From Octopus sinensis (lineage: Eukaryota), in the NCBI RefSeq assembly GCF_006345805.1, contig NC_043010.1:7068001-7132000 (forward strand): 64,000 bases of DNA, written 5' to 3'. Numbering within the stretch: the first letter of the stretch is position 1; each line of letters begins with the position of its first letter. The notes under the pieces were generated by a model. That model made no database searches and was not told the origin of the DNA. It saw only the letters and a program-made list of their open reading frames with translations. Shown piece after piece: positions 1 through 64,000 of the stretch. The position numbers and the translations under genes were made by a program.

Positions 1-635
1 CACTACTACCATTATGAATAGGTTATTTCTATCTTTTTCCCCTGACACAACTTTGTCCCTCCTATTTCAGCTGTCTTCCAGCCTATCTATCTATATATAT
101 ATATATTTTTCTGTCTAATTATCTGTATAGAGGAAACTTCTTCCTTTAGTCCCAGATATGCCATTAGGTGAAACAAAATGTATCTTGTCGTACTTAGTAT
201 TTTTGCTTAAACATATTGACACTGACTGTTTCCTCTTGAGTTCTTTGTTCTAAGTGGCCTATATTCTTAAAGACTGGCAACTCTAGAACTATAGAAACTT
301 TGAGGGATTAGTAGAAGATGAAGAAGATAGAAACTATGAATAGTAGTGTGTAAATATTGGTTTAAAATCCCCTTGGATGGAAAAAGTTAGGACTCAAACC
401 CACATCTTCGGTAAACAAAGCAGATTTTCTACCATTATACCAAAGCAATTCTTTGACTTTCTCCATCCATTCCATGTATGCAAGTGTGTGTGAGGATCAT
501 GTGTGTATGTGTGTGTGCATGTATATATATATATATATATATATATCATCGTGACCAACCAGGCTATCAGATGTTGTTACACATCGCTGGTCACAATGTA
601 CTTCACATTGTTTTAAGCGAGCAGGCCAACAGAAG

Positions 636-820
636 AAAGAGTGAGAGAAAGTTGTGGCGAAAGAGTACAGGAGGGATCGCCACCCCACCCCCCTGCCAGA
701 GCCTTGTGGAGCTTTTAGGTGTTTCCGCTCAATAAACACTCACAACGCCCGGCCTGGGAATCGAAACTGCGATCCTACAACCGCGATTTCGCTGCCCTAA
801 CCACTGGGCCATTGCGCCTC

Positions 821-822
<2 letters not shown>
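636..822 (-). mobile_element. SINE family D, 5' part
   Basis: GGCCCAGTGGTTAGGGCAGC head; matches the 3920 copy. Confidence 0.8.
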
Positions 823-867
<45 letters not shown>

Positions 868-1693
868 TTCTAAAGAACAACTACATCATAGAAGAGCCCT
901 TTAATTACCATAGAAAGTTGTTAAAATCACTTAAAATTAAAATTTATTTCATTTGATGTCAAAATTTTTGTTATACAACTGTTATCTGGTCACTGACACA
1001 GTTCTAGCACAACTACTTGAAAAGCCTGTCATTGTCCAGATTTTTATAGGCTTAAGGTTTTTTTAATTTTATTCTTTACTTTGTTTCTCTTTTTCCTATT
1101 GTGTTGAGAAATAGAAATGTCTGTTGTGCTCATGTAAATTACCTTTGAGTTGTTAGTCTTGAACTCTGGTCAACCATCAGTTTCTTTTCAATTTACCTTT
1201 TTGACACTGGTCACTGTTAGTGCTATCTTAAGGGTTTGGTGCACAGTGCAATTGCCGGGGGGGGGGGGGGCTCGCAGATCTAGGGGCCCAATTCTGATCT
1301 GTGTATACTGTGGCTTACTGTCAATAAATAAACACTATAGGGTCCAGTGCAGTGATTTGATCAGGGGCCTACAATGCTGTAAAAACAGCCCTGGTCACCA
1401 GTTTCTTTCAGATATATAGTTTATATTGTTTGTCAACATAATATCAATCACTGCCACACTTTGAAATTTAATTTCTCTACAAAACTGATTTCAAAAGCTT
1501 AAACAATGACCAACCACTGACTGAGGTTTTGGGGTTGAAAAAAAGTGAAAACTGGAAAGGGCTTAATGATGATCAACTGTGAGTAATGTCAAGGGTGTCA
1601 AAGTTAATCTACATGACTACAACAAACATCTATGTCCCTAAACTCAAAAGGAAAGAGAAAGTAAAATAAAGATTTTTTAAATAAAAAAAAAAA

Positions 1694-2113
1694 GCGTGGC
1701 TGTGTGGTAAGTAGCTTGCTAACCAACCACATGGTTGCGGGTTCAGTCCCACTGCGTGGCACCTTGGGCAAGTGTCTTTTGCTATAGCCCCGGGCCGACC
1801 AATGCCTTGTGAGTGGATTTGGTAGACAGAAACTGAAAGAAGCCCGTCGTATATATGTATATATATATATATATGCGTGTGTGTGTTGTGTGTCTGTGTT
1901 TGTCCTCCTAGCATTGCTTGACAACCGATGCTGGTGTGTTTATGTCCCCATCACTTAGCGGTTCGGCAAAAAGAGACCGATAGAATAAGTACTGGGCTTA
2001 CAAAAAGAATAAGTCCCGGGGTCGAGTTGCTCGACTAAAAACGGTGCTCCAGCATGGCCGCAGTCAAATGACTGAAATAAGTAAAAGAGTAAAAGAGTAA
2101 AAAAAAGAGAGTA
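1694..2113 (+). mobile_element. SINE family A (tRNA head, internal TA/TG microsatellite, AGTAAAAG tail)
   Basis: GTGGCTGTGTGGTAAG A-box, GGTTCAGTCC B-box; near-identical to 16 other copies. Confidence 0.92.
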
Positions 2114-2252
2114 AGGAAAAAGAATTCTTTAGGACTATAAGAACCAGCTAATAAAAGACTTCACAAGTAGTTGCAATGGAACTGTGTCAGTGACCAGGTT
2201 ACAAACATGTGATAAAAGTTTTAACACCCCTATGAAATAAATTTGAACTTAA

Positions 2253-2460
2253 CCCTTTAGAATTCAGATTACTCTATAAAATGTAATGCTTATTTATTCA
2301 CAATGTTTTGAATTTATCATGTATTTGAAATTTTGATTATGTAATAGTTTGTTTTTATAATGACAGTGTAGGATAGGTGTGAGAGGCCAAATCTGGCCAG
2401 TTTGAACATAAATCAGGTCAAATATTTAAGCCAGATATTGCTGGCTTGAATGCTAATGGG
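2253..2460. mobile_element. TTAA MITE type 2
   Basis: TTAA-CCCTTTAG...CTAATGGG-TTAC. Confidence 0.8.
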
Positions 2461-2726
2461 TTACAGAAAATTACAGTTTTGTGTTATTAAATTGACTTTG
2501 CCATGGTGCAGTGGCTTCAATTTCATGAATCTCTTTCCAGTCAAGTACAGCTCTAAAAGTTACAAAGAGCATTTGACAAAAGTAAATGAAAAATAACAAC
2601 AAAAATGAATCAGATGGGTGGATCCACTCACTTTTGTTCTTGCTTTCATTGGTAAATTGGTACAAAGTGGGTGTTTGGAAAAATGGGTCTATATGTATTT
2701 GATGTTCAGGCCAGTCAGATCTGGCA

Positions 2727-2855
2727 GGGCATCCAGATGTAGAAACACTGCCAGATCTGACTGGCCTGGTGCAGCCTTCGGGCTTCCCAGACCCCAGTTG
2801 AACCGTCCAACCCATGATAGCATGGAAAGCGGACGTTAAACGATGATGATGATGT
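2727..2855 (+). mobile_element. RTE-type retroelement 3' end with (GAT)n tail
   Basis: gcatggaaagcggacgttaaacgatgatgat tail; five copies in the window. Confidence 0.75.
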
Positions 2856-3654
2856 ACTATCTCCTTCCCTTCAGTGTGAGCTAAAATCCAAACTCATCAT
2901 GAAGTCTATAAGGAAGATGTGAAGTTAGATGTTTTTTCTCTAGTTCTATTATGCATATCTACAAAGCATAAAATACAGCATAATTAGGGACAAACCTATA
3001 TTCCATTTGGACTTGATGGACAAAGCCGCAGAGACAAGATCTATGCAAAAACTTTGGAGAGATACTGTCTTTTTGAGGTGACAAATTGCATTTTGGGTGT
3101 AACAGTTGTGTACCATAATGGGATGGATGAATACACAGACTGGTAAATTGCAGAACAGACAAATGCAGAGAAATTTTCAGAGCAATTATCAGAGAGACGG
3201 GGGGGGGGAGAGAACGAGACCAAAATAAAACGAGCACGAAAAAAGCGGCTCAAAGACAATGAAAAAGAGGAGCAAATGGAAAACCAATTAAGAACGATGT
3301 CTAAAGATTCCTGATATTCTTGTGAGAATAAGGTGTGGCTATACTCTAAGCCAATATCTGTCATCAAGCCTAGAACTACTATAACTTTTGTTATTTATAA
3401 ATTTATGACTTAACTTGCCAATACAGAACGGCAACACATGAGCCACAAAACAGCAATTATGCACGATTATGCAAGATATACTAATACTTTAACAAGGCAG
3501 AATGACTATGTACAGTATTTTAGTTTCAAGTAACATACTGAACTTATACAGAAACCCTGGGCTTAACCAGATACTTTTTTTAAAAGTCATAAAACTCATA
3601 AGGCCATTTGCCCAATTTACGTGGTATATAAGTGATTGAGATCATGATAATCAT

Positions 3655-3875
3655 CTGAATGGTATGTCAGTCCATTGCACAGTTCAAAGCCAGTAATTTT
3701 GAGGACAAGGGACAAGTTGATTACATTGATTCCAGTACTTGAATTGTACTCTATATTATCAATGCTGAAGGGATGAAGGACAAAGTTGATGCTGGCAGGA
3801 TTTGAACTCAGAACATAAAGAGTTGAAAAAAATACTGGTAAACATTTTGTCAGATGTGCTAATGATTCTGCCAGC
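3655..3875 (-). mobile_element. SINE family B, degenerate
   Basis: gggatgaaggacaaagttga..atttgaactcagaac blocks. Confidence 0.65.
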
Positions 3876-3919
3876 ACACCAACATTAACCAGATATACAA
3901 ATACTATAAACCTCTAGAG

Positions 3920-4212
3920 GGAGGTGCAATGGCCCAGTGGTTAGGGCAGCGGTCGGAGGATCGTGATTTTGATCCCCAGACCGGGCATTGTGTGTGTTTA
4001 TTGAGCAAAAACACCTAAAAGCTCCACGAGGCTCCGGCAGGGGGGTGGGGGGTGGCAACCCCTGTTGTACTCTTTCACCATAACTTTCTCTCACTCTCTC
4101 TTCCAGTTTCTTGAGTAACGCTGTGATGGACTGGCATCCCGTCCAGCTGGAGGGGAACACATACGCCACAGAAACCGGGAAATCGGGCCCATGAACCTGG
4201 CTAGGCTTGAAA
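3920..4212 (+). mobile_element. SINE family D
   Basis: tRNA head; gatggactggcatcccgtccag central block. Confidence 0.8.
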
Positions 4213-4654
4213 AGGGCTACGTTTATCATTTCGTTTATAAATTTCTGGAGTGGGAAAGAAAATTCCATTAGGATATAAAATCTGATTTTAAATTACTACA
4301 TAAAGAATTGGACATGTAGAAGTACATATTTAGTTTTCTCAAACAGCAAAGATACCTCAGCTCCCAATTTACTAATGTATTAATAACAAAAAAAAAAAAA
4401 AAGACAAACTTATCTGATGAAGGATCATGAACCAAGAAGTATTTTTAGCATAATGGTAAAATATCCAGACATAACTTTTAAACAGGCTGCAAGTTTTCCA
4501 ATCCAAAATCATACTTAATGTAATATTTTCAATTGTCGTTTTCTCCTTTTACTGTTAATCACAACTGAATAAATATACACCCACAGCCTAACCGTGTTGT
4601 TTGAGATACACCTACATATTATATGATACACACACACACATAGAATAAAGTCTC

Positions 4655-4784
4655 CTTTCGGTTATGCTGAGTGAACTGGAACAAAATGAAATAAAGTGTC
4701 TTGCTCAAGAACACAACTCACACCCCAGTCCAGGAATTGAACTCACTACCTTATGATTGTGAGCCCGACACTCTAACCACTGAG

Positions 4785-4818
<34 letters not shown>

Positions 4819-5112
4819 GGTAAAGGCTCCCTTCGGTCATGAAAGACCATGGGATTGCACCTAGAAAGTTCCCCTCCAAGGCACAAGTCCGGGCAAGGTT
4901 GTTTATGGAAGACCAGCAGTCTCCCATGCATACCAGCCTCCCCACTCTATGCCACTGATGTTATCCAAGAGAAAGGCAAAGGGGCCGATACAGCTTGGCA
5001 CCAGTGACGTCGCAACTCATTTCTACAGCTGAGTGAACTGGAGCAACATGAAATAAAGTGTCTTGTTTAAGAACACAACTCACACCCCAGTCCATGAATT
5101 GAACTCACTAAC
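4655..5112 (-). mobile_element. SINE family C (head fragment plus near-full copy)
   Basis: GGCTCAGTGGTTAGAG A-box and GAGTTCAATTCC B-box on the minus strand; gaccatgggattgcacctagaaag body. Confidence 0.85.
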
Positions 5113-5469
5113 TACTGATCCACACACACACACACACACACCACACACACACACATACATGTATAATTCTCATGATGTCAACAACAAACAATTCTTGCTA
5201 TTAAGAATAAAGTTTCTAAAACAGATATAGAAATTCAAAGGATTGTTTTGGTCTGATGGTAGAAGGCCTGTCATGTTTACAAGAGTAGTGGATTCGAATT
5301 CCATGGGCAGCCTTCAATTTTTTCTTTCCAAAAGGGATAGAAATATTCGTATGCAATTGTTCATAGCCTTATTAGCTTCAAGATCCACCATTCCTCCCAA
5401 AATTATATCATATTCTCTCCAAGTTTATAACAATCCTTGTGATGCTAACTATATATATATATATATATA

Positions 5470-5688
5470 TACTCTTTTTACTCTTTTACTTGTTTCAGTC
5501 ATTTGACTGCGGCCATGCTGGAGCACCACCTTTAATCGAGCAACTCGACCCCGGGACTTATTCTTTTGTAAGCCCAGTACTTATTCTATCGGTCTCTTTT
5601 GCCGAACCGCTAAGTGACGGGGACGTAAACACATCAGCATCGGTTGTCAAAAAATGCTAGGGGGACAAACACAGACACCCAAACACAT

Positions 5689-5721
<33 letters not shown>

Positions 5722-5892
5722 CATATATACGACGGGCTTCTTTCAGTTTCCGTCTACCAAATCCACTCACAAGGCATTGGTCGGCCCGGGGCTATAGCAG
5801 AAGACACTTGCCCAAGTTACCACGCAGTGGGACTGAACCCGGAACCATGTGGTTGGTTAGCAAGCTACTTACCACACAGCCACTCCTGCGCC
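5470..5892 (-). mobile_element. SINE family A
   Basis: Full-length reverse copy. Confidence 0.92.
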
Positions 5893-6161
5893 TATATATT
5901 TATTTTCACAAGGAAAAGGCTGATTGTAACTTCAAAGTTTTGGCTTCCATCTGCAGACTGTGATTTAGTTTGGTGTTTTAACCATTTAGTATTTAAACTG
6001 GACTTATCCAGCCAAAGTAATCTACCTGTTTTATCTTCAAACTGGCAAGATCCAGTCTCTCACACTTACCCTACAATTTTATTCTAAGACTAAACAATAA
6101 CATCATTGAATTCTGAAAGCTACAAGGTAATGCGTGATTAATTCCAAACAATGTGAATAAA

Positions 6162-6446
6162 GGCGCAGGAGTGGATTTGGTAGACGGAAACTGAAAGAAG
6201 CCTGTTGTATATATGTATATATATGTGTGTGTGTGTGTGTTTGTGTTTTTCCCCCTAGCATTGCTTGACAACCGATGCTGGTGTGTTTACGTCCCTGTCA
6301 CTTAGCGTTTCGGCAAAAAAACAGACCGATAGAATAAGTACTGGGCTTACAAAGAATAAGTCCCGGGGTTGATTTGCTCGACTAAAGGCGGTGCTCCAGC
6401 ATGGCCGCAGTCAAATGACTGAAACAAGTAAAAGAAAAAAAAAAGA
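6162..6446 (+). mobile_element. SINE family A, internally deleted
   Basis: GGCGCAGGAGTGG joined directly to ATTTGGTAGAC. Confidence 0.9.
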
Positions 6447-6694
6447 AAAAATAACTGTTAGATTTGACACAGAAATCTGAATGCTAACAGGTTAAGCTTA
6501 ATTTTTTAGTATTTTTGGTGTGATTTGTAGAATTTGGTGAATGAAGCAATATAGATGCAAAGTATAAATGGTGTGAAGGAATTAACAAGGAAAAAAGGTG
6601 TATTTGTAAGGGAATGGAGAAGAAGAGGAAAGAAGTATATGTTTGTAAGAGGATAGAAAAAAAAATGATGGTAAACAGCATTTTCCTGGTTTAA

Positions 6695-7095
6695 CCCTTT
6701 CGTTACCAACCCGGCTGGAACCGGCTCTGGCTCTGTAGTACAAATGTCACAATTTATGTTCCTAAGTCTAGCTTAATGATAACCAAGTTATTTTACTAAA
6801 TACTTTGTTATATTTAACCCTTTAGTGTTCGCATAATTCTGCCAAAATTAATGCTTTTTTATCCAAATTGTTTTGAGCTAATCATGGATTATCTCATAGC
6901 TTTGAGATTTTGATGAGGTAGCTGTTAATTTTTAAAACAAAATTGTAGGGTTGGTGTGAGAGACCAGATCTGGCCAGTTTGACCATAAAACAGGCAGAAT
7001 ACTTTTGGCCGGATATGGCTGGTTTAAATGCTAAAGGGTTAAAATTAATTGAAAGAAACACAGAGCATCTCAACAGAAATATGGTAACAAAAGGG
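6695..7095. mobile_element. TTAA-flanked MITE (type 1) carrying a nested TTAA MITE (type 2, 6818-7038)
   Basis: TIRs CCCTTTCGTTACC/GGTAACAAAAGGG and CCCTTTAG/CTAAAGGG, each bounded by TTAA (piggyBac-type TSD). Confidence 0.88.
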
Positions 7096-8345
7096 TTAAG
7101 AAAGGACATTGTATTTGCTGAGTAACAAGTACTAAGTTGGTTACATTTAGTGTGAGGGGATAGCTGTTTGTTTAAATGTTATTGCTTAGGTTCAGTGAGC
7201 ATATATGTAAAAGAAGGTACTAATGAAAGCACATGGCCCAGTGCTAGTAAGACTGTAAGTTACCAGCAGATGTTCTGTCTTTGAGCAAGATACTTTATTT
7301 TATGTTACTCCAGTCTACTCAGCTGATAAATGGTGGAGCTTTAAGCTCTCAAGGCTTTATGGCTGGGACTGGTGTTCTACATGAAGCATACAACATAAAC
7401 CTTCAGCTTTTGTAGAGTTGAGGGCCCCACTGACAATTCTCTAATTGGGCTCCACACTTTTTAGCATCAGCCCTGCTTATAATGTCCATGTCTCTTATCC
7501 ATACAATTGAAATAATAATATGATAGCTCAATACACTGAGTGATGGCATTCTGCTTTTGTAGTCTATGAAAACTGAGCCCCTATCTTATATAAATGTGTT
7601 ATTGTGATTGTATAAATCTGTGATTAAATAGTTTTTATCATTCTCACATGGTTTCAAGCCATAGAGAACCCTTCAATTGAATGCAGACATGTTGAGCCCT
7701 TCAATATAAGTATCTTCTACCTCAGCCGTCAGTGTATCGATGTGTTATACATGAACTTTGAAAGATGTAAACTGTACATAAGCCTATCATATATGCATAC
7801 ATATACACACACATACATGCATATGGATATATACATATATGCACATATATATATACCAGCTTATGTACGGTATTTTCTGCCATACAAGCTGAATTTTTCA
7901 ATTGAAGACTTACAGCTGAAAAATGGTAGGTTGACTTATACACTATAACAAATTTGGAGGACTAAATATTCCATGTGACATGAAGCTGGTTGTGAAAAGA
8001 TAGTGACAATGTTTGAATGTTTACACTACATGTTTATATATTGTGCTACATCAACTTGTATGACGGAAAGTATGGTATATGCAGATAATAGATGAAACTC
8101 AGTTTATCAAAGCAAATACTCTACCCACAGCTAGTGAGCAATACAAGGAATCAGGGTAGACCTTGGATAAAACTTAATATTGTGTATGGGGGCATGTGTG
8201 TCTATGATGCATTTTCTCTTGGGTACATTGGTTCTTTATCCTTTATTGTTTCGCTTGTTTTAGTCATTAGACTGCAGCCATGCTGGGGCACCAACTTGAA
8301 GCTTTTGGTCTACTAAATCATCCCCAGTTTACTAAAGCATCCCTC

Positions 8346-8502
8346 ATGTTGGAGCACTGCCTTTAGTTGAACAAATCGACCCCAAGACTTATTCTTTGTA
8401 AGCCTAGTACTTATTCTATCGGTCTCTTTTGCTGAACCACTAAGTTACGGGGATGCAGATATGCCACCATCAGTTGTCAAGTGATAGGTGGGGACAACAC
8501 AG

Positions 8503-8559
<57 letters not shown>

Positions 8560-8676
8560 CGACATGCTTCTTTCAGTTTCCGTCTACTAAATCCACTCAC
8601 AAGGCTTTGGTCGGACCGAGGCTACAGTGCTACAGTAGAAGACACTTCCCTAAGGTTCCATTCAGTGGACTGAACC

Positions 8677-8680
<4 letters not shown>
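8346..8680 (-). mobile_element. SINE family A, partial and diverged
   Basis: Similarity to the other copies. Confidence 0.85.
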
Positions 8681-8736
<56 letters not shown>

Positions 8737-8775
8737 TGTATATATAATAAATAGTAAATAATATCATCATCATCA

Positions 8776-8819
<44 letters not shown>

Positions 8820-9032
8820 TATCAGCCTATGTATATCATATCTATCAATCAAATTCACTTATAAGGTATTTGTCAGTTCCGTGTGCTGCAGAGTAGGACT
8901 GAATCTGAAAACCTGTGGTTGCAAAGTTCACTTCATAACCTCACATCTATGTCTGGGCCTTATTTTAGTTCTCTTCCTTTAAAAACTTGCACTTCCACTA
9001 CCATTAAGATTACATTCTTCATGTAATTTATT

Positions 9033-9252
9033 AAGGTGGCAAGCTGGCAGAAACGTTAGCCCGCTGGGCGAAATGCTCAGCAGTATTTTGTTTGTCTTTA
9101 CGTTCTGATTTCAAATTCCGCCAAGGTCGACTTTGCCTTTAATCCGTTTGGGATTGATAAATTAAATACCAGTTGTGTACTGGGGTTGATCCAATCGACT
9201 GGCCCCTCCCCCAAAATTTTGGGCCTTGTGCCTAGAGTAGAAAAGAATTTAT
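9033..9252 (+). mobile_element. SINE family B (AAGCTGGCAG head; central GCCTTTCATCCTTTYGGGGTCGATAAA domain)
   Basis: Multi-copy in the window; tRNA-like head with GAGTTCAAATTC B-box. Confidence 0.85.
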
Positions 9253-9498
9253 TAAAGTATAATGAAGGCATAGTTAAAAGAGACATAACACTGTTTTATT
9301 GTATCGACCAGACCATTGCATGTGGTCATACACTACTGGTGACAATGCACTTCCTTGCATTGTTGTGGCCTTCAAATGATGCCACTCAAGCTGGCTAGGT
9401 GGACAGGTCAATATTCCTTGTAAACCTGATGCCAGTATGTCACAGTTGGTTGACCCATTTGCAGCTGAGTGGACTGGGTAAAGGGCAAAGACCACATT

Positions 9499-9822
9499 TG
9501 GTCATGAATGACCATGGGATTGCACTTAGAAAGTTACTCTCCGCAGTGCAAGTCCAGGCAAGGTTGTTTATGGAAGACCAGTAGTCACCCATACATGCCA
9601 ACCTCTCCTCTCCATGTCATTGATGTTATCCAAGAGAAAGGCAAGCATTGATACAGCTTGGCACCAGTGACATCGCAACTCATTTCTACAGCTGAGTGAA
9701 CTGGAGCAATGGGAAATAAAGTGCCTTGCTCAAAAACACAACACACAGTCCGGTCTGGGAATCGAACTCACTACCTCATGATTATGAGCCTGACACTCTA
9801 ACCACTGAGCCCATGTGCCTTC
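9499..9822 (-). mobile_element. SINE family C
   Basis: Matches the 4.8-kb and 10.6-kb copies. Confidence 0.85.
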
Positions 9823-10643
9823 ACACTGACTGGACTGGAGCAACATGAAAACCAGTGTAGGTGTGTTTATGTCCCTGTAACTTTGTGGTTCAGCAAAAGA
9901 AACCAATAGAGTAAGTATCAGAAGTTTAAAAACAAATTTAGATACTAGGGTCAAATACTCCAAGTTGGCACCTCAGCATAGCCACAGTCTAATGTGTATG
10001 TGTGTCATGTATATGTGCATATGTATATGTGTATATGCATATGCATATGTGTATATACGTATATGCATATATGACAGGCTTATGTGCAGTTTACAAATTT
10101 AAGTACTAGGGTCAAGAACACAAAGTCTCATGGTACCCTGTGTTCTTGAGCAAAACAATTTATAGGACTGGAGTAACATGAAATGAATTGTTTTGACCAA
10201 GAACACAAAGTACCATCAGTCTGAGAATTGAAACCACATCTTGCAATCAGGAAGGTAACACTCCAACTATTAGCCCTAGGTCTTCACAAAAAGAGGGATA
10301 TAAACATGTAAAAATTCAAAATAAGTCTTTTAGTGTTTCTTGAAAAACCAGAATGAATACTAGAATGGTAGATATTGATTTCAAATTTTGGCACAAGCCA
10401 GCAATTTCGAGGATAGGTTAAACTAATTACATTGATCCCAGTGATCAACTGGTACTCGTTTTATCCCAAAAGGATGAAAGACAAAATTGATCTCGGTGAT
10501 GGATGAAATGCTGCTATATCCAGTGTGCCAATGATTTTGCCAGCTTACTGCCTTACCAAAAGGTAGATATCATGAACTGAATTGAGGACTAATAATGGAT
10601 CTGTAAAACGCCAATGGAATTTTAAAACTAACAGTCTGAGACC

Positions 10644-10975
10644 CCCTTCGGTCACAACACAGACCATAGGATTGCACCTAGAAAGTTACCCTCTCAGGCA
10701 CAAGACCAGGCAAGGTTGTTTATGGAAGACCAGCAGTCACCCATGCATACCAACCTCCCCTCTCCACATCACCAGTGTTATCCAAGAGAAAGGCAAAGGC
10801 TGATACAGCTTGGCACCTGTGACGTCGCAACTCATTTCTACAGCTGAGTAAACTGGAGCAACATGAAATAAAGTGTCTTGCTCAAGAACACAACACGCAG
10901 CCCGGTCCGGGATTTGAGCTCACAACCTCACGATCGTAAGCTTGATGCTCTAACCACTGAGCCATGCACCTTCAC
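10644..10975 (-). mobile_element. SINE family C
   Basis: Full reverse copy. Confidence 0.88.
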
Positions 10976-11669
10976 TAACATTGATAGAACCTAAATGTAC
11001 AATTAGATATACCTTAAAGTCAAGTGACTGAATTCTACTGTCTAAGCCCACAAAACAAGAAGAAGACTAGGCAAAAAAAAAGTATTTAAATAACAGTAGT
11101 TTTCTAACATTTGGGATAATAAATGATTTAGAGGCATGAAGAATATTGCATGTTAAGAAAGCACGTGCCAGCATTGTAAAAACCGAACATTAAAATGATG
11201 AAAGATGTTAATGATAAAGATGTCTGTTTGTGTACTTGTATGCACCAGTTTGTGTGTGTGTGTGAGTGTGTGCGTGTGTGTATTGTGTCTGTGTATGTAT
11301 ATTTAAGAGTGTGTGCTCAAGCGTGAGTGTATTGTGAATTTGTTAACGTTCTTTTACAATTAAAATTAAGCGTAATCGATACATGCTATTTTCTATGGGA
11401 GAAGTGTACAGTCTGATGAATGTGTGTATGTTTGTGTATTGTGTACTTGTGTGTGTGTGTATATGTATAAGTGTGTGAGTGTGTCTGTGAGTGTGTGTGA
11501 TAATGAATATTATAAGCCCATATCTAAAGGTCTCAGACAGCTGGATTTGTCTTGAAAAGATGGGATTTGTTAGTAGATAAAGACATGAATCAAAGCAAGT
11601 AATTATCTAGTTATTCTACAGAGGCAGTTACAAATATCCCAGGGTAAAGCTGCATTTATAAAATGTTTA

Positions 11670-11990
11670 GATCCCACTGCACAGCACCTTAGGCAACCAT
11701 CTACCATTATAGCCCCAGGTTGACAGAAGCCTTGTGCATGGATTTTGTAGACAGAAACTGTGTATTTCTTTATGTTTGTGCTTGTTTCCCATCTTCATTT
11801 GACAACCAGTGTTGGCTTGATTATATCCTCATAACTTAGTGGTTTGACAAAATGGACTGATAGAATAAGTACCATACTTTGAAAATAAGTACTGAGAATG
11901 ATTTGTTTGACTAAATTCATGAAGGTGGTGCCCCAGCAGGGCCACAGTTCAATAGCTGTAAGTAGCAAAAGGCAAGGAAAATAAAAGATA
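11670..11990 (+). mobile_element. Older diverged SINE A-related copy
   Basis: Degenerate ttgacaaccagtgttgg..gatagaataagtacc..ccagcagggccacagt blocks. Confidence 0.7.
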
Positions 11991-12849
11991 TTAATTTCCA
12001 ATCAATCCAAGCTACCATACAAGTACAAATGCATCGTTATCTAATTTCATATAATTTTAAGGGTTGGTCATATATGGAAGGGCAGTGCCTGCATAGTTTT
12101 AGTGGGTCTCTGCTATTGGTGCAAAGAAAGAAGAAAATCATCAATTATCCACAGACCAGACCATAATCTCTGTCCAAATAGTCACAATAGTTGTTCTCTG
12201 ATCATGTGACCAAATGAAAGAAATGGCTCTGCTAAATGTGGTGACAGACTAACTCTACTACCCACCAAAATAAAAATAGTTTCTCGGATGGTCTTCCATA
12301 CAGTTTAACAGTCTACCACAAAATTTCCATTACAAGACTTCGACAGACCTGTGGCATACATAGACACACACACACACACTACCAACCACATGCATGTATA
12401 CATACATGCATGCACATATATATGCATACATGCATACGCACGCACACATAATTATTGGTAAATTTATAAAGATGTAACTTAGCAACATGCACAGTGAAGA
12501 AAACTATAGCTATTAAAGCCAAAAATCATATGTAAAAGTTATTGTTTTAACAATAGGCCTAATTAACCAAATGAAGCTGATATGTAACAATATCAATTAT
12601 AATGTAATATATATATATATATAACATATACGTTAATCCTTGAGCTGACAATTTGACATAGAATTAACTGGAGAAAGAAAATGAATCTACTATGTTTGCA
12701 ATTAAAATAGTAAAAATCATTAATAAAAATAAGTTAGAATGAAATCTATTTTAGATATTACAAAAACGTCAGGAACACAATATGTTTTAGTTTAAGTGAT
12801 TGATTGATTGATATACAGGTAAAATTGTCAATAAATTTATACTGAAGCA

Positions 12850-13258
12850 TACTCTTTTACTCTTTTACTTGTTTCAGTCATTTGACTGCGGCCATGCTGG
12901 AGCACCGCCTTTTAATCGAGCAACTCGACCCCAGGACTTATTCTTTGTAAGCCCAGTACTTATTCTATCGGTCTCTTTTTGCCGAACCGCTAAGTGACGG
13001 GGACATAAACACACCAGCATCGGTTGTCAAGCAATGCTAGGGGGACAAACAGACACACAAACACACACACACATATATATATATATATACATATATACGA
13101 CAGGCTTCTTTCAGTTTCCGTCTACCAAATCCACTCACAAGGCTTTGGTCGGCCCGAGGTTATAGTAGAAGACACTTACCCAAGGTGCCACGCAGTGGGA
13201 CTGAACCCGGAACCATGTGGTTGGTAGGCAAGCTACTTACCACACAGCCACTCCTGCG
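12850..13258 (-). mobile_element. SINE family A
   Basis: Full-length reverse copy. Confidence 0.92.
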
Positions 13259-13966
13259 TACTGAGATTAATAATAATATTTTCTTACATTGGTGCAAACA
13301 TATAGGTTCGTTAGGAAGTGGGTACCGTTGATTGAATTAATCTTCTCTGTTGCTGCCTTGAATTTTTATGTGACTGCTTGATCACTTGTAAGAGCAGCTA
13401 AATCACCCTCAGATTTCATTTAATCCTTATAAAAAAAAATGGAAAGCATGCATGGGATTATCTAATAAACAAAAAAGCAGGGTGATCATGGATGGAATGA
13501 TGTTGTTCAAAGGTCTGTTCATTCAGGAATTAACTTGGGTTTAATAACAACAACAACAACAACAGCAACAACATTCTTATGATTTTATGGGCCCTAAAGG
13601 TCAAAAGTTAAAAATCACCCAAAGACAAGATAAAACTAAATAATATAAAACAGAAAAAAAAACGATTGGTCAAAATTACAGTCATATCATCTATTATATC
13701 TTCTGAGCAGAGCAATGAAATGATTATGAGTGGAATCATTCAGTATTTGAGGATTGCTGACTTACAGAGTTATGTCAAACAATTATCAACAAGTCCATTA
13801 TGAAGATCAACCCACTACCTTCCTTTGGCCAGGAAAGGCAGGTACTTTTCCTCCATCGAGTGGCCATGGTGACAGAGGTTGTACAGTTGAAAAGATTGAA
13901 ATGACTGAGGACATATTTTCCTGTCTGAGCAGGCTCCTATCGACTTTTTTAAAATTCCACTCAGAT

Positions 13967-14346
13967 AGGCGCAGGAGTGGCTGTGTGGTAAGTAGCTTGC
14001 TAACCAACCACATGGTTCCGGGTTCAGTCCCACTGCGTGGCATCTTGGGCAAGTGTCTTCTGCTATAGCCTCGGCCCGACCAATGCCTTGTGAGTGGATT
14101 TGGTAGACGGAAACTGAAAGAAGCCCGTCGTATATATGTATATATATATATGTGTGTATATGTTTGTGTGTCTGTATTTGTCCCCTTAGCATTGCTTGAC
14201 AACCGATGCTGTTTGGCAACAGAGACCGATAGAATAAGTACTGGGCTTACAAAGAATAAGTCCCGGGGTCGACTTGCTCGACTAAAGGCGGTGCTTCAGC
14301 ATGGCCGCAGTCAAATGACTGAAGCAAGTAAAAGAGTAAAAGAGTA
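13967..14346 (+). mobile_element. SINE family A (small internal deletion)
   Basis: Similarity to the other copies. Confidence 0.92.
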
Positions 14347-14879
14347 TAGGACGATGGGTGTTGAGAGGGAGGAGCTACCCTCCAGTAAATTTATTGAATG
14401 ATGGGAGAGATTGCCAAGCACGGCCCACATCAATGGATTGACATTCAGCATACACACACATCTTTAAGACAGGGAATACAGATGAGAACGGGCTTTTACA
14501 CATTGGGAATCAGGTTAAATCTGGACCTGTAGGAAGGTTTAAATGATTCTAAGTGGTCGTCCTTCATTTGGGACTTTACCATATTTGTAACTACAGGGTC
14601 ACTCCTAGTTTCATTTGACTTCTATGTAAACCTTTACATTTCTTGTCATCTATAATAGTTGAAGGGATATTATATTATATTATATTATGTTATATTATAT
14701 TCCTTCAACTGTTCTCTTTGTGTCTATATTGAGGTAGTGAATACACAAAACTGTTAGAGTATCAGCCAAAATGTTCTGCACAATTTATTCTAAATCACCA
14801 TATTCTAGATTAAAATCTTATTGAGGAAGATAAAAGAAAGTACTCGCCAAGTACAGGGGGTAATTTAATGATTTCTTAC

Positions 14880-14980
14880 TGTTATCATTATGATTACTAT
14901 TATTATTGTTGTTATTTTTATCACTATTATTATTGTCATCGTCATCGTCATCATCATTATTATTATTATTATTATTATTA

Positions 14981-15035
<55 letters not shown>

Positions 15036-15596
15036 GGTTACGAGCTGGCAGAATCCTTAGCATGCCAGGCAAGTGCTTAACGGCATTTCGTCTGTCTGTA
15101 TGATGTGAGTTCAAAGTCCACTGAGGTCAGCTTTGCCTTTCATCCTTTTGGGGTTGATAAATTAAGTACCAATGATACGCTGGGGTCGATGCAATCAATT
15201 AGTCCCCTCCGGCAAAATTTCAGGCCTTGCACCATTAGTAGAAATGGTTATTATTATTATGGTGGCTAGCTGGCAGAATCATTGGCATAATGGACGAAAT
15301 ACTTAGCGGCATTTCTTCCAGCTTAACATTCAGAGTTCAAATTCTGCCCAGGTCAACTTTGGGGTCAATGAAATAAGTACCAATTAGGCACTAGAATTCA
15401 TGTTATCGACAAGCCCTCTCCCTCAAAATTTCAGGCCTTGTACCAATAGTAGAAAGGATTATTTATTATCATTATTATTATTACTATTATTATTATTATT
15501 ATTATTATGACTATTATTATCATTATTATTATTATTATTATCATTATTATTATTATTATCATTATTATTATTATTATTATATTATTATTATTATTA

Positions 15597-15639
<43 letters not shown>

Positions 15640-15655
15640 TATTATTATTATTATC
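14880..15655. repeat. (TAT)n arrays (14880-15034 and 15460-15655)
   Basis: Direct inspection. Confidence 0.95.
15035..15460 (+). mobile_element. Two tandem SINE family B copies between (TAT)n arrays
   Basis: Heads at about 15035 and 15262, each ending in TATTAT tails. Confidence 0.8.
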
Positions 15656-16156
15656 TAGATGCCAGAAATAGTAGCCTTATGGTAGCACATTTTCATTTTG
15701 CATTCAAATCCTGTTTCTTATATTCTTCAGTGGGAGGAAGGGGGACTGATAATATTAGTACTGGTCATGTGTTAGAGTGTGGAACATTATTATAATCAAA
15801 TATATACCCTCTTTTAAGGCTTGCATCTTTGTGTCTATATTGAAAAATCGTTATAATTATTTTTAAAGCAATCATGTTGATGATGAGAACAGTTCTAATG
15901 ATAGAGATTAAATTACTATAATGATGACAATGATAAGAATGATGATGATGACGACGATGATGACAATAATATTGGTGTTGTTATATAGCCCCAGACAAGT
16001 CTTTTTGACTAGACACATGATCACGGCTATGCCAACTCTCACCATCCCACCTTTGTTTCAGATATTATGCCCTTTCCCTAAGATGATAGAATAATGATAT
16101 GAGGGAAATTTGGCTGCTATTTCTAGCAGGTAAAAAGGCTACATAGATCACGTTTA

Positions 16157-16202
<46 letters not shown>

Positions 16203-16389
16203 GTATTTTTTCTTATTAAACAAAAGGCAATTTTTTTTTTAATAAATTGGATGTCTAATTAAATAAATTGATTGATACCCAATATCTCATTATTGACCCA
16301 ATTAAAAAAAAATTTAGATCAGGACCATCAAATTAGCTACGTTTGTTGTTGCAAATAATTATAACGCTATATATAAAAAAATTTTCCGT

Positions 16390-17470
16390 GTTGTAAATCT
16401 TTACCAAACTATCCTACGTTCGAAACCTTCCAACCGTGACCATCCCGTTTTATTTATTTTTTTTTCGGGCACTGTGTATCTAGAAATTCATAATGCAATG
16501 TCTTTTATTATTTTTTTTTCCCTGTTATAAAGACAATAGCATATTGGACAAGCACCTAGACGGTCCGTCGCTGGCTCGTCTAGACTACGTTAAATAACCA
16601 TACTGTCGGGGAAAATGACCTGAAATATTTTATCAGAGACATGGTATTTATTTGAATTCAACGGAAACACAAATAGTCATCATCGACTTCCTAGAAAAAG
16701 CTCTTTAATTCTATAAGGGAATCGAAAATATTGCAATATTTCAGGTTTTCTGAAGTGATCGAACGGCATCTCTGAACGTCACATGACGAACAAGCCATTC
16801 ATCAAATCCTAAAAGATCATCTGACGACGAAAGAATATTCACGGGACGTAACTCGCGTAAATATTTCCCAGAGTAACTCCCCTTGTCTGTTTATACTTCT
16901 CTTACTTTCACAACATGTTCGAAGCATGTGACTTATTGTCGAAACATGTATGTTTTTACGTTAATCGAAATAGCCAGAACTAGCTTTAATTTGTTTCGCC
17001 TCAGAACCAGCTAGGATTTATTTAGACAGTAAATCTCAAGTTAATTTAATAACAGTTTGTCATGTTAAAGGCCAATCAGCAAGCAATTAAACAGATTCAT
17101 ATATACGCGTATATATGTATGTATGTGGGTGGATTTGTGTGCGTGTGCGTGTGTGTGCGTGTGCGCGCACGCGCGTGTTTGTGATTACAAGAGACAGATC
17201 AGATTATAGTTAGGAACAATAGAAATATATATAACTGCGTTTTTCTAATCTAACTCACGAGGGGGAACAAAAACAAAAAAAAAATGGTTTATGCTGTATG
17301 TAACAATCTATTCTATATAATGAAGGAAATCCGGAATTCCCGGCATCGGGATCGCTCGATTTACGACGGTACTAAAACGGCACTAAACTGGCTGAAAGCG
17401 ATAGAGGCATGTGATGTAGCAGCCCCCATCCCACACACAAAAAAAAAAAATATTCCAGATCGAAAGATCT
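16390..17470. promoter_or_regulatory. CpG-rich island; putative promoter / 5'UTR exons
   Basis: Dense CpG in mostly non-repetitive sequence against a CpG-poor background; minus-strand donors GTGAGT (17258) and GTAAGA (16905). Confidence 0.4.
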
Positions 17471-18339
17471 CAGTATACTTCAAATAATCTAGTTTTCTTA
17501 ACAGCAAAATTAGAGAGAAAGAGAAATATTACTATAAAAGCAGGGAAGGAGATCACAGTTTACTACAGAAATATATGAAATATTCTTAAATATAATTAAT
17601 ATAACACCAGGCGTGTGTTATCAAGTTCTATATGTAATACTCCTCCACACAATTTCTGTAAATTTCTCATTCATTGTCTCTCATCTTTATAAGCAGTATA
17701 CTATAAATGAAATATACAGCCTTTTACTTTTTTTTATACAATTGTGTTATATTATACTTTTTATTTACTATCCGTAGCCATAATATATTAATACTCAGTA
17801 AACAAATTACAGCAATATTTTAACGATGCAATACTTAGTTTTACTTTTTATTAGTCATTTTCCATTTAGGAGCAGTTGTAGTATAGCATTGTTAGATCAC
17901 ACATTAATTTACTGTTCATAATCATTGTAAGATGGGTGGACTAGCAGAGGGGTTAGAATATAAGACAAACTACAGTGTGGCATTTGTTTTGGCATACTAC
18001 ACTGAATTCAAATCTTGCTGAGGCTACCTTTGCTCTCATCTTTATTCCAGGGAGTTAGGGCCTATAGAAAGTACCAATACAGAACAGGGTATTGCCAGAA
18101 GAGTTATAATGTCAAATAGATTCTTTGTGATATCTGTACTAGCTATTTGTGTTCATCATTATGACAATGATGGTACGAAGCAATATTGGTCTTTTATAAA
18201 GATCCTTTTCCTTGGACAATACTAGTGGTGTGAAAAAGGGAGGCTTGCATGCGCAGAAAACTGCAAGTCGGTTACAAAAATCCTTATCTATCTAGCTAGC
18301 TAGCTGTGTCTTTCTCACTCTCTCTCTCTCTTTATTTGT

Positions 18340-18586
18340 CTGTCTGTTCGTCTGTCCATCTGTCTGTCCATCCATCCATCTGCTTTTCTGTTCAACTGCC
18401 TATCTATCTGTCTGTCTGTCTGTCTATCCATCCATCCATTGATCCATCCATCTATGTGTTTGTCTGTTCAACTTTCCATCCATCCACCATCCATCAATTC
18501 ATCCATCCATCCATCTATCTATCTTCCTATCTATATATCTATATCTATCTATCTATATATATCTATATCTATCTATCCATCCAGCC

Positions 18587-18662
<76 letters not shown>
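18340..18662. repeat. (TCTG)/(TCCA)/(TCTA)n compound microsatellite
   Basis: Direct inspection. Confidence 0.95.
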
Positions 18663-18664
<2 letters not shown>

Positions 18665-19136
18665 ACTTATACATTTATAAATTTGTTGTTCTTTAATTTC
18701 TAGTTTATTTCAACCATCATATTAGTGGGGGCTATGCTGGAGCACTGCCTTTTAATAAAACAACCTCAAAGGAATAAACATACTTCAATATAAGCCTCAA
18801 GTGCATTTTGTTTTCTTTGTATAGTCATCAAAGTAAACACACACACACACACACACACATATGCACATGCACATACATACACATAGACATGGATGCACAG
18901 ATACCCTTGCACATATATTGATTATCAATGTCCCTAGTAAGAATTTCAGCCAAACTCTATCAGCCAATGTTTTGAAGTGTGTTTTCAATATACAGTTTAT
19001 GTTATGTGTGTGCATATTGTTTTAACTGCATGCACATATACTATATATACATACATGTACATACATACATGCACACATACAGGCATACATACGTATGTAT
19101 ATACATGTGTACGTACACACATACACATATATAATG

Positions 19137-19168
<32 letters not shown>

Positions 19169-19206
19169 CATACATATATATATTATATATATACATATGT
19201 ATATAT

Positions 19207-19349
19207 TATCATCATCATCATCATCATCGTTTAACATCTGTTCTCCATGCTAGCATGGGTTGGACGGTTCGACCGGGGATCTAGGAAGCCAGAAGGCTGC
19301 ACCAGGCTCCAGTCTTATCTGGCAATGTTTCTACAGCTGAATGCCCTTC

Positions 19350-19350
<1 letters not shown>
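19207..19350 (-). mobile_element. RTE-type 3' end
   Basis: Same tail, reverse orientation. Confidence 0.75.
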
Positions 19351-19590
<240 letters not shown>

Positions 19591-19644
19591 AGTTGTTGAT
19601 GCAACAGGAAAATAGAACTAAAAATATGAGGATATATACCTTTG

Positions 19645-19738
19645 GCAAAAGTTACAGATTGATGCAAGGGCTGGGATTTTCATGCGTTAGTGCCACTGCA
19701 TGAAACTCTTGGCCCTTGAGTCACTTTGTAACTTCTGC
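19645..19738 (+). ncRNA. Candidate pri-miRNA hairpin
   Basis: Ungapped 41-position stem (32 WC, 5 G-U, 4 mismatches) with a 12-nt loop; no repeat match elsewhere in the window. Confidence 0.5.
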
Positions 19739-20033
19739 TAAGTATTGAACCTATATGTTTGTGCATAAATATCTGTAAAACAGTATTGGCCAGACCGTCA
19801 GATATATTGTTATACACCACTGGTCACAATGCACATCCTGCTGGTTAGGTGGGCAGACCAGCATGGGCCCTAAATGAAATATCATTTCAGCACAGGATTA
19901 CTCAGTTTTGGCAGCTGAGTAGTGGACTGGAGCAATGTGAGATGAAGTGTCTTGCTTAAGAACATGACACACCACCAGTCTAAGAATTGAAATCAGGTTC
20001 TTGTGATCATGAATGCAATAACCTAACCACTAG

Positions 20034-20400
20034 GTGTATGTATATATGCATGTATGTATGTATGTATGTATGTATGTATGTATGTATGTATGTATGTATG
20101 TATGTATGTATGTAGGTATGTGTATGTATGTATGTATATATGTATGCATGCATGTATGTATGTATGTATGTATGAATGTGTGTATGTATGTATGTATGTA
20201 TATATGCATGTATGTATGTATGTATGTATGTGTATGTATGTATGCATGTATGTATATATGCATGTATGTATGTATGTATTTACATATGCATGTATGTATG
20301 TATATATGCATGTATGTATATATGCATGTATGTATGCATATATGCATGTATGTATGTATATATGCATGCATGCATGTATGTATACATGTATATATTTACA
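20034..20400. repeat. (TATG)n microsatellite
   Basis: Direct inspection. Confidence 0.95.
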
Positions 20401-21003
20401 TGATACACTTATGTTTCTTTGTATATATATATTGTTCTTGGATTGCATGTGTTTGTAGAGTTTTACTTACATTGTGCCCTTATATAGGTATTTAAAATTA
20501 AATATGATAAAGATAGTATTTCTGTATTTTTTATCATTATTGGTGTTTCTGTTTTTGATTTTTTAATGATAGTTTTATATTTATAGTTGTTTGCTATGAT
20601 AGTTTACTATGATCCATATTGATATTGATATTGACCTAATCCTTGCAACATACACTCATCTATACATTATACACTTAACCATACATTATATAGTAATCCA
20701 CAAATTATACAGTTATCCTTAATCCATACAATGTATATTAATCCGTATAATGTACACTAAACCCTCGAGCATGAATTTAATCATGCAATATACATTAATC
20801 TATACAATATACATTAACACATTAATTGCCACATGTACCACCAGTGGTTTATCACAAACTTCACACAACCACCAGTCACAAGATGGTGTGGTTAATATGT
20901 TAACCTGTATAATATAATCCGTATGATATCCATTAATCCATATGATATACACTAAAATATTCGACATACATCAATCTATACACTATATATAGTGTATAGG
21001 TGT

Positions 21004-21083
21004 GCCCTGTTTAGCTTAATGGTTCAGAGCACCATAACGCGTAATCACGTAGGTGTGAGTTCGAGTCTCATACCTGGCCGCCA
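21004..21083 (+). pseudogene. tRNA-like sequence with encoded CCA (pseudogene or SINE head)
   Basis: A box TAGCTTAATGG, D stem GCTT/GAGC, T arm GTGAG-TTCGAGT-CTCAT, 3' CCA; anticodon arm does not fold. Confidence 0.45.
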
Positions 21084-21093
21084 ACACTTTTAT

Positions 21094-21257
21094 AGGCGCA
21101 GGAGTGGCTGTGTGGTAAGTAGCTTGCTAACCAACCACATGGTTCCGGGTTCAGTCCCACTGCGTGGCATCTTGGGCAAGTGTCTTCTGCTATAGCCCCG
21201 GGCTGACCAATGCCTTGTGAGTGGATTTGGTAGACGGAAACTGAAAGAAGCCTGTCG

Positions 21258-21294
<37 letters not shown>

Positions 21295-21498
21295 TTGTCC
21301 CCCTAGCATTGCTTGACAACCGATGCTGGTGTGTTTATGTCCCCGTTACTTAGCGGTTCAGCAAAAGAGACCGATAGAATAAGTACTGGGCTTACAAAGA
21401 ATAAGTCCCGGGGTCGATTTGCTCGACTAAAGGCGGTTCTCCAGCATGGCCACAGTCACATGACTGAAACAAGTAAAAGAGTAAAAGAGTAAAGAGTA
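21094..21498 (+). mobile_element. SINE family A
   Basis: Full-length copy. Confidence 0.92.
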
Positions 21499-22384
21499 TA
21501 CAGCAATTGATATAATGATTAATGATCCAAACAATATGTACTAATCCAGCCAGCATACACTAATTCCTCTGCAAACAATTTTGTGTGGTTAATATGTTTA
21601 ATGTTTCATCTTAGTCATTGTAATAGCATTTTTGAAGGATTATATGTGTTAGGTATGATTCCTTTATAGGTTGGAGCACTTGAGAATTACAGTTAGAAGA
21701 TTTTGGTAACTCAGAAAACAAGCAGTTGATTGAAAGCAAACTATACTATGAATTAAAGAAAAATCTGGTAGTTGAGAGAACTTTGTAGGTGTCAACAAGT
21801 CAAAAGCAGAGCCTATGTCTGGAATGTCAAATGTTTTCATTCTTGCAGTCACTAAATATGTTGACATGAAGACACAATAGTGTTTAATTCTTTAACATTC
21901 AAATCCCTGTTAAATGTAATGCATATTTATTCATATTATTTTCAATTAATCATACATTATCTTGCACCTCTGATATTTTGATGATGTGATTGTTTAATTT
22001 CAGAATGATATTGTAGGATAGGAACAAGAAGCCAGATCTGGCCAGTTTGAGCATAAAACAGTGAAAAGATTTGTGCCAGATGTGACCAGATTAATTGCTA
22101 AAGGTTATATGAACTTTAGAAGTTGTCTGTATTAGAAAGCGTGGTACTTAAATGAAATTTAATATCAAATCAAAAGGAAATGTATCATTCTAGTTTTGGT
22201 CTCAATACAATTTGTTGGAACTATCCTATCTTAGTATAAACAAAAACTAAATTATGACTAAGATATGATATATATTTTGGCTCTTAAGTTAGTGCAACTA
22301 ATGTCCAAATCTTTTAGATGCTGAAAATACATATATATATATATATATGTGTGTGTGTGTCCCTATGTTTGTTAGGATTTTAAA

Positions 22385-22660
22385 GACAAGCCACAATGTT
22401 TACTAATGCTGAAGCATGGAACAGACTGCCGGCATCAGTTGTTAGTTGTCGGAGCACTGCATCCTTCAAAACTTCCATGCTTCCTGAGATTCACCAACAC
22501 TACACCTGATTTTCTCCCCTCCATACACACGCAAGCATGTATCTGACTCATACACTGTTCGCTTTCCAGACATTTGTACATTACTGCATATGCTTTATAT
22601 GCACTTTTTGACGAGTTGTGGTGCACCTGAGCACTGTATACAATAATTTCATTATATTAT
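22385..22660 (+). mobile_element. CR1-group LINE 3' end
   Basis: AWNRLPASVVSCRSTASFK...* (stop 22507-22509) resembles the CR1 ORF2 C-terminus; short 3'UTR and ATT-type tail. Confidence 0.65.
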
Positions 22661-23480
22661 ATAAATATATAGACAGGTATATATGTTGAAGAGTGTTGCC
22701 CTATTGCATTGATAGTTAGATGAAAAGCTTTGCGATGATAGAAGACTAGGACCATCATGCCTTATATGTTAAGATTCCCAAGTATGACAAACGTTTAATT
22801 GTTATTTATTTCTGTCTCTTTAGTTTGTAAGCATATCCTAATCTCAAACTTTTTTGGTTTCTTTAATAAAATACAGAAAGGAAAAGACAGCAAAATTAAA
22901 AAATACACATGTCTAACTTATTAATTCCTAACTGTCCTAATCCATATCATCTACAACCATATACCCATGTGTGTGTGTGTATCAATGTGTATGTGTGAGT
23001 GTGTGTGTATTTTTCTCTCTCTCAGTCAATCAATCAATGAAGCTTGTCCAACTGTTGTATTTTCAGAGGCATGAAACTTACAGTAGCTCACATTTAAATT
23101 CTGTGTATATTTAATGATATTTATGTCTCGCTGGATGGAGTGAGTTTTGTTGATCCCACCAACAGTACATTATATAGGTGTTTGTGTGTAATTTTATTAC
23201 AATAATCACATGAAGGAAACATGTTGCATAACTGATAGTTTCCTGTAAATCTTCCAGCCCTGTGTCACTAATTCAGTTACTCTAAAATTTGAATGATCCC
23301 TTATTCTATATACATTGAGTACTTATCTACATTTTAGCAATGTAATATGTCCAATCATATATATATATGTATGTGTGTGTGTGTGTGGAAAGAGAGAGAG
23401 ATGTATATACATATAAGTATGCAAGTATGTAGATATGTATATTTTTCCATCATGTAGATTTTGCTTTTATTCTTCTTTAA

Positions 23481-23921
23481 CCCTTTAGAATTCAGCCCCT
23501 TTTGTTACCAACCCAGCTGAAACCGGCTCTGGCTCTGTTGTACAAATGTCTTGTTTTCTTAAGGTTTCAATTAAAATCTTCCACCAAACCTTAGTCACAA
23601 TTTATGTTCCTAATACAAGCTTAATGATAACTAAGTTATTTTACTAAATTCTTTGTTGTATTTAAAGTAATTGAAAGAAACACAGAACATCTCAAATTAA
23701 ATACAGTAACGAAAGGGTTAACCTGTCAAATGTAATCCTTATTAATTCAGATTCTTTTAAAGAAATCAGGCATTATCCTATAGCTTTGATATTTCAATGA
23801 TGTGATTGTTCATTTTTCCAATGACATTGACAACTAGATGTGAGAGGCCGGATCTAACCAGTTTGATCATAAAACAGACAGAATATTTGGGCCAGATATG
23901 GCCAGTTTAAATGCTAAATGG
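23481..23921. mobile_element. TTAA MITE type 2 containing a type 1 MITE (about 23497-23717)
   Basis: Reciprocal nesting relative to the 6.7-kb locus. Confidence 0.8.
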
Positions 23922-24424
23922 TTAATTAAGTGTTGAATGTTTATCATATTCATTTCTGACAAATAACATCAACGCTAAAGCTCAGCATTTTCAATACACC
24001 CAAGCCAAACTCTATTAAACATCAATTTTAGTATCAGGGCATTTTACTCCTCATATTCTTCATACACACACATGTATTACACATAGCGGATCACATGCAT
24101 AAACATGTTTATGTGCACATGTAATCACATCATTCACTTCACATTTCATTTCCCCCCTTTCACTTGTTGGATCATCTTTTTTTTTTTTTTTCTTCTAATA
24201 GATTTTAAAGAAAGACCTCTTTGATTAATAGAAAATTTTAATAAAAATAATCTTCATAAAAATGTACACAAATTTACATTGATAGCATTTGTAATGTGAA
24301 TGTTTTCTCTTAATGAACAGCAATTTACATATATATATATACATACAAAAACTGACAGTTAATGACTTCATTGCTTTGTTTTTTTAAAATTTTTTTTTAG
24401 GTGAATGGGGTGGAGTTATGTGCT

Positions 24425-24501
24425 ATATTGATATATTGTTATATATATATATTATATATTATGTTAATATTATATGTAGATATATATATATATATATATA
24501 T

Positions 24502-24551
<50 letters not shown>

Positions 24552-24552
24552 G

Positions 24553-24596
<44 letters not shown>

Positions 24597-24606
24597 TATA
24601 TATATA

Positions 24607-24674
<68 letters not shown>

Positions 24675-25161
24675 GATATATATAGTATATATATACATAT
24701 ATATATGTATAATTGATATATACATATAATAGATAATCTTATATGATATGATATATATATATATATATATATCTATATATATATATATATATCTATATAT
24801 ATATATAGATATATATATATCCATATGTATTTCACTTGATTCAGAAACTGGCACACATACAACATATCCACACCCATTTCATAAACTAGGTTACTTTTAA
24901 AAACAACCGACTATCCATTTGTACTGATATATGATCTTAGAAGCAATACAAAAGACAGATTTTTCTTTTAAAAATCAAATCAAATGCAAGTTTATACCTT
25001 TCACAGAAAGTCTTTTTTCACATATGGCATAAGAAATCTCTTACTTGTAAAAAAAAAAATTGATATCCTTTTGGAAGAATGTTGCAACTTTCATTTCCAA
25101 TTTAAAAAAAAAAAACTTACATATTTCATCCCAGCTACACACACACACACACATATACATG

Positions 25162-25202
<41 letters not shown>

Positions 25203-25242
25203 TATATATTATATAATATATATATATATATATATACATATA

Positions 25243-25280
<38 letters not shown>

Positions 25281-25402
25281 TATACATACACATATATGTA
25301 GACATATATATCTTTTTATGCGTGTATGTGTGTGTGTTTATGTATGTATATGTACAGAAATGCACACATATATAAGGCATACATGCAAACTTATGCTATA
25401 TG

Positions 25403-25456
<54 letters not shown>

Positions 25457-25535
25457 CTAGATATATATATATGTATAGTATGTACGTATGTATATGTGTG
25501 TGTGTGTTGCGTGTGTGTACACACACATATATAAA
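24425..25535. repeat. (TA)n-rich arrays (24425-24822 and 25140-25535)
   Basis: Direct inspection. Confidence 0.92.
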
Positions 25536-26729
25536 CATCAAGCACATGATATACTCAAACCCATTTTTCACGGAGTTATAAAGTCATGTAATTATGTAAT
25601 TTAAGTTGCAATGTTTCTTCCGAAAAAAAAAAAAAAGTTTAAGATATCACAGAGAAAATCTGCACCTGTTTTTTTTTTCCAAAAAAAAAATTAACAAAAC
25701 AAAACAAAAAAACAACAAAAAACCAGAAAATTTGTCCAATATTTTGTAACTGATCCCCAAACAATAAACTGAAATTGAAGAAGAATGTAACTCTTTGAAG
25801 ACTATTACTTAATGTACACCCATTATTATACCATAACATTTACAAATATAACCAGACACAATATCCTTTTAAGCAAATAGCTCCAACAGAAGATATCACA
25901 AGTGGAGATATTTCCAATTGCATTTTTATCTTTCTGACTGAAGCTATTATCACTGAATTTTAAACAGAGAACTTTGAATATTAAAGGTGCTAAATGTTCA
26001 CCACTGCTATTCTGTAATTAAGAATGTCAAGTCAAGTAAAGAAATATACCTCTTCAGGTAAGCTGAACATTTGCATTATCTTAAAATATTTAATTTTAGA
26101 TATTCCTGAATGTCATTTAATTTTTTTTTTTTCATCAAAATCTTTTTTTTATTTCTATATTTAAATTTCATTTTCTAATATGACATGAGTATATATATCA
26201 AATGATATTTTTGGAAATAGGAAATATGGAATGGCTGTCCTTGCATAAAATCTGCAAGCACAATACTTCACTAACATTCTTTTTTTTTAAAATATCTTAT
26301 ATGAAATTTGATAAAACTATTTAAAGTTCCAAAATGCAGAGGCCCCCATAAACCAAGAAAACAAGGTGTTACTGCAGCCAACATTGTTCTCACCAATAAT
26401 AGAATCACAACACTATATTATCCAAGAAAATTCCACGTAACCCATTATACCAAGGGCCATAATTCAGTAAAGTTGATAGCTGAATCAAGGAAATTTTCAT
26501 TCAAATTTTATTTTCGAGCCTAACATGTTCTTCAACATCTCTAGCTCCCTCTCGCTCTCCCCTCCTTCCTCTCTTTATCTCCTTTTCTTTTTCTTTCTTT
26601 ATATCTCTTTTCCTTTCTCCCTTTCATTCTTTCTTTCTCTGCCTCTCTCATCTTAATTTTTCTCTTTACCGTAAACACATATATCAGTACACATTTGTAT
26701 GCATAAAGATTTACACACATGTTAAGTAT

Positions 26730-26798
26730 TTGTCATTGTATGCATATATATATAAGTATATATATATGTCCGTGTGTGTGTGAGTAAATGTATGTGTG

Positions 26799-26838
<40 letters not shown>

Positions 26839-27280
26839 TATATATATATATGTCTATATATATAATATATAGATAAATAGACAGTTAGATATATATACAT
26901 ATATATGCATATGTACACATACACACATTTATATAAATATATTATATATATATATATTCATACACTACAAATATATATGTATATGTATGTAGTACATATA
27001 TGAATGTACATGTATATATATATATATATATGTGAGTACATATATATATATATACACACACATCCATATATATATACATATGTATGCCTGTATGTGTATA
27101 TATACATATATATACACACACAAACATATATAAATATATATATATATACAAATATATATATATATTATATATACACACCACACACACATATATATGTGTG
27201 TATATATGTATATAATATGCTTAGCATAAATATATATGTGCATAAAAATATATGTATATGTGCATGTATGAATGAAATGT
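26730..27280. repeat. Mixed TA/CA/TG microsatellite
   Basis: Direct inspection. Confidence 0.92.
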
Positions 27281-27305
27281 GACAAAAGTCTGATGAATAT
27301 AGTAC

Positions 27306-27557
27306 CTTTGGTAAAGCTGGAAATAGTTTTTATGAGATGAGGAACTGTTCTTCATTGGTAGATTCCAAAAGTTTGATACTGAGTTAGAATTACCATTGTT
27401 CTCTTGTAATAATTTATAGTCAATCACACCATTGCAGTGAGAGTTCTCATCAATATCAGTCGAATGATTATTTTGGACAGAAAAAGGAAAATTCACAGAA
27501 TTTAGTAGATCTTATTGCTCACTTTTAGCAGCTATTGGTCTTGGAAGGTATTGCAAC
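27306..27557 (-). CDS. Probable protocadherin exon 3 (short coding part GCNTFQDQ*, stop 27534-27532; remainder looks like a decayed frame)
   Basis: Strong acceptor ttttttttctcaattttttccag|G at 27557 and AAAG|GTACTA donor after 27306. Non-repetitive, coding-like sequence. Confidence 0.5.
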
Positions 27558-28071
27558 CTGGAAAAAATTGAGAAAAAAAATTACAGAGGACTATTCTACC
27601 TTGAGTAAATAGAATTTCAGGCATGGCAATTATTTTTTTTCAAAAATCAATTGTTCTTACTATCCAATCTAGCCACTATTCATTGAGTGTGGGAGCATTT
27701 ATGGACTAGATTTAGAATACGTTAAGAGAAAAAGATATTGCCAAAGTGAAGCATAAGTTAAGGAGTTTTAATCTGTTTGTAACATTTTTCATTGTTTCAC
27801 TACTTAAAAGTATAAGATTAAAAGAGCAGAAAACCCTACTTCTAGGTAAGATATAAATATATATATAAAATTTAAATTCAACTTATTTTGTAAGTCAATA
27901 AACAAAGTTTGCTTTAGAAGATTTGGGATGTATTGAAAGGTCAGCTGACAGATTTTCTGCAAAATATGGATAGTTTATCCTGTTCATGCTATATTATTAG
28001 TATTCTCCGGCGTTTGAGAATAAAATTATTTCCTTATCTGTATCTTTCATATATATATATAAATATATATA

Positions 28072-28118
<47 letters not shown>

Positions 28119-28423
28119 ATATATATGTAAATATATATTATTTACATGCACATTGTATTATATTTTATACGTACATATATACATATGCATGTATACATAA
28201 TGTATATAAGATGTGAAAACATCAGTGATTACCAACTGATACTTATGCACAGAAACATTTATAGTGATTTGGATTCAAACCTTGCCTGGACTTGTGCCTC
28301 AGAGGGGAACTTTCTATGCACAATCCTATAGTCATTCACGACTGAAGGGGGTCTTTACTCTTTATATATATATATATACATACATATATATTTTGTGTAT
28401 ATATATATATATATATATATACA

Positions 28424-28815
28424 TGCAGGAGTGGCTGTGTGGTAAGTAGCTTGCTAACCAGCCACATGGTTCCGGGTTCAGTCCCACTGCGTGGCATCTT
28501 GGGCAAGTGTCTTCTGCTATAGCCCCGGGCCGACCAATGCCTTGTGAGTGAATTTGGTAGATGGAAACTGAAAGAAGCCTGTCGTATATATGTGTATGTG
28601 TGTGTTTGTGTGTCTGTGTTTGTCCCTCTAGCATTGCTTGACAACCGATGCTGGTGTGTTTACGTCCCCGTCTCTTAGCGGCTCAGCAAAAGAGACCGAT
28701 AGAATAAGTACTGGGCTTACAAAGAATAAGTCCCGGGGTCGATTTGCTCGACTAAAGGCGGTGCTCCAGCATGGCCGCAGTCAAATGACTGAAACAAGTA
28801 AAAGAGTAAAAGAGT
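28424..28815 (+). mobile_element. SINE family A
   Basis: Full-length copy. Confidence 0.92.
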
Positions 28816-28867
<52 letters not shown>

Positions 28868-29500
28868 ATATATATATAAGCATATGAAAAATATGACAAG
28901 CAGAAATTACTGTCGATACCATTTCTTCCCTACATCATATGTTACATCATCGTGTCTATTGCATTCTTTTGCAGTGGGTGTTCATAGTGCAATTAGATTC
29001 TGATTCACAACAGTCCTTTGATGAAACAATTTATTATATTATGCTTGCACACATATCATCTTCTTCTGATCTGAGAAAACATTATGAAATAAAGTGTTTC
29101 TCTGAAAAAAAAAACTGATGTAGATCAGCATCCAATTACACTATTAACACCCACTGCAGAGGATGCAAAATAGCCACAATGGTTAAATTTGCAGTGGGAA
29201 TAAATGGTATAAATTGCATCTTGTTTTTATACTTTTTCCTCTCTTTGCTCTGAGTGTTATAACTGGTAATACTGCTAAGAACAACAGTGACTGCACCATT
29301 TTACTGAAACTAGACCTTATGAGGATACTCAACAGGGGGTCTAAATCCACCAGTAGCAGTTATACATATAACTGTATACACAGAAAGCATGATGTATATA
29401 TTATTCAAAAATTAATATAAATATCATTATTCAAAGAATAATATTTATATATATATATATACACACACACAACATATATATTGATATAGATTCATACAGG

Positions 29501-29532
<32 letters not shown>

Positions 29533-29575
29533 AGATATAATATATATATATATATATATATATACATAATATATA

Positions 29576-29611
<36 letters not shown>

Positions 29612-29615
<4 letters not shown>

Positions 29616-29867
29616 CATAAGGGACTAAAGCCATCTGAATATGGCCAGGGACAGGGCAGGGGGGGGGGTGTTACTGTTGCATTTATCCCCAGGCGAACAT
29701 CAACGACGCCAGATAGGCTTGACACCATCACAGCGTCCTCTATCCGTGATGGTGTCAAGCCTATCTGGCGTCGTTGATGTTCACCTGGGGCTAAATGCAA
29801 CAGTAACACCCCCACCACCCTGCCCTGTCCTTAGCCATATTCAGATGGCTTTAGTCCCTTATGTTAT
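29612..29867. mobile_element. Near-perfect palindrome (MITE/foldback-like)
   Basis: About 120-bp arms around a 14-nt loop (29732-29745); abuts a (TA)n tract; TA at both ends. Confidence 0.75.
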
Positions 29868-29919
29868 GGAGCAGTTACTGTCTATATCTCATTTAGAGAA
29901 TTATATATAATATAATATA

Positions 29920-29951
<32 letters not shown>

Positions 29952-30014
29952 CATACATACAATTATATATATATATATATATATAAATATATGTATATAT
30001 ATGTATATATATAT

Positions 30015-30054
<40 letters not shown>

Positions 30055-30230
30055 TATCAAAAATTATTTTTGAATAACATATGTAAATCCTAATAAATGT
30101 TTTGAGTATCCTTCTTTCATTTGTCCTCTCACTCATACAAACACACTCATGCACACACACACACACATACACACACACACACACACATGCTATCTGTATA
30201 CACAGGAAATATATATATATATATATGAAT

Positions 30231-30588
30231 TATAGTACAAGAGGATGGCATGAACAGGCTTCAATCCAAATCCCTACAATTGTTTCCTACTGAATTAGTA
30301 CCAGTTGGTAGCTACCGAGTGTTTCACTTATCATACACATTATTGCCTTAACAGACCCAGCAAAAGCTGTGTACCTGCACGTCTTCAGGTGAGCAGGTTC
30401 GAGAGTGCCCAGAAGTGCTCTTGAATCCATTCACCAAAATACATGCAGGCAAAGAGATATTGTTGGATCTTATTCATGCAACAAAGTGTATAGCATGTGA
30501 AACACTCAACAATTGCCAGCTGATACTAATGGAAAGAAACGGTTGTAGTGATTTGGGTTGAAGCCTGTTCATTCCATCTTGTATTATA
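30231..30588. repeat. Old imperfect inverted-repeat element
   Basis: About 105-bp diverged arms (30231-30338 / 30486-30588), both containing GTGAAACACTC; TA tract on the left. Confidence 0.6.
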
Positions 30589-30637
30589 TTGTTTTGTATG
30601 AATTCTGTAGATATTAATGGATTTCTACATACCTATT

Positions 30638-30858
30638 TCTTTATTACCCACAAGGGGCTAAACACAGAGGGGACAAACAAGGACAGACATAGGTAGTAAG
30701 TCGATTACATCGACTCCAGCGCGTAACTGGTACTTAATTTATCGACCCTGAAAGGATGAAAGGCAAAGTCGACCTTGGCAGAATTTGAACTCAGAACGTT
30801 ACGGCAGACAAAATACCGCTAAGTATTTCGCCCGGTGTGCTAACGTTTCTGCCAGCTC
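30638..30858 (-). mobile_element. SINE family B
   Basis: Reverse copy. Confidence 0.88.
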
Positions 30859-30997
30859 ATCCCCATGGAGGAGCTTTGTAAAGCATGCTTTAGGATTATT
30901 ATCTAAATGATGTTATTATATATATATATTAGTCACTTTCCTATTCCCAATAATAATATATATATATGTGGGTGTGTATGTATATATATATATATAC

Positions 30998-31041
<44 letters not shown>

Positions 31042-31766
31042 TATATATATATAATATATATATATGTATATATATATATCTAATATGTATTTATACTATT
31101 GGCAATTGGAATGTGACTAAAAGATATATATATATATATCTTTTTATATTTGCAGTGAACAGATAGTGGCAAAATCACAAGGAAATGATAACTGATGTAA
31201 CGTGTCAAACCATTCCAACAAAACAAATATAGTAGCAAATGAGAAGTAATAGAAAAAAACAGATGTATGAATATTTCAGACCATTATTTTCTCATAAATT
31301 GACAGCATGGCTGTACTAATTCATTCATTGATTTTGTAGTGATGCTATGAACACATGGGTGAGGTATAGAATAATTGCGGCGTGGATGGTGGGTGGGTGT
31401 AATGATGTGTTGGGGGTGATTGTTGACTAATTGTAATTTTGAACAAAATCTTTCTTTGCCAAAAGTAATTTTCTCTGGAACAGCCTCATTATTCACAACC
31501 GTCATTTCTAATACCAAGCCATACTAGCAAGCCTCTGCGTGGTCATTTGATCCATTAGAAACAGTAATGAAGTTTCCTTTAAATCATATCCTGCCCTTTT
31601 CAAAATGGTATTAATGACTAGATTGGATAATTTAGTGTTATTTGTAAGATGATACTTGTTAGAAATGCACTTGGTAAAAACAAAAAAAAAAGAAAAGAAA
31701 AGAACAAAATGGGTAATACTGGAATGCATTTGATTATAGGAAAAAAACAAACAAAAAAAAAACAAT

Positions 31767-32170
31767 GTGCAGGAGTGGCTGTGTGGGTAAGTAGCTTGCT
31801 AACAAGCCACATGGTTCCGGGTTCAGTCCCACTGCGTGGCAGCTTGGGCAAGTGTCTTCTGCTATAGCCCCGGGCCGACCAATGCCTTGTGAGTGGATTT
31901 GGTAAACGGAAACTGAAAGAAGCCTGTCGTATATATGTGAATATATATATATATGTGTGTGTGTGTTTGTGAATCTGTGTTTGTCCCCCTAGCATTGCTT
32001 GACAACCGATGCTGGTGTGTTTACGTAGCGGTTCGGCAAAAAGAGACCGATAGGATAAGTACTGGGCTTACAAAGAATAAGTCCCGGGGTCGATTTGCTT
32101 GACTAAAGGCAGTGCTCCAGCATGGCCACAGTCAAATGACTGAAACAAGTAAAAGAGAGAAAAGAGAGTA
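31767..32170 (+). mobile_element. SINE family A
   Basis: Full-length copy. Confidence 0.92.
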
Positions 32171-32289
32171 ATGGCAACAATAACCTGTGGAGGTCATGGT
32201 TGGGCTATCAATGTAAAAAGACTTGCCAGAAATCAATGTTCTGGTAGATTTTACACGTCTACAAACTAATTTATTTAAAAATTAAATGG

Positions 32290-32478
32290 GTGCAGGTATG
32301 GCTGTGTGGCTAAGATGCTGTCTCTGCAACCATATGGTTTCAGGTTCAGTCCTACTGTGTGGCACTTTGGGTAAGTGTCGTGGTTCTACTGTAACCTTGT
32401 GTTGACCAATGCCTCGCAAGGGAATTTGGTATGTGGAACCGTATGGAAGCCTATCATAATGTATAAATGTGTGTGTGT

Positions 32479-32519
<41 letters not shown>

Positions 32520-32732
32520 TGTTTCTTTCTATCTATGTTTGTCCCCCCATCACCATTTGATAACTGGTTTCCATTTGTTTACATCCCCATAGCTTAACAG
32601 TTCAGCAAATGGGACTGACAGAATTAGTACCAGACTTTAAAAGATAAGTAGGGGTCAATTTCTTAGACTAGACTCTTTAAGGTTGTGCTCCAGTATGGCC
32701 GCTGACCAATGAATAAAACAAATAAAAAGTAA
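32290..32732 (+). mobile_element. Older diverged SINE A-related copy
   Basis: gcaggtatggctgtgtgg head with the same block order. Confidence 0.75.
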
Positions 32733-33077
32733 AAAACAACTAGAATTTCCTATTCTTACCCACCGTCTAGAGGTAGCACGTTTAACACTTTGGAGATGGA
32801 ACCTCATTTGGAACTTTAGGCCAAGAAGATGGGGGCCTTTCCACAAGCCCTACACAGGGTGTGCACTTATTTTACATAAGAGCTTATAGAAAATTAAGTA
32901 ATTATTTTACATATATAAATTCATATGTATTCTTGTAGCAAATTGAATGAACTAATCAATCTTTGTCATTTGACTTTTTGGCTGATGGATCAGCCCCGTC
33001 ACTTCCTAAGGGTTGAGATGGAAAATATTTCACAGTTTATCACAACTTTCCTGATATTAAACTGCCGAGAAGCTCCA

Positions 33078-33217
33078 TTTCTCTCTCTCCCTCTCTCTCT
33101 CTTTCTTTCTCCTTCTCTCTCTCTCTCTCTTTCTCTTTCTTTCTCCTTCTCTCTCTCTCTCTTTCTCCTTCTCTCTCCTTCTCTCTCTCTCTCTTTCTCC
33201 TTCTCTCTTCTTCTCTC
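33078..33217. repeat. (CT)n polypyrimidine tract
   Basis: Direct inspection. Confidence 0.92.
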
Positions 33218-33718
33218 ATAGCCAGCTAGCTTTATTTACTGCCAGAACATAAATGTTTTTTTACAGCTTTAATTTGATGTCCTTTGCTTTCTGTTTCCTC
33301 CCACTTCCTTGCTTTCATTTTCCTTTTCCTTTTCTTTTCTCTCTCCATATCTCACTGTCCTTTTCTTCCCTTTCTTACACTTCAACTTATTCAAGGATTT
33401 TCTGCAGATGCTGTACTTATTTCAACCTGTCCCCAGTCTAGGCTTTACCACTTATTTCAACCCCCATTTACATATGACATTGCTATGCTACTCAGCTGTA
33501 CATTCAATGAGGGTTGTAAAATAAACTAATGTGAAGCCACCTTAAGAACTAAGACTGGATTTATTTGGGAAACAAGAAGGAAGATTGATCCATAAAAGAA
33601 TATCCGTCATATGGATTGCAGTTTTCTTCCACTAAAGTCAAAAACTGCAATCCACCGAAAATTTATTAGTTTATCCAGTACTATCAAAGGTTCAGTAGAG
33701 GGCTATAGTTCATAATAT

Positions 33719-33950
33719 AAGGTGGCAAGCTGGCAGAAACACTAGCACACTGGGCGAAATGCATAGATGTATTTCGTCTGCCGTTACATTCTGAGTTCAA
33801 ATTCTGCCAAGGTCGACTTTGCCTTTCATCCTTTTGGGGTTGATAAATTAAGTACCAGTTACGCACTGGGGTCGATGTAATTAACTTAATCCATTTGTCT
33901 GTTCTTGTTTGTCCCCTCTGTGTTTAGCCCCTTGTGGTAGTAAAGAAATA
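33719..33950 (+). mobile_element. SINE family B
   Basis: Full copy. Confidence 0.88.
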
Positions 33951-35138
33951 TATAGTTCATTATAGAACCTTAGTTGTAGCAAAGTGGACTGGGTCATCAG
34001 AATTTTGATATTTTCTACCATATGGTAGCCCACACAGGAAAATATCAACTGATAAGAACCTTTACAATCCAGCCAAATGGTGCAATTCGTTTTATGGAGA
34101 AATGACTCAAGGTCTTTCAGAGATGAGCAGAATAACAGATAATACAGCTTAATGGTTGGCAGTTTGGAAAAAGAACCAACTGAGCAATGATCAATAGTGA
34201 AACTTGCAAGTTTTTGGAGGATGAAATACAATGGCATTGACCTGGGTCACCAAGTTCCAGAAGTGAACCATTGTTGACCTTTACTACAAGGAACTGTGCA
34301 TACTTGGTTCTGTGTATGTGCACTTGAGATATGGGAACTGAATTAACTAATTTTTTATTGTGGAGTACTTTCCAGAATTCTTCACATTTTATATGATGTA
34401 TTCTGCACATTTTTCTCTTACTGGCTAATAGAAAGAGTTTGCAAGAACTGATTTGCATATGATTAGTGTGTTACATCATCAGCATGTTGGACTGCATAAA
34501 TTTAATCAGTACACAAAATGTTAATGCCTATAGAACTGACAATCATAGAAATCACTCATTCACCCGAAAGATCCGGTGTTGTCTTATGCTGGACATCTCA
34601 AAATAGTCATAATCACATTGGTTGTCAAGTGCAGAAATATTGAGATCGATGACCATGGATGTCACAGTGAAAGAGTCATCACATGTCACAGAAGACAGAA
34701 ATGGGCAGGAAATGATAATGAAATTTTAGAATTGTTATATTTTGGTTTTTATTTATTTTAGAATGATTTATAAAGGGTTTCCCCTCTTATTAATTCAAAT
34801 TTATAACCTGGATTTGAATGTAGACATTGAAAGTTTTATTACATTTAACTCTCAGAACTATCAAAAGTAATACTCAAAGAGAAAATATTTTAAATTTTGA
34901 CATCTCACAGCTTAAGGTGTTCAAACTATATCTCTTAAATTATAGACAATTGATATTCTCCCATTAAAGAAAATAAATGAATGGTGATGGAGTGTAAACA
35001 CATTATGATTTTAAAATAATTAAAAAAGAAAAAGAATTGCAGAATGTAAAAGAGACAAAGTACTTGAATTAGAATAACAGTAGGGAGGAGAAAAAGGTTT
35101 TTGGCATCAAAAGAAAACTGATCCATAATTTTTAAAAA

Positions 35139-35312
35139 CAGGCGCAGGAGTGGCTGTGTGGTAAGTAGCTTGCTAACCAACCACATGGTTCCGGGTTCAG
35201 TCCCACTGCATGGCATCTTGGGCAAGTGTCTTCTGCTATAGCACCGGGCTGACCAATGCCTTGTGAGTGGATTTGGTAGACGGAAACTGAAGAAGCCTGT
35301 CGTATATATGTG

Positions 35313-35343
<31 letters not shown>

Positions 35344-35562
35344 TTGTGTGTCTGTGTTTGTCCTCCTAGCATTGCTTGACAACCGATGCTGGTGTGTTTA
35401 CGTCCCCGTCACTTAGCGGTTCAGCAAAAGAGACCGATAGAATAAGTACTGGGCTTACAAAAGAATAAGTCCCGGGGTCGATTTGCTCGACTAAAGGCGG
35501 TGCTCCAGCATGGCCGCAGTCAAATGACTGAAACAAGTAAAAGAGAGTAAAAGAAAAAAGAG
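35139..35562 (+). mobile_element. SINE family A
   Basis: Full-length copy. Confidence 0.92.
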
Positions 35563-36010
35563 AGTTGTTGCATGGAATAGTGGTAAGAATAGTTGTTTTG
35601 TGGATGTTACTGGTCCATGGCTTCACCCTGACCATATAGAGCAATGGCCAAAGACCTTCTAGACATGTCTATCTCATTGTAATCTATATTCAGGACTGTA
35701 TTGTCCAATGTGATTTTCTGTGTTTCATGCAAGCAGAATTTGATTTGAGGGAAATTTGACTACTGATTCTTGGTGGTCAAGTTAATATGTATAGATGGTT
35801 CAGGACAGTGGGAATGTTAATGATTCTGATAAGTGAATGTTCAGAAAGTGTAACAAGAAATGATGAATGCTTGGAAGGGAAGTAATTCAAATGGAAGTAA
35901 GCAGAAAAATAAAAAGGCATAGCAGGAAAAATTGAAAAGAAGGGTGGTTAAAAATTACTGAGTGTGCAGTATAATTTAAATTGAGAGAGATACTGAAGAA
36001 ATGTGAATAA

Positions 36011-36427
36011 TAGGCGCAGGAGTGGCTGTGTGGTAAGTAGCTTGCTAACCAACCACATGGTTCCGGGTTCAGTCCCACTGCATGGCATCTTGGGCAAGTG
36101 TCTTCTGCTATAGCCCTGGGCCGACCAATGCCTTGTGAGTGGATTTGGTAGACAGAAACTGAAAGAAGCCTGTCGTATATATGTGTATATATATATATAT
36201 ATGTGTGTGTTTGTGTGTCTGTGTTTGTATCCCTAGCATTGCTTGACAACCGATGCTGGTGTGTTTACGTCCCCGTCACTTAGCTGTTCGGCAAAAGAGA
36301 CCGATAGAATAAGTACTGGCTTACAAAGAATAAGTCCCGGGGTTGATTTGATCAACTTAAGGTGGTGCTCCAGCATGGCCGCAGTCAAATGACTGAAACA
36401 AGTAAAAGAGTAAAGAGTAAAGAGTAA
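36011..36427 (+). mobile_element. SINE family A
   Basis: Full-length copy. Confidence 0.92.
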
Positions 36428-37047
36428 TATGCTGGAGTTATCATGAAAAAAGGTCAAAGAGGATTCATTCAATATGAAATAAACAGTGCACTCTAAGTAT
36501 AAACTAAACATCTGTAATTAACTGTCTGTGGACTTTATTTTTATTTTCATCTTTTTTAATGATCCAGAAAATAATAATTATTTTGGTATTCTGAAAAACT
36601 GATTTATAAAGGGATTTGTAAGCTGGATTTGAAAAAAATATATCAAAAGTTTTATTAAAATGAATTCTTAAAAATGTGTCAGAAAGTTTGTCAATAGCCA
36701 GCTAGCTGGAGGAGGTGTCCTCCTGGGGCTACAAGCTACAGTAGCACCCACCCTTAGGGGTTAGCCACATTTAAGTGGCAAATATACTTCACGATGTCGT
36801 GCAGCTACTGTCTATACCTCACTCAGAGATTTATAATTCTTAAAACTGTTAAAATTAATATCGGTTTCAAATTTTGGTACAAGGCCAGCGGTTATGGGAG
36901 AAGGGGTAAATCGATTACATTGATCCCAGTTCTCAACTGGTGTTTATTTTTATCTATCTCAAAAGGATAAAAGCAAAGTCAACCTGTGCAGTATTTGAAT
37001 TTAGAACGTTAAGTCAGGAGAGATGTTGCTAAACATTTCGTTCGGTA

Positions 37048-37652
37048 TACTCTCTTTTACTTATTTCAGTCATTTGACTGTGGCCATGCTAAAGCACCGG
37101 CTTTAGTTGAGCAAATCGAGCCCAGGACTTATTCTTGTAAGCCTAGTACTTATTCTATCGGTCTTTTTTTCCCAAACTGCTAAGTTATGGGGACGTAAAC
37201 ACACCAGCATTGGTTGTCAAGCGATATTGTGGGGACAAACACAGAAACACAAACATATACACACACACATACATGCATACATATATATATATATATATAT
37301 GTGACTGCGTGTGTACCGTTGTCGATTTTTTTCCTCTGTCTTCCCTTCTCTGGATCTTTCCTTCTCCTATGTTTCCGATGAAGAGCTCCGCTCGAAACGT
37401 TAAACCCTCCTTCTTTCCTGAGCGTCCAATAATACTATATTTGTTCCATGTCCTCACATTGTTGTGTTTTTTTGTGCTTTCATGTTTGGATTAACTATAA
37501 ATATATATACTTACACATATATACGACAGGCTTCTTTCAGTTTCAGTCTACCAAATTCACTCACAAGGCTTTGGTCGGCCCAAGGCTATATTAGAAGACA
37601 CTTGCCCAAGGTGCCATGTAGTGGGACTGAACCTGGAACCATGTGGTTGGTA
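37048..37652 (-). mobile_element. SINE family A, interrupted by the hammerhead element
   Basis: SINE halves flank 37301-37496. Confidence 0.88.
37301..37496 (+). mobile_element. Hammerhead-bearing short element inserted in the (TA)n tract of a SINE
   Basis: GTTT-CCGATGA-A-GAGC(TCC)GCTC-GAAA-CG-T-T-AAAC at 37371-37405; splits the host SINE's internal microsatellite. Confidence 0.7.
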
Positions 37653-38523
37653 ATGCCACCTTAGTATCAAAAGTAATATTCTAAAATAAAATATTTCAGA
37701 TTTTGGCATCTCTCAGCTTAGGATATTTAAACAATATCCCTTAAATCATAGACTGAGTTTCATAAACAAAATGTTTATATTATGGAGAATGACATGGTAT
37801 GTTTAACACATTTCAAAAATAAATTAGATGCCAATTACCATTTGTAATGAAGAAAAGCATGCAGAAGGTTATTTAGTCATAAGATATGTGTTGCAATGGC
37901 ATAATGCAAAGTTTAAATGTGTATGTGGATAGCTATTGTGGATAAAGAATCTTCTTTCTGGGTCGATAAATTAAGTACCAGTTATGCACTGGGGTCGATG
38001 TAATCGACTTAATCCCTTTATCTGTCCTTGTTTGTCTCCTCTATGTTTAGCCCCTTGTGGGCATTAAAGAAATAAGAGTTTTAACAATACTGAAGAGTTC
38101 TTTGTCCTTGCCAAAATGAACCCAATTTAATTAAAAGGTATTTTATATTCTTAAACACATTAAGGTGTAACAAATCCATTTCTTTTCCTATTTTTATGAT
38201 ATATGTGGGACACCTGATCATTAGCATCTCTTAGTATGTATCATTTTGATCAGTTTTAAGTGGAAAATCCTGACCATGAGGTCACACCACATTTGCAAAT
38301 GCATGTTTGCTTATGGAAGGATCTTTTTTTGAATTTATTTTCATCTGAAATTATTGGTGAAAGCAATGGAGATTTGTGGGTGGCTGAAATGGTGAACATA
38401 TATCAGTTCATTCAGCATTTGTTCAGGCATTTATCAAGAGCTACTAGTAAAACTAGGAGGAATAATGTAATGAACAGTAGGTGCATGCATACATATGGAT
38501 GTGTGTGTGTGTGAATTCTTATG

Positions 38524-38578
<55 letters not shown>

Positions 38579-38716
38579 CAGAGATGTACTCGCATAGCAA
38601 GTAATTTGATCTGAGATCGTGTGCTGAAATGAAAACAATTGCAGTGTGGAAGGTGTTTATAAGCCATTTAAGAAACACACAAAAGCCGTTCGATTCACTT
38701 CAACATTTACGTTTAA

Positions 38717-38766
38717 TTTGTCAAAATATTTTCGTCGCTAAAATCCGCGACCTGTTCACTGACAAA
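38717..38766 (-). ncRNA. Mirror copy of the G3:C8 hammerhead motif
   Basis: Exact reverse complement of 38791-38840. Confidence 0.7.
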
Positions 38767-38790
38767 ATCCGTGCTGCATCCGAGATGCAT

Positions 38791-38840
38791 TTTGTCAGTG
38801 AACAGGTCGCGGATTTTAGCGACGAAAATATTTTGACAAA
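38791..38840 (+). ncRNA. Minimal type-I hammerhead ribozyme motif, G3:C8 core variant
   Basis: TTTGTCA-GTGAACA-G-GTCGC(GGATTTTA)GCGAC-GAAA-ATAT-T-T-TGACAAA: 7-bp stem I, 5-bp stem II, palindromic stem III AATATT. Confidence 0.7.
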
Positions 38841-38954
38841 TTAAACTTAAATGTTGAAGTGAATCGAACGGCTTTTGTGTGTTTCTTAAATGGCTTATAA
38901 ACACCTTCCACGCTGCAATTGTTATATATATATAAACTCATACATACATAATCA

Positions 38955-39145
38955 TCCTCATCATCATCATTTAACGTCCGCTTTCCATGCTAGCATGGGT
39001 TGGACGATTTGACTGAGGTCTGGTGAACCAGACTCCAATCTGATCTGACAGTTTCTACAGCTGGATGCCCTTCCTAACGCCAACCACTCCGAGAGTGTAG
39101 TGGGTGCTTTTATGTGCCAGTCAGGCGGTACTGGCAATGACCTCG
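38955..39145 (-). mobile_element. RTE-type 3' end
   Basis: Same tail, reverse orientation. Confidence 0.75.
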
Positions 39146-39427
39146 CTTTGGAAATTTAGAAACAGGTTTACTTTACTCCATTCAAGGATTTGCGCTTGCA
39201 ATGTTTTTCTGTCTGTGCCAGTATAATTCACTTCATGAAAATATTGCGGCATCATAAGCTTCTGTCCAACTATGGATGAAGCAATAAAGTTAGTTAATCA
39301 ATGCTGTTGGAAGGGTTTATACTGTACACTCTAATCAATATAACTGCTTCTGTATATGACTTCTCCACGAAGATGTAAAGTCAGTTACTAGAAACGTTTG
39401 CGCCACCTGCGTAGAGGTATGCTTTAA

Positions 39428-39648
39428 CCCTTTTGTTACTAACCTGGCTAAAACCGGCGCTGGTTCTGAGTACAAATGTCTTGTTTTCATAAGTTTTCAA
39501 TTAAAATCTTCCACCAAACCTTAGTCACAATTTATATTCCTAACACTAGCTGAATGGTAACCAAGTTATTTTACTAAATTCTTTGTTATATTTAAAATTA
39601 ATTGAAAGAAACACAGAGCATCTCAAAATAAATACAGTAATGAAAGGG
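39428..39648. mobile_element. TTAA MITE type 1 (empty internal site)
   Basis: CCCTTTTGTTAC...GTAATGAAAGGG; single TTAA at 39592-39595. Confidence 0.85.
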
Positions 39649-40140
39649 TTCAATTTCAGTTACTAGGGGATGCTGCTTAGGGGGGAAGCAACATCGTTGC
39701 CAGTTGCTGTTTCTCAAACAGCCAAGAACCTTAAGGCTCTTTTCTCCATCTTGTTAAAATGTGGTAAATTATTTCATCTACTCATGTAAAATGGTAATCT
39801 TGTTGAAGATTTCAGTTAGAATGTTTAACACATGTAGCTTGGCATGGAAATAGGACATGCAGATGAAATTTACAAAGTAGTCCTCATTAACATTAAAAAA
39901 CAACTCCATGTGGTAAATGGTGATGAACCTCTCTCAGTTTAACGACAGTGAAGTCACACTTTTGGCACCAAGTGAACTGTGATCACCACTGGTTTGATGA
40001 TAGAGACGTTCTGTATTAAAAGGAACTGAATTAAATATTCCACAAAAATCAGATGTTTATTCGTGTTCCAAACACCATCTTTATAATAAGAAAGTGAAAA
40101 ATGTAGTGTTTTTTCTTTTTTTCTTTCTTTTTTTTTTTCT

Positions 40141-40522
40141 TTTTTACTTGTTTCAGTCATTTGACTGCGGCCATGCTGAAGCACCGCCTTTAGTCGAGCA
40201 AATCGACCCCGGGACTTATTCTTTGTAAGCCCAGTACTTATTCTATCGGTCTCTTTTGCCGAACCGCTAGGTGACGGGGACACAAACACACCAGCATTGG
40301 TTGTCAAGCAATGCTAGGGGGACAAACACAGACACACAAACACATACACGCACACTTATATATATATATGCATATATACGACAGGCTTCTTTCAGTTTCC
40401 GTCTACCAAATCCACTCACAAAGCTTTGGTCGGCCCAAGGCTATAGCAGAAGACACTTGCCCAAGGTGCCATGCAGTGGGACTGAACCCGGAACCATGTG
40501 GCTGGTTAGCAAGCTACTTACC
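40141..40522 (-). mobile_element. SINE family A
   Basis: Full-length reverse copy. Confidence 0.92.
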
Positions 40523-40571
40523 ACACAGCCACTCCTGCGCCTGTAGTAACAAAATGGTTAACAACATGGAT

Positions 40572-40947
40572 TTTTAGCTTAGGAAAGAATCCCTAATAAT
40601 ATTACTAAGCAAATAGATCAAATGTAGAAATCATATCACAAGACCTCTGGCTAAGAAATCTTGAGCCACAAAAACTACTAATCTTATTGAGTGCACTAAA
40701 GGAGAGGATGCAATTATACCCAAACTTCACTTCATATCAACCAATACGTTCTTTTGAATTAGAAGACTTCAGTTTCCAGTACACATAGGCTTTGACATGT
40801 CAATCAATAAATTCCAAAGAAATGCAATTGCTGGGCTACCTTTTAAAGAATCCTGCTTTGCTCATGGCCAATTTTTTGGAAGATGCAGAACATTTTTACT
40901 TATGGTTCTGCTAATAAAATCAAGAACAGTGTGTATCCTGAAATGCT
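40572..40947 (+). mobile_element. Helitron Rep-helicase (PIF1-like) C-terminal relic
   Basis: Stop-interrupted translation LRKESLIILL..TKGEDAIIPKL..RRLQFPVHIGFDMSINKFQ..CFAHGQ..KIKNSVYPEML resembles the Helitron pattern RLQFPVRLAFAMTINKSQ..CFSHGQLY..KNVVY. Confidence 0.75.
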
Positions 40948-41058
40948 GGCAAGACTGGTCAGAATACCTAAGGCCATGAAAAGTATAGATCTAATAACAA
41001 AGTGAGAGTCTTTACATCTCTTTGTATCAATGAGTGTGTTATTCCTGGCAATATTTGG

Positions 41059-41452
41059 ATACTCTTTTACTTGTTTCAGTCATTTGACTGCGGCCATGCT
41101 GGAGCACCGCCTTTAGTCGAGCAAATCGACCCCAGGACTTATTCTTTTGTAAGCCCAGTACTCATTCTATCGGTCTCTTTTGCCGAACCGCTAAGTAACG
41201 GGGACATAAACACACCAGCATCGGTTGTGAAGCAATGCTAGGGGGACAAACACAGACACAAACACATACACACACATATACATTTATACGACAGGCTTCT
41301 TTCAGTTTCCGTCTACCAAATCCACTCACAAGGCATTGGTCGGCCCGGGGCTATAGCAGAAGACACTTGCCCAAGATGCCACGCAGTGGGACTGAACCCG
41401 GAACCATGTGGCTGGTTAGCAAGCTACTTACCACACAGCCACTCATGCGCCT
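41059..41452 (-). mobile_element. SINE family A
   Basis: Full-length reverse copy. Confidence 0.92.
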
Positions 41453-42644
41453 ACAGGTATATTGTCATGTCAAGAGTTAGTTAGATTGGTGAGTAAGTAA
41501 TTTCTATATGAAGTGCCACATAACAAATGATTAGAATGTAAAATCTTATTCAATTCAAAGAGCCAACATATGCTGAAAAATAAGCAAGATATCCTGACAT
41601 TTTTATAATTTTGAGATGATTTATTACTAAAGCAGTTTAGCCTACTCACCTATGTTTTGCATTTTTATATATATTTGTTAGATGATTGATGAATGTTCTT
41701 AAAACTTCTTCTGTTCAGATATATTTTACCTGTTTAGTAATGATGATTAAATGTAAAAATTTAGTTGATGGAGATGACAAAAATTCATTTAAAACTAAAT
41801 ATACAACTGTTAAAATATTTTGTTTATCTAATTTTGAAATTTGAATTTACAATTTTGGTACAGAGAATGAAAAAATATGTATATGATAAAAACTCCATAT
41901 TTATATTTAAGCAATAATATTGATGCAGAAATAACAGTTCTATGAAAAAAAAAAAAAAAAAATCACAGTAGTGAGCACAGTTTCAGAATTATTTTTCAAA
42001 CAGAAGTACATGGCCTGAATGGGACTAGCAAAGTAATAATTTTAATTTAAATATTTTAAAGAAAATTATTATACAATTGTTACAGTATTTACATACTGGA
42101 TATTTCCTACATATTAATGTAGCTACAGAATGATGAATTAATATTTTATTGTGAATTTCTGAATATGAAACTTTTAGTTTTAGTTTAAACACAAATCATT
42201 GTTGTTTGATCTATAATCTATATAGTTGCCTTATAGTTTATTTGTCACTTATTATTCGGATTTGGTTTATTTTATTATCTGAAAATGTGTTCTGTTTATT
42301 GAATAGTGCCTAATGTAATAGCAACAAAATAAAAATGACCATCATAATGTACGTTATTTGTATATTTTGTATTAACTTAATTATGGAGTAAAGTTAAATT
42401 TTAGATGATATAAACTAAATTCCAGAATATATCTTTTAACTGTGTTTTTTTTTTCATTCAAATATTTTCCATTTCGATATGAGTCAAATAACAAAAAATA
42501 TAATAACAATAATAAAAGAATAAAAAAGCAATAGTAAAGAACTGAGATATAGAAAGCATGCAAACAAAAGGAGAATACAAAAAGGAAAAATACATGATAT
42601 AAAATATAATTCACAATTACCAGTATGAAGATTGATGTTTTATA

Positions 42645-42669
42645 TACATACATACATACATACATACAA

Positions 42670-42709
<40 letters not shown>

Positions 42710-43118
42710 TATGTGTGTGTGTGTGTGTGTGTATGTGTATATATGTGTGTAATAATATATATATATATATGTATATATATGTGTATATATATGTGTGTAT
42801 GTATATATATGTGTATATATATGTGTGTATATATATGTATATATATATGCATATATGTATATATACATGTATATATACATATGTATATATGCACATATAT
42901 ATATGTGTATATATATATATATATGCATGTATATATATGTATACATATGTATGCATATATATATATATGCATACATATATGCATATATATATGCATACAT
43001 ATATATACATATATATACTTGCATATATATATGTGTATGTGTATATATATATATATATATATGCATACATATATGCATATATATGCATACATATACATAT
43101 GTATATATATATATATTA

Positions 43119-43158
<40 letters not shown>

Positions 43159-43205
43159 AATATATGTGTGTGTTTGTGTGCATGTGTGTGTATATATGCA
43201 TGCAT
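42645..43205. repeat. Mixed TA/TG/CA microsatellite
   Basis: Direct inspection. Confidence 0.95.
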
Positions 43206-43254
43206 ATGTTTGTAATTAGGTAGGTATAAGCATCATGGATCAAAATATATTTAA

Positions 43255-43479
43255 CCCTTCAGCTGCTCCTCATGTAAGTAAATGCTTAAAAATCTTGATT
43301 TATGACATGAAAGCTAGAAATGTCTATTTGAATTCCTTATACCTCAAGAAACTGGTTGCTCTGTAAATGAATGTAACAATTAATTGTAATTAACCAATTA
43401 TAAAGCAGATCTAGAATGCCAGTTTTCAACATGCATAGAACACACTTTTTTTCTCTATATTTTGTTTGCAACCAAAGGG
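43255..43479. mobile_element. TTAA-flanked MITE-like element (third type)
   Basis: TTAA-CCCTT...AAAGGG-TTAA. Confidence 0.55.
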
Positions 43480-43682
43480 TTAAAAGGAATTTCTTTTATA
43501 AGAATATTCCCATGTAAATAGCATAAGCAGGCAAACAAATTCAATTTGCAGAAAGCTTTCATATTCTTTCTCAAAATAAAAGTAAATATAAATTCAGATT
43601 TAACTCTCTCTCCCCTAGCAAGAATTACCTAAGAACAATGCTATTAAATAATTAAATATAATCAATATTTCTGAGTACATAC

Positions 43683-43827
43683 CATGTAGATCTTTATAGT
43701 TTTCAGAATTTCCCTTGCTCAAGCCACGTCCACTATCAGCACAAGATATTGTAGACATCTCACTGTAATGGTAAGGGGCATTAACTGTAGTTTCTTTATT
43801 TTTCTCACTACAAGATGTCCCAGCAGT
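43683..43827 (-). CDS. Pcdh: Protocadherin cytoplasmic exon 2 (TAGTSCSEK...YSEMSTISCADSGRGLSKGNSENYKDLH)
   Basis: Open frame with a Ser-rich DSGRG motif like delta-protocadherin tail motifs. G|GTATGT donor after 43683. In-frame AAG acceptor gives first base 43827; a competing CAG acceptor gives 43841. Confidence 0.75.
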
Positions 43828-44237
43828 CTTTGAACATATGTCTGTATACAGCAGAAATGAGTTTACAGAGATACCTTCAAATTCTCCCATTCCAACATAT
43901 TTTCAGTTTTGTCTTTTTTTATTTGATTATTTTCTCTTACATGCTTGTGTTTTTTTTTTAATGTTTAAGTTTAAATGTGTGTTTATTAATTCCAAATACA
44001 TTAGATTATAAGCTCCACATTTGAATTATATATTTCTGTGTAAACAGACAGTTACATTCTATTCAATATATAAAGAAATCTACATCAAATTAAAATCATA
44101 TTTTAATGAGATGTTTTACCTTTACAATGAATTTGTAACAGCCTAAGGTAAATTTGGACTTGACAGACCATGAAACTATTTTCTTAATGTGTAACATCGT
44201 CATCAGAACAACATGCATAACTTACTGTAATAAACCT

Positions 44238-44432
44238 TTCTACTGGAATCTGTGGTGGGGTGGATTAGTCGATTACATCGACCCCAGTCCTTGACTGGTA
44301 CTTATTTTATTGACCCTGAAAGGATGAAAGGCAAAGTTGACCCCTGCGGAATTTGGACTCAGAACATAAAGACAGATGAAATGCTATTAAGCATTTAGCC
44401 TGGCATGCTAATGATTCTGCCAACTTGCCACT
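44238..44432 (-). mobile_element. SINE family B
   Basis: Reverse copy. Confidence 0.82.
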
Positions 44433-45464
44433 GTAATAGCTTACTGTAATAATACAGATCATAATTTGATCATTGTCACTGTAAAGCTCATAGCAGAGCT
44501 TTACAAGACATAATTTTGCTTAACTGCTGCTGAGGTGTGTGGAACTGTTTGGGTCAGATCAAAATATGAAAATTCACATTGCATTTTCATTAATGGGTCA
44601 AAAAGATTTATGCTGTTGTTGATGATAAATGAGATAAAGTTTAGCCAAACTGATCATAATCTATTCAATGTCATAACACCAGACCAATGCTCTTTACTAT
44701 AGCCAATGCTTGTTTTCTTGTTTATTTATGATAGATATTTAATATTTTTACAATCATATTTTTCATGCATAAGTACATTAAAAAAACACAACCAATTGAA
44801 ATGTTACTGCAAAAAACAACAACAACAACAACAATAATGATTACAAGAACAACAAGGAAAAATAATTGATATCTAAAACAACTTCTAAAAAACATTTGAT
44901 ATTTCCCACCACCTTATTTGACACACAACACAAACTGAAAGATTAACATGTTAACCAAAGATAGTTAAGAATAAATATTATATTTAAGGATTAAGATATT
45001 TCTGTAAGAAAAGAAGGTATGAAATATTTTTACTAGCTTTAAAAATCAAACAACAATAAAAAATATGTTAATTCACTGAAACTGAGAAAATTTCACAATA
45101 CTTGAATATTGCTTGTATGGGATGTAAATTTTAGGCTACTTTTAAAACTAATAATGTGTGTGGGGGGGGTATGCGTGCATATATTTGTGCATATAAAGTT
45201 AGTGTAAAGTTTTGGAATTTTGAGTTTTCTTAGGTTTAATTAGGCAATATTACAATTAAAAGTTTCATTTGACATTCAGTCGCTGTTAGTCACTGATTTG
45301 GTCTTGAAAGATGACTGCCATAGTTTTTACAGTAGGAATGTGAATGTGATTGTACACATGGTAACACTATTTTAGCTTCTATTTTATATTAATAATATAA
45401 AAATGAATGTATGCAATAAATACATGTATGTTTATGAATATATATATATGTGTATATGTATCAT

Positions 45465-45600
45465 CATTATCATCATCGTCATTTAACGTCCGCTTTCCAT
45501 GCTAGCATGGGTTGGAAGATTTGACTGAGGTCTGGCGAATCAGATAGCCGCACCAGGCTCCAATCTTGATCTGGCAGAGTTTCTACTGCTGGATGCCCTA
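45465..45600 (-). mobile_element. RTE-type 3' end
   Basis: Same tail, reverse orientation. Confidence 0.75.
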
Positions 45601-45816
45601 TATATATATAATATATAATATATATAATTGTGTATATATATATATATATGTAATAGCATGTTGTTAATGTCACAAGGGTTTAAAGACTTCAGGAACATGA
45701 AATAATTCTTCTTAAGAAATGTGAATCTCAAAGCAGATAAACCTTTGAGCAATAGTCCAATTATTGGGGTAAAAAACCCTTTTGGCAAAAAAAAGTTGCG
45801 TGACATATATACATAC

Positions 45817-45885
<69 letters not shown>

Positions 45886-46650
45886 GGTGCGTGTGTGTTT
45901 GTGTCTGTTTGATAACTGGTGTTGGTATGTTTACATGTGTGTGACTAAGTGGTTTGGCAAGAGAGACCGATAGAATAAATGCCAGATTTAATAAAGAGAA
46001 TAAATAAATACTGGCATCAATTCACTCAGCGAAAAATTCTTCAAGGTGGTGTCCCAGCAAGTAAATGATAAAAGGTAAAGTATGTGTTTGTGTGTATGTA
46101 TGCATACACACACACACACATACATACATTCTGATAGTTATGCACTGATATCAATGGGTTGAGAAACATACAAAAATTCATTACTTGTAGCATTTCAGGC
46201 ATTAATTTAATTCTTCAAGTAGATAATTTACTTGCACTCATAAATGCAAGGATAATTAGGTGTAAAAAATAGTCAATCATTGTCAAGAAGGATATATGTG
46301 TGTGCATATAAATACACATATTTGTGCATATACACACATATATGTATATGTATATATATATATATAATATATATATGTATATATATAGAATGTATATATA
46401 TATATATATAGAATATAAATATATATATGTATATATATAGAATGTATATATATATTATATAGAATATAAATTATATATATATATATATAGAATATATATA
46501 TATATATATATAGAATATATTCTATATATATATATGTGTGGAGATGTTCTTGACCGACAAGTGTTTTGATCTGAGATTGTGAGTTGAAACTAAAAGAAAT
46601 GCAGCAATTGTTTATTCTACACTGTAGTCATTTTATATATATATCTATAT

Positions 46651-46682
<32 letters not shown>

Positions 46683-46685
<3 letters not shown>

Positions 46686-47005
46686 TTTGATACTTTGATA
46701 CTTTGATAGGTTTCGGCCATTATTGGCCCAGGCCATGTCTAACTTAATAGCACCACCTGGTGAAGTCTTTCAAGTCAGAATTTGGGCACTATGGCCCACT
46801 CAAGTAGAGAGTTATTGTTTACAGAGACATATCCGGGTGTAGGGGTTATCCGGGATTTCTTGAAGGAATCTGTCCAAAGACTTCTTGAACCCTATAGGGT
46901 CAGTTTCTGTTTTAATGCGTTTTGGTGTAATGTTAAGAGAGCGGGGCCAATTGAGGTGAAATATTGTGCCGTATTGTTGTTATGAGATGAGAGTGCGATT
47001 TTTGT
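46683..47005 (-). mobile_element. L2/CR1-group LINE 3' end
   Basis: Frameshifted [40 protein letters not shown]; 3' stem-loop GGCC-AATAAT-GGCC and (ATCAAAGT)n tail. Confidence 0.65.
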
Positions 47006-47014
47006 TTATATATG

Positions 47015-47178
<164 letters not shown>

Positions 47179-47981
47179 AAACCTAATTTTCTATATATCT
47201 AATAAAAGATTTTATTTTCATTGAGCACGTATGTTCCAATTGTATTGGCAAAAAAAAGCGCATCTGCACTATTCATTATTGAAACTTTGCCTCGTTTAAG
47301 ACTGATCACTGATCTTAGTTGCTAAAAGTTTTACAGCTTCCTTTTGTCTCTTTATCTTTATTATATATTACAACTAACCTCAATCAACATCCACCTTACA
47401 TTTAATATGAAATATCACTGGTATCAATATCACTATTGAAAGATCATTTTCACTTTTTGTTTTTAATAAAGTTGCTTTAGTTTTATGCAGAGAAACTTTT
47501 ATGGTAAAACAATGAAACTAACTGGCAAAATTCAAAAAGTAAACTAATATATATCAGACAACAAAACATTGTTAAGACAGTGAAAGAAGTTGTGCGTAAA
47601 ATAATCTAAACTTAGAAAGAGGAGAAACTGGAAGTATGGGAGTGGCAATGTCCAAAACCTAATGACAATGAATAAAAGAAATCCAACACTGACAGTTTTC
47701 CATCTACTTAATAATATTGTTGCAGAACAATGGTTAATTCCATGAATAGGTATCGATTAAAATGTTAAAAATTCAGATGATATAATCTTCAATATGTATT
47801 GGTAGATAGGTAGGTTGGTGTTTCAGTAGGTACAGTCAGGTATTTTTATATATTCACAACTATTGAATTCATTAGCCAATGATGGTGGATCTAAATGGTC
47901 ATTCAACTCATTTGAAATACTAGCCACATTTTTCTCAAATTACTTGCTAGATTTTACTAAAAAAAAATTCAAATTTTATCA

Positions 47982-48391
47982 AGGCGCAGGAGTGGCTGTG
48001 TGGTAAGTAGCTTGCTAACCAACCACATGGTTCCGAGTTCAGTCCCATTGCGTGGCATCATGGGCAAGTGTCTTCTGCTATAGCCCTGGGCTGACCAATG
48101 CCTTGTGAGTGGATTTGGTAGACGGAAACTGAAATAAGCCTGTCGTATATATGCATATATATATTTATGTATGTGTGTGTGTTTGTGTTTGTCCCCCCAA
48201 CATTGCTTGACAACCGATGCTGGTGTGTTTACGTCCCCGTCACTTAGCGGTTCAGCAAAAGAGACCGATAGAATAAGTACTGGGCTTACAAAAAGAATAA
48301 GTCCCTGGGTCGAGTTGCTCGACTAAAGGTGGTGCGCCAGCATGGCCGCAGTCAAATGACTGAAACAAGTAAAAGAGTAAAAGAGAGAGTA
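47982..48391 (+). mobile_element. SINE family A
   Basis: Full-length copy in Pcdh intron 1. Confidence 0.92.
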
Positions 48392-48939
48392 GTCCTCTAG
48401 CAAAGGATAAGAAAATCAGGGCTGGGAAACATTGAATCATAGGTCTGCTAAGTAAGGATTGATATGAGATTAAATAATAGCTATAAAAATCTTATTGAAT
48501 TTCTTAATATTATTGTTGGGTATATAAGAACATCTACTCTTCTCCAGATTTGTTCCTAGAAACTTATAAGAAAAAGCAACAACAACAAGTAGTGACTGTT
48601 AAGAAGGGAATATTTATGCATTTCAACCACGGAGAAGAGTCCCTAATCGTTGTTGATATTGAATATGGGTACTACTTGAAATTTATGCTATTTGTATTGG
48701 CTTATTGAGCAGCAGTCTATGGCAGATTATATACATTGTGTGAGTGTATCTTTGTATGTATGTCTATACATACATACATACACAAGCATACATACACATA
48801 TATACATATACATATCTATATTAAATATAATATTTATATATATTTTTATAAAATCAGAAAATTCAGAAGTCCAGGATGCTTCAGGTCCCAAGCTTACAAG
48901 ATAATTGGCCCTGTACTGTGTGTATATACCGATTGCTAG

Positions 48940-49095
48940 CCACTAAAGCATTTTTTATTCTCTCTCTGTTTATTTTCTCATGTTCCTTTCTGTTGAAGTG
49001 CATAGGCTCGAAACATAAAAGACTTTTCTCACCTTCCCAAGCGTTAAACTAATACAACCTGCCTTTGTCTTTTGTTTTTTTGTAAATTCCAACTA
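48940..49095 (+). mobile_element. Decayed hammerhead element related to the 37.3-kb insert
   Basis: CTTT-CTGTTGA-A-GTGC(ATAG)GCTC-GAAA-CA-T-A-AAAG at 48986-49021; shares downstream motifs (gagcgt/aagcgt..taatac); ends in (TA)n. Confidence 0.55.
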
Positions 49096-49098
49096 TAT

Positions 49099-49140
<42 letters not shown>

Positions 49141-49141
49141 T

Positions 49142-49189
<48 letters not shown>

Positions 49190-49647
49190 TTGTATATATA
49201 TAAAAGGCAAAGCCACCAAGAATAATTTTGCAAGGTAGAACAAGACTATTTTCATTCCCAACTCTAGGGGTTTCTTAGAGATGGCGTGGGGGGGGGGGCA
49301 TCACTGTTAGATATTCATGGACCCTCTGAATTCACTTATTACAGGCACTGAGTAGACATATACTCTAAATATACCATTTATTACATTTTTGTATTGTATT
49401 GTATTTGTGATTTTTCAAACCAAGTCAACTGTCATAAGACCTTGGGTTAGACCAAGAAGAAGATGGCTAGATAATATCCATAGTCTCAGATGGTCACTCT
49501 TTGCAATCCAGCCAGAAAGCGTGAAGATGGATGCGTTTGATAGGCCTCTAAGTCTCAGAACTCTACGCTTAAGATCCTCCCAGAAATAGTGGGTGAGGAA
49601 AATGGGTGAATGCATGCATATACATACATACATATATATGTACATAA

Positions 49648-49719
<72 letters not shown>

Positions 49720-49880
49720 ATATATATATAATATATATAATATATATATGCATATGTATGAGTATTTATGTATTCATATGTATACATGTAGGTATATATA
49801 TATATATATGTGTGTATTGCATAGCTCCATGTTTGCTACAAATTACTTATTACTCCTGATTTGAGATAAAGGTTTATAAG

Positions 49881-50285
49881 ATGTATGTATGTATGTATGT
49901 ATGTATGTATGTATGTATGTATGTATGTATGTATGTATGTATGTATGTATGTATGTATGTATGCATGTATGTATTTATGTATGTATGTATTTATGTATGT
50001 ATATATGTATTTATGTATGAATGTATGTATGTATGTATGTATGTATGTATTTATGTATGTATGTATGTATGTATGTATGTATTTATGTATGTATGTATGT
50101 ATTTATGTATGTATGTATGTATGTATGTATGTATGTATGTATTTATGTATGTATGTATGTATGTATGTATGTATGTATGTATGTATGTATGTATGTATGT
50201 ATGTATGCATGCATGTATGTATGTATTTATGTATGTATGTATTTTTGTATGTATTTATGTATGTATGTATGTATGTAAGTATGTA
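49881..50285. repeat. (TATG)n microsatellite
   Basis: Direct inspection. Confidence 0.95.
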
Positions 50286-51673
50286 TTATGTGTGTAGATA
50301 GATAGATAGACAGACAGATAGATAGATACTATTGGTATTAAGGAACAAAAACATTTCATTTTCATTAGTTCAGTTCTTTTTTTATCTCGCTGCCTAAATG
50401 TTCCTTTTGCAATTTGATTTTGGGAACAAAATGTTTAAATTACAAGTCTTTTTAGACATTAATTGGAAAGTGATATTTTCTTCATGTCTTATGTAAAACT
50501 TCTGACTTAAGACAAGAGATGCTGACAAATCTCTTGTTGACTACAAACGAGTAAAAGAGACAAGAAAGAATAGGAAAGTGGTTGTTCACAACTTTATCCA
50601 TCACATTTGAGATGTTGTTACTGAAGCCCAGGTCAATCCTGATCAAATAGATCTATGATGAATGTCGTTCCAATCATGACCATCACATCTTTTTTACATA
50701 GAAGGAACCCAAGACCACATCATCCACAGTATCCTTTTCTAAGATGGTAGGGCACAATTTGAAGGGATTTAGTTGCTATTCTTAGCAGGCCAAAAGACTA
50801 TGTAGAAGCTCCTTCATTGGCCTATACTATGATAATAGTTTGCAGAATCAGAGAAGTTGGCATTTTTAGGTACAGCTTTTACAGTATCCTACATTTCTGT
50901 AAGTCATTTTTAGTTGTACAATGAAAGAGAAAAGTTAAAGAATTTAGCAAACTGCAATTCAAAGACTGAAAAAAGTAAAAGTATGAAAGAATAAAAGAGA
51001 ACAACTAAGTTTGAAATTTGCAGTTTGAGAGAGGTAGCATGAACATTCTGAAGACTGATTGCCTTGTAGCAAACTAGAGCTGATTTGAGGCAAATCAGCT
51101 GGGTTTAAGTAGAAAAGAGGTTTCAAGTGATACCTTTATGACGTTAGAATATATTGCTTCAAACTATTTTGTCTTTTGCACTACTACATGTAAATAACTT
51201 GTTCTCAGAGAATAAATTATCATCTGTAATTTGTGTAAATTTATTTTCAGTTTATCAAGTTTACTTTCTAACTAATCTTATCTTCAGATACTGGAGGATT
51301 TGATTGCTTTTGTTGTGTGTACCAATTCGTAGTAATTATGGTTAGATATCTAAAGTTAAGTACAACTTGATTTTGATTATGGTGAAGAGCCTGCATATGT
51401 AAAATACTTCAAGATATATCATTTTATTAATTACAATATAATGACTTTAATTTGCTTGGATTAAGTAGTGTTGCTTTAAGTTTTAATTAAGAAAGATAAA
51501 AAGGCAGCACATTTTCATTTGTAAGAATTGCTGATAAATTATTACAGGTTAATTGTTATTATCAATTGCTTAAAAGTATTCTACACAGAGTTGTATATAT
51601 ATAGAGAGAGAGTGAGAGAGGAAGAGCTGAGGGAGAAAGAGATTGATAGATACATAGATAGATAGATGGAGAG

Positions 51674-51704
<31 letters not shown>

Positions 51705-51835
51705 GAGAGAGATGGAGAGAGAGAGAATGGTGGAAGGAGACACAAACGTATGAACAGATCAATATAAATGCTCATATACATATAATTCATACAAATGTAC
51801 AGGTATATTATTAATTGCATAAGACATTGACTTAC

Positions 51836-54265
51836 CTGAAAACTTCCTCCTCGACTGGTAGAACAATACATTCCTGAAAGTGAATTTTTTTTGTATGGTA
51901 ATGCATACTCAGGATGAGATTGTCTTCCTAATCCAGAGGGCAGAGAGCTCCGATTCTTGCTAAAAGATGTTGCCACGGGGACGGGGACATCATACTGAAG
52001 TGTCATTTGTTCACTATCATATCCAGGCTGTCTACTGGCACTCATACTTTTGTTAGCAGTATTTACGTTTGCTCTGTAATTTGTATTTCTCTGGTGGTTT
52101 CTCCGTACAATACACACTGTTATCGACACTACTGTGGCTACTGATACTATCACAGCTGCCAATAATATAATTATTACAAGATTAATGTGGATTTTATCAT
52201 CTGATTTGGTATCTGGTGGAGTTAACATTTTAGATGTCTTATTACTAACTGTAAGCGTCAAGGATAAAGTAGTCACTGTTGATAAAACTGGGATACCACT
52301 ATCCTTGACTATGAATTTCAAATCATATGATCCAGCATCATTTTGGTAAACTGTTCGAGAGAATGACAATACACCCGTGTAAGGATTAATGGTAAATAAT
52401 TGCTTGTCGTTACCACCTAAAATTTCATATCTGAGAAAAGCATTCACATGACTGTCCCTGTCTGAGGCTCTCAAAACAGTAATATCTTTTTTACTCTGTG
52501 GATGGTAATAAATATCCAAGCTGAAGGGGTTAACACTAGGAAATGTAAAATATGGGGCATTGTCATTTTTGTCCATGACTTCAATGATGACATTGGCTGT
52601 GTTGTTTAATGACGGTGTTCCATTGTCTTTGACAAAAACTTGAAAATGGTATATTTCTTGTTGTTCTCGATCCAGTGATTGTGTTGTTGAAATAAACCCA
52701 AAATTAGAAATTTCAAAAGGAAGTACATGCTTGTTTTTATCTAATAAAGAGTATGATAGTTGCCCTCCTTCCCCAAGGTCTTGATCTGTCACATTAATGA
52801 AACCAATAGGGAAGAATGGCTTCTCATTTTCATAAGTTAGAAATTTAAACAATTCTTTTGAAAAATGAGGTTGTACATCGTTAATGTCCATTACTTGGAT
52901 GGAAAAATTTCTTTCCGTTTTCAAAGATGGAAATCCTTTGTCTTGGCAACTAATTGTAAAATTGATATAACTTTCAGTTTCTCGATCCACTGGATTCTTG
53001 ACAACAACTTTATATTTCATTTTTCCAAGACTCTGCAGCAGAAACTTATCATGTTTAAGGTCACAAGTAACTTCTCCATTCTGTCCGGCATCATTATCTG
53101 TTACTTTAACAAAAGCAATAAAACTGCCAACTTTAATCCCTTCTGAAAACCTTGCTGTTATTCCTGTTGATTTGGAAACAAATTTAACATCAATCTGTGG
53201 TGGATTATTCTGTTGGTTTAGAACATTCACTAAAACTGTTGCAATGGAGCTCAGGGGTGGACTACCATTATCTGTAGCTTCAATAAATAATTTGTATAGA
53301 AGTTTTTTTCGTTGACCAAATGTTTTTACTAAAAATATCTCTCCTGTATTTTCATTCAGTGCAAAATTTGATTTAGCTGCATCTGATGTTTTAGAACTGA
53401 AATAGTATGAAACTTGGCCATTTTTGCCTGAGTCTAAATCACTGGCAGACACTTGTGCAACCCGCATATCTTTGTGATAGCCATTATTTACAGAAACATT
53501 GTATAAATTCTGAGAGAAGTGAGGTGGGTTGTCATTGACATCAGTAACTGTAATAAGAACGTTTAAATGACCTTCTTGAGGTGGGGAGCCACCATCTCTG
53601 GCAATAACTTTTAACATGTAAGTGTCCTTTTTTTCTCTGTCTAATTTATTTTCAAGAGTAATTCCAAGTGAAGAGGATCCATCCACTCGTTTTGATTCAG
53701 ATAAAGTGAATGGATCACCATCATGCTTTTCTAACTGGTAGGTAATCTGAGAATTTATAACTCCAACGTCCTTGTCAATAGCATTAGGTATTGATTTTAT
53801 CATTCCTTTTCCATCACCTTCGTCAAATTGAAGATTGATCTGTTTTTTGGGGAATACAGGTTTATGATCATTAGCATCTTCAATAATTACTTTGATTTCT
53901 AATAACTTGATAAAAGATTCTTCCTTTTGAACAGCTACATCAACCATTCTGAAACATTCAGTGTTGTATTTACAGAGGGATTCAGCATCTAACTTTTGGC
54001 CAGTATACAATTTTCCTGATTTAAAAACTGTAAATAATTGATTGCTACTGTTTACATCTTGTTCTAACTGGCTGAAGCTGACCAAACCTAATTCTTCAAT
54101 TAGAACATTGTTTATCAAATGAACATCGGAACCAATGTCCCCTACATAAGTGCCTGAGTTTTGACCTTCTTCTACATGATATATAAAGTCCACACAGCAA
54201 GACTTATGTAACAAAAACAACACCAGACAGACTTGTGTTAACATGCTTCTAAGATGAGTCTTCAT
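51836..54265 (-). CDS. Pcdh: Protocadherin, large coding exon (signal peptide, EC1-EC6, TM, proximal cytoplasmic tail)
   Basis: Within the 918-aa ORF: six cadherin repeats (DANDHKP, DVNDNPP, NQQNNPP, DINDVQP, DKNDNAP linkers; LDRE; DxD; DxGxP), EC1 C-x5-C (CKYNTEC), and hydrophobic TM INLVIIILLAAVIVSVATVVSITVCIV. Pyrimidine tract/CAG acceptor with first exon base 54314; first ATG 54265 (alternative 54244); CAG|GTAAGT donor after 51836, phase 0. Confidence 0.96.
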
Positions 54266-54405
54266 CGGCGACCAACAGGCAAAGTTTTGTTTTAAGTTGT
54301 AAATTGAAATAATTCTGAAATAGAAAAAGAAAAACATGACAATTTATAAAGATAATTTGTATTCAAATCACTAATATTAGACATTCAAATGTATTTGAAG
54401 TGAAG

Positions 54406-54414
<9 letters not shown>

Positions 54415-54448
<34 letters not shown>

Positions 54449-54800
54449 TATATTCTTATCAGCTTATCAGCTTATCACATATTTATGTGTGTGTATGTAT
54501 GTATGTATGTATGTATGTGTGTATGTATGTATGTATGTATGTATGTATGTGTGTGTATGTATGTATGTATGTATGTATGTATGTATGTATGTATGTGTGT
54601 GTATGTATGTATGTATGTATGTATGTATGTAGGTATGTATGTATGCATGTGTGTGTGTGTATGTATATATTATTGTGGCGTACGTACACCTTATTCTCTT
54701 ATATATATATATATATATACATATATGGTGGTGCCCCAGCATGGCTGAAACGTATAAAAGAATAAAAGATTTTATATACACATACACATACACACATATA
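54415..54800. repeat. (CA)n and (TATG)n microsatellites just upstream of the Pcdh exon
   Basis: Direct inspection. Confidence 0.92.
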
Positions 54801-55534
54801 TGTACATGTGTGTGTGTGTTTGTGTGTATCTGAGAATGTCTGTGAATGCCCAGCTTTCACTGATGCTTATTGGCAAAGGATATGAAGACTGTTGTTGAGA
54901 AAAATGCAATCTTAACAAATGGCACTTTATGAACAAAATTCCTTGAAATATTTGTTTTGCACTGAGCAGCACCATTAAAAAAAAAATCAGTGAACCAGTG
55001 ACTGCTCCATTCGAAACCTGTAAGCAATGATGTTATCATCAATTACAATAGCAAATAGTTACAATGTAGAATAAGTTTTTCTTCAGAAATATCAGACGGA
55101 CCCACATCATGGTAAGAAGTGCAAAGGAGGGCAGCCTTGTCCATTTAATCCCTTCACCAGGACTGATTCCAAACACAGGGTCCAGTTATGAACCGAAAAT
55201 AAATATGCATTAATGCTAATGGCAGTGTCCCAACAGGACCATCACCTCTGGTTGAAACTGATAAAAAAAATAATTAGAAATAATTCATCACAAAATAAAA
55301 CTGTAACACAGCTCATTGACAGCCTTTATTTGTTATTGTTTAAGCCAAGATCAGTTATGACTGAGCAAGTTTGTGATTATAAAGCATCCCAACCATGGCC
55401 ATCCAGTTTTTTGTGCGGCAGGAACTACATTGTCTTATGCATCATTCTATATTTAACCCTCTTAATACCAACCTGCCTGAGATTGAACCATGCTTTACGG
55501 TACAAGCTTCATATTCTAAAGTATTCTAACTTAA

Positions 55535-55755
55535 CCCTTTAGTGTTTAAACCGGCCATATCTGGCCCAGATATTCTACATGTTTTATATTCAAACTGGCG
55601 ATATCTAGCCTCTCACTCCTAACCTACATTGACATTCTGAAAATAAACAATCACATCATTGAAACCTCAAAAGCTATAAGATAATGCATGATTAATTCGA
55701 AACAATTTGAGTGAAAAGGTATTACATTTAACAGAGTAATCTGAACACTAAAGGG
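55535..55755. mobile_element. TTAA MITE type 2 nested in a diverged type 1-like element starting at 55457
   Basis: CCCTTTAGTGTT/AACACTAAAGGG TIRs with TTAA on both sides. Confidence 0.85.
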
Positions 55756-56228
55756 TTAAAACTGAACATCAAAATTCCATGTTAATTTATTTTGTGAACC
55801 CCAGCTTAATAATGATAATGTTATTTTATGAAATTCTTCATTATTTTAATATCGAAGTGGAAAAAAACTAAATATATTCCAACAGAAATACGATGTTGAA
55901 AGTATTAAGACATGAAGGTGAAATGTGAGGGAAATTTTGCTGATATTTCTTGCAGGCCATTCAGGAAGCCTCTAGATGCAATTATGTAGAGGCTTCCTCT
56001 GCAGGCCTGCAAAATCTGAGAATTACTAAATGGAAATCTTGATAATATTTTTGATATGTTAACAGTTATCATAATACTTTGAAATGGTATATATATATGC
56101 ATACTATCAAATATCGAAGTAACTCTACGTAATCAAATTACAAATACATTCATTAACAAAAGAAACATTCATCAACTCATTCTCAGTTGGTGTGGGCATG
56201 GCTGGGTAGTTAATAAATTTGCTTTGAA

Positions 56229-56246
56229 AACATATATATATATATA

Positions 56247-56291
<45 letters not shown>

Positions 56292-56602
56292 CAATTAAGG
56301 ACAACTTCTTAATAAGGAATCTTAATAAGAAATTATCGGGTAGATAGCGTGAAAAACCTCATAAGAGAAAAATTTCGAAAATAATTTTTTTCTTATTGAA
56401 CATATTAATTTATATATAGAGGGCATTATTATACATAGATGCCACACGCTAAGAGGAACAAAAAGTCATTTCTACCAAAAATTTTACTAATCCCACCGAA
56501 TGCAATCTTTCAAAGCAAGACATTTAAAAAATATACATATATATATATATAATATATATATGCATATATACATATGTATGTGTGCATGTGCGTGTATGAG
56601 AG

Positions 56603-56634
<32 letters not shown>

Positions 56635-56635
56635 A

Positions 56636-56674
<39 letters not shown>

Positions 56675-56695
56675 AATATATATATATGTACACAA

Positions 56696-56772
<77 letters not shown>

Positions 56773-57085
56773 CAATTAAGGACAACTTCTTAATAAGGAA
56801 TCTTAATAAGAAATTATCGGGTAGATAGCGTGAAAAACCTCATAAGAGAAAAATTTCGAAAATAATTTTTTTCTTATTGAACATATTAATTTATATATAG
56901 AGGGCATTATTATACATAGATGCCACACGCTAAGAGGAACAAAAAGTCATTTCTACCAAAAATTTTACTAATCCCACCGAATGCAATCTTTCAAAGCAAG
57001 ACATTTAAAAAATATACATATATATATATATATTATATATATATGCATATATACATATGTATGTGTGCATGTGCGTGTATGAGAG

Positions 57086-57117
<32 letters not shown>

Positions 57118-57118
57118 A

Positions 57119-57157
<39 letters not shown>

Positions 57158-57178
57158 AATATATATATATGTACACAA

Positions 57179-57255
<77 letters not shown>

Positions 57256-57642
57256 CAATTAAGGACAACTTCTTAATAAGGAATCTTAATAAGAAATTAT
57301 CGGGTAGATAGCGTGAAAAACCTCATAAGAGAAAAATTTCGAAAATAATTTTTTTCTTATTGAACATATTAATTTATATATAGAGGGCATTATTATACAT
57401 AGATGCCACACGCTAAGAGGAACAAAAAGTCATTTCTACCAAAAATTTTACTAATCCCACCGAATGCAATCTTTCAAAGCAAGACATTTAAAAAATATAC
57501 ATATATATATATATATATATGCATATATACATATGTATGTGTGCATGTGCGTGTATGAGAGTATATACACACACACACACACACACACACAAATATACAT
57601 ATATATATATATATATACACACACAAATATATATATATGTAC

Positions 57643-57677
<35 letters not shown>

Positions 57678-57700
57678 TACATATGTATGCATATATCCAT
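56229..57700. repeat. Tandem triplication of a ~482-bp unit (unique segment plus microsatellite)
   Basis: gagcaattaaggacaac starts at 56289, 56770 and 57253 (periods 481 and 483). Confidence 0.95.
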
Positions 57701-58851
57701 ACATGTATGTATATGTGTGTGGGGGTGTATGAAATGCAACTCTATCTCTGAATTTATCTTAATGTTTGAAAACCAGTGATGGTTCATTTTCATCCCTGTA
57801 GTAGTTCGTCAAAAAACCAAAAAAATAAGTATGGATGGAAATTTGGTTGACCAAACACTCCAAATTGTTGCAAAACAATTGAGAACAGTAAAACAAAAGA
57901 AAATATTTTATTGAATGAACCAACCGGAAGCCTCTATATATTCACTCGGCCTGTCTAAATAACAGCCAAATCTCCCTCAAATCTCACATTACTGCCATGA
58001 TAAAATGGACGGATATGTTAGATAATGTTGTCTGGCTATACAAAAAGTTACTGTGGTAGCAGCTGGAGAGCCTTTTGATCACGTGTCTGCTTGATCAGAG
58101 CTGACCTGGGGTTAAACAACAACAGCCTTCAGTCAATCAATGAAGTAATATATTCTGTTAGAAAAGAAAATTATTGCAATTAAAGTAAAATTTCAGAATT
58201 TGTATGACAAATAGCAGAAGTAGGTAAATGATACTTTTTAACCTCAAATATTGCACTCAGTTCCACTCACCATCCAACAAAGAACTTTGAAACAAATCAA
58301 TATTTCTTGTTGTAACTCAATAAATGCTTCATATGTTGAAGCTACCATTCATGGGCAATGTTACGTTGAATAGGAACTGGTGGTGAGTGTTATTTTGAAA
58401 GAAGGATGGCTTCTGAAATGTTAAGGGGTCAAACACTACAAATTGACAAATGATAGCAAAATTGGAAATTTTCAAAGAATTTAATTCAACAAAAGAAAGG
58501 ATAATAAAAGATGTAATATCAAGGTAGAAAAATAGCAAATGTGCAGTTTCAGTTATTAATTCAGTGCTAATATAATTTGCATCTTGGAACTTTCATTGTT
58601 TCCACATAAAACCAACAAATGCAAAGAAAGAGAATAAATGTGAGTTTGAACTATATTTAGTTTAGTAATATTTAGGTTACTGTAAATAGGAAACACAGGT
58701 CCTCCACCTCTACTTTCATTCTCTCTCTGAACCAGTCTCTATCTCTGTCTCTTCCCCCTCTATCTTCCCCCCTCTCTCTCTCATAATGAGTTCATACATA
58801 CACCATACATACATGTATATGCATGTACATATGTATGATGAATGTATGTAT

Positions 58852-58889
<38 letters not shown>

Positions 58890-58892
58890 TTT

Positions 58893-59116
58893 ATTTATTG
58901 CCCACAAGGAGGTAAACATAGAGGGGACAAACAAGGATAGACAAAGGGATCAAGTCGATTACATCGACCCCAGTGCAAAACTGGTACTTTATTTATCGAC
59001 CCCGAAAGGATGAAAGGCAAAGTCGACCTCGGCGTTATTTGAACTCAGAACGTAACAACAGACGAAATACCGCTAAGCATTTCGCCCGGTGCGCTAACGT
59101 GTCTGCCAGCTTGCCA

Positions 59117-59119
<3 letters not shown>
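58893..59119 (-). mobile_element. SINE family B
   Basis: Reverse copy. Confidence 0.88.
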
Positions 59120-59165
<46 letters not shown>

Positions 59166-59181
59166 TATATATATATAATAT

Positions 59182-59228
<47 letters not shown>

Positions 59229-59246
59229 TATATATATTATATATAT

Positions 59247-59279
<33 letters not shown>

Positions 59280-59319
59280 GCATATACACACGCATATAAT
59301 TAATCATATATTTATATTG

Positions 59320-59758
59320 TTGTTTTTCGGGATGGTCATTCTTTTTTTTTCCCCACAAATAAACTCATGCACTATATATTTGTTCTTCACTTGTTTATTA
59401 CTGTTCTTATTCTAACTCATGTCCATTGTCTGGAAATCTTTTGTCACACATCTGTGACCTCCTCAGCGACACTTTCCATCTTCGTGTGTGCTCTTGCTCT
59501 GCTCATTCCTTTCGATACAGAATGGGAAATAAGTAGAGCAGGAGCACATATGAAGATGGAAAGTGTCACTGGGATAAGCAGAGTAAGACCACACACGAAG
59601 ACGGAAAATGTTGCTGAGGAGGTCACAGATGTGTGATGAAAGATGTCTTGGTCAACGGACATGAGTTAGATTAAGAACAGCAATAAAAGAGTGAAGAACG
59701 AATATATGGTGTGTGTGTTTATTTGACCCCCACCAAAAAAAAACAACCATTCAAAATA
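59320..59758. mobile_element. Palindromic element with twin CUGAGGA hammerhead motifs
   Basis: Imperfect inverted arms over 150 bp; CTGAGGA-G-GTCACA(GATG)TGTGAT-GAAA at 59614-59641, mirrored at about 59439-59466. Confidence 0.65.
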
Positions 59759-59889
59759 CAATATATGTTTCAACACACATCTTCAAATCAGGAATCTTGC
59801 AACACAAATTCATAAACGTGTATATATATATATATATATATAATTTGTCATACATTATACACATATAATATACAATATGCATGTATGTC

Positions 59890-60020
59890 ATCATCATCAT
59901 CATCATTATATTTACATTTGATTCTCCATGCTGAAATAGGTTGGGTGAAACATTATTAAGGTAAAGTTTCCATTGCTGGATGCCCTTCCTGTTCCCAACA
60001 CCCACCAGTTTCCAGGCAAG
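59890..60020 (-). mobile_element. RTE-type 3' end, diverged
   Basis: catcatcat..ccatgctg..ctggatgcccttcct blocks. Confidence 0.6.
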
Positions 60021-60244
60021 CAATTTTTTTTGTCATAGCAGGATATATTTACGTAGAAGATTCGAGATGGATAATGCTATTTCTACATTGTTGACTCTCA
60101 TTTAAAGTTATCACATGATGTCAATCAAGATATATATACACACACATACACACTCAATCACACACACATACATGCATATATGGTGAGAGAGAAAGAGAGA
60201 GTAGAAGTAGATAGGCAGACTGGCAGGGAGAAACAGAGAACTAG

Positions 60245-60248
60245 ACAT

Positions 60249-60297
<49 letters not shown>

Positions 60298-60355
60298 GAT
60301 AGATAGATAGATTAGATAGAGGGATAGATAGATAGATAGATAGATAGGTAGATAA

Positions 60356-60409
<54 letters not shown>

Positions 60410-60700
60410 GCATAAATACATACATACACACATACAGACATACATGCATACACACATACAAGTATTTATAAACATATATACATAAATTAATTTAATAATA
60501 TATATATATATGCATTATAATAAATATCTTATTAAATCATGTGTTAGTGTGGATATATTTAATATTCATTACACTAAATCATGTGTGTGCATATGTATGT
60601 ATGTATGTGTGTGTGTATGTATGTATGTATGTATGTATGTATGTATGTATGTATGTATGTATGTATGTATGTATGTATGTATGTATGTATGTATGTATGT
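60245..60700. repeat. (GATA)n and (TATG)n microsatellites
   Basis: Direct inspection. Confidence 0.92.
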
Positions 60701-61020
60701 GTGTGTCTGTGTATTCATTTCCAACAAAAGCTGAGAGCAAAGAACTGAGAAAATGAATAGGCATCAAAAGTATTGGCTGATTATGCCAGAGAGATACCAT
60801 GCTGTCATTGACATGTAGTGTTAATGGCTGATGGTACACTATGTGTAAATGTGGCCTGAATTGAAAGTAGAAGTTCTTTGTAGCGGAGATAAACTGTGAA
60901 ACACTTGAGAAGAAATCACATTCAGTGGTGTAGCACAGGATTTGGCCACTCTCTGTGGTAGCCAAACTGGTTGCCCTCTTCCTTCACTGTAACTTATCTT
61001 TGATTACAGCATATACACAT

Positions 61021-61424
61021 ATGCAGGAGTGGCTGTGTGGTAAGTAGCTTGTTTACCAACCACATGGTTCCGGGTTCAGTCTCACTGCGTGGCACCTTGG
61101 GCAAGTGTCTTCTACTATAGCCTCGGGTCGACCAAAGCCTTGTGAGTGGATTTGGTAGACGGAAACTGAAAGAAGCCCGCCGTATATATGTATATATATA
61201 TATATATATGCGTGTGTGTGTTTGTGTGTCTGTGTTTGTCCCCCTAGCATTGCTTGACAACCGATGCTGGTGTGTTTACGTCCCTGTCACTTAGCGGTTC
61301 GGCAAAACAGACCGATGGAATAAGTACTGGGCTTACAAAAGAATAAGTCCCGGGGTCGAGTTGCTCGATTAAAGGCGGTGCTCCAGCATGGCCGCAGTCA
61401 AATGACTGAAACAAGTAAAAGAGA
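61021..61424 (+). mobile_element. SINE family A
   Basis: Full-length copy. Confidence 0.92.
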
Positions 61425-61500
61425 ATATAGAAAAGTGGCTGCCTTATGTGGTCCATAGACACCCCACCACTACTATGTCAGTGCATATGTTCATATATAT

Positions 61501-61823
61501 AAGAGGTTCTCAACCATTTTTCACCTACGGACCCCTTTGATACTAGTTTGCTCTGTTGGAGCCCCGGAGCCCCCATAGCTATGTGATGCTCAAAAACTAG
61601 TTTTTTAGATACTTCTTTCAAAATTCCTTTTTTGTTTTTCACACATTAACTTGCTTAGGTTGAACTATGTAAAACGTTTGAGAAAGAAACCGAGTTGTTT
61701 CCTGGTATAAATACATCTAAAGCAAAATTCTTTCATGGACCCTTAAAATACTGCTGTGGATCCCTAATTTACTATTTCATATAGACCTCCTCGAGTCTTC
61801 CAGAACCTTGTTGAGAATCACTG
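61501..61823. mobile_element. hAT-like MITE
   Basis: Degenerate TIRs AAGAGGTTCTCAAC / GTTGAGAATCACTG. Confidence 0.6.
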
Positions 61824-61904
61824 ATATCTAGGAACAGAATCTGAAACCTATACAAAGACCTAATAAGTTTGAAAAATAGTTTATAAGTGATATGACTGAT
61901 ATAC

Positions 61905-61945
<41 letters not shown>

Positions 61946-61948
<3 letters not shown>

Positions 61949-62123
61949 GGAATAAACACATAAATGTGAAACAAGGTGGAAAAAAGGGTACTCAAATACC
62001 AGTGGTAGAGTAATATGCTTTATTTAAAGCAGCAGAAAATTCAACAGCAAAAACTGTCCGACGAATGGGAATGTGAAACTCAGAGTAACAGGTTTTGTTG
62101 AATTTTCTGCTGCTTTAAATAAA

Positions 62124-62124
<1 letters not shown>
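61946..62124. mobile_element. (TA)n-flanked inverted-repeat element with a hammerhead motif in its loop
   Basis: 29-bp perfect IR 62018-62046 / 62096-62124 enclosing CTGT-CCGACGA-ATG(GGAA)TGT-GAAA-CTCAGAG-TA-ACAG. Confidence 0.65.
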
Positions 62125-62158
<34 letters not shown>

Positions 62159-62327
62159 AGGAAAAATATCTGTGTAAGTTTGTGCATATGCATATACACA
62201 TATTTATATCACTAAATTTCTTACGTCAACATTTCTTAGAAGATTTTATACTATTTTTTTTTATATATGTAAGCATATATTATTATATGAATGCTTGGAT
62301 GCTGTTGTTTTTATGTGTAAAATGCAA

Positions 62328-62364
<37 letters not shown>

Positions 62365-62672
62365 AATAAAGGAAAAGTAAAACAGAACTAATCGCTATGT
62401 GTAGTCATATTCAGAAATTTCTATTGTATTTTGGGGGTGGGGGTGACAGACAAATCACTGGTGATGTCAGACATCATATGACAGTCAGCCATCTTGTTTA
62501 TTGCTTTTTCAACCATTGCAGGAGTCCACTAAATATGGCTGTGTCCAATGAGTATCGAACATTAGCATGAAACCATGGTACAGATATAATATCACATGCT
62601 AAATGCTTATGTGTGCACACACACATGCACACATGCATGCACAACTCCCCACTTATATATATATATATATAT

Positions 62673-63058
62673 ACTCTTTTACTTGTTTCAGTCATTTGAC
62701 TGCGGCCATGCTGGAGCACCGCCTTTAGTCGAGCAAATCGACCCCGGGACTTATTCTTTGTAAGCCCAGTACTTATTCTATCGTTCTCTTTTGCCGAACC
62801 ACTAAGTGACGGGGACGTAAACACACCAGCATCGGTTGTCAAGCAATGCTAGGGGGACAAACACACACACACACACATACACATATATACATATATACGA
62901 CAGGCTTCTTTCAGTTTCCATCTACCAAATCCACTCACAAGGCATTGGTCGGCCCGGGGCTATAGCAGAAGACACTTGCCCAAGATGCCACGCAGTGGGA
63001 CTGAACCCGGAACCATGTGGTTGGTTAGCAAGCTACTTACCACACAGCCACTCCTGCA
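62673..63058 (-). mobile_element. SINE family A
   Basis: Full-length reverse copy. Confidence 0.92.
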
Positions 63059-63209
63059 CCTATATATATATATATCTGTATATTTATATTGATATACATG
63101 TGCAAATGAATATACATAAATCATTATTTCAACATGTTTTTGAATGCTGGCATTGGTTAATATGAGTGTCGTTGTCTCCTTTCTTAATTAATTAAGTACA
63201 AAAAAATAA

Positions 63210-63650
63210 CAGGCATAGCTATGTGGTTAAAAAACCTGTTTCACAACTGTTAGCTTTGGTTTGGTTCCAATCCCTCAATGAAGTACCTTGAACAAGTGTC
63301 TTGTGTTATAGGTTTGGACTGACCAATGCCTTGAAAGTGAATTTGATTGATGGAAACTGTATGGAAGCCCATTGTATGTATGTGTGTGTGTGTGAGAGTG
63401 TGAGTGTGTGTGCATATGTTTGTGTGTGTGTCTTAGTGTGTGTGTGAGTCTGTCACCTACCTACCTACTGCTTGACAATTGGTGATAGTTTGATAATGTC
63501 CACATAACATTGTGGTTCAGCAAAAGAAATTGACTGAATAAATATGAGACTTTGAAAAATAAATATTGGGGCCAGTTTGCTTGACTAGACCCTTCAAGGC
63601 AGTGTCCCAGCATGGCTGCAGTCCAATGACTGAAACAAGTAAAAAATTAA
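63210..63650 (+). mobile_element. Older diverged SINE A-related copy
   Basis: Same block order; gactgaaacaagtaaaa tail. Confidence 0.75.
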
Positions 63651-63875
63651 AAGATATCTTTCTGAAACATTGAGACTCCTTTATTATAAACTACAGTTTT
63701 GTTATCCTATAATTTGCATTATGTAATAATCAATTGAAATTCTTATTCATTTAAACATGTTACACCCTAATTATGAAATTATCAAAAGTAGTGAATATAT
63801 AACCTCATTAAGGGCAATGTATTGGACTCTGTCTTCAAAATAATGTCATATCTAATTTGATATGTCTCTCTAGAC

Positions 63876-64000
63876 CAGTGGTTTTCAACCAGGGTTCCTC
63901 AGAACCTTAGGGTTCCGCCAGTACAATCCAGGGGTTCTGCAAGAAGTTTCAAAACTGCTAAAATCGGCAGTAATTTTTAATTCTCCTGTGCAGATATGTG
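63876..64000. mobile_element. hAT-like MITE left end (truncated by the window edge)
   Basis: CAGTGGTTTTCAACC terminus. Confidence 0.5.

What the first reader, a model, noticed from the sequence alone, without database searches (positions are those of the whole stretch)
38634..38923. 135-bp near-perfect palindrome with a hammerhead whose C3-G8 core pair is swapped to G3-C8
Seen: arms differ at only 2 of 135 positions. Each arm encodes TTTGTCA|GTGAACA|G|GTCGC-loop-GCGAC|GAAA|ATAT|T|T|TGACAAA, with predicted cleavage after 38833 (+). Established: positions 3 and 8 form a tertiary Watson-Crick pair, and the G3:C8 double change partly rescues activity that either single change loses. Inference: two changes that preserve the pair suggest selection for catalysis, and a CUGANGA-based search would miss this motif. 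Read-through transcripts would form a 135-bp duplex that masks the ribozyme (also a likely ADAR substrate). Transcripts starting in the centre could fold the active form, giving a possible switch. It lies in Pcdh intron 2, so the mirror copy is sense in the pre-mRNA.
Basis: partly seen in the sequence, partly recalled or inferred. Interest (0 to 1): 0.85.

Follow-up and report, generated by a model that had tools for sequence, protein, structure and literature searches.

The report
Retroelement insertion carrying swapped-core hammerhead motifs
The palindrome is one ordinary insertion of a short, very abundant Penelope-type retroelement that lands as two head-to-head copies, and each copy carries a minimal hammerhead-ribozyme motif whose core C3-G8 pair is naturally swapped to G3-C8, a variant I found no report of and whose catalytic activity is untested.

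Summary
Arms 38634-38768 and 38789-38923 are complementary at 133 of 135 positions, and each arm holds the stated motif.

The palindrome is not a purpose-built switch. Its anatomy matches published Penelope-like-element (PLE) insertions: two inverted 5'-truncated copies with 3' ends outward, a variable centre, a tail at one end, variable target duplications, and (TA)n targets.

The hammerhead reading holds up better than expected:
- The motif has the three non-core hallmarks of PLE minimal hammerheads.
- It sits where PLE hammerheads sit relative to the 3' junction.
- It is very unlikely by chance.
- PLE-type motifs in the same genome carry C-G, U-A and G-C at positions 3-8.
- An older sister family keeps all 31 core and stem positions, including G3 and C8, while the rest of the unit diverged about 21%. 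Changes fall only at N7, in the loops, and in a palindrome-preserving indel.

Individual copies decay neutrally, no head-to-tail tandems exist, and catalysis is untested. This is a new variant of a known kind. The host-gene switch idea has no support.

The parts
38579..38921 (.). Whole insertion: one copy of a short non-autonomous Penelope-type retroelement, made of two head-to-head copies plus a one-sided tail
   Evidence: Homology among 39 copies starts at ..TTA|CGGAGATGTACTCGC and ends at ..GCTGCAATTG. TSDs in other copies: L010 11 bp, L050 12 bp, L057 10 bp, L016 about 16 bp.
38579..38635 (-). 'Tail': a 57-nt 3' extension present on the left copy only (sense strand is minus)
   Evidence: 38 of 39 pairs carry exactly one tail, none carries two. 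Single copies occur with or without it. PMC11167929 identifies the PLE tail as the sequence between two alternative reverse-transcription start sites.
38636..38780 (-). Left copy body (sense on minus strand), 3' end outward at CAATTG, 5' end at the centre
   Evidence: BLAST of the unit consensus: unit 3-208 = window 38780-38576 at 97.6%.
38781..38921 (+). Right copy body (sense on plus strand), tail-less, slightly more 5'-truncated (lacks GCACGGA present in other copies)
   Evidence: Unit 17-150 = 38790-38923. The centre varies among copies.
38791..38840 (+). Minimal type-I hammerhead motif: stem I 38791-97/38834-40; core G3 U4 G5 A6 A7 C8 A9 = 38798-38804; extra G 38805; stem II 38806-10/38819-23; G12 A13 A14 A15.1 = 38824-27; palindromic AUAU 38828-31; U16.1 38832; U17 38833 (predicted cleavage after 38833)
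   Evidence: Descriptor hit. The MFE of the single arm is this two-stem fold, z = -2.7 to -3.8.
38717..38766 (-). Mirror hammerhead motif on the minus strand (G3 = 38759, C8 = 38754; predicted cleavage after 38724, reading 5'->3' on the minus strand)
38526..38578 (.). (TA)n microsatellite: target site on the left; its continuation is at 38922-38935 on the right
   Evidence: Most copies sit inside (TA)n.
46540..46640 (-). Heavily 5'-truncated copy of the older sister family (about 30 nt of body plus a related tail), also in (TA)n
51581..54343 (-). Context only: protocadherin-type large exon (5 cadherin repeats)
   Evidence: 920-aa open frame; Pfam Cadherin, E = 5e-73.

Best explanation
The 343-bp feature is a single insertion of a short (about 150-nt body plus about 57-nt tail) non-autonomous retroelement mobilised by Penelope-like-element (PLE) machinery.

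How the palindrome forms (inferred from published biochemistry): a PLE reverse transcriptase/GIY-YIG endonuclease nicked both strands of a (TA)n target and primed reverse transcription on both. This left two copies with their 3' ends facing outward and their variably truncated 5' ends meeting in the middle. That arrangement is the palindrome. The tail is present on the copy whose cDNA started at the distal of two alternative start sites.

The motif: 88 nt upstream of its tail-less 3' end, each copy carries a PLE-type minimal type-I hammerhead. It has no real helix III, a palindromic AUAU, an extra base after A9, and a G10.1-C11.1 pair. Its tertiary C3-G8 pair is replaced by G3-C8.

What the data show: the motif is a conserved cis-module of the element's RNA, kept by selection on the master copies.

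What is inferred: it most likely has weak self-cleaving activity that depends on a dimer and/or protein and is dispensable for insertion, as in the one PLE studied biochemically. In a genomic copy transcribed as part of a host RNA, the motif is buried in a 135-bp duplex and has no second sense copy to pair with, so this locus is very probably inert as a ribozyme.
For: Family and architecture:
- At least 40 full-length copies at 88-97% identity; the core 19-mer occurs 6,270 times.
- The unit is asymmetric, its ends are not inverted repeats, and TSDs are 10-16 bp.
- Single-arm copies exist, as do pairs whose inverted arm is deeply truncated at the centre-facing end.
- 38 of 39 pairs have exactly one tail.
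- At least 6-8 of 39 pairs have arms with different multi-nucleotide loop variants, so two RNA templates were used.

Literature match:
- PMC8557442: PLE insertions show 5' truncation, an adjacent inverted copy, a one-sided tail, and a (TA)n bias.
- PMC11167929: the PLE protein extends both strands, has two RT start sites that define the tail, prefers AT-rich targets, and has its hammerhead cut site 85-92 nt upstream of the RT start.

Autonomous PLEs are abundant in this genome: 4,846 GIY-YIG candidates, and an intact 780-aa RVT_1 + GIY-YIG ORF ending in (TA)n.

Hammerhead identity:
- All three hallmarks that PMC4209133 lists as independent of its search descriptor are present.
- Chance expectation is about 0.003 per window even at relaxed settings.
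- The same architecture occurs with C3-G8 in L018's flank and with U3-A8 in the autonomous PLE, at matching distances from the 3' junction (core start about 120 nt and 100 nt from the (TA)n junction, versus 123 nt here).
- The older sister family (at least 1,579 candidates; 38 copies chosen without reference to the motif) has 31 of 31 core and stem positions identical, while the rest of the unit differs at 20.9%. Differences fall only at N7, in loop II, and as a palindrome-preserving 2-nt indel in loop III (p about 0.001-0.002).
- U17 rather than C17 avoids a G3-C17 trap (inference; compare PMC3884650).
Against: - No cleavage data exist.
- In the laboratory, C3G/G8C double mutants only partly restore activity (PMC11167929).
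- The predicted MFE extends stem I by a G3-U17 wobble that would compete with the active core.
- Unit 5' ends do not coincide with the predicted cleavage site.
- Head-to-tail tandems that could give a cis dimer are absent (0 and 1 hits).
- The helix-III palindrome is all A-U and therefore weak.
- No autonomous element sharing sequence with the unit was found.
- Rfam hammerhead models give no hit, but they also miss natural C3/G8 revertant copies, so that negative is uninformative.
- Other blocks of the unit are also conserved between the two families, so conservation alone does not prove catalysis.
Confidence: 0.72

Rival explanations
1. The motif descends from a hammerhead and is kept by selection, but for a non-catalytic reason, such as a binding or dimerisation structure for the PLE ribonucleoprotein. 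On this view the G3-C8 version no longer cleaves.
For: HHR catalytic mutants did not affect PLE insertion in vitro, and no RNA-seq reads began or ended at the cut site (PMC11167929). Metazoan PLE min-HHRs have very low in vitro activity (PMC4209133). Unit 5' ends are not at the cleavage site. No tandems exist. A G3-U17 wobble forms in the MFE.
Against: The pattern of what is conserved between the two families follows the catalytic-core map base for base: U4 G5 A6 A9 G12 A13 A14 A15.1 U16.1 and the 3-8 pair are kept, while N7 and the loops are free. A mere protein-binding hairpin does not obviously require that. The double mutant does retain partial activity in a PLE hammerhead.
Confidence: 0.3
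2. Chance resemblance: a nested hairpin in a transposon arm that happens to spell a near-hammerhead, with no ribozyme ancestry.
For: Two core positions deviate from the consensus. Rfam gives no hit. A relaxed descriptor is expected to give on the order of 100 chance hits in a 2.7-Gb genome (my extrapolation).
Against: There were no random hits at the observed quality in 80 Mb. The extra nucleotide, the G10.1-C11.1 pair and the palindromic loop III all match PLE min-HHRs. The motif is at the correct position in a PLE-type element. The sister family conserves 31 of 31 positions against a 21% background.
Confidence: 0.07
3. A host-level regulatory device: a ribozyme in a Pcdh intron switched on or off by palindrome formation, or a dedicated ADAR substrate.
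For: The duplex is extremely stable. One motif is in sense in any transcript. The element lies downstream of a minus-strand cadherin exon.
Against: It is one of thousands of near-identical insertions scattered over all chromosomes. Copies decay neutrally. The two arms already differ by ordinary substitutions, one of them at a CpG (38645 reads T where the family consensus and the other arm have the C of a CpG). The palindrome is explained by the integration mechanism.
Confidence: 0.03
4. A cut-and-paste MITE or foldback DNA transposon, or a tRNA-derived SINE moved by a LINE.
For: Long inverted repeats are typical of foldback elements and MULE-type MITEs. A-box-like (TTGCAGCGTGG) and B-box-like (GTTCGATTCAC) strings occur on the antisense strand of each arm (sequence).
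Against: The termini are not inverted repeats, because the 57-nt tail is on one side only. TSD length varies from 10 to 16 bp. Single arms and centre-truncated arms exist. Arms are mosaic. ARAGORN finds no tRNA and Rfam no tRNA match. The box-like strings are antisense to the strand whose 3' end is constant.
Confidence: 0.04

Closest known systems
Minimal hammerhead ribozymes of Penelope-like elements (Cervera & de la Pena 2014, PMC4209133; the Lunse, Weinberg & Breaker 2016 dimer study is cited in PMC6765202 but I could not read it)
   Same: Type I topology. Helix III absent or 1 bp, with a palindromic 15.2-16.2/loop 3. An extra nucleotide between A9 and G10.1. A G10.1-C11.1 pair. Location near the 3' end of a PLE-type unit. 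Frequent dual motifs on opposite strands 100-700 bp apart. Thousands of copies per genome. A natural covariation of the 3-8 pair is already known (U3-A8 in Schistosoma mansoni).
   Different: The 3-8 pair here is G-C, the exact reversal of the canonical pair. In the searchable library I found it only as a laboratory double mutant. Stem I is long (7 bp) in the young family. The carrier is a roughly 200-nt non-coding unit, not a pLTR of a coding PLE.
PLE insertion architecture (Craig et al. 2021, PMC8557442; Frangieh et al. 2024, PMC11167929)
   Same: 5' truncation, an inverted adjacent copy, a one-sided tail, AT-rich/(TA)n targets, and hammerhead-to-3'-junction geometry of about 85-100 nt.
   Different: The tail is longer (57 nt versus the reported 30-40 bp). 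The element has no ORF and no pLTR-style partial tandems. No autonomous partner with shared sequence was identified.
Metazoan non-LTR retrozymes and hammerhead satellites or SINE-like elements (newt satellite 2, Schistosoma Sm-alpha, mussel and axolotl repeats; PMC7229834)
   Same: Short non-autonomous repeats carrying type-I hammerheads with a 1-bp helix III capped by a palindromic tetraloop. Proposed to depend on PLEs (bioRxiv 10.64898/2026.07.22.740005, abstract only).
   Different: Those are head-to-tail tandem arrays that yield circRNAs. This family is dispersed as single or head-to-head copies, and tandems are essentially absent.
Laboratory C3G/G8C hammerhead double mutants
   Same: The same two base changes, which preserve the tertiary Watson-Crick pair. 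Partial rescue of cleavage is reported, including in a PLE hammerhead (PMC11167929).
   Different: Those are engineered. Here the swap is the natural, long-maintained state of two retroelement families.

Membership tests
Hammerhead ribozyme (type I, PLE-type minimal) | Junction of helix I and helix II flanking the two core strands, in type I order | tested here: met
   Descriptor hit. The MFE of the single arm is this fold, z = -2.7 to -3.8.
Hammerhead ribozyme (type I, PLE-type minimal) | Invariant core bases U4 G5 A6 A9 G12 A13 A14 A15.1 U16.1, and H17 not G | tested here: met
   38799-38801, 38804, 38824-38827, 38832, 38833 = U. Identical in the sister-family consensus.
Hammerhead ribozyme (type I, PLE-type minimal) | Positions 3 and 8 able to form the tertiary Watson-Crick pair | tested here: met
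   G3 (38798) and C8 (38803). The pair is kept as G-C in both families. C-G and U-A versions of the same architecture occur in the same genome.
Hammerhead ribozyme (type I, PLE-type minimal) | Canonical identity C3/G8 (CUGANGA box) | tested here: not met
   The box reads GUGAACA. Only 5 of more than 6,270 arms read CUGAAGA. For this reason I call it a variant, not a canonical member.
Hammerhead ribozyme (type I, PLE-type minimal) | PLE min-HHR hallmarks: extra nucleotide between 9 and 10.1, G10.1-C11.1, palindromic 15.2-16.2/loop 3 | tested here: met
   G 38805; G 38806 pairs with C 38823; AUAU 38828-31, which is AU in the sister family and still palindromic. Criteria from PMC4209133.
Hammerhead ribozyme (type I, PLE-type minimal) | Site-specific self-cleavage 3' of position 17 | not testable with these tools
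   Needs in vitro transcription and cleavage assays.
Hammerhead ribozyme (type I, PLE-type minimal) | Match to curated Rfam hammerhead models | tested here: not met
   No hit at E <= 10. The models also miss natural C3/G8 revertant copies of this family, so the test is uninformative for min-HHRs.
Penelope-like element insertion (non-autonomous derivative) | Constant 3' end, variable 5' truncation, and an adjacent inverted 5'-truncated copy | tested here: met
Penelope-like element insertion (non-autonomous derivative) | 'Tail' extension present at only one end | tested here: met
   38 of 39 pairs have one tail, 0 have two. Here it is 57 nt, versus 30-40 bp in the literature.
Penelope-like element insertion (non-autonomous derivative) | AT-rich or (TA)n target preference with variable-length TSD | tested here: met
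Penelope-like element insertion (non-autonomous derivative) | Autonomous RT + GIY-YIG partner in the genome that shares cis sequence with the unit | tested here: inconclusive
   Intact PLEs exist and also target (TA)n. None of the six 3' regions examined shares sequence with the unit.
MITE / foldback DNA transposon | Terminal inverted repeats at both extremities and a fixed-length TSD | tested here: not met
   The left terminus GGAGATGTACTCGC is unrelated to the right terminus GCTGCAATTG. TSDs are 10-16 bp.
Non-LTR retrozyme (tandem hammerhead repeats) | Head-to-tail tandem arrays of the unit | tested here: not met
   0 tail-to-head junctions and 1 coincidental pair genome-wide. The L058 array is a secondary 1.18-kb host-segment duplication.
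tRNA-derived SINE | tRNA-related head on the sense strand | tested here: not met
   ARAGORN finds none. No Rfam tRNA match.
microRNA precursor | Score above the Rfam gathering threshold for a miRNA family | tested here: not met
   Best match is MIR2646 at 94 bits versus a 245-bit threshold. These are generic long-hairpin matches.

The most novel reading that the evidence does not exclude
G3-C8 is a catalytically competent natural hammerhead core that two retroelement families have maintained for a long time. If so, CUGANGA-anchored censuses systematically undercount PLE hammerheads, and PLE clades described as lacking canonical hammerheads may carry swapped-core versions.

A further speculative step follows from two observations: the arms are often templated by different RNAs, and exactly one arm carries the tail. 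The palindromic loop III might pair two template RNAs in trans inside a dimeric PLE ribonucleoprotein. That would link the 'double hammerhead' to dual-strand target-primed reverse transcription.
Probability: 0.3. Interest if true: 0.65.

Novelty: new variant of a known kind. Interest (0 to 1): 0.48.

Why it matters
If the G3-C8 motif cleaves, it would be natural confirmation of the C3-G8 tertiary pair, which is otherwise supported by crystal structures, engineered double mutants and one other reported natural covariation (U3-A8). It would also show that the usual search boxes miss whole hammerhead families.

Independently of catalysis, the family is a clean natural record of PLE integration, which has so far been characterised in vitro for a single element. 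It shows head-to-head copies from two different RNA templates and a strict one-tail rule.

Thousands of near-perfect 135-bp inverted repeats in and around genes are also a large potential source of long dsRNA in this genome. That is relevant to RNA editing, which was not tested here.

For the window itself the practical message is that this is a transposon insertion, not a gene-specific regulatory device.

Tried and rejected
- Rfam scan of the region returned only sub-threshold long-hairpin miRNA models. I rejected it as evidence against a hammerhead after one search showed the models also miss C3/G8 revertant copies.
- MITE/foldback idea: rejected on asymmetric termini, variable TSDs and single arms.
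- tRNA-SINE idea (A/B-box-like strings): rejected. The strings are antisense and no tRNA is detected.
- The genome's canonical type-I hammerheads (RF00163) share no sequence with the unit.
- Within-family conservation as a test of selection: uninformative. The family is too young, and rare-variant rates are equal inside and outside the motif.
- Double-variant census at positions 3 and 8: 37 arms, with pairing-competent combinations not clearly enriched. The excess of U3..G8 (13 arms) may be a small sub-lineage. Inconclusive.
- Stem-II compensatory changes in old copies: all four CpG double-decay combinations are about equally frequent (sequences), so I did not run the count of structure pairs.
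- Autonomous partner search: six PLE 3' regions showed no sequence sharing.
- L058 same-strand pair: a secondary tandem duplication of a host segment, not pLTRs.
- Tandem search: negative.
- Organism: the assembly statistics resemble an octopus assembly I recall from memory. A literature look-up did not confirm this, so it is left unnamed.
- Lunse et al. 2016 could not be read.

Full report
**1. The observation**

The inverted repeat is real. Arms 38634-38768 and 38789-38923 are 135 nt long and 99% complementary, with a 20-nt spacer. There are exactly two mismatches: 38645/38912 and 38710/38847.

Each arm contains the stated string. On the plus strand, 38791-38840 reads TTTGTCA GTGAACA G GTCGC-GGATTTTA-GCGAC GAAA ATAT T T TGACAAA. 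The mirror copy is on the minus strand at 38766-38717.

**2. It is a dispersed repeat, and the unit is larger than the palindrome**

- The 290-bp query finds at least 40 full-length copies at 88-97% identity on many chromosomes of the 2.72-Gb assembly.
- A 19-mer across the proposed core occurs 6,270 times.
- In an alignment of 39 copies, homology continues 57 nt to the left of the palindrome (window 38579-38635: CAGAGATGTACTCGCATAGCAAG...) but stops at CAATTG on the right. The unit is therefore asymmetric and its termini are not inverted repeats.
- Most copies sit in (TA)n. Where the flanks are informative, target-site duplications have variable length: 11 bp in L010, about 10 bp in L005, about 16 bp in L016, 12 bp in L050 and 10 bp in L057.
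- The many single-arm hits resolve into three classes: single units with the tail, single units without it, and pairs whose inverted arm is deeply truncated at its centre-facing end.
- The outward ends are constant and the centre is variable. The outward ends are therefore 3' ends and the centre holds the 5' ends.

**3. What makes such a structure**

The published description of Penelope-like-element (PLE) insertions matches point for point. Craig et al. (PMC8557442) report strong 5' truncation, an inverted 5'-truncated copy immediately adjacent that forms inverted repeats, a 30-40-bp tail often at only one end, and a bias for (TA)n.

The one biochemical study (PMC11167929) shows four relevant things about a PLE protein:
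- It nicks and extends both DNA strands.
- It starts reverse transcription at two adjacent internal sites, and the tail is the sequence between them.
- It prefers AT-rich targets.
- Its hammerhead cut site lies 85-92 nt upstream of the reverse-transcription start.

Three results from this genome fit that model:
- 38 of 39 pairs carry exactly one tail and none carries two.
- At least 6-8 of 39 pairs have arms with different multi-nucleotide loop variants, and within-pair divergence (3.2%) is barely below between-pair divergence (4.4%). The two arms are therefore often copied from different RNA molecules. This argues against snap-back synthesis and for dual priming.
- Autonomous PLEs are abundant: 4,846 GIY-YIG candidates, many with open frames of about 781 aa. 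One intact 780-aa ORF has RVT_1 plus a C-terminal GIY-YIG domain, and its insertion also ends directly in (TA)n.

The palindrome is therefore a by-product of integration.

**4. Is the hammerhead real?**

*Against it at first sight.* Rfam gives no hammerhead hit even at E <= 10. However, five natural copies that happen to read CTGAAGA (C3/G8) are not detected either. The Rfam models simply do not cover helix-III-less motifs, so the negative carries no weight.

*For it.*

(a) Architecture. Cervera & de la Pena (PMC4209133) list features of PLE minimal hammerheads that were not part of their search descriptor. Three of them apply to a single motif: a nucleotide between A9 and 10.1, a conserved G10.1-C11.1 pair, and a palindromic 15.2-16.2/loop 3. 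All three are present here. They also report dual motifs on opposite strands 100-700 bp apart, and a natural U3-A8 covariation.

(b) Chance. A descriptor encoding this architecture, with any Watson-Crick 3-8 pair and stems of at least 4 bp, hits only these two sites in the window. In 80 Mb of composition-matched random sequence it gave 2 weak A-U hits and none at the observed quality.

(c) Real-genome background. In 204 kb of other sequence from this genome, the descriptor finds 62 arms of this family (all G-C) and one other motif. That one is a canonical C3-G8 min-HHR in a (TA)n-flanked fragment, with its cleavage site about 97 nt from the 3' junction.

(d) The intact autonomous PLE carries a sense-strand min-HHR with U3-A8. 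Its core starts 100 nt before the (TA)n junction.

(e) Position. In this family the core starts 123 nt, and the cleavage site lies 88 nt, before the tail-less 3' end. One genome therefore shows C-G, U-A and G-C at positions 3-8 in the same architecture at the same place in PLE-type units.

(f) Fold. A single-arm RNA adopts the two-stem fold as its minimum-free-energy structure (z = -2.7 to -3.8).

**5. The evolutionary test**

Within the young family nothing can be learned about selection. Subfamily differences are few. After removing shared variants, rare-variant rates are the same in core plus stems (1.57%) and in the rest of the arm (1.66%; p = 0.84). The copies are neutral, as expected for dead insertions.

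A 79%-similar tail fragment elsewhere in the window (46540-46640) led to an older sister family with at least 1,579 candidates at 77-85% identity. I fetched 34 further copies selected only by the region downstream of the motif and added 4 already in hand.

The sister-family consensus reads UUUUGUCA GUGACCA G GUCGC-AGUUUUGA-GCGAC GAAA AU U U UGACA. Compared with the young family:
- It differs at N7, the one unconstrained core position.
- It differs at 3 of 8 loop-II positions.
- It has a 2-nt indel that leaves loop III palindromic (AU versus AUAU).
- It differs in the two outermost stem-I pairs.
- All 11 core bases, including G3 and C8, are identical, as are all 10 stem-II positions and the 10 positions of the shared 5-bp stem I.

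The remainder of the unit differs at 29 of 139 aligned positions, or 20.9%. The three 'indel' columns that the aligner placed inside TGACA are a gap-placement artefact. From one search's rate, the probability of 0 changes in 31 positions is about 7e-4 (my arithmetic). A Fisher test on the earlier alignment gave 0.0018.

The older family also forms head-to-head pairs. Its individual copies again decay neutrally: the four CpG double-decay combinations in stem II are about equally frequent.

Selection has therefore acted on the master sequences, and the pattern of what it preserved is the hammerhead map.

**6. What remains against activity**

- Laboratory C3G/G8C mutants recover only part of the activity.
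- Metazoan PLE min-HHRs are poor ribozymes in vitro and need dimers or protein.
- The fold prediction adds a G3-U17 wobble that would compete with the core.
- Unit 5' ends lie 15-20 nt upstream of stem I, not at the cleavage site.
- Head-to-tail tandems that could supply a cis dimer are absent.
- The helix-III palindrome is all A-U.
- Other blocks of the unit are conserved too, so a non-catalytic constraint cannot be excluded.

**7. This locus**

Transcribed as one RNA, the insertion forms a near-perfect duplex of -240 kcal/mol, against -15 kcal/mol for the hammerhead fold. But a read-through transcript contains only one sense motif, so there is neither an accessible fold nor a partner.

A cadherin-repeat exon lies at 51581-54343 on the minus strand. 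An intronic location is plausible, but 'intron 2' is unverified.

I found no evidence for a host function.

**8. Comparison with what is known, and novelty**

The feature works like, and almost certainly descends from, PLE minimal hammerheads. It fails only the canonical C3/G8 identity while keeping the pair.

In the searchable literature, G3-C8 appears only as an engineered mutant, and U3-A8 is the only natural 3-8 covariation reported. I could not read Lunse et al. 2016, so prior description elsewhere cannot be excluded.

I rate it a new variant of a known kind and of moderate interest. The palindrome and the 'switch' are ordinary. The long-maintained swapped core is the noteworthy part, together with the natural evidence for two-template, one-tail integration.

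Noticed in passing
L001-L039 (39 copies of the family, incl. window 38579-38921): 38 of 39 head-to-head pairs carry the tail on exactly one arm, one has none and none has two. If each strand chose its start site independently, two-tail and no-tail pairs should be common. The two reverse-transcription start sites therefore seem to be coupled to the two strands. The in vitro study (PMC11167929) reported no strand difference.
   Followed up: partly
L017, L025, L028, L031, L033, L038 (also L026, L034): The two arms of one insertion carry different multi-nucleotide stem-II-loop variants (ATTTT vs TCTTA[A/T]). The arms were therefore copied from different RNA molecules, which is natural evidence for two-template integration.
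   Followed up: partly
L072 659-703 and L076 253-2595 (G000:C6:82397500-82401700): An intact-looking 780-aa PLE ORF (RVT_1 + GIY-YIG). A sense-strand minimal hammerhead with the U3-A8 core covariation (ATTT TTGATAA GGTTC..GAACC GAAA CATG T A AAAT) starts 100 nt before a (TA)n junction. In sister copies L070 and L075, stem I and the 10.1-11.1 pair are degenerate.
   Followed up: partly
L018 minus strand, about 2649-2683 of the reverse complement: A canonical C3-G8 minimal hammerhead (GTTT CTGAAGA A GAGC-TTT-GCTC GAAA CG T A AAAC) in a roughly 200-nt fragment flanked by (TA)n on both sides. It probably belongs to another PLE-derived family.
   Followed up: partly
L040-L049 (e.g. G000:C13:29988995-29989039): A separate family of canonical type-I hammerheads (GTACCTGAAGAGACCC..GGGTCGAAACATGTGTCGTAC). 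Eight score above the Rfam Hammerhead_1 threshold. They share conserved flanks and no sequence with the family studied here.
   Followed up: no
genome-wide: Among the 37 arms with both position 3 not G and position 8 not C, 13 read UUGAAGA (a U3-G8 wobble). That is more than independent mutation would suggest and may mark a small sub-lineage.
   Followed up: no
window 1604-1939, 5629-6087, 13807-14295, 31618-32067, 34935-35408, 35887-36264, 47969-48322, 62821-63165: At least eight copies of another high-copy repeat, seen as spurious open frames (..THQHRLSSNARGTNTDTQ..IHSQGIGRPGAIAEDTCPRCHAVGLNPEPCGWLASYLPHSHSCAY..). Not identified.
   Followed up: no
window 38960-39140; also the right flank of L014: Another repeat (..CATCATCATTTAACGTCCGCTTTCCATGCTAGCATGGGTTGGACG..) lies just right of the insertion. 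The same sequence flanks copy L014. It may be a SINE-like element with a (CAT)n head, or a preferred neighbour.
   Followed up: no
window 46700-47000 (minus strand): The 3' end of a different retroelement, ending in (TCAAAGTA)n, abuts the (TA)n tract that received the sister-family fragment at 46540-46640.
   Followed up: no
L058 (G000:C1:8296303-8301321): A 1,182-bp tandem duplication (97% identity between repeats) of a host segment that contains one single-arm insertion plus microsatellites. It is a macrosatellite-like secondary event, not a pLTR.
   Followed up: yes
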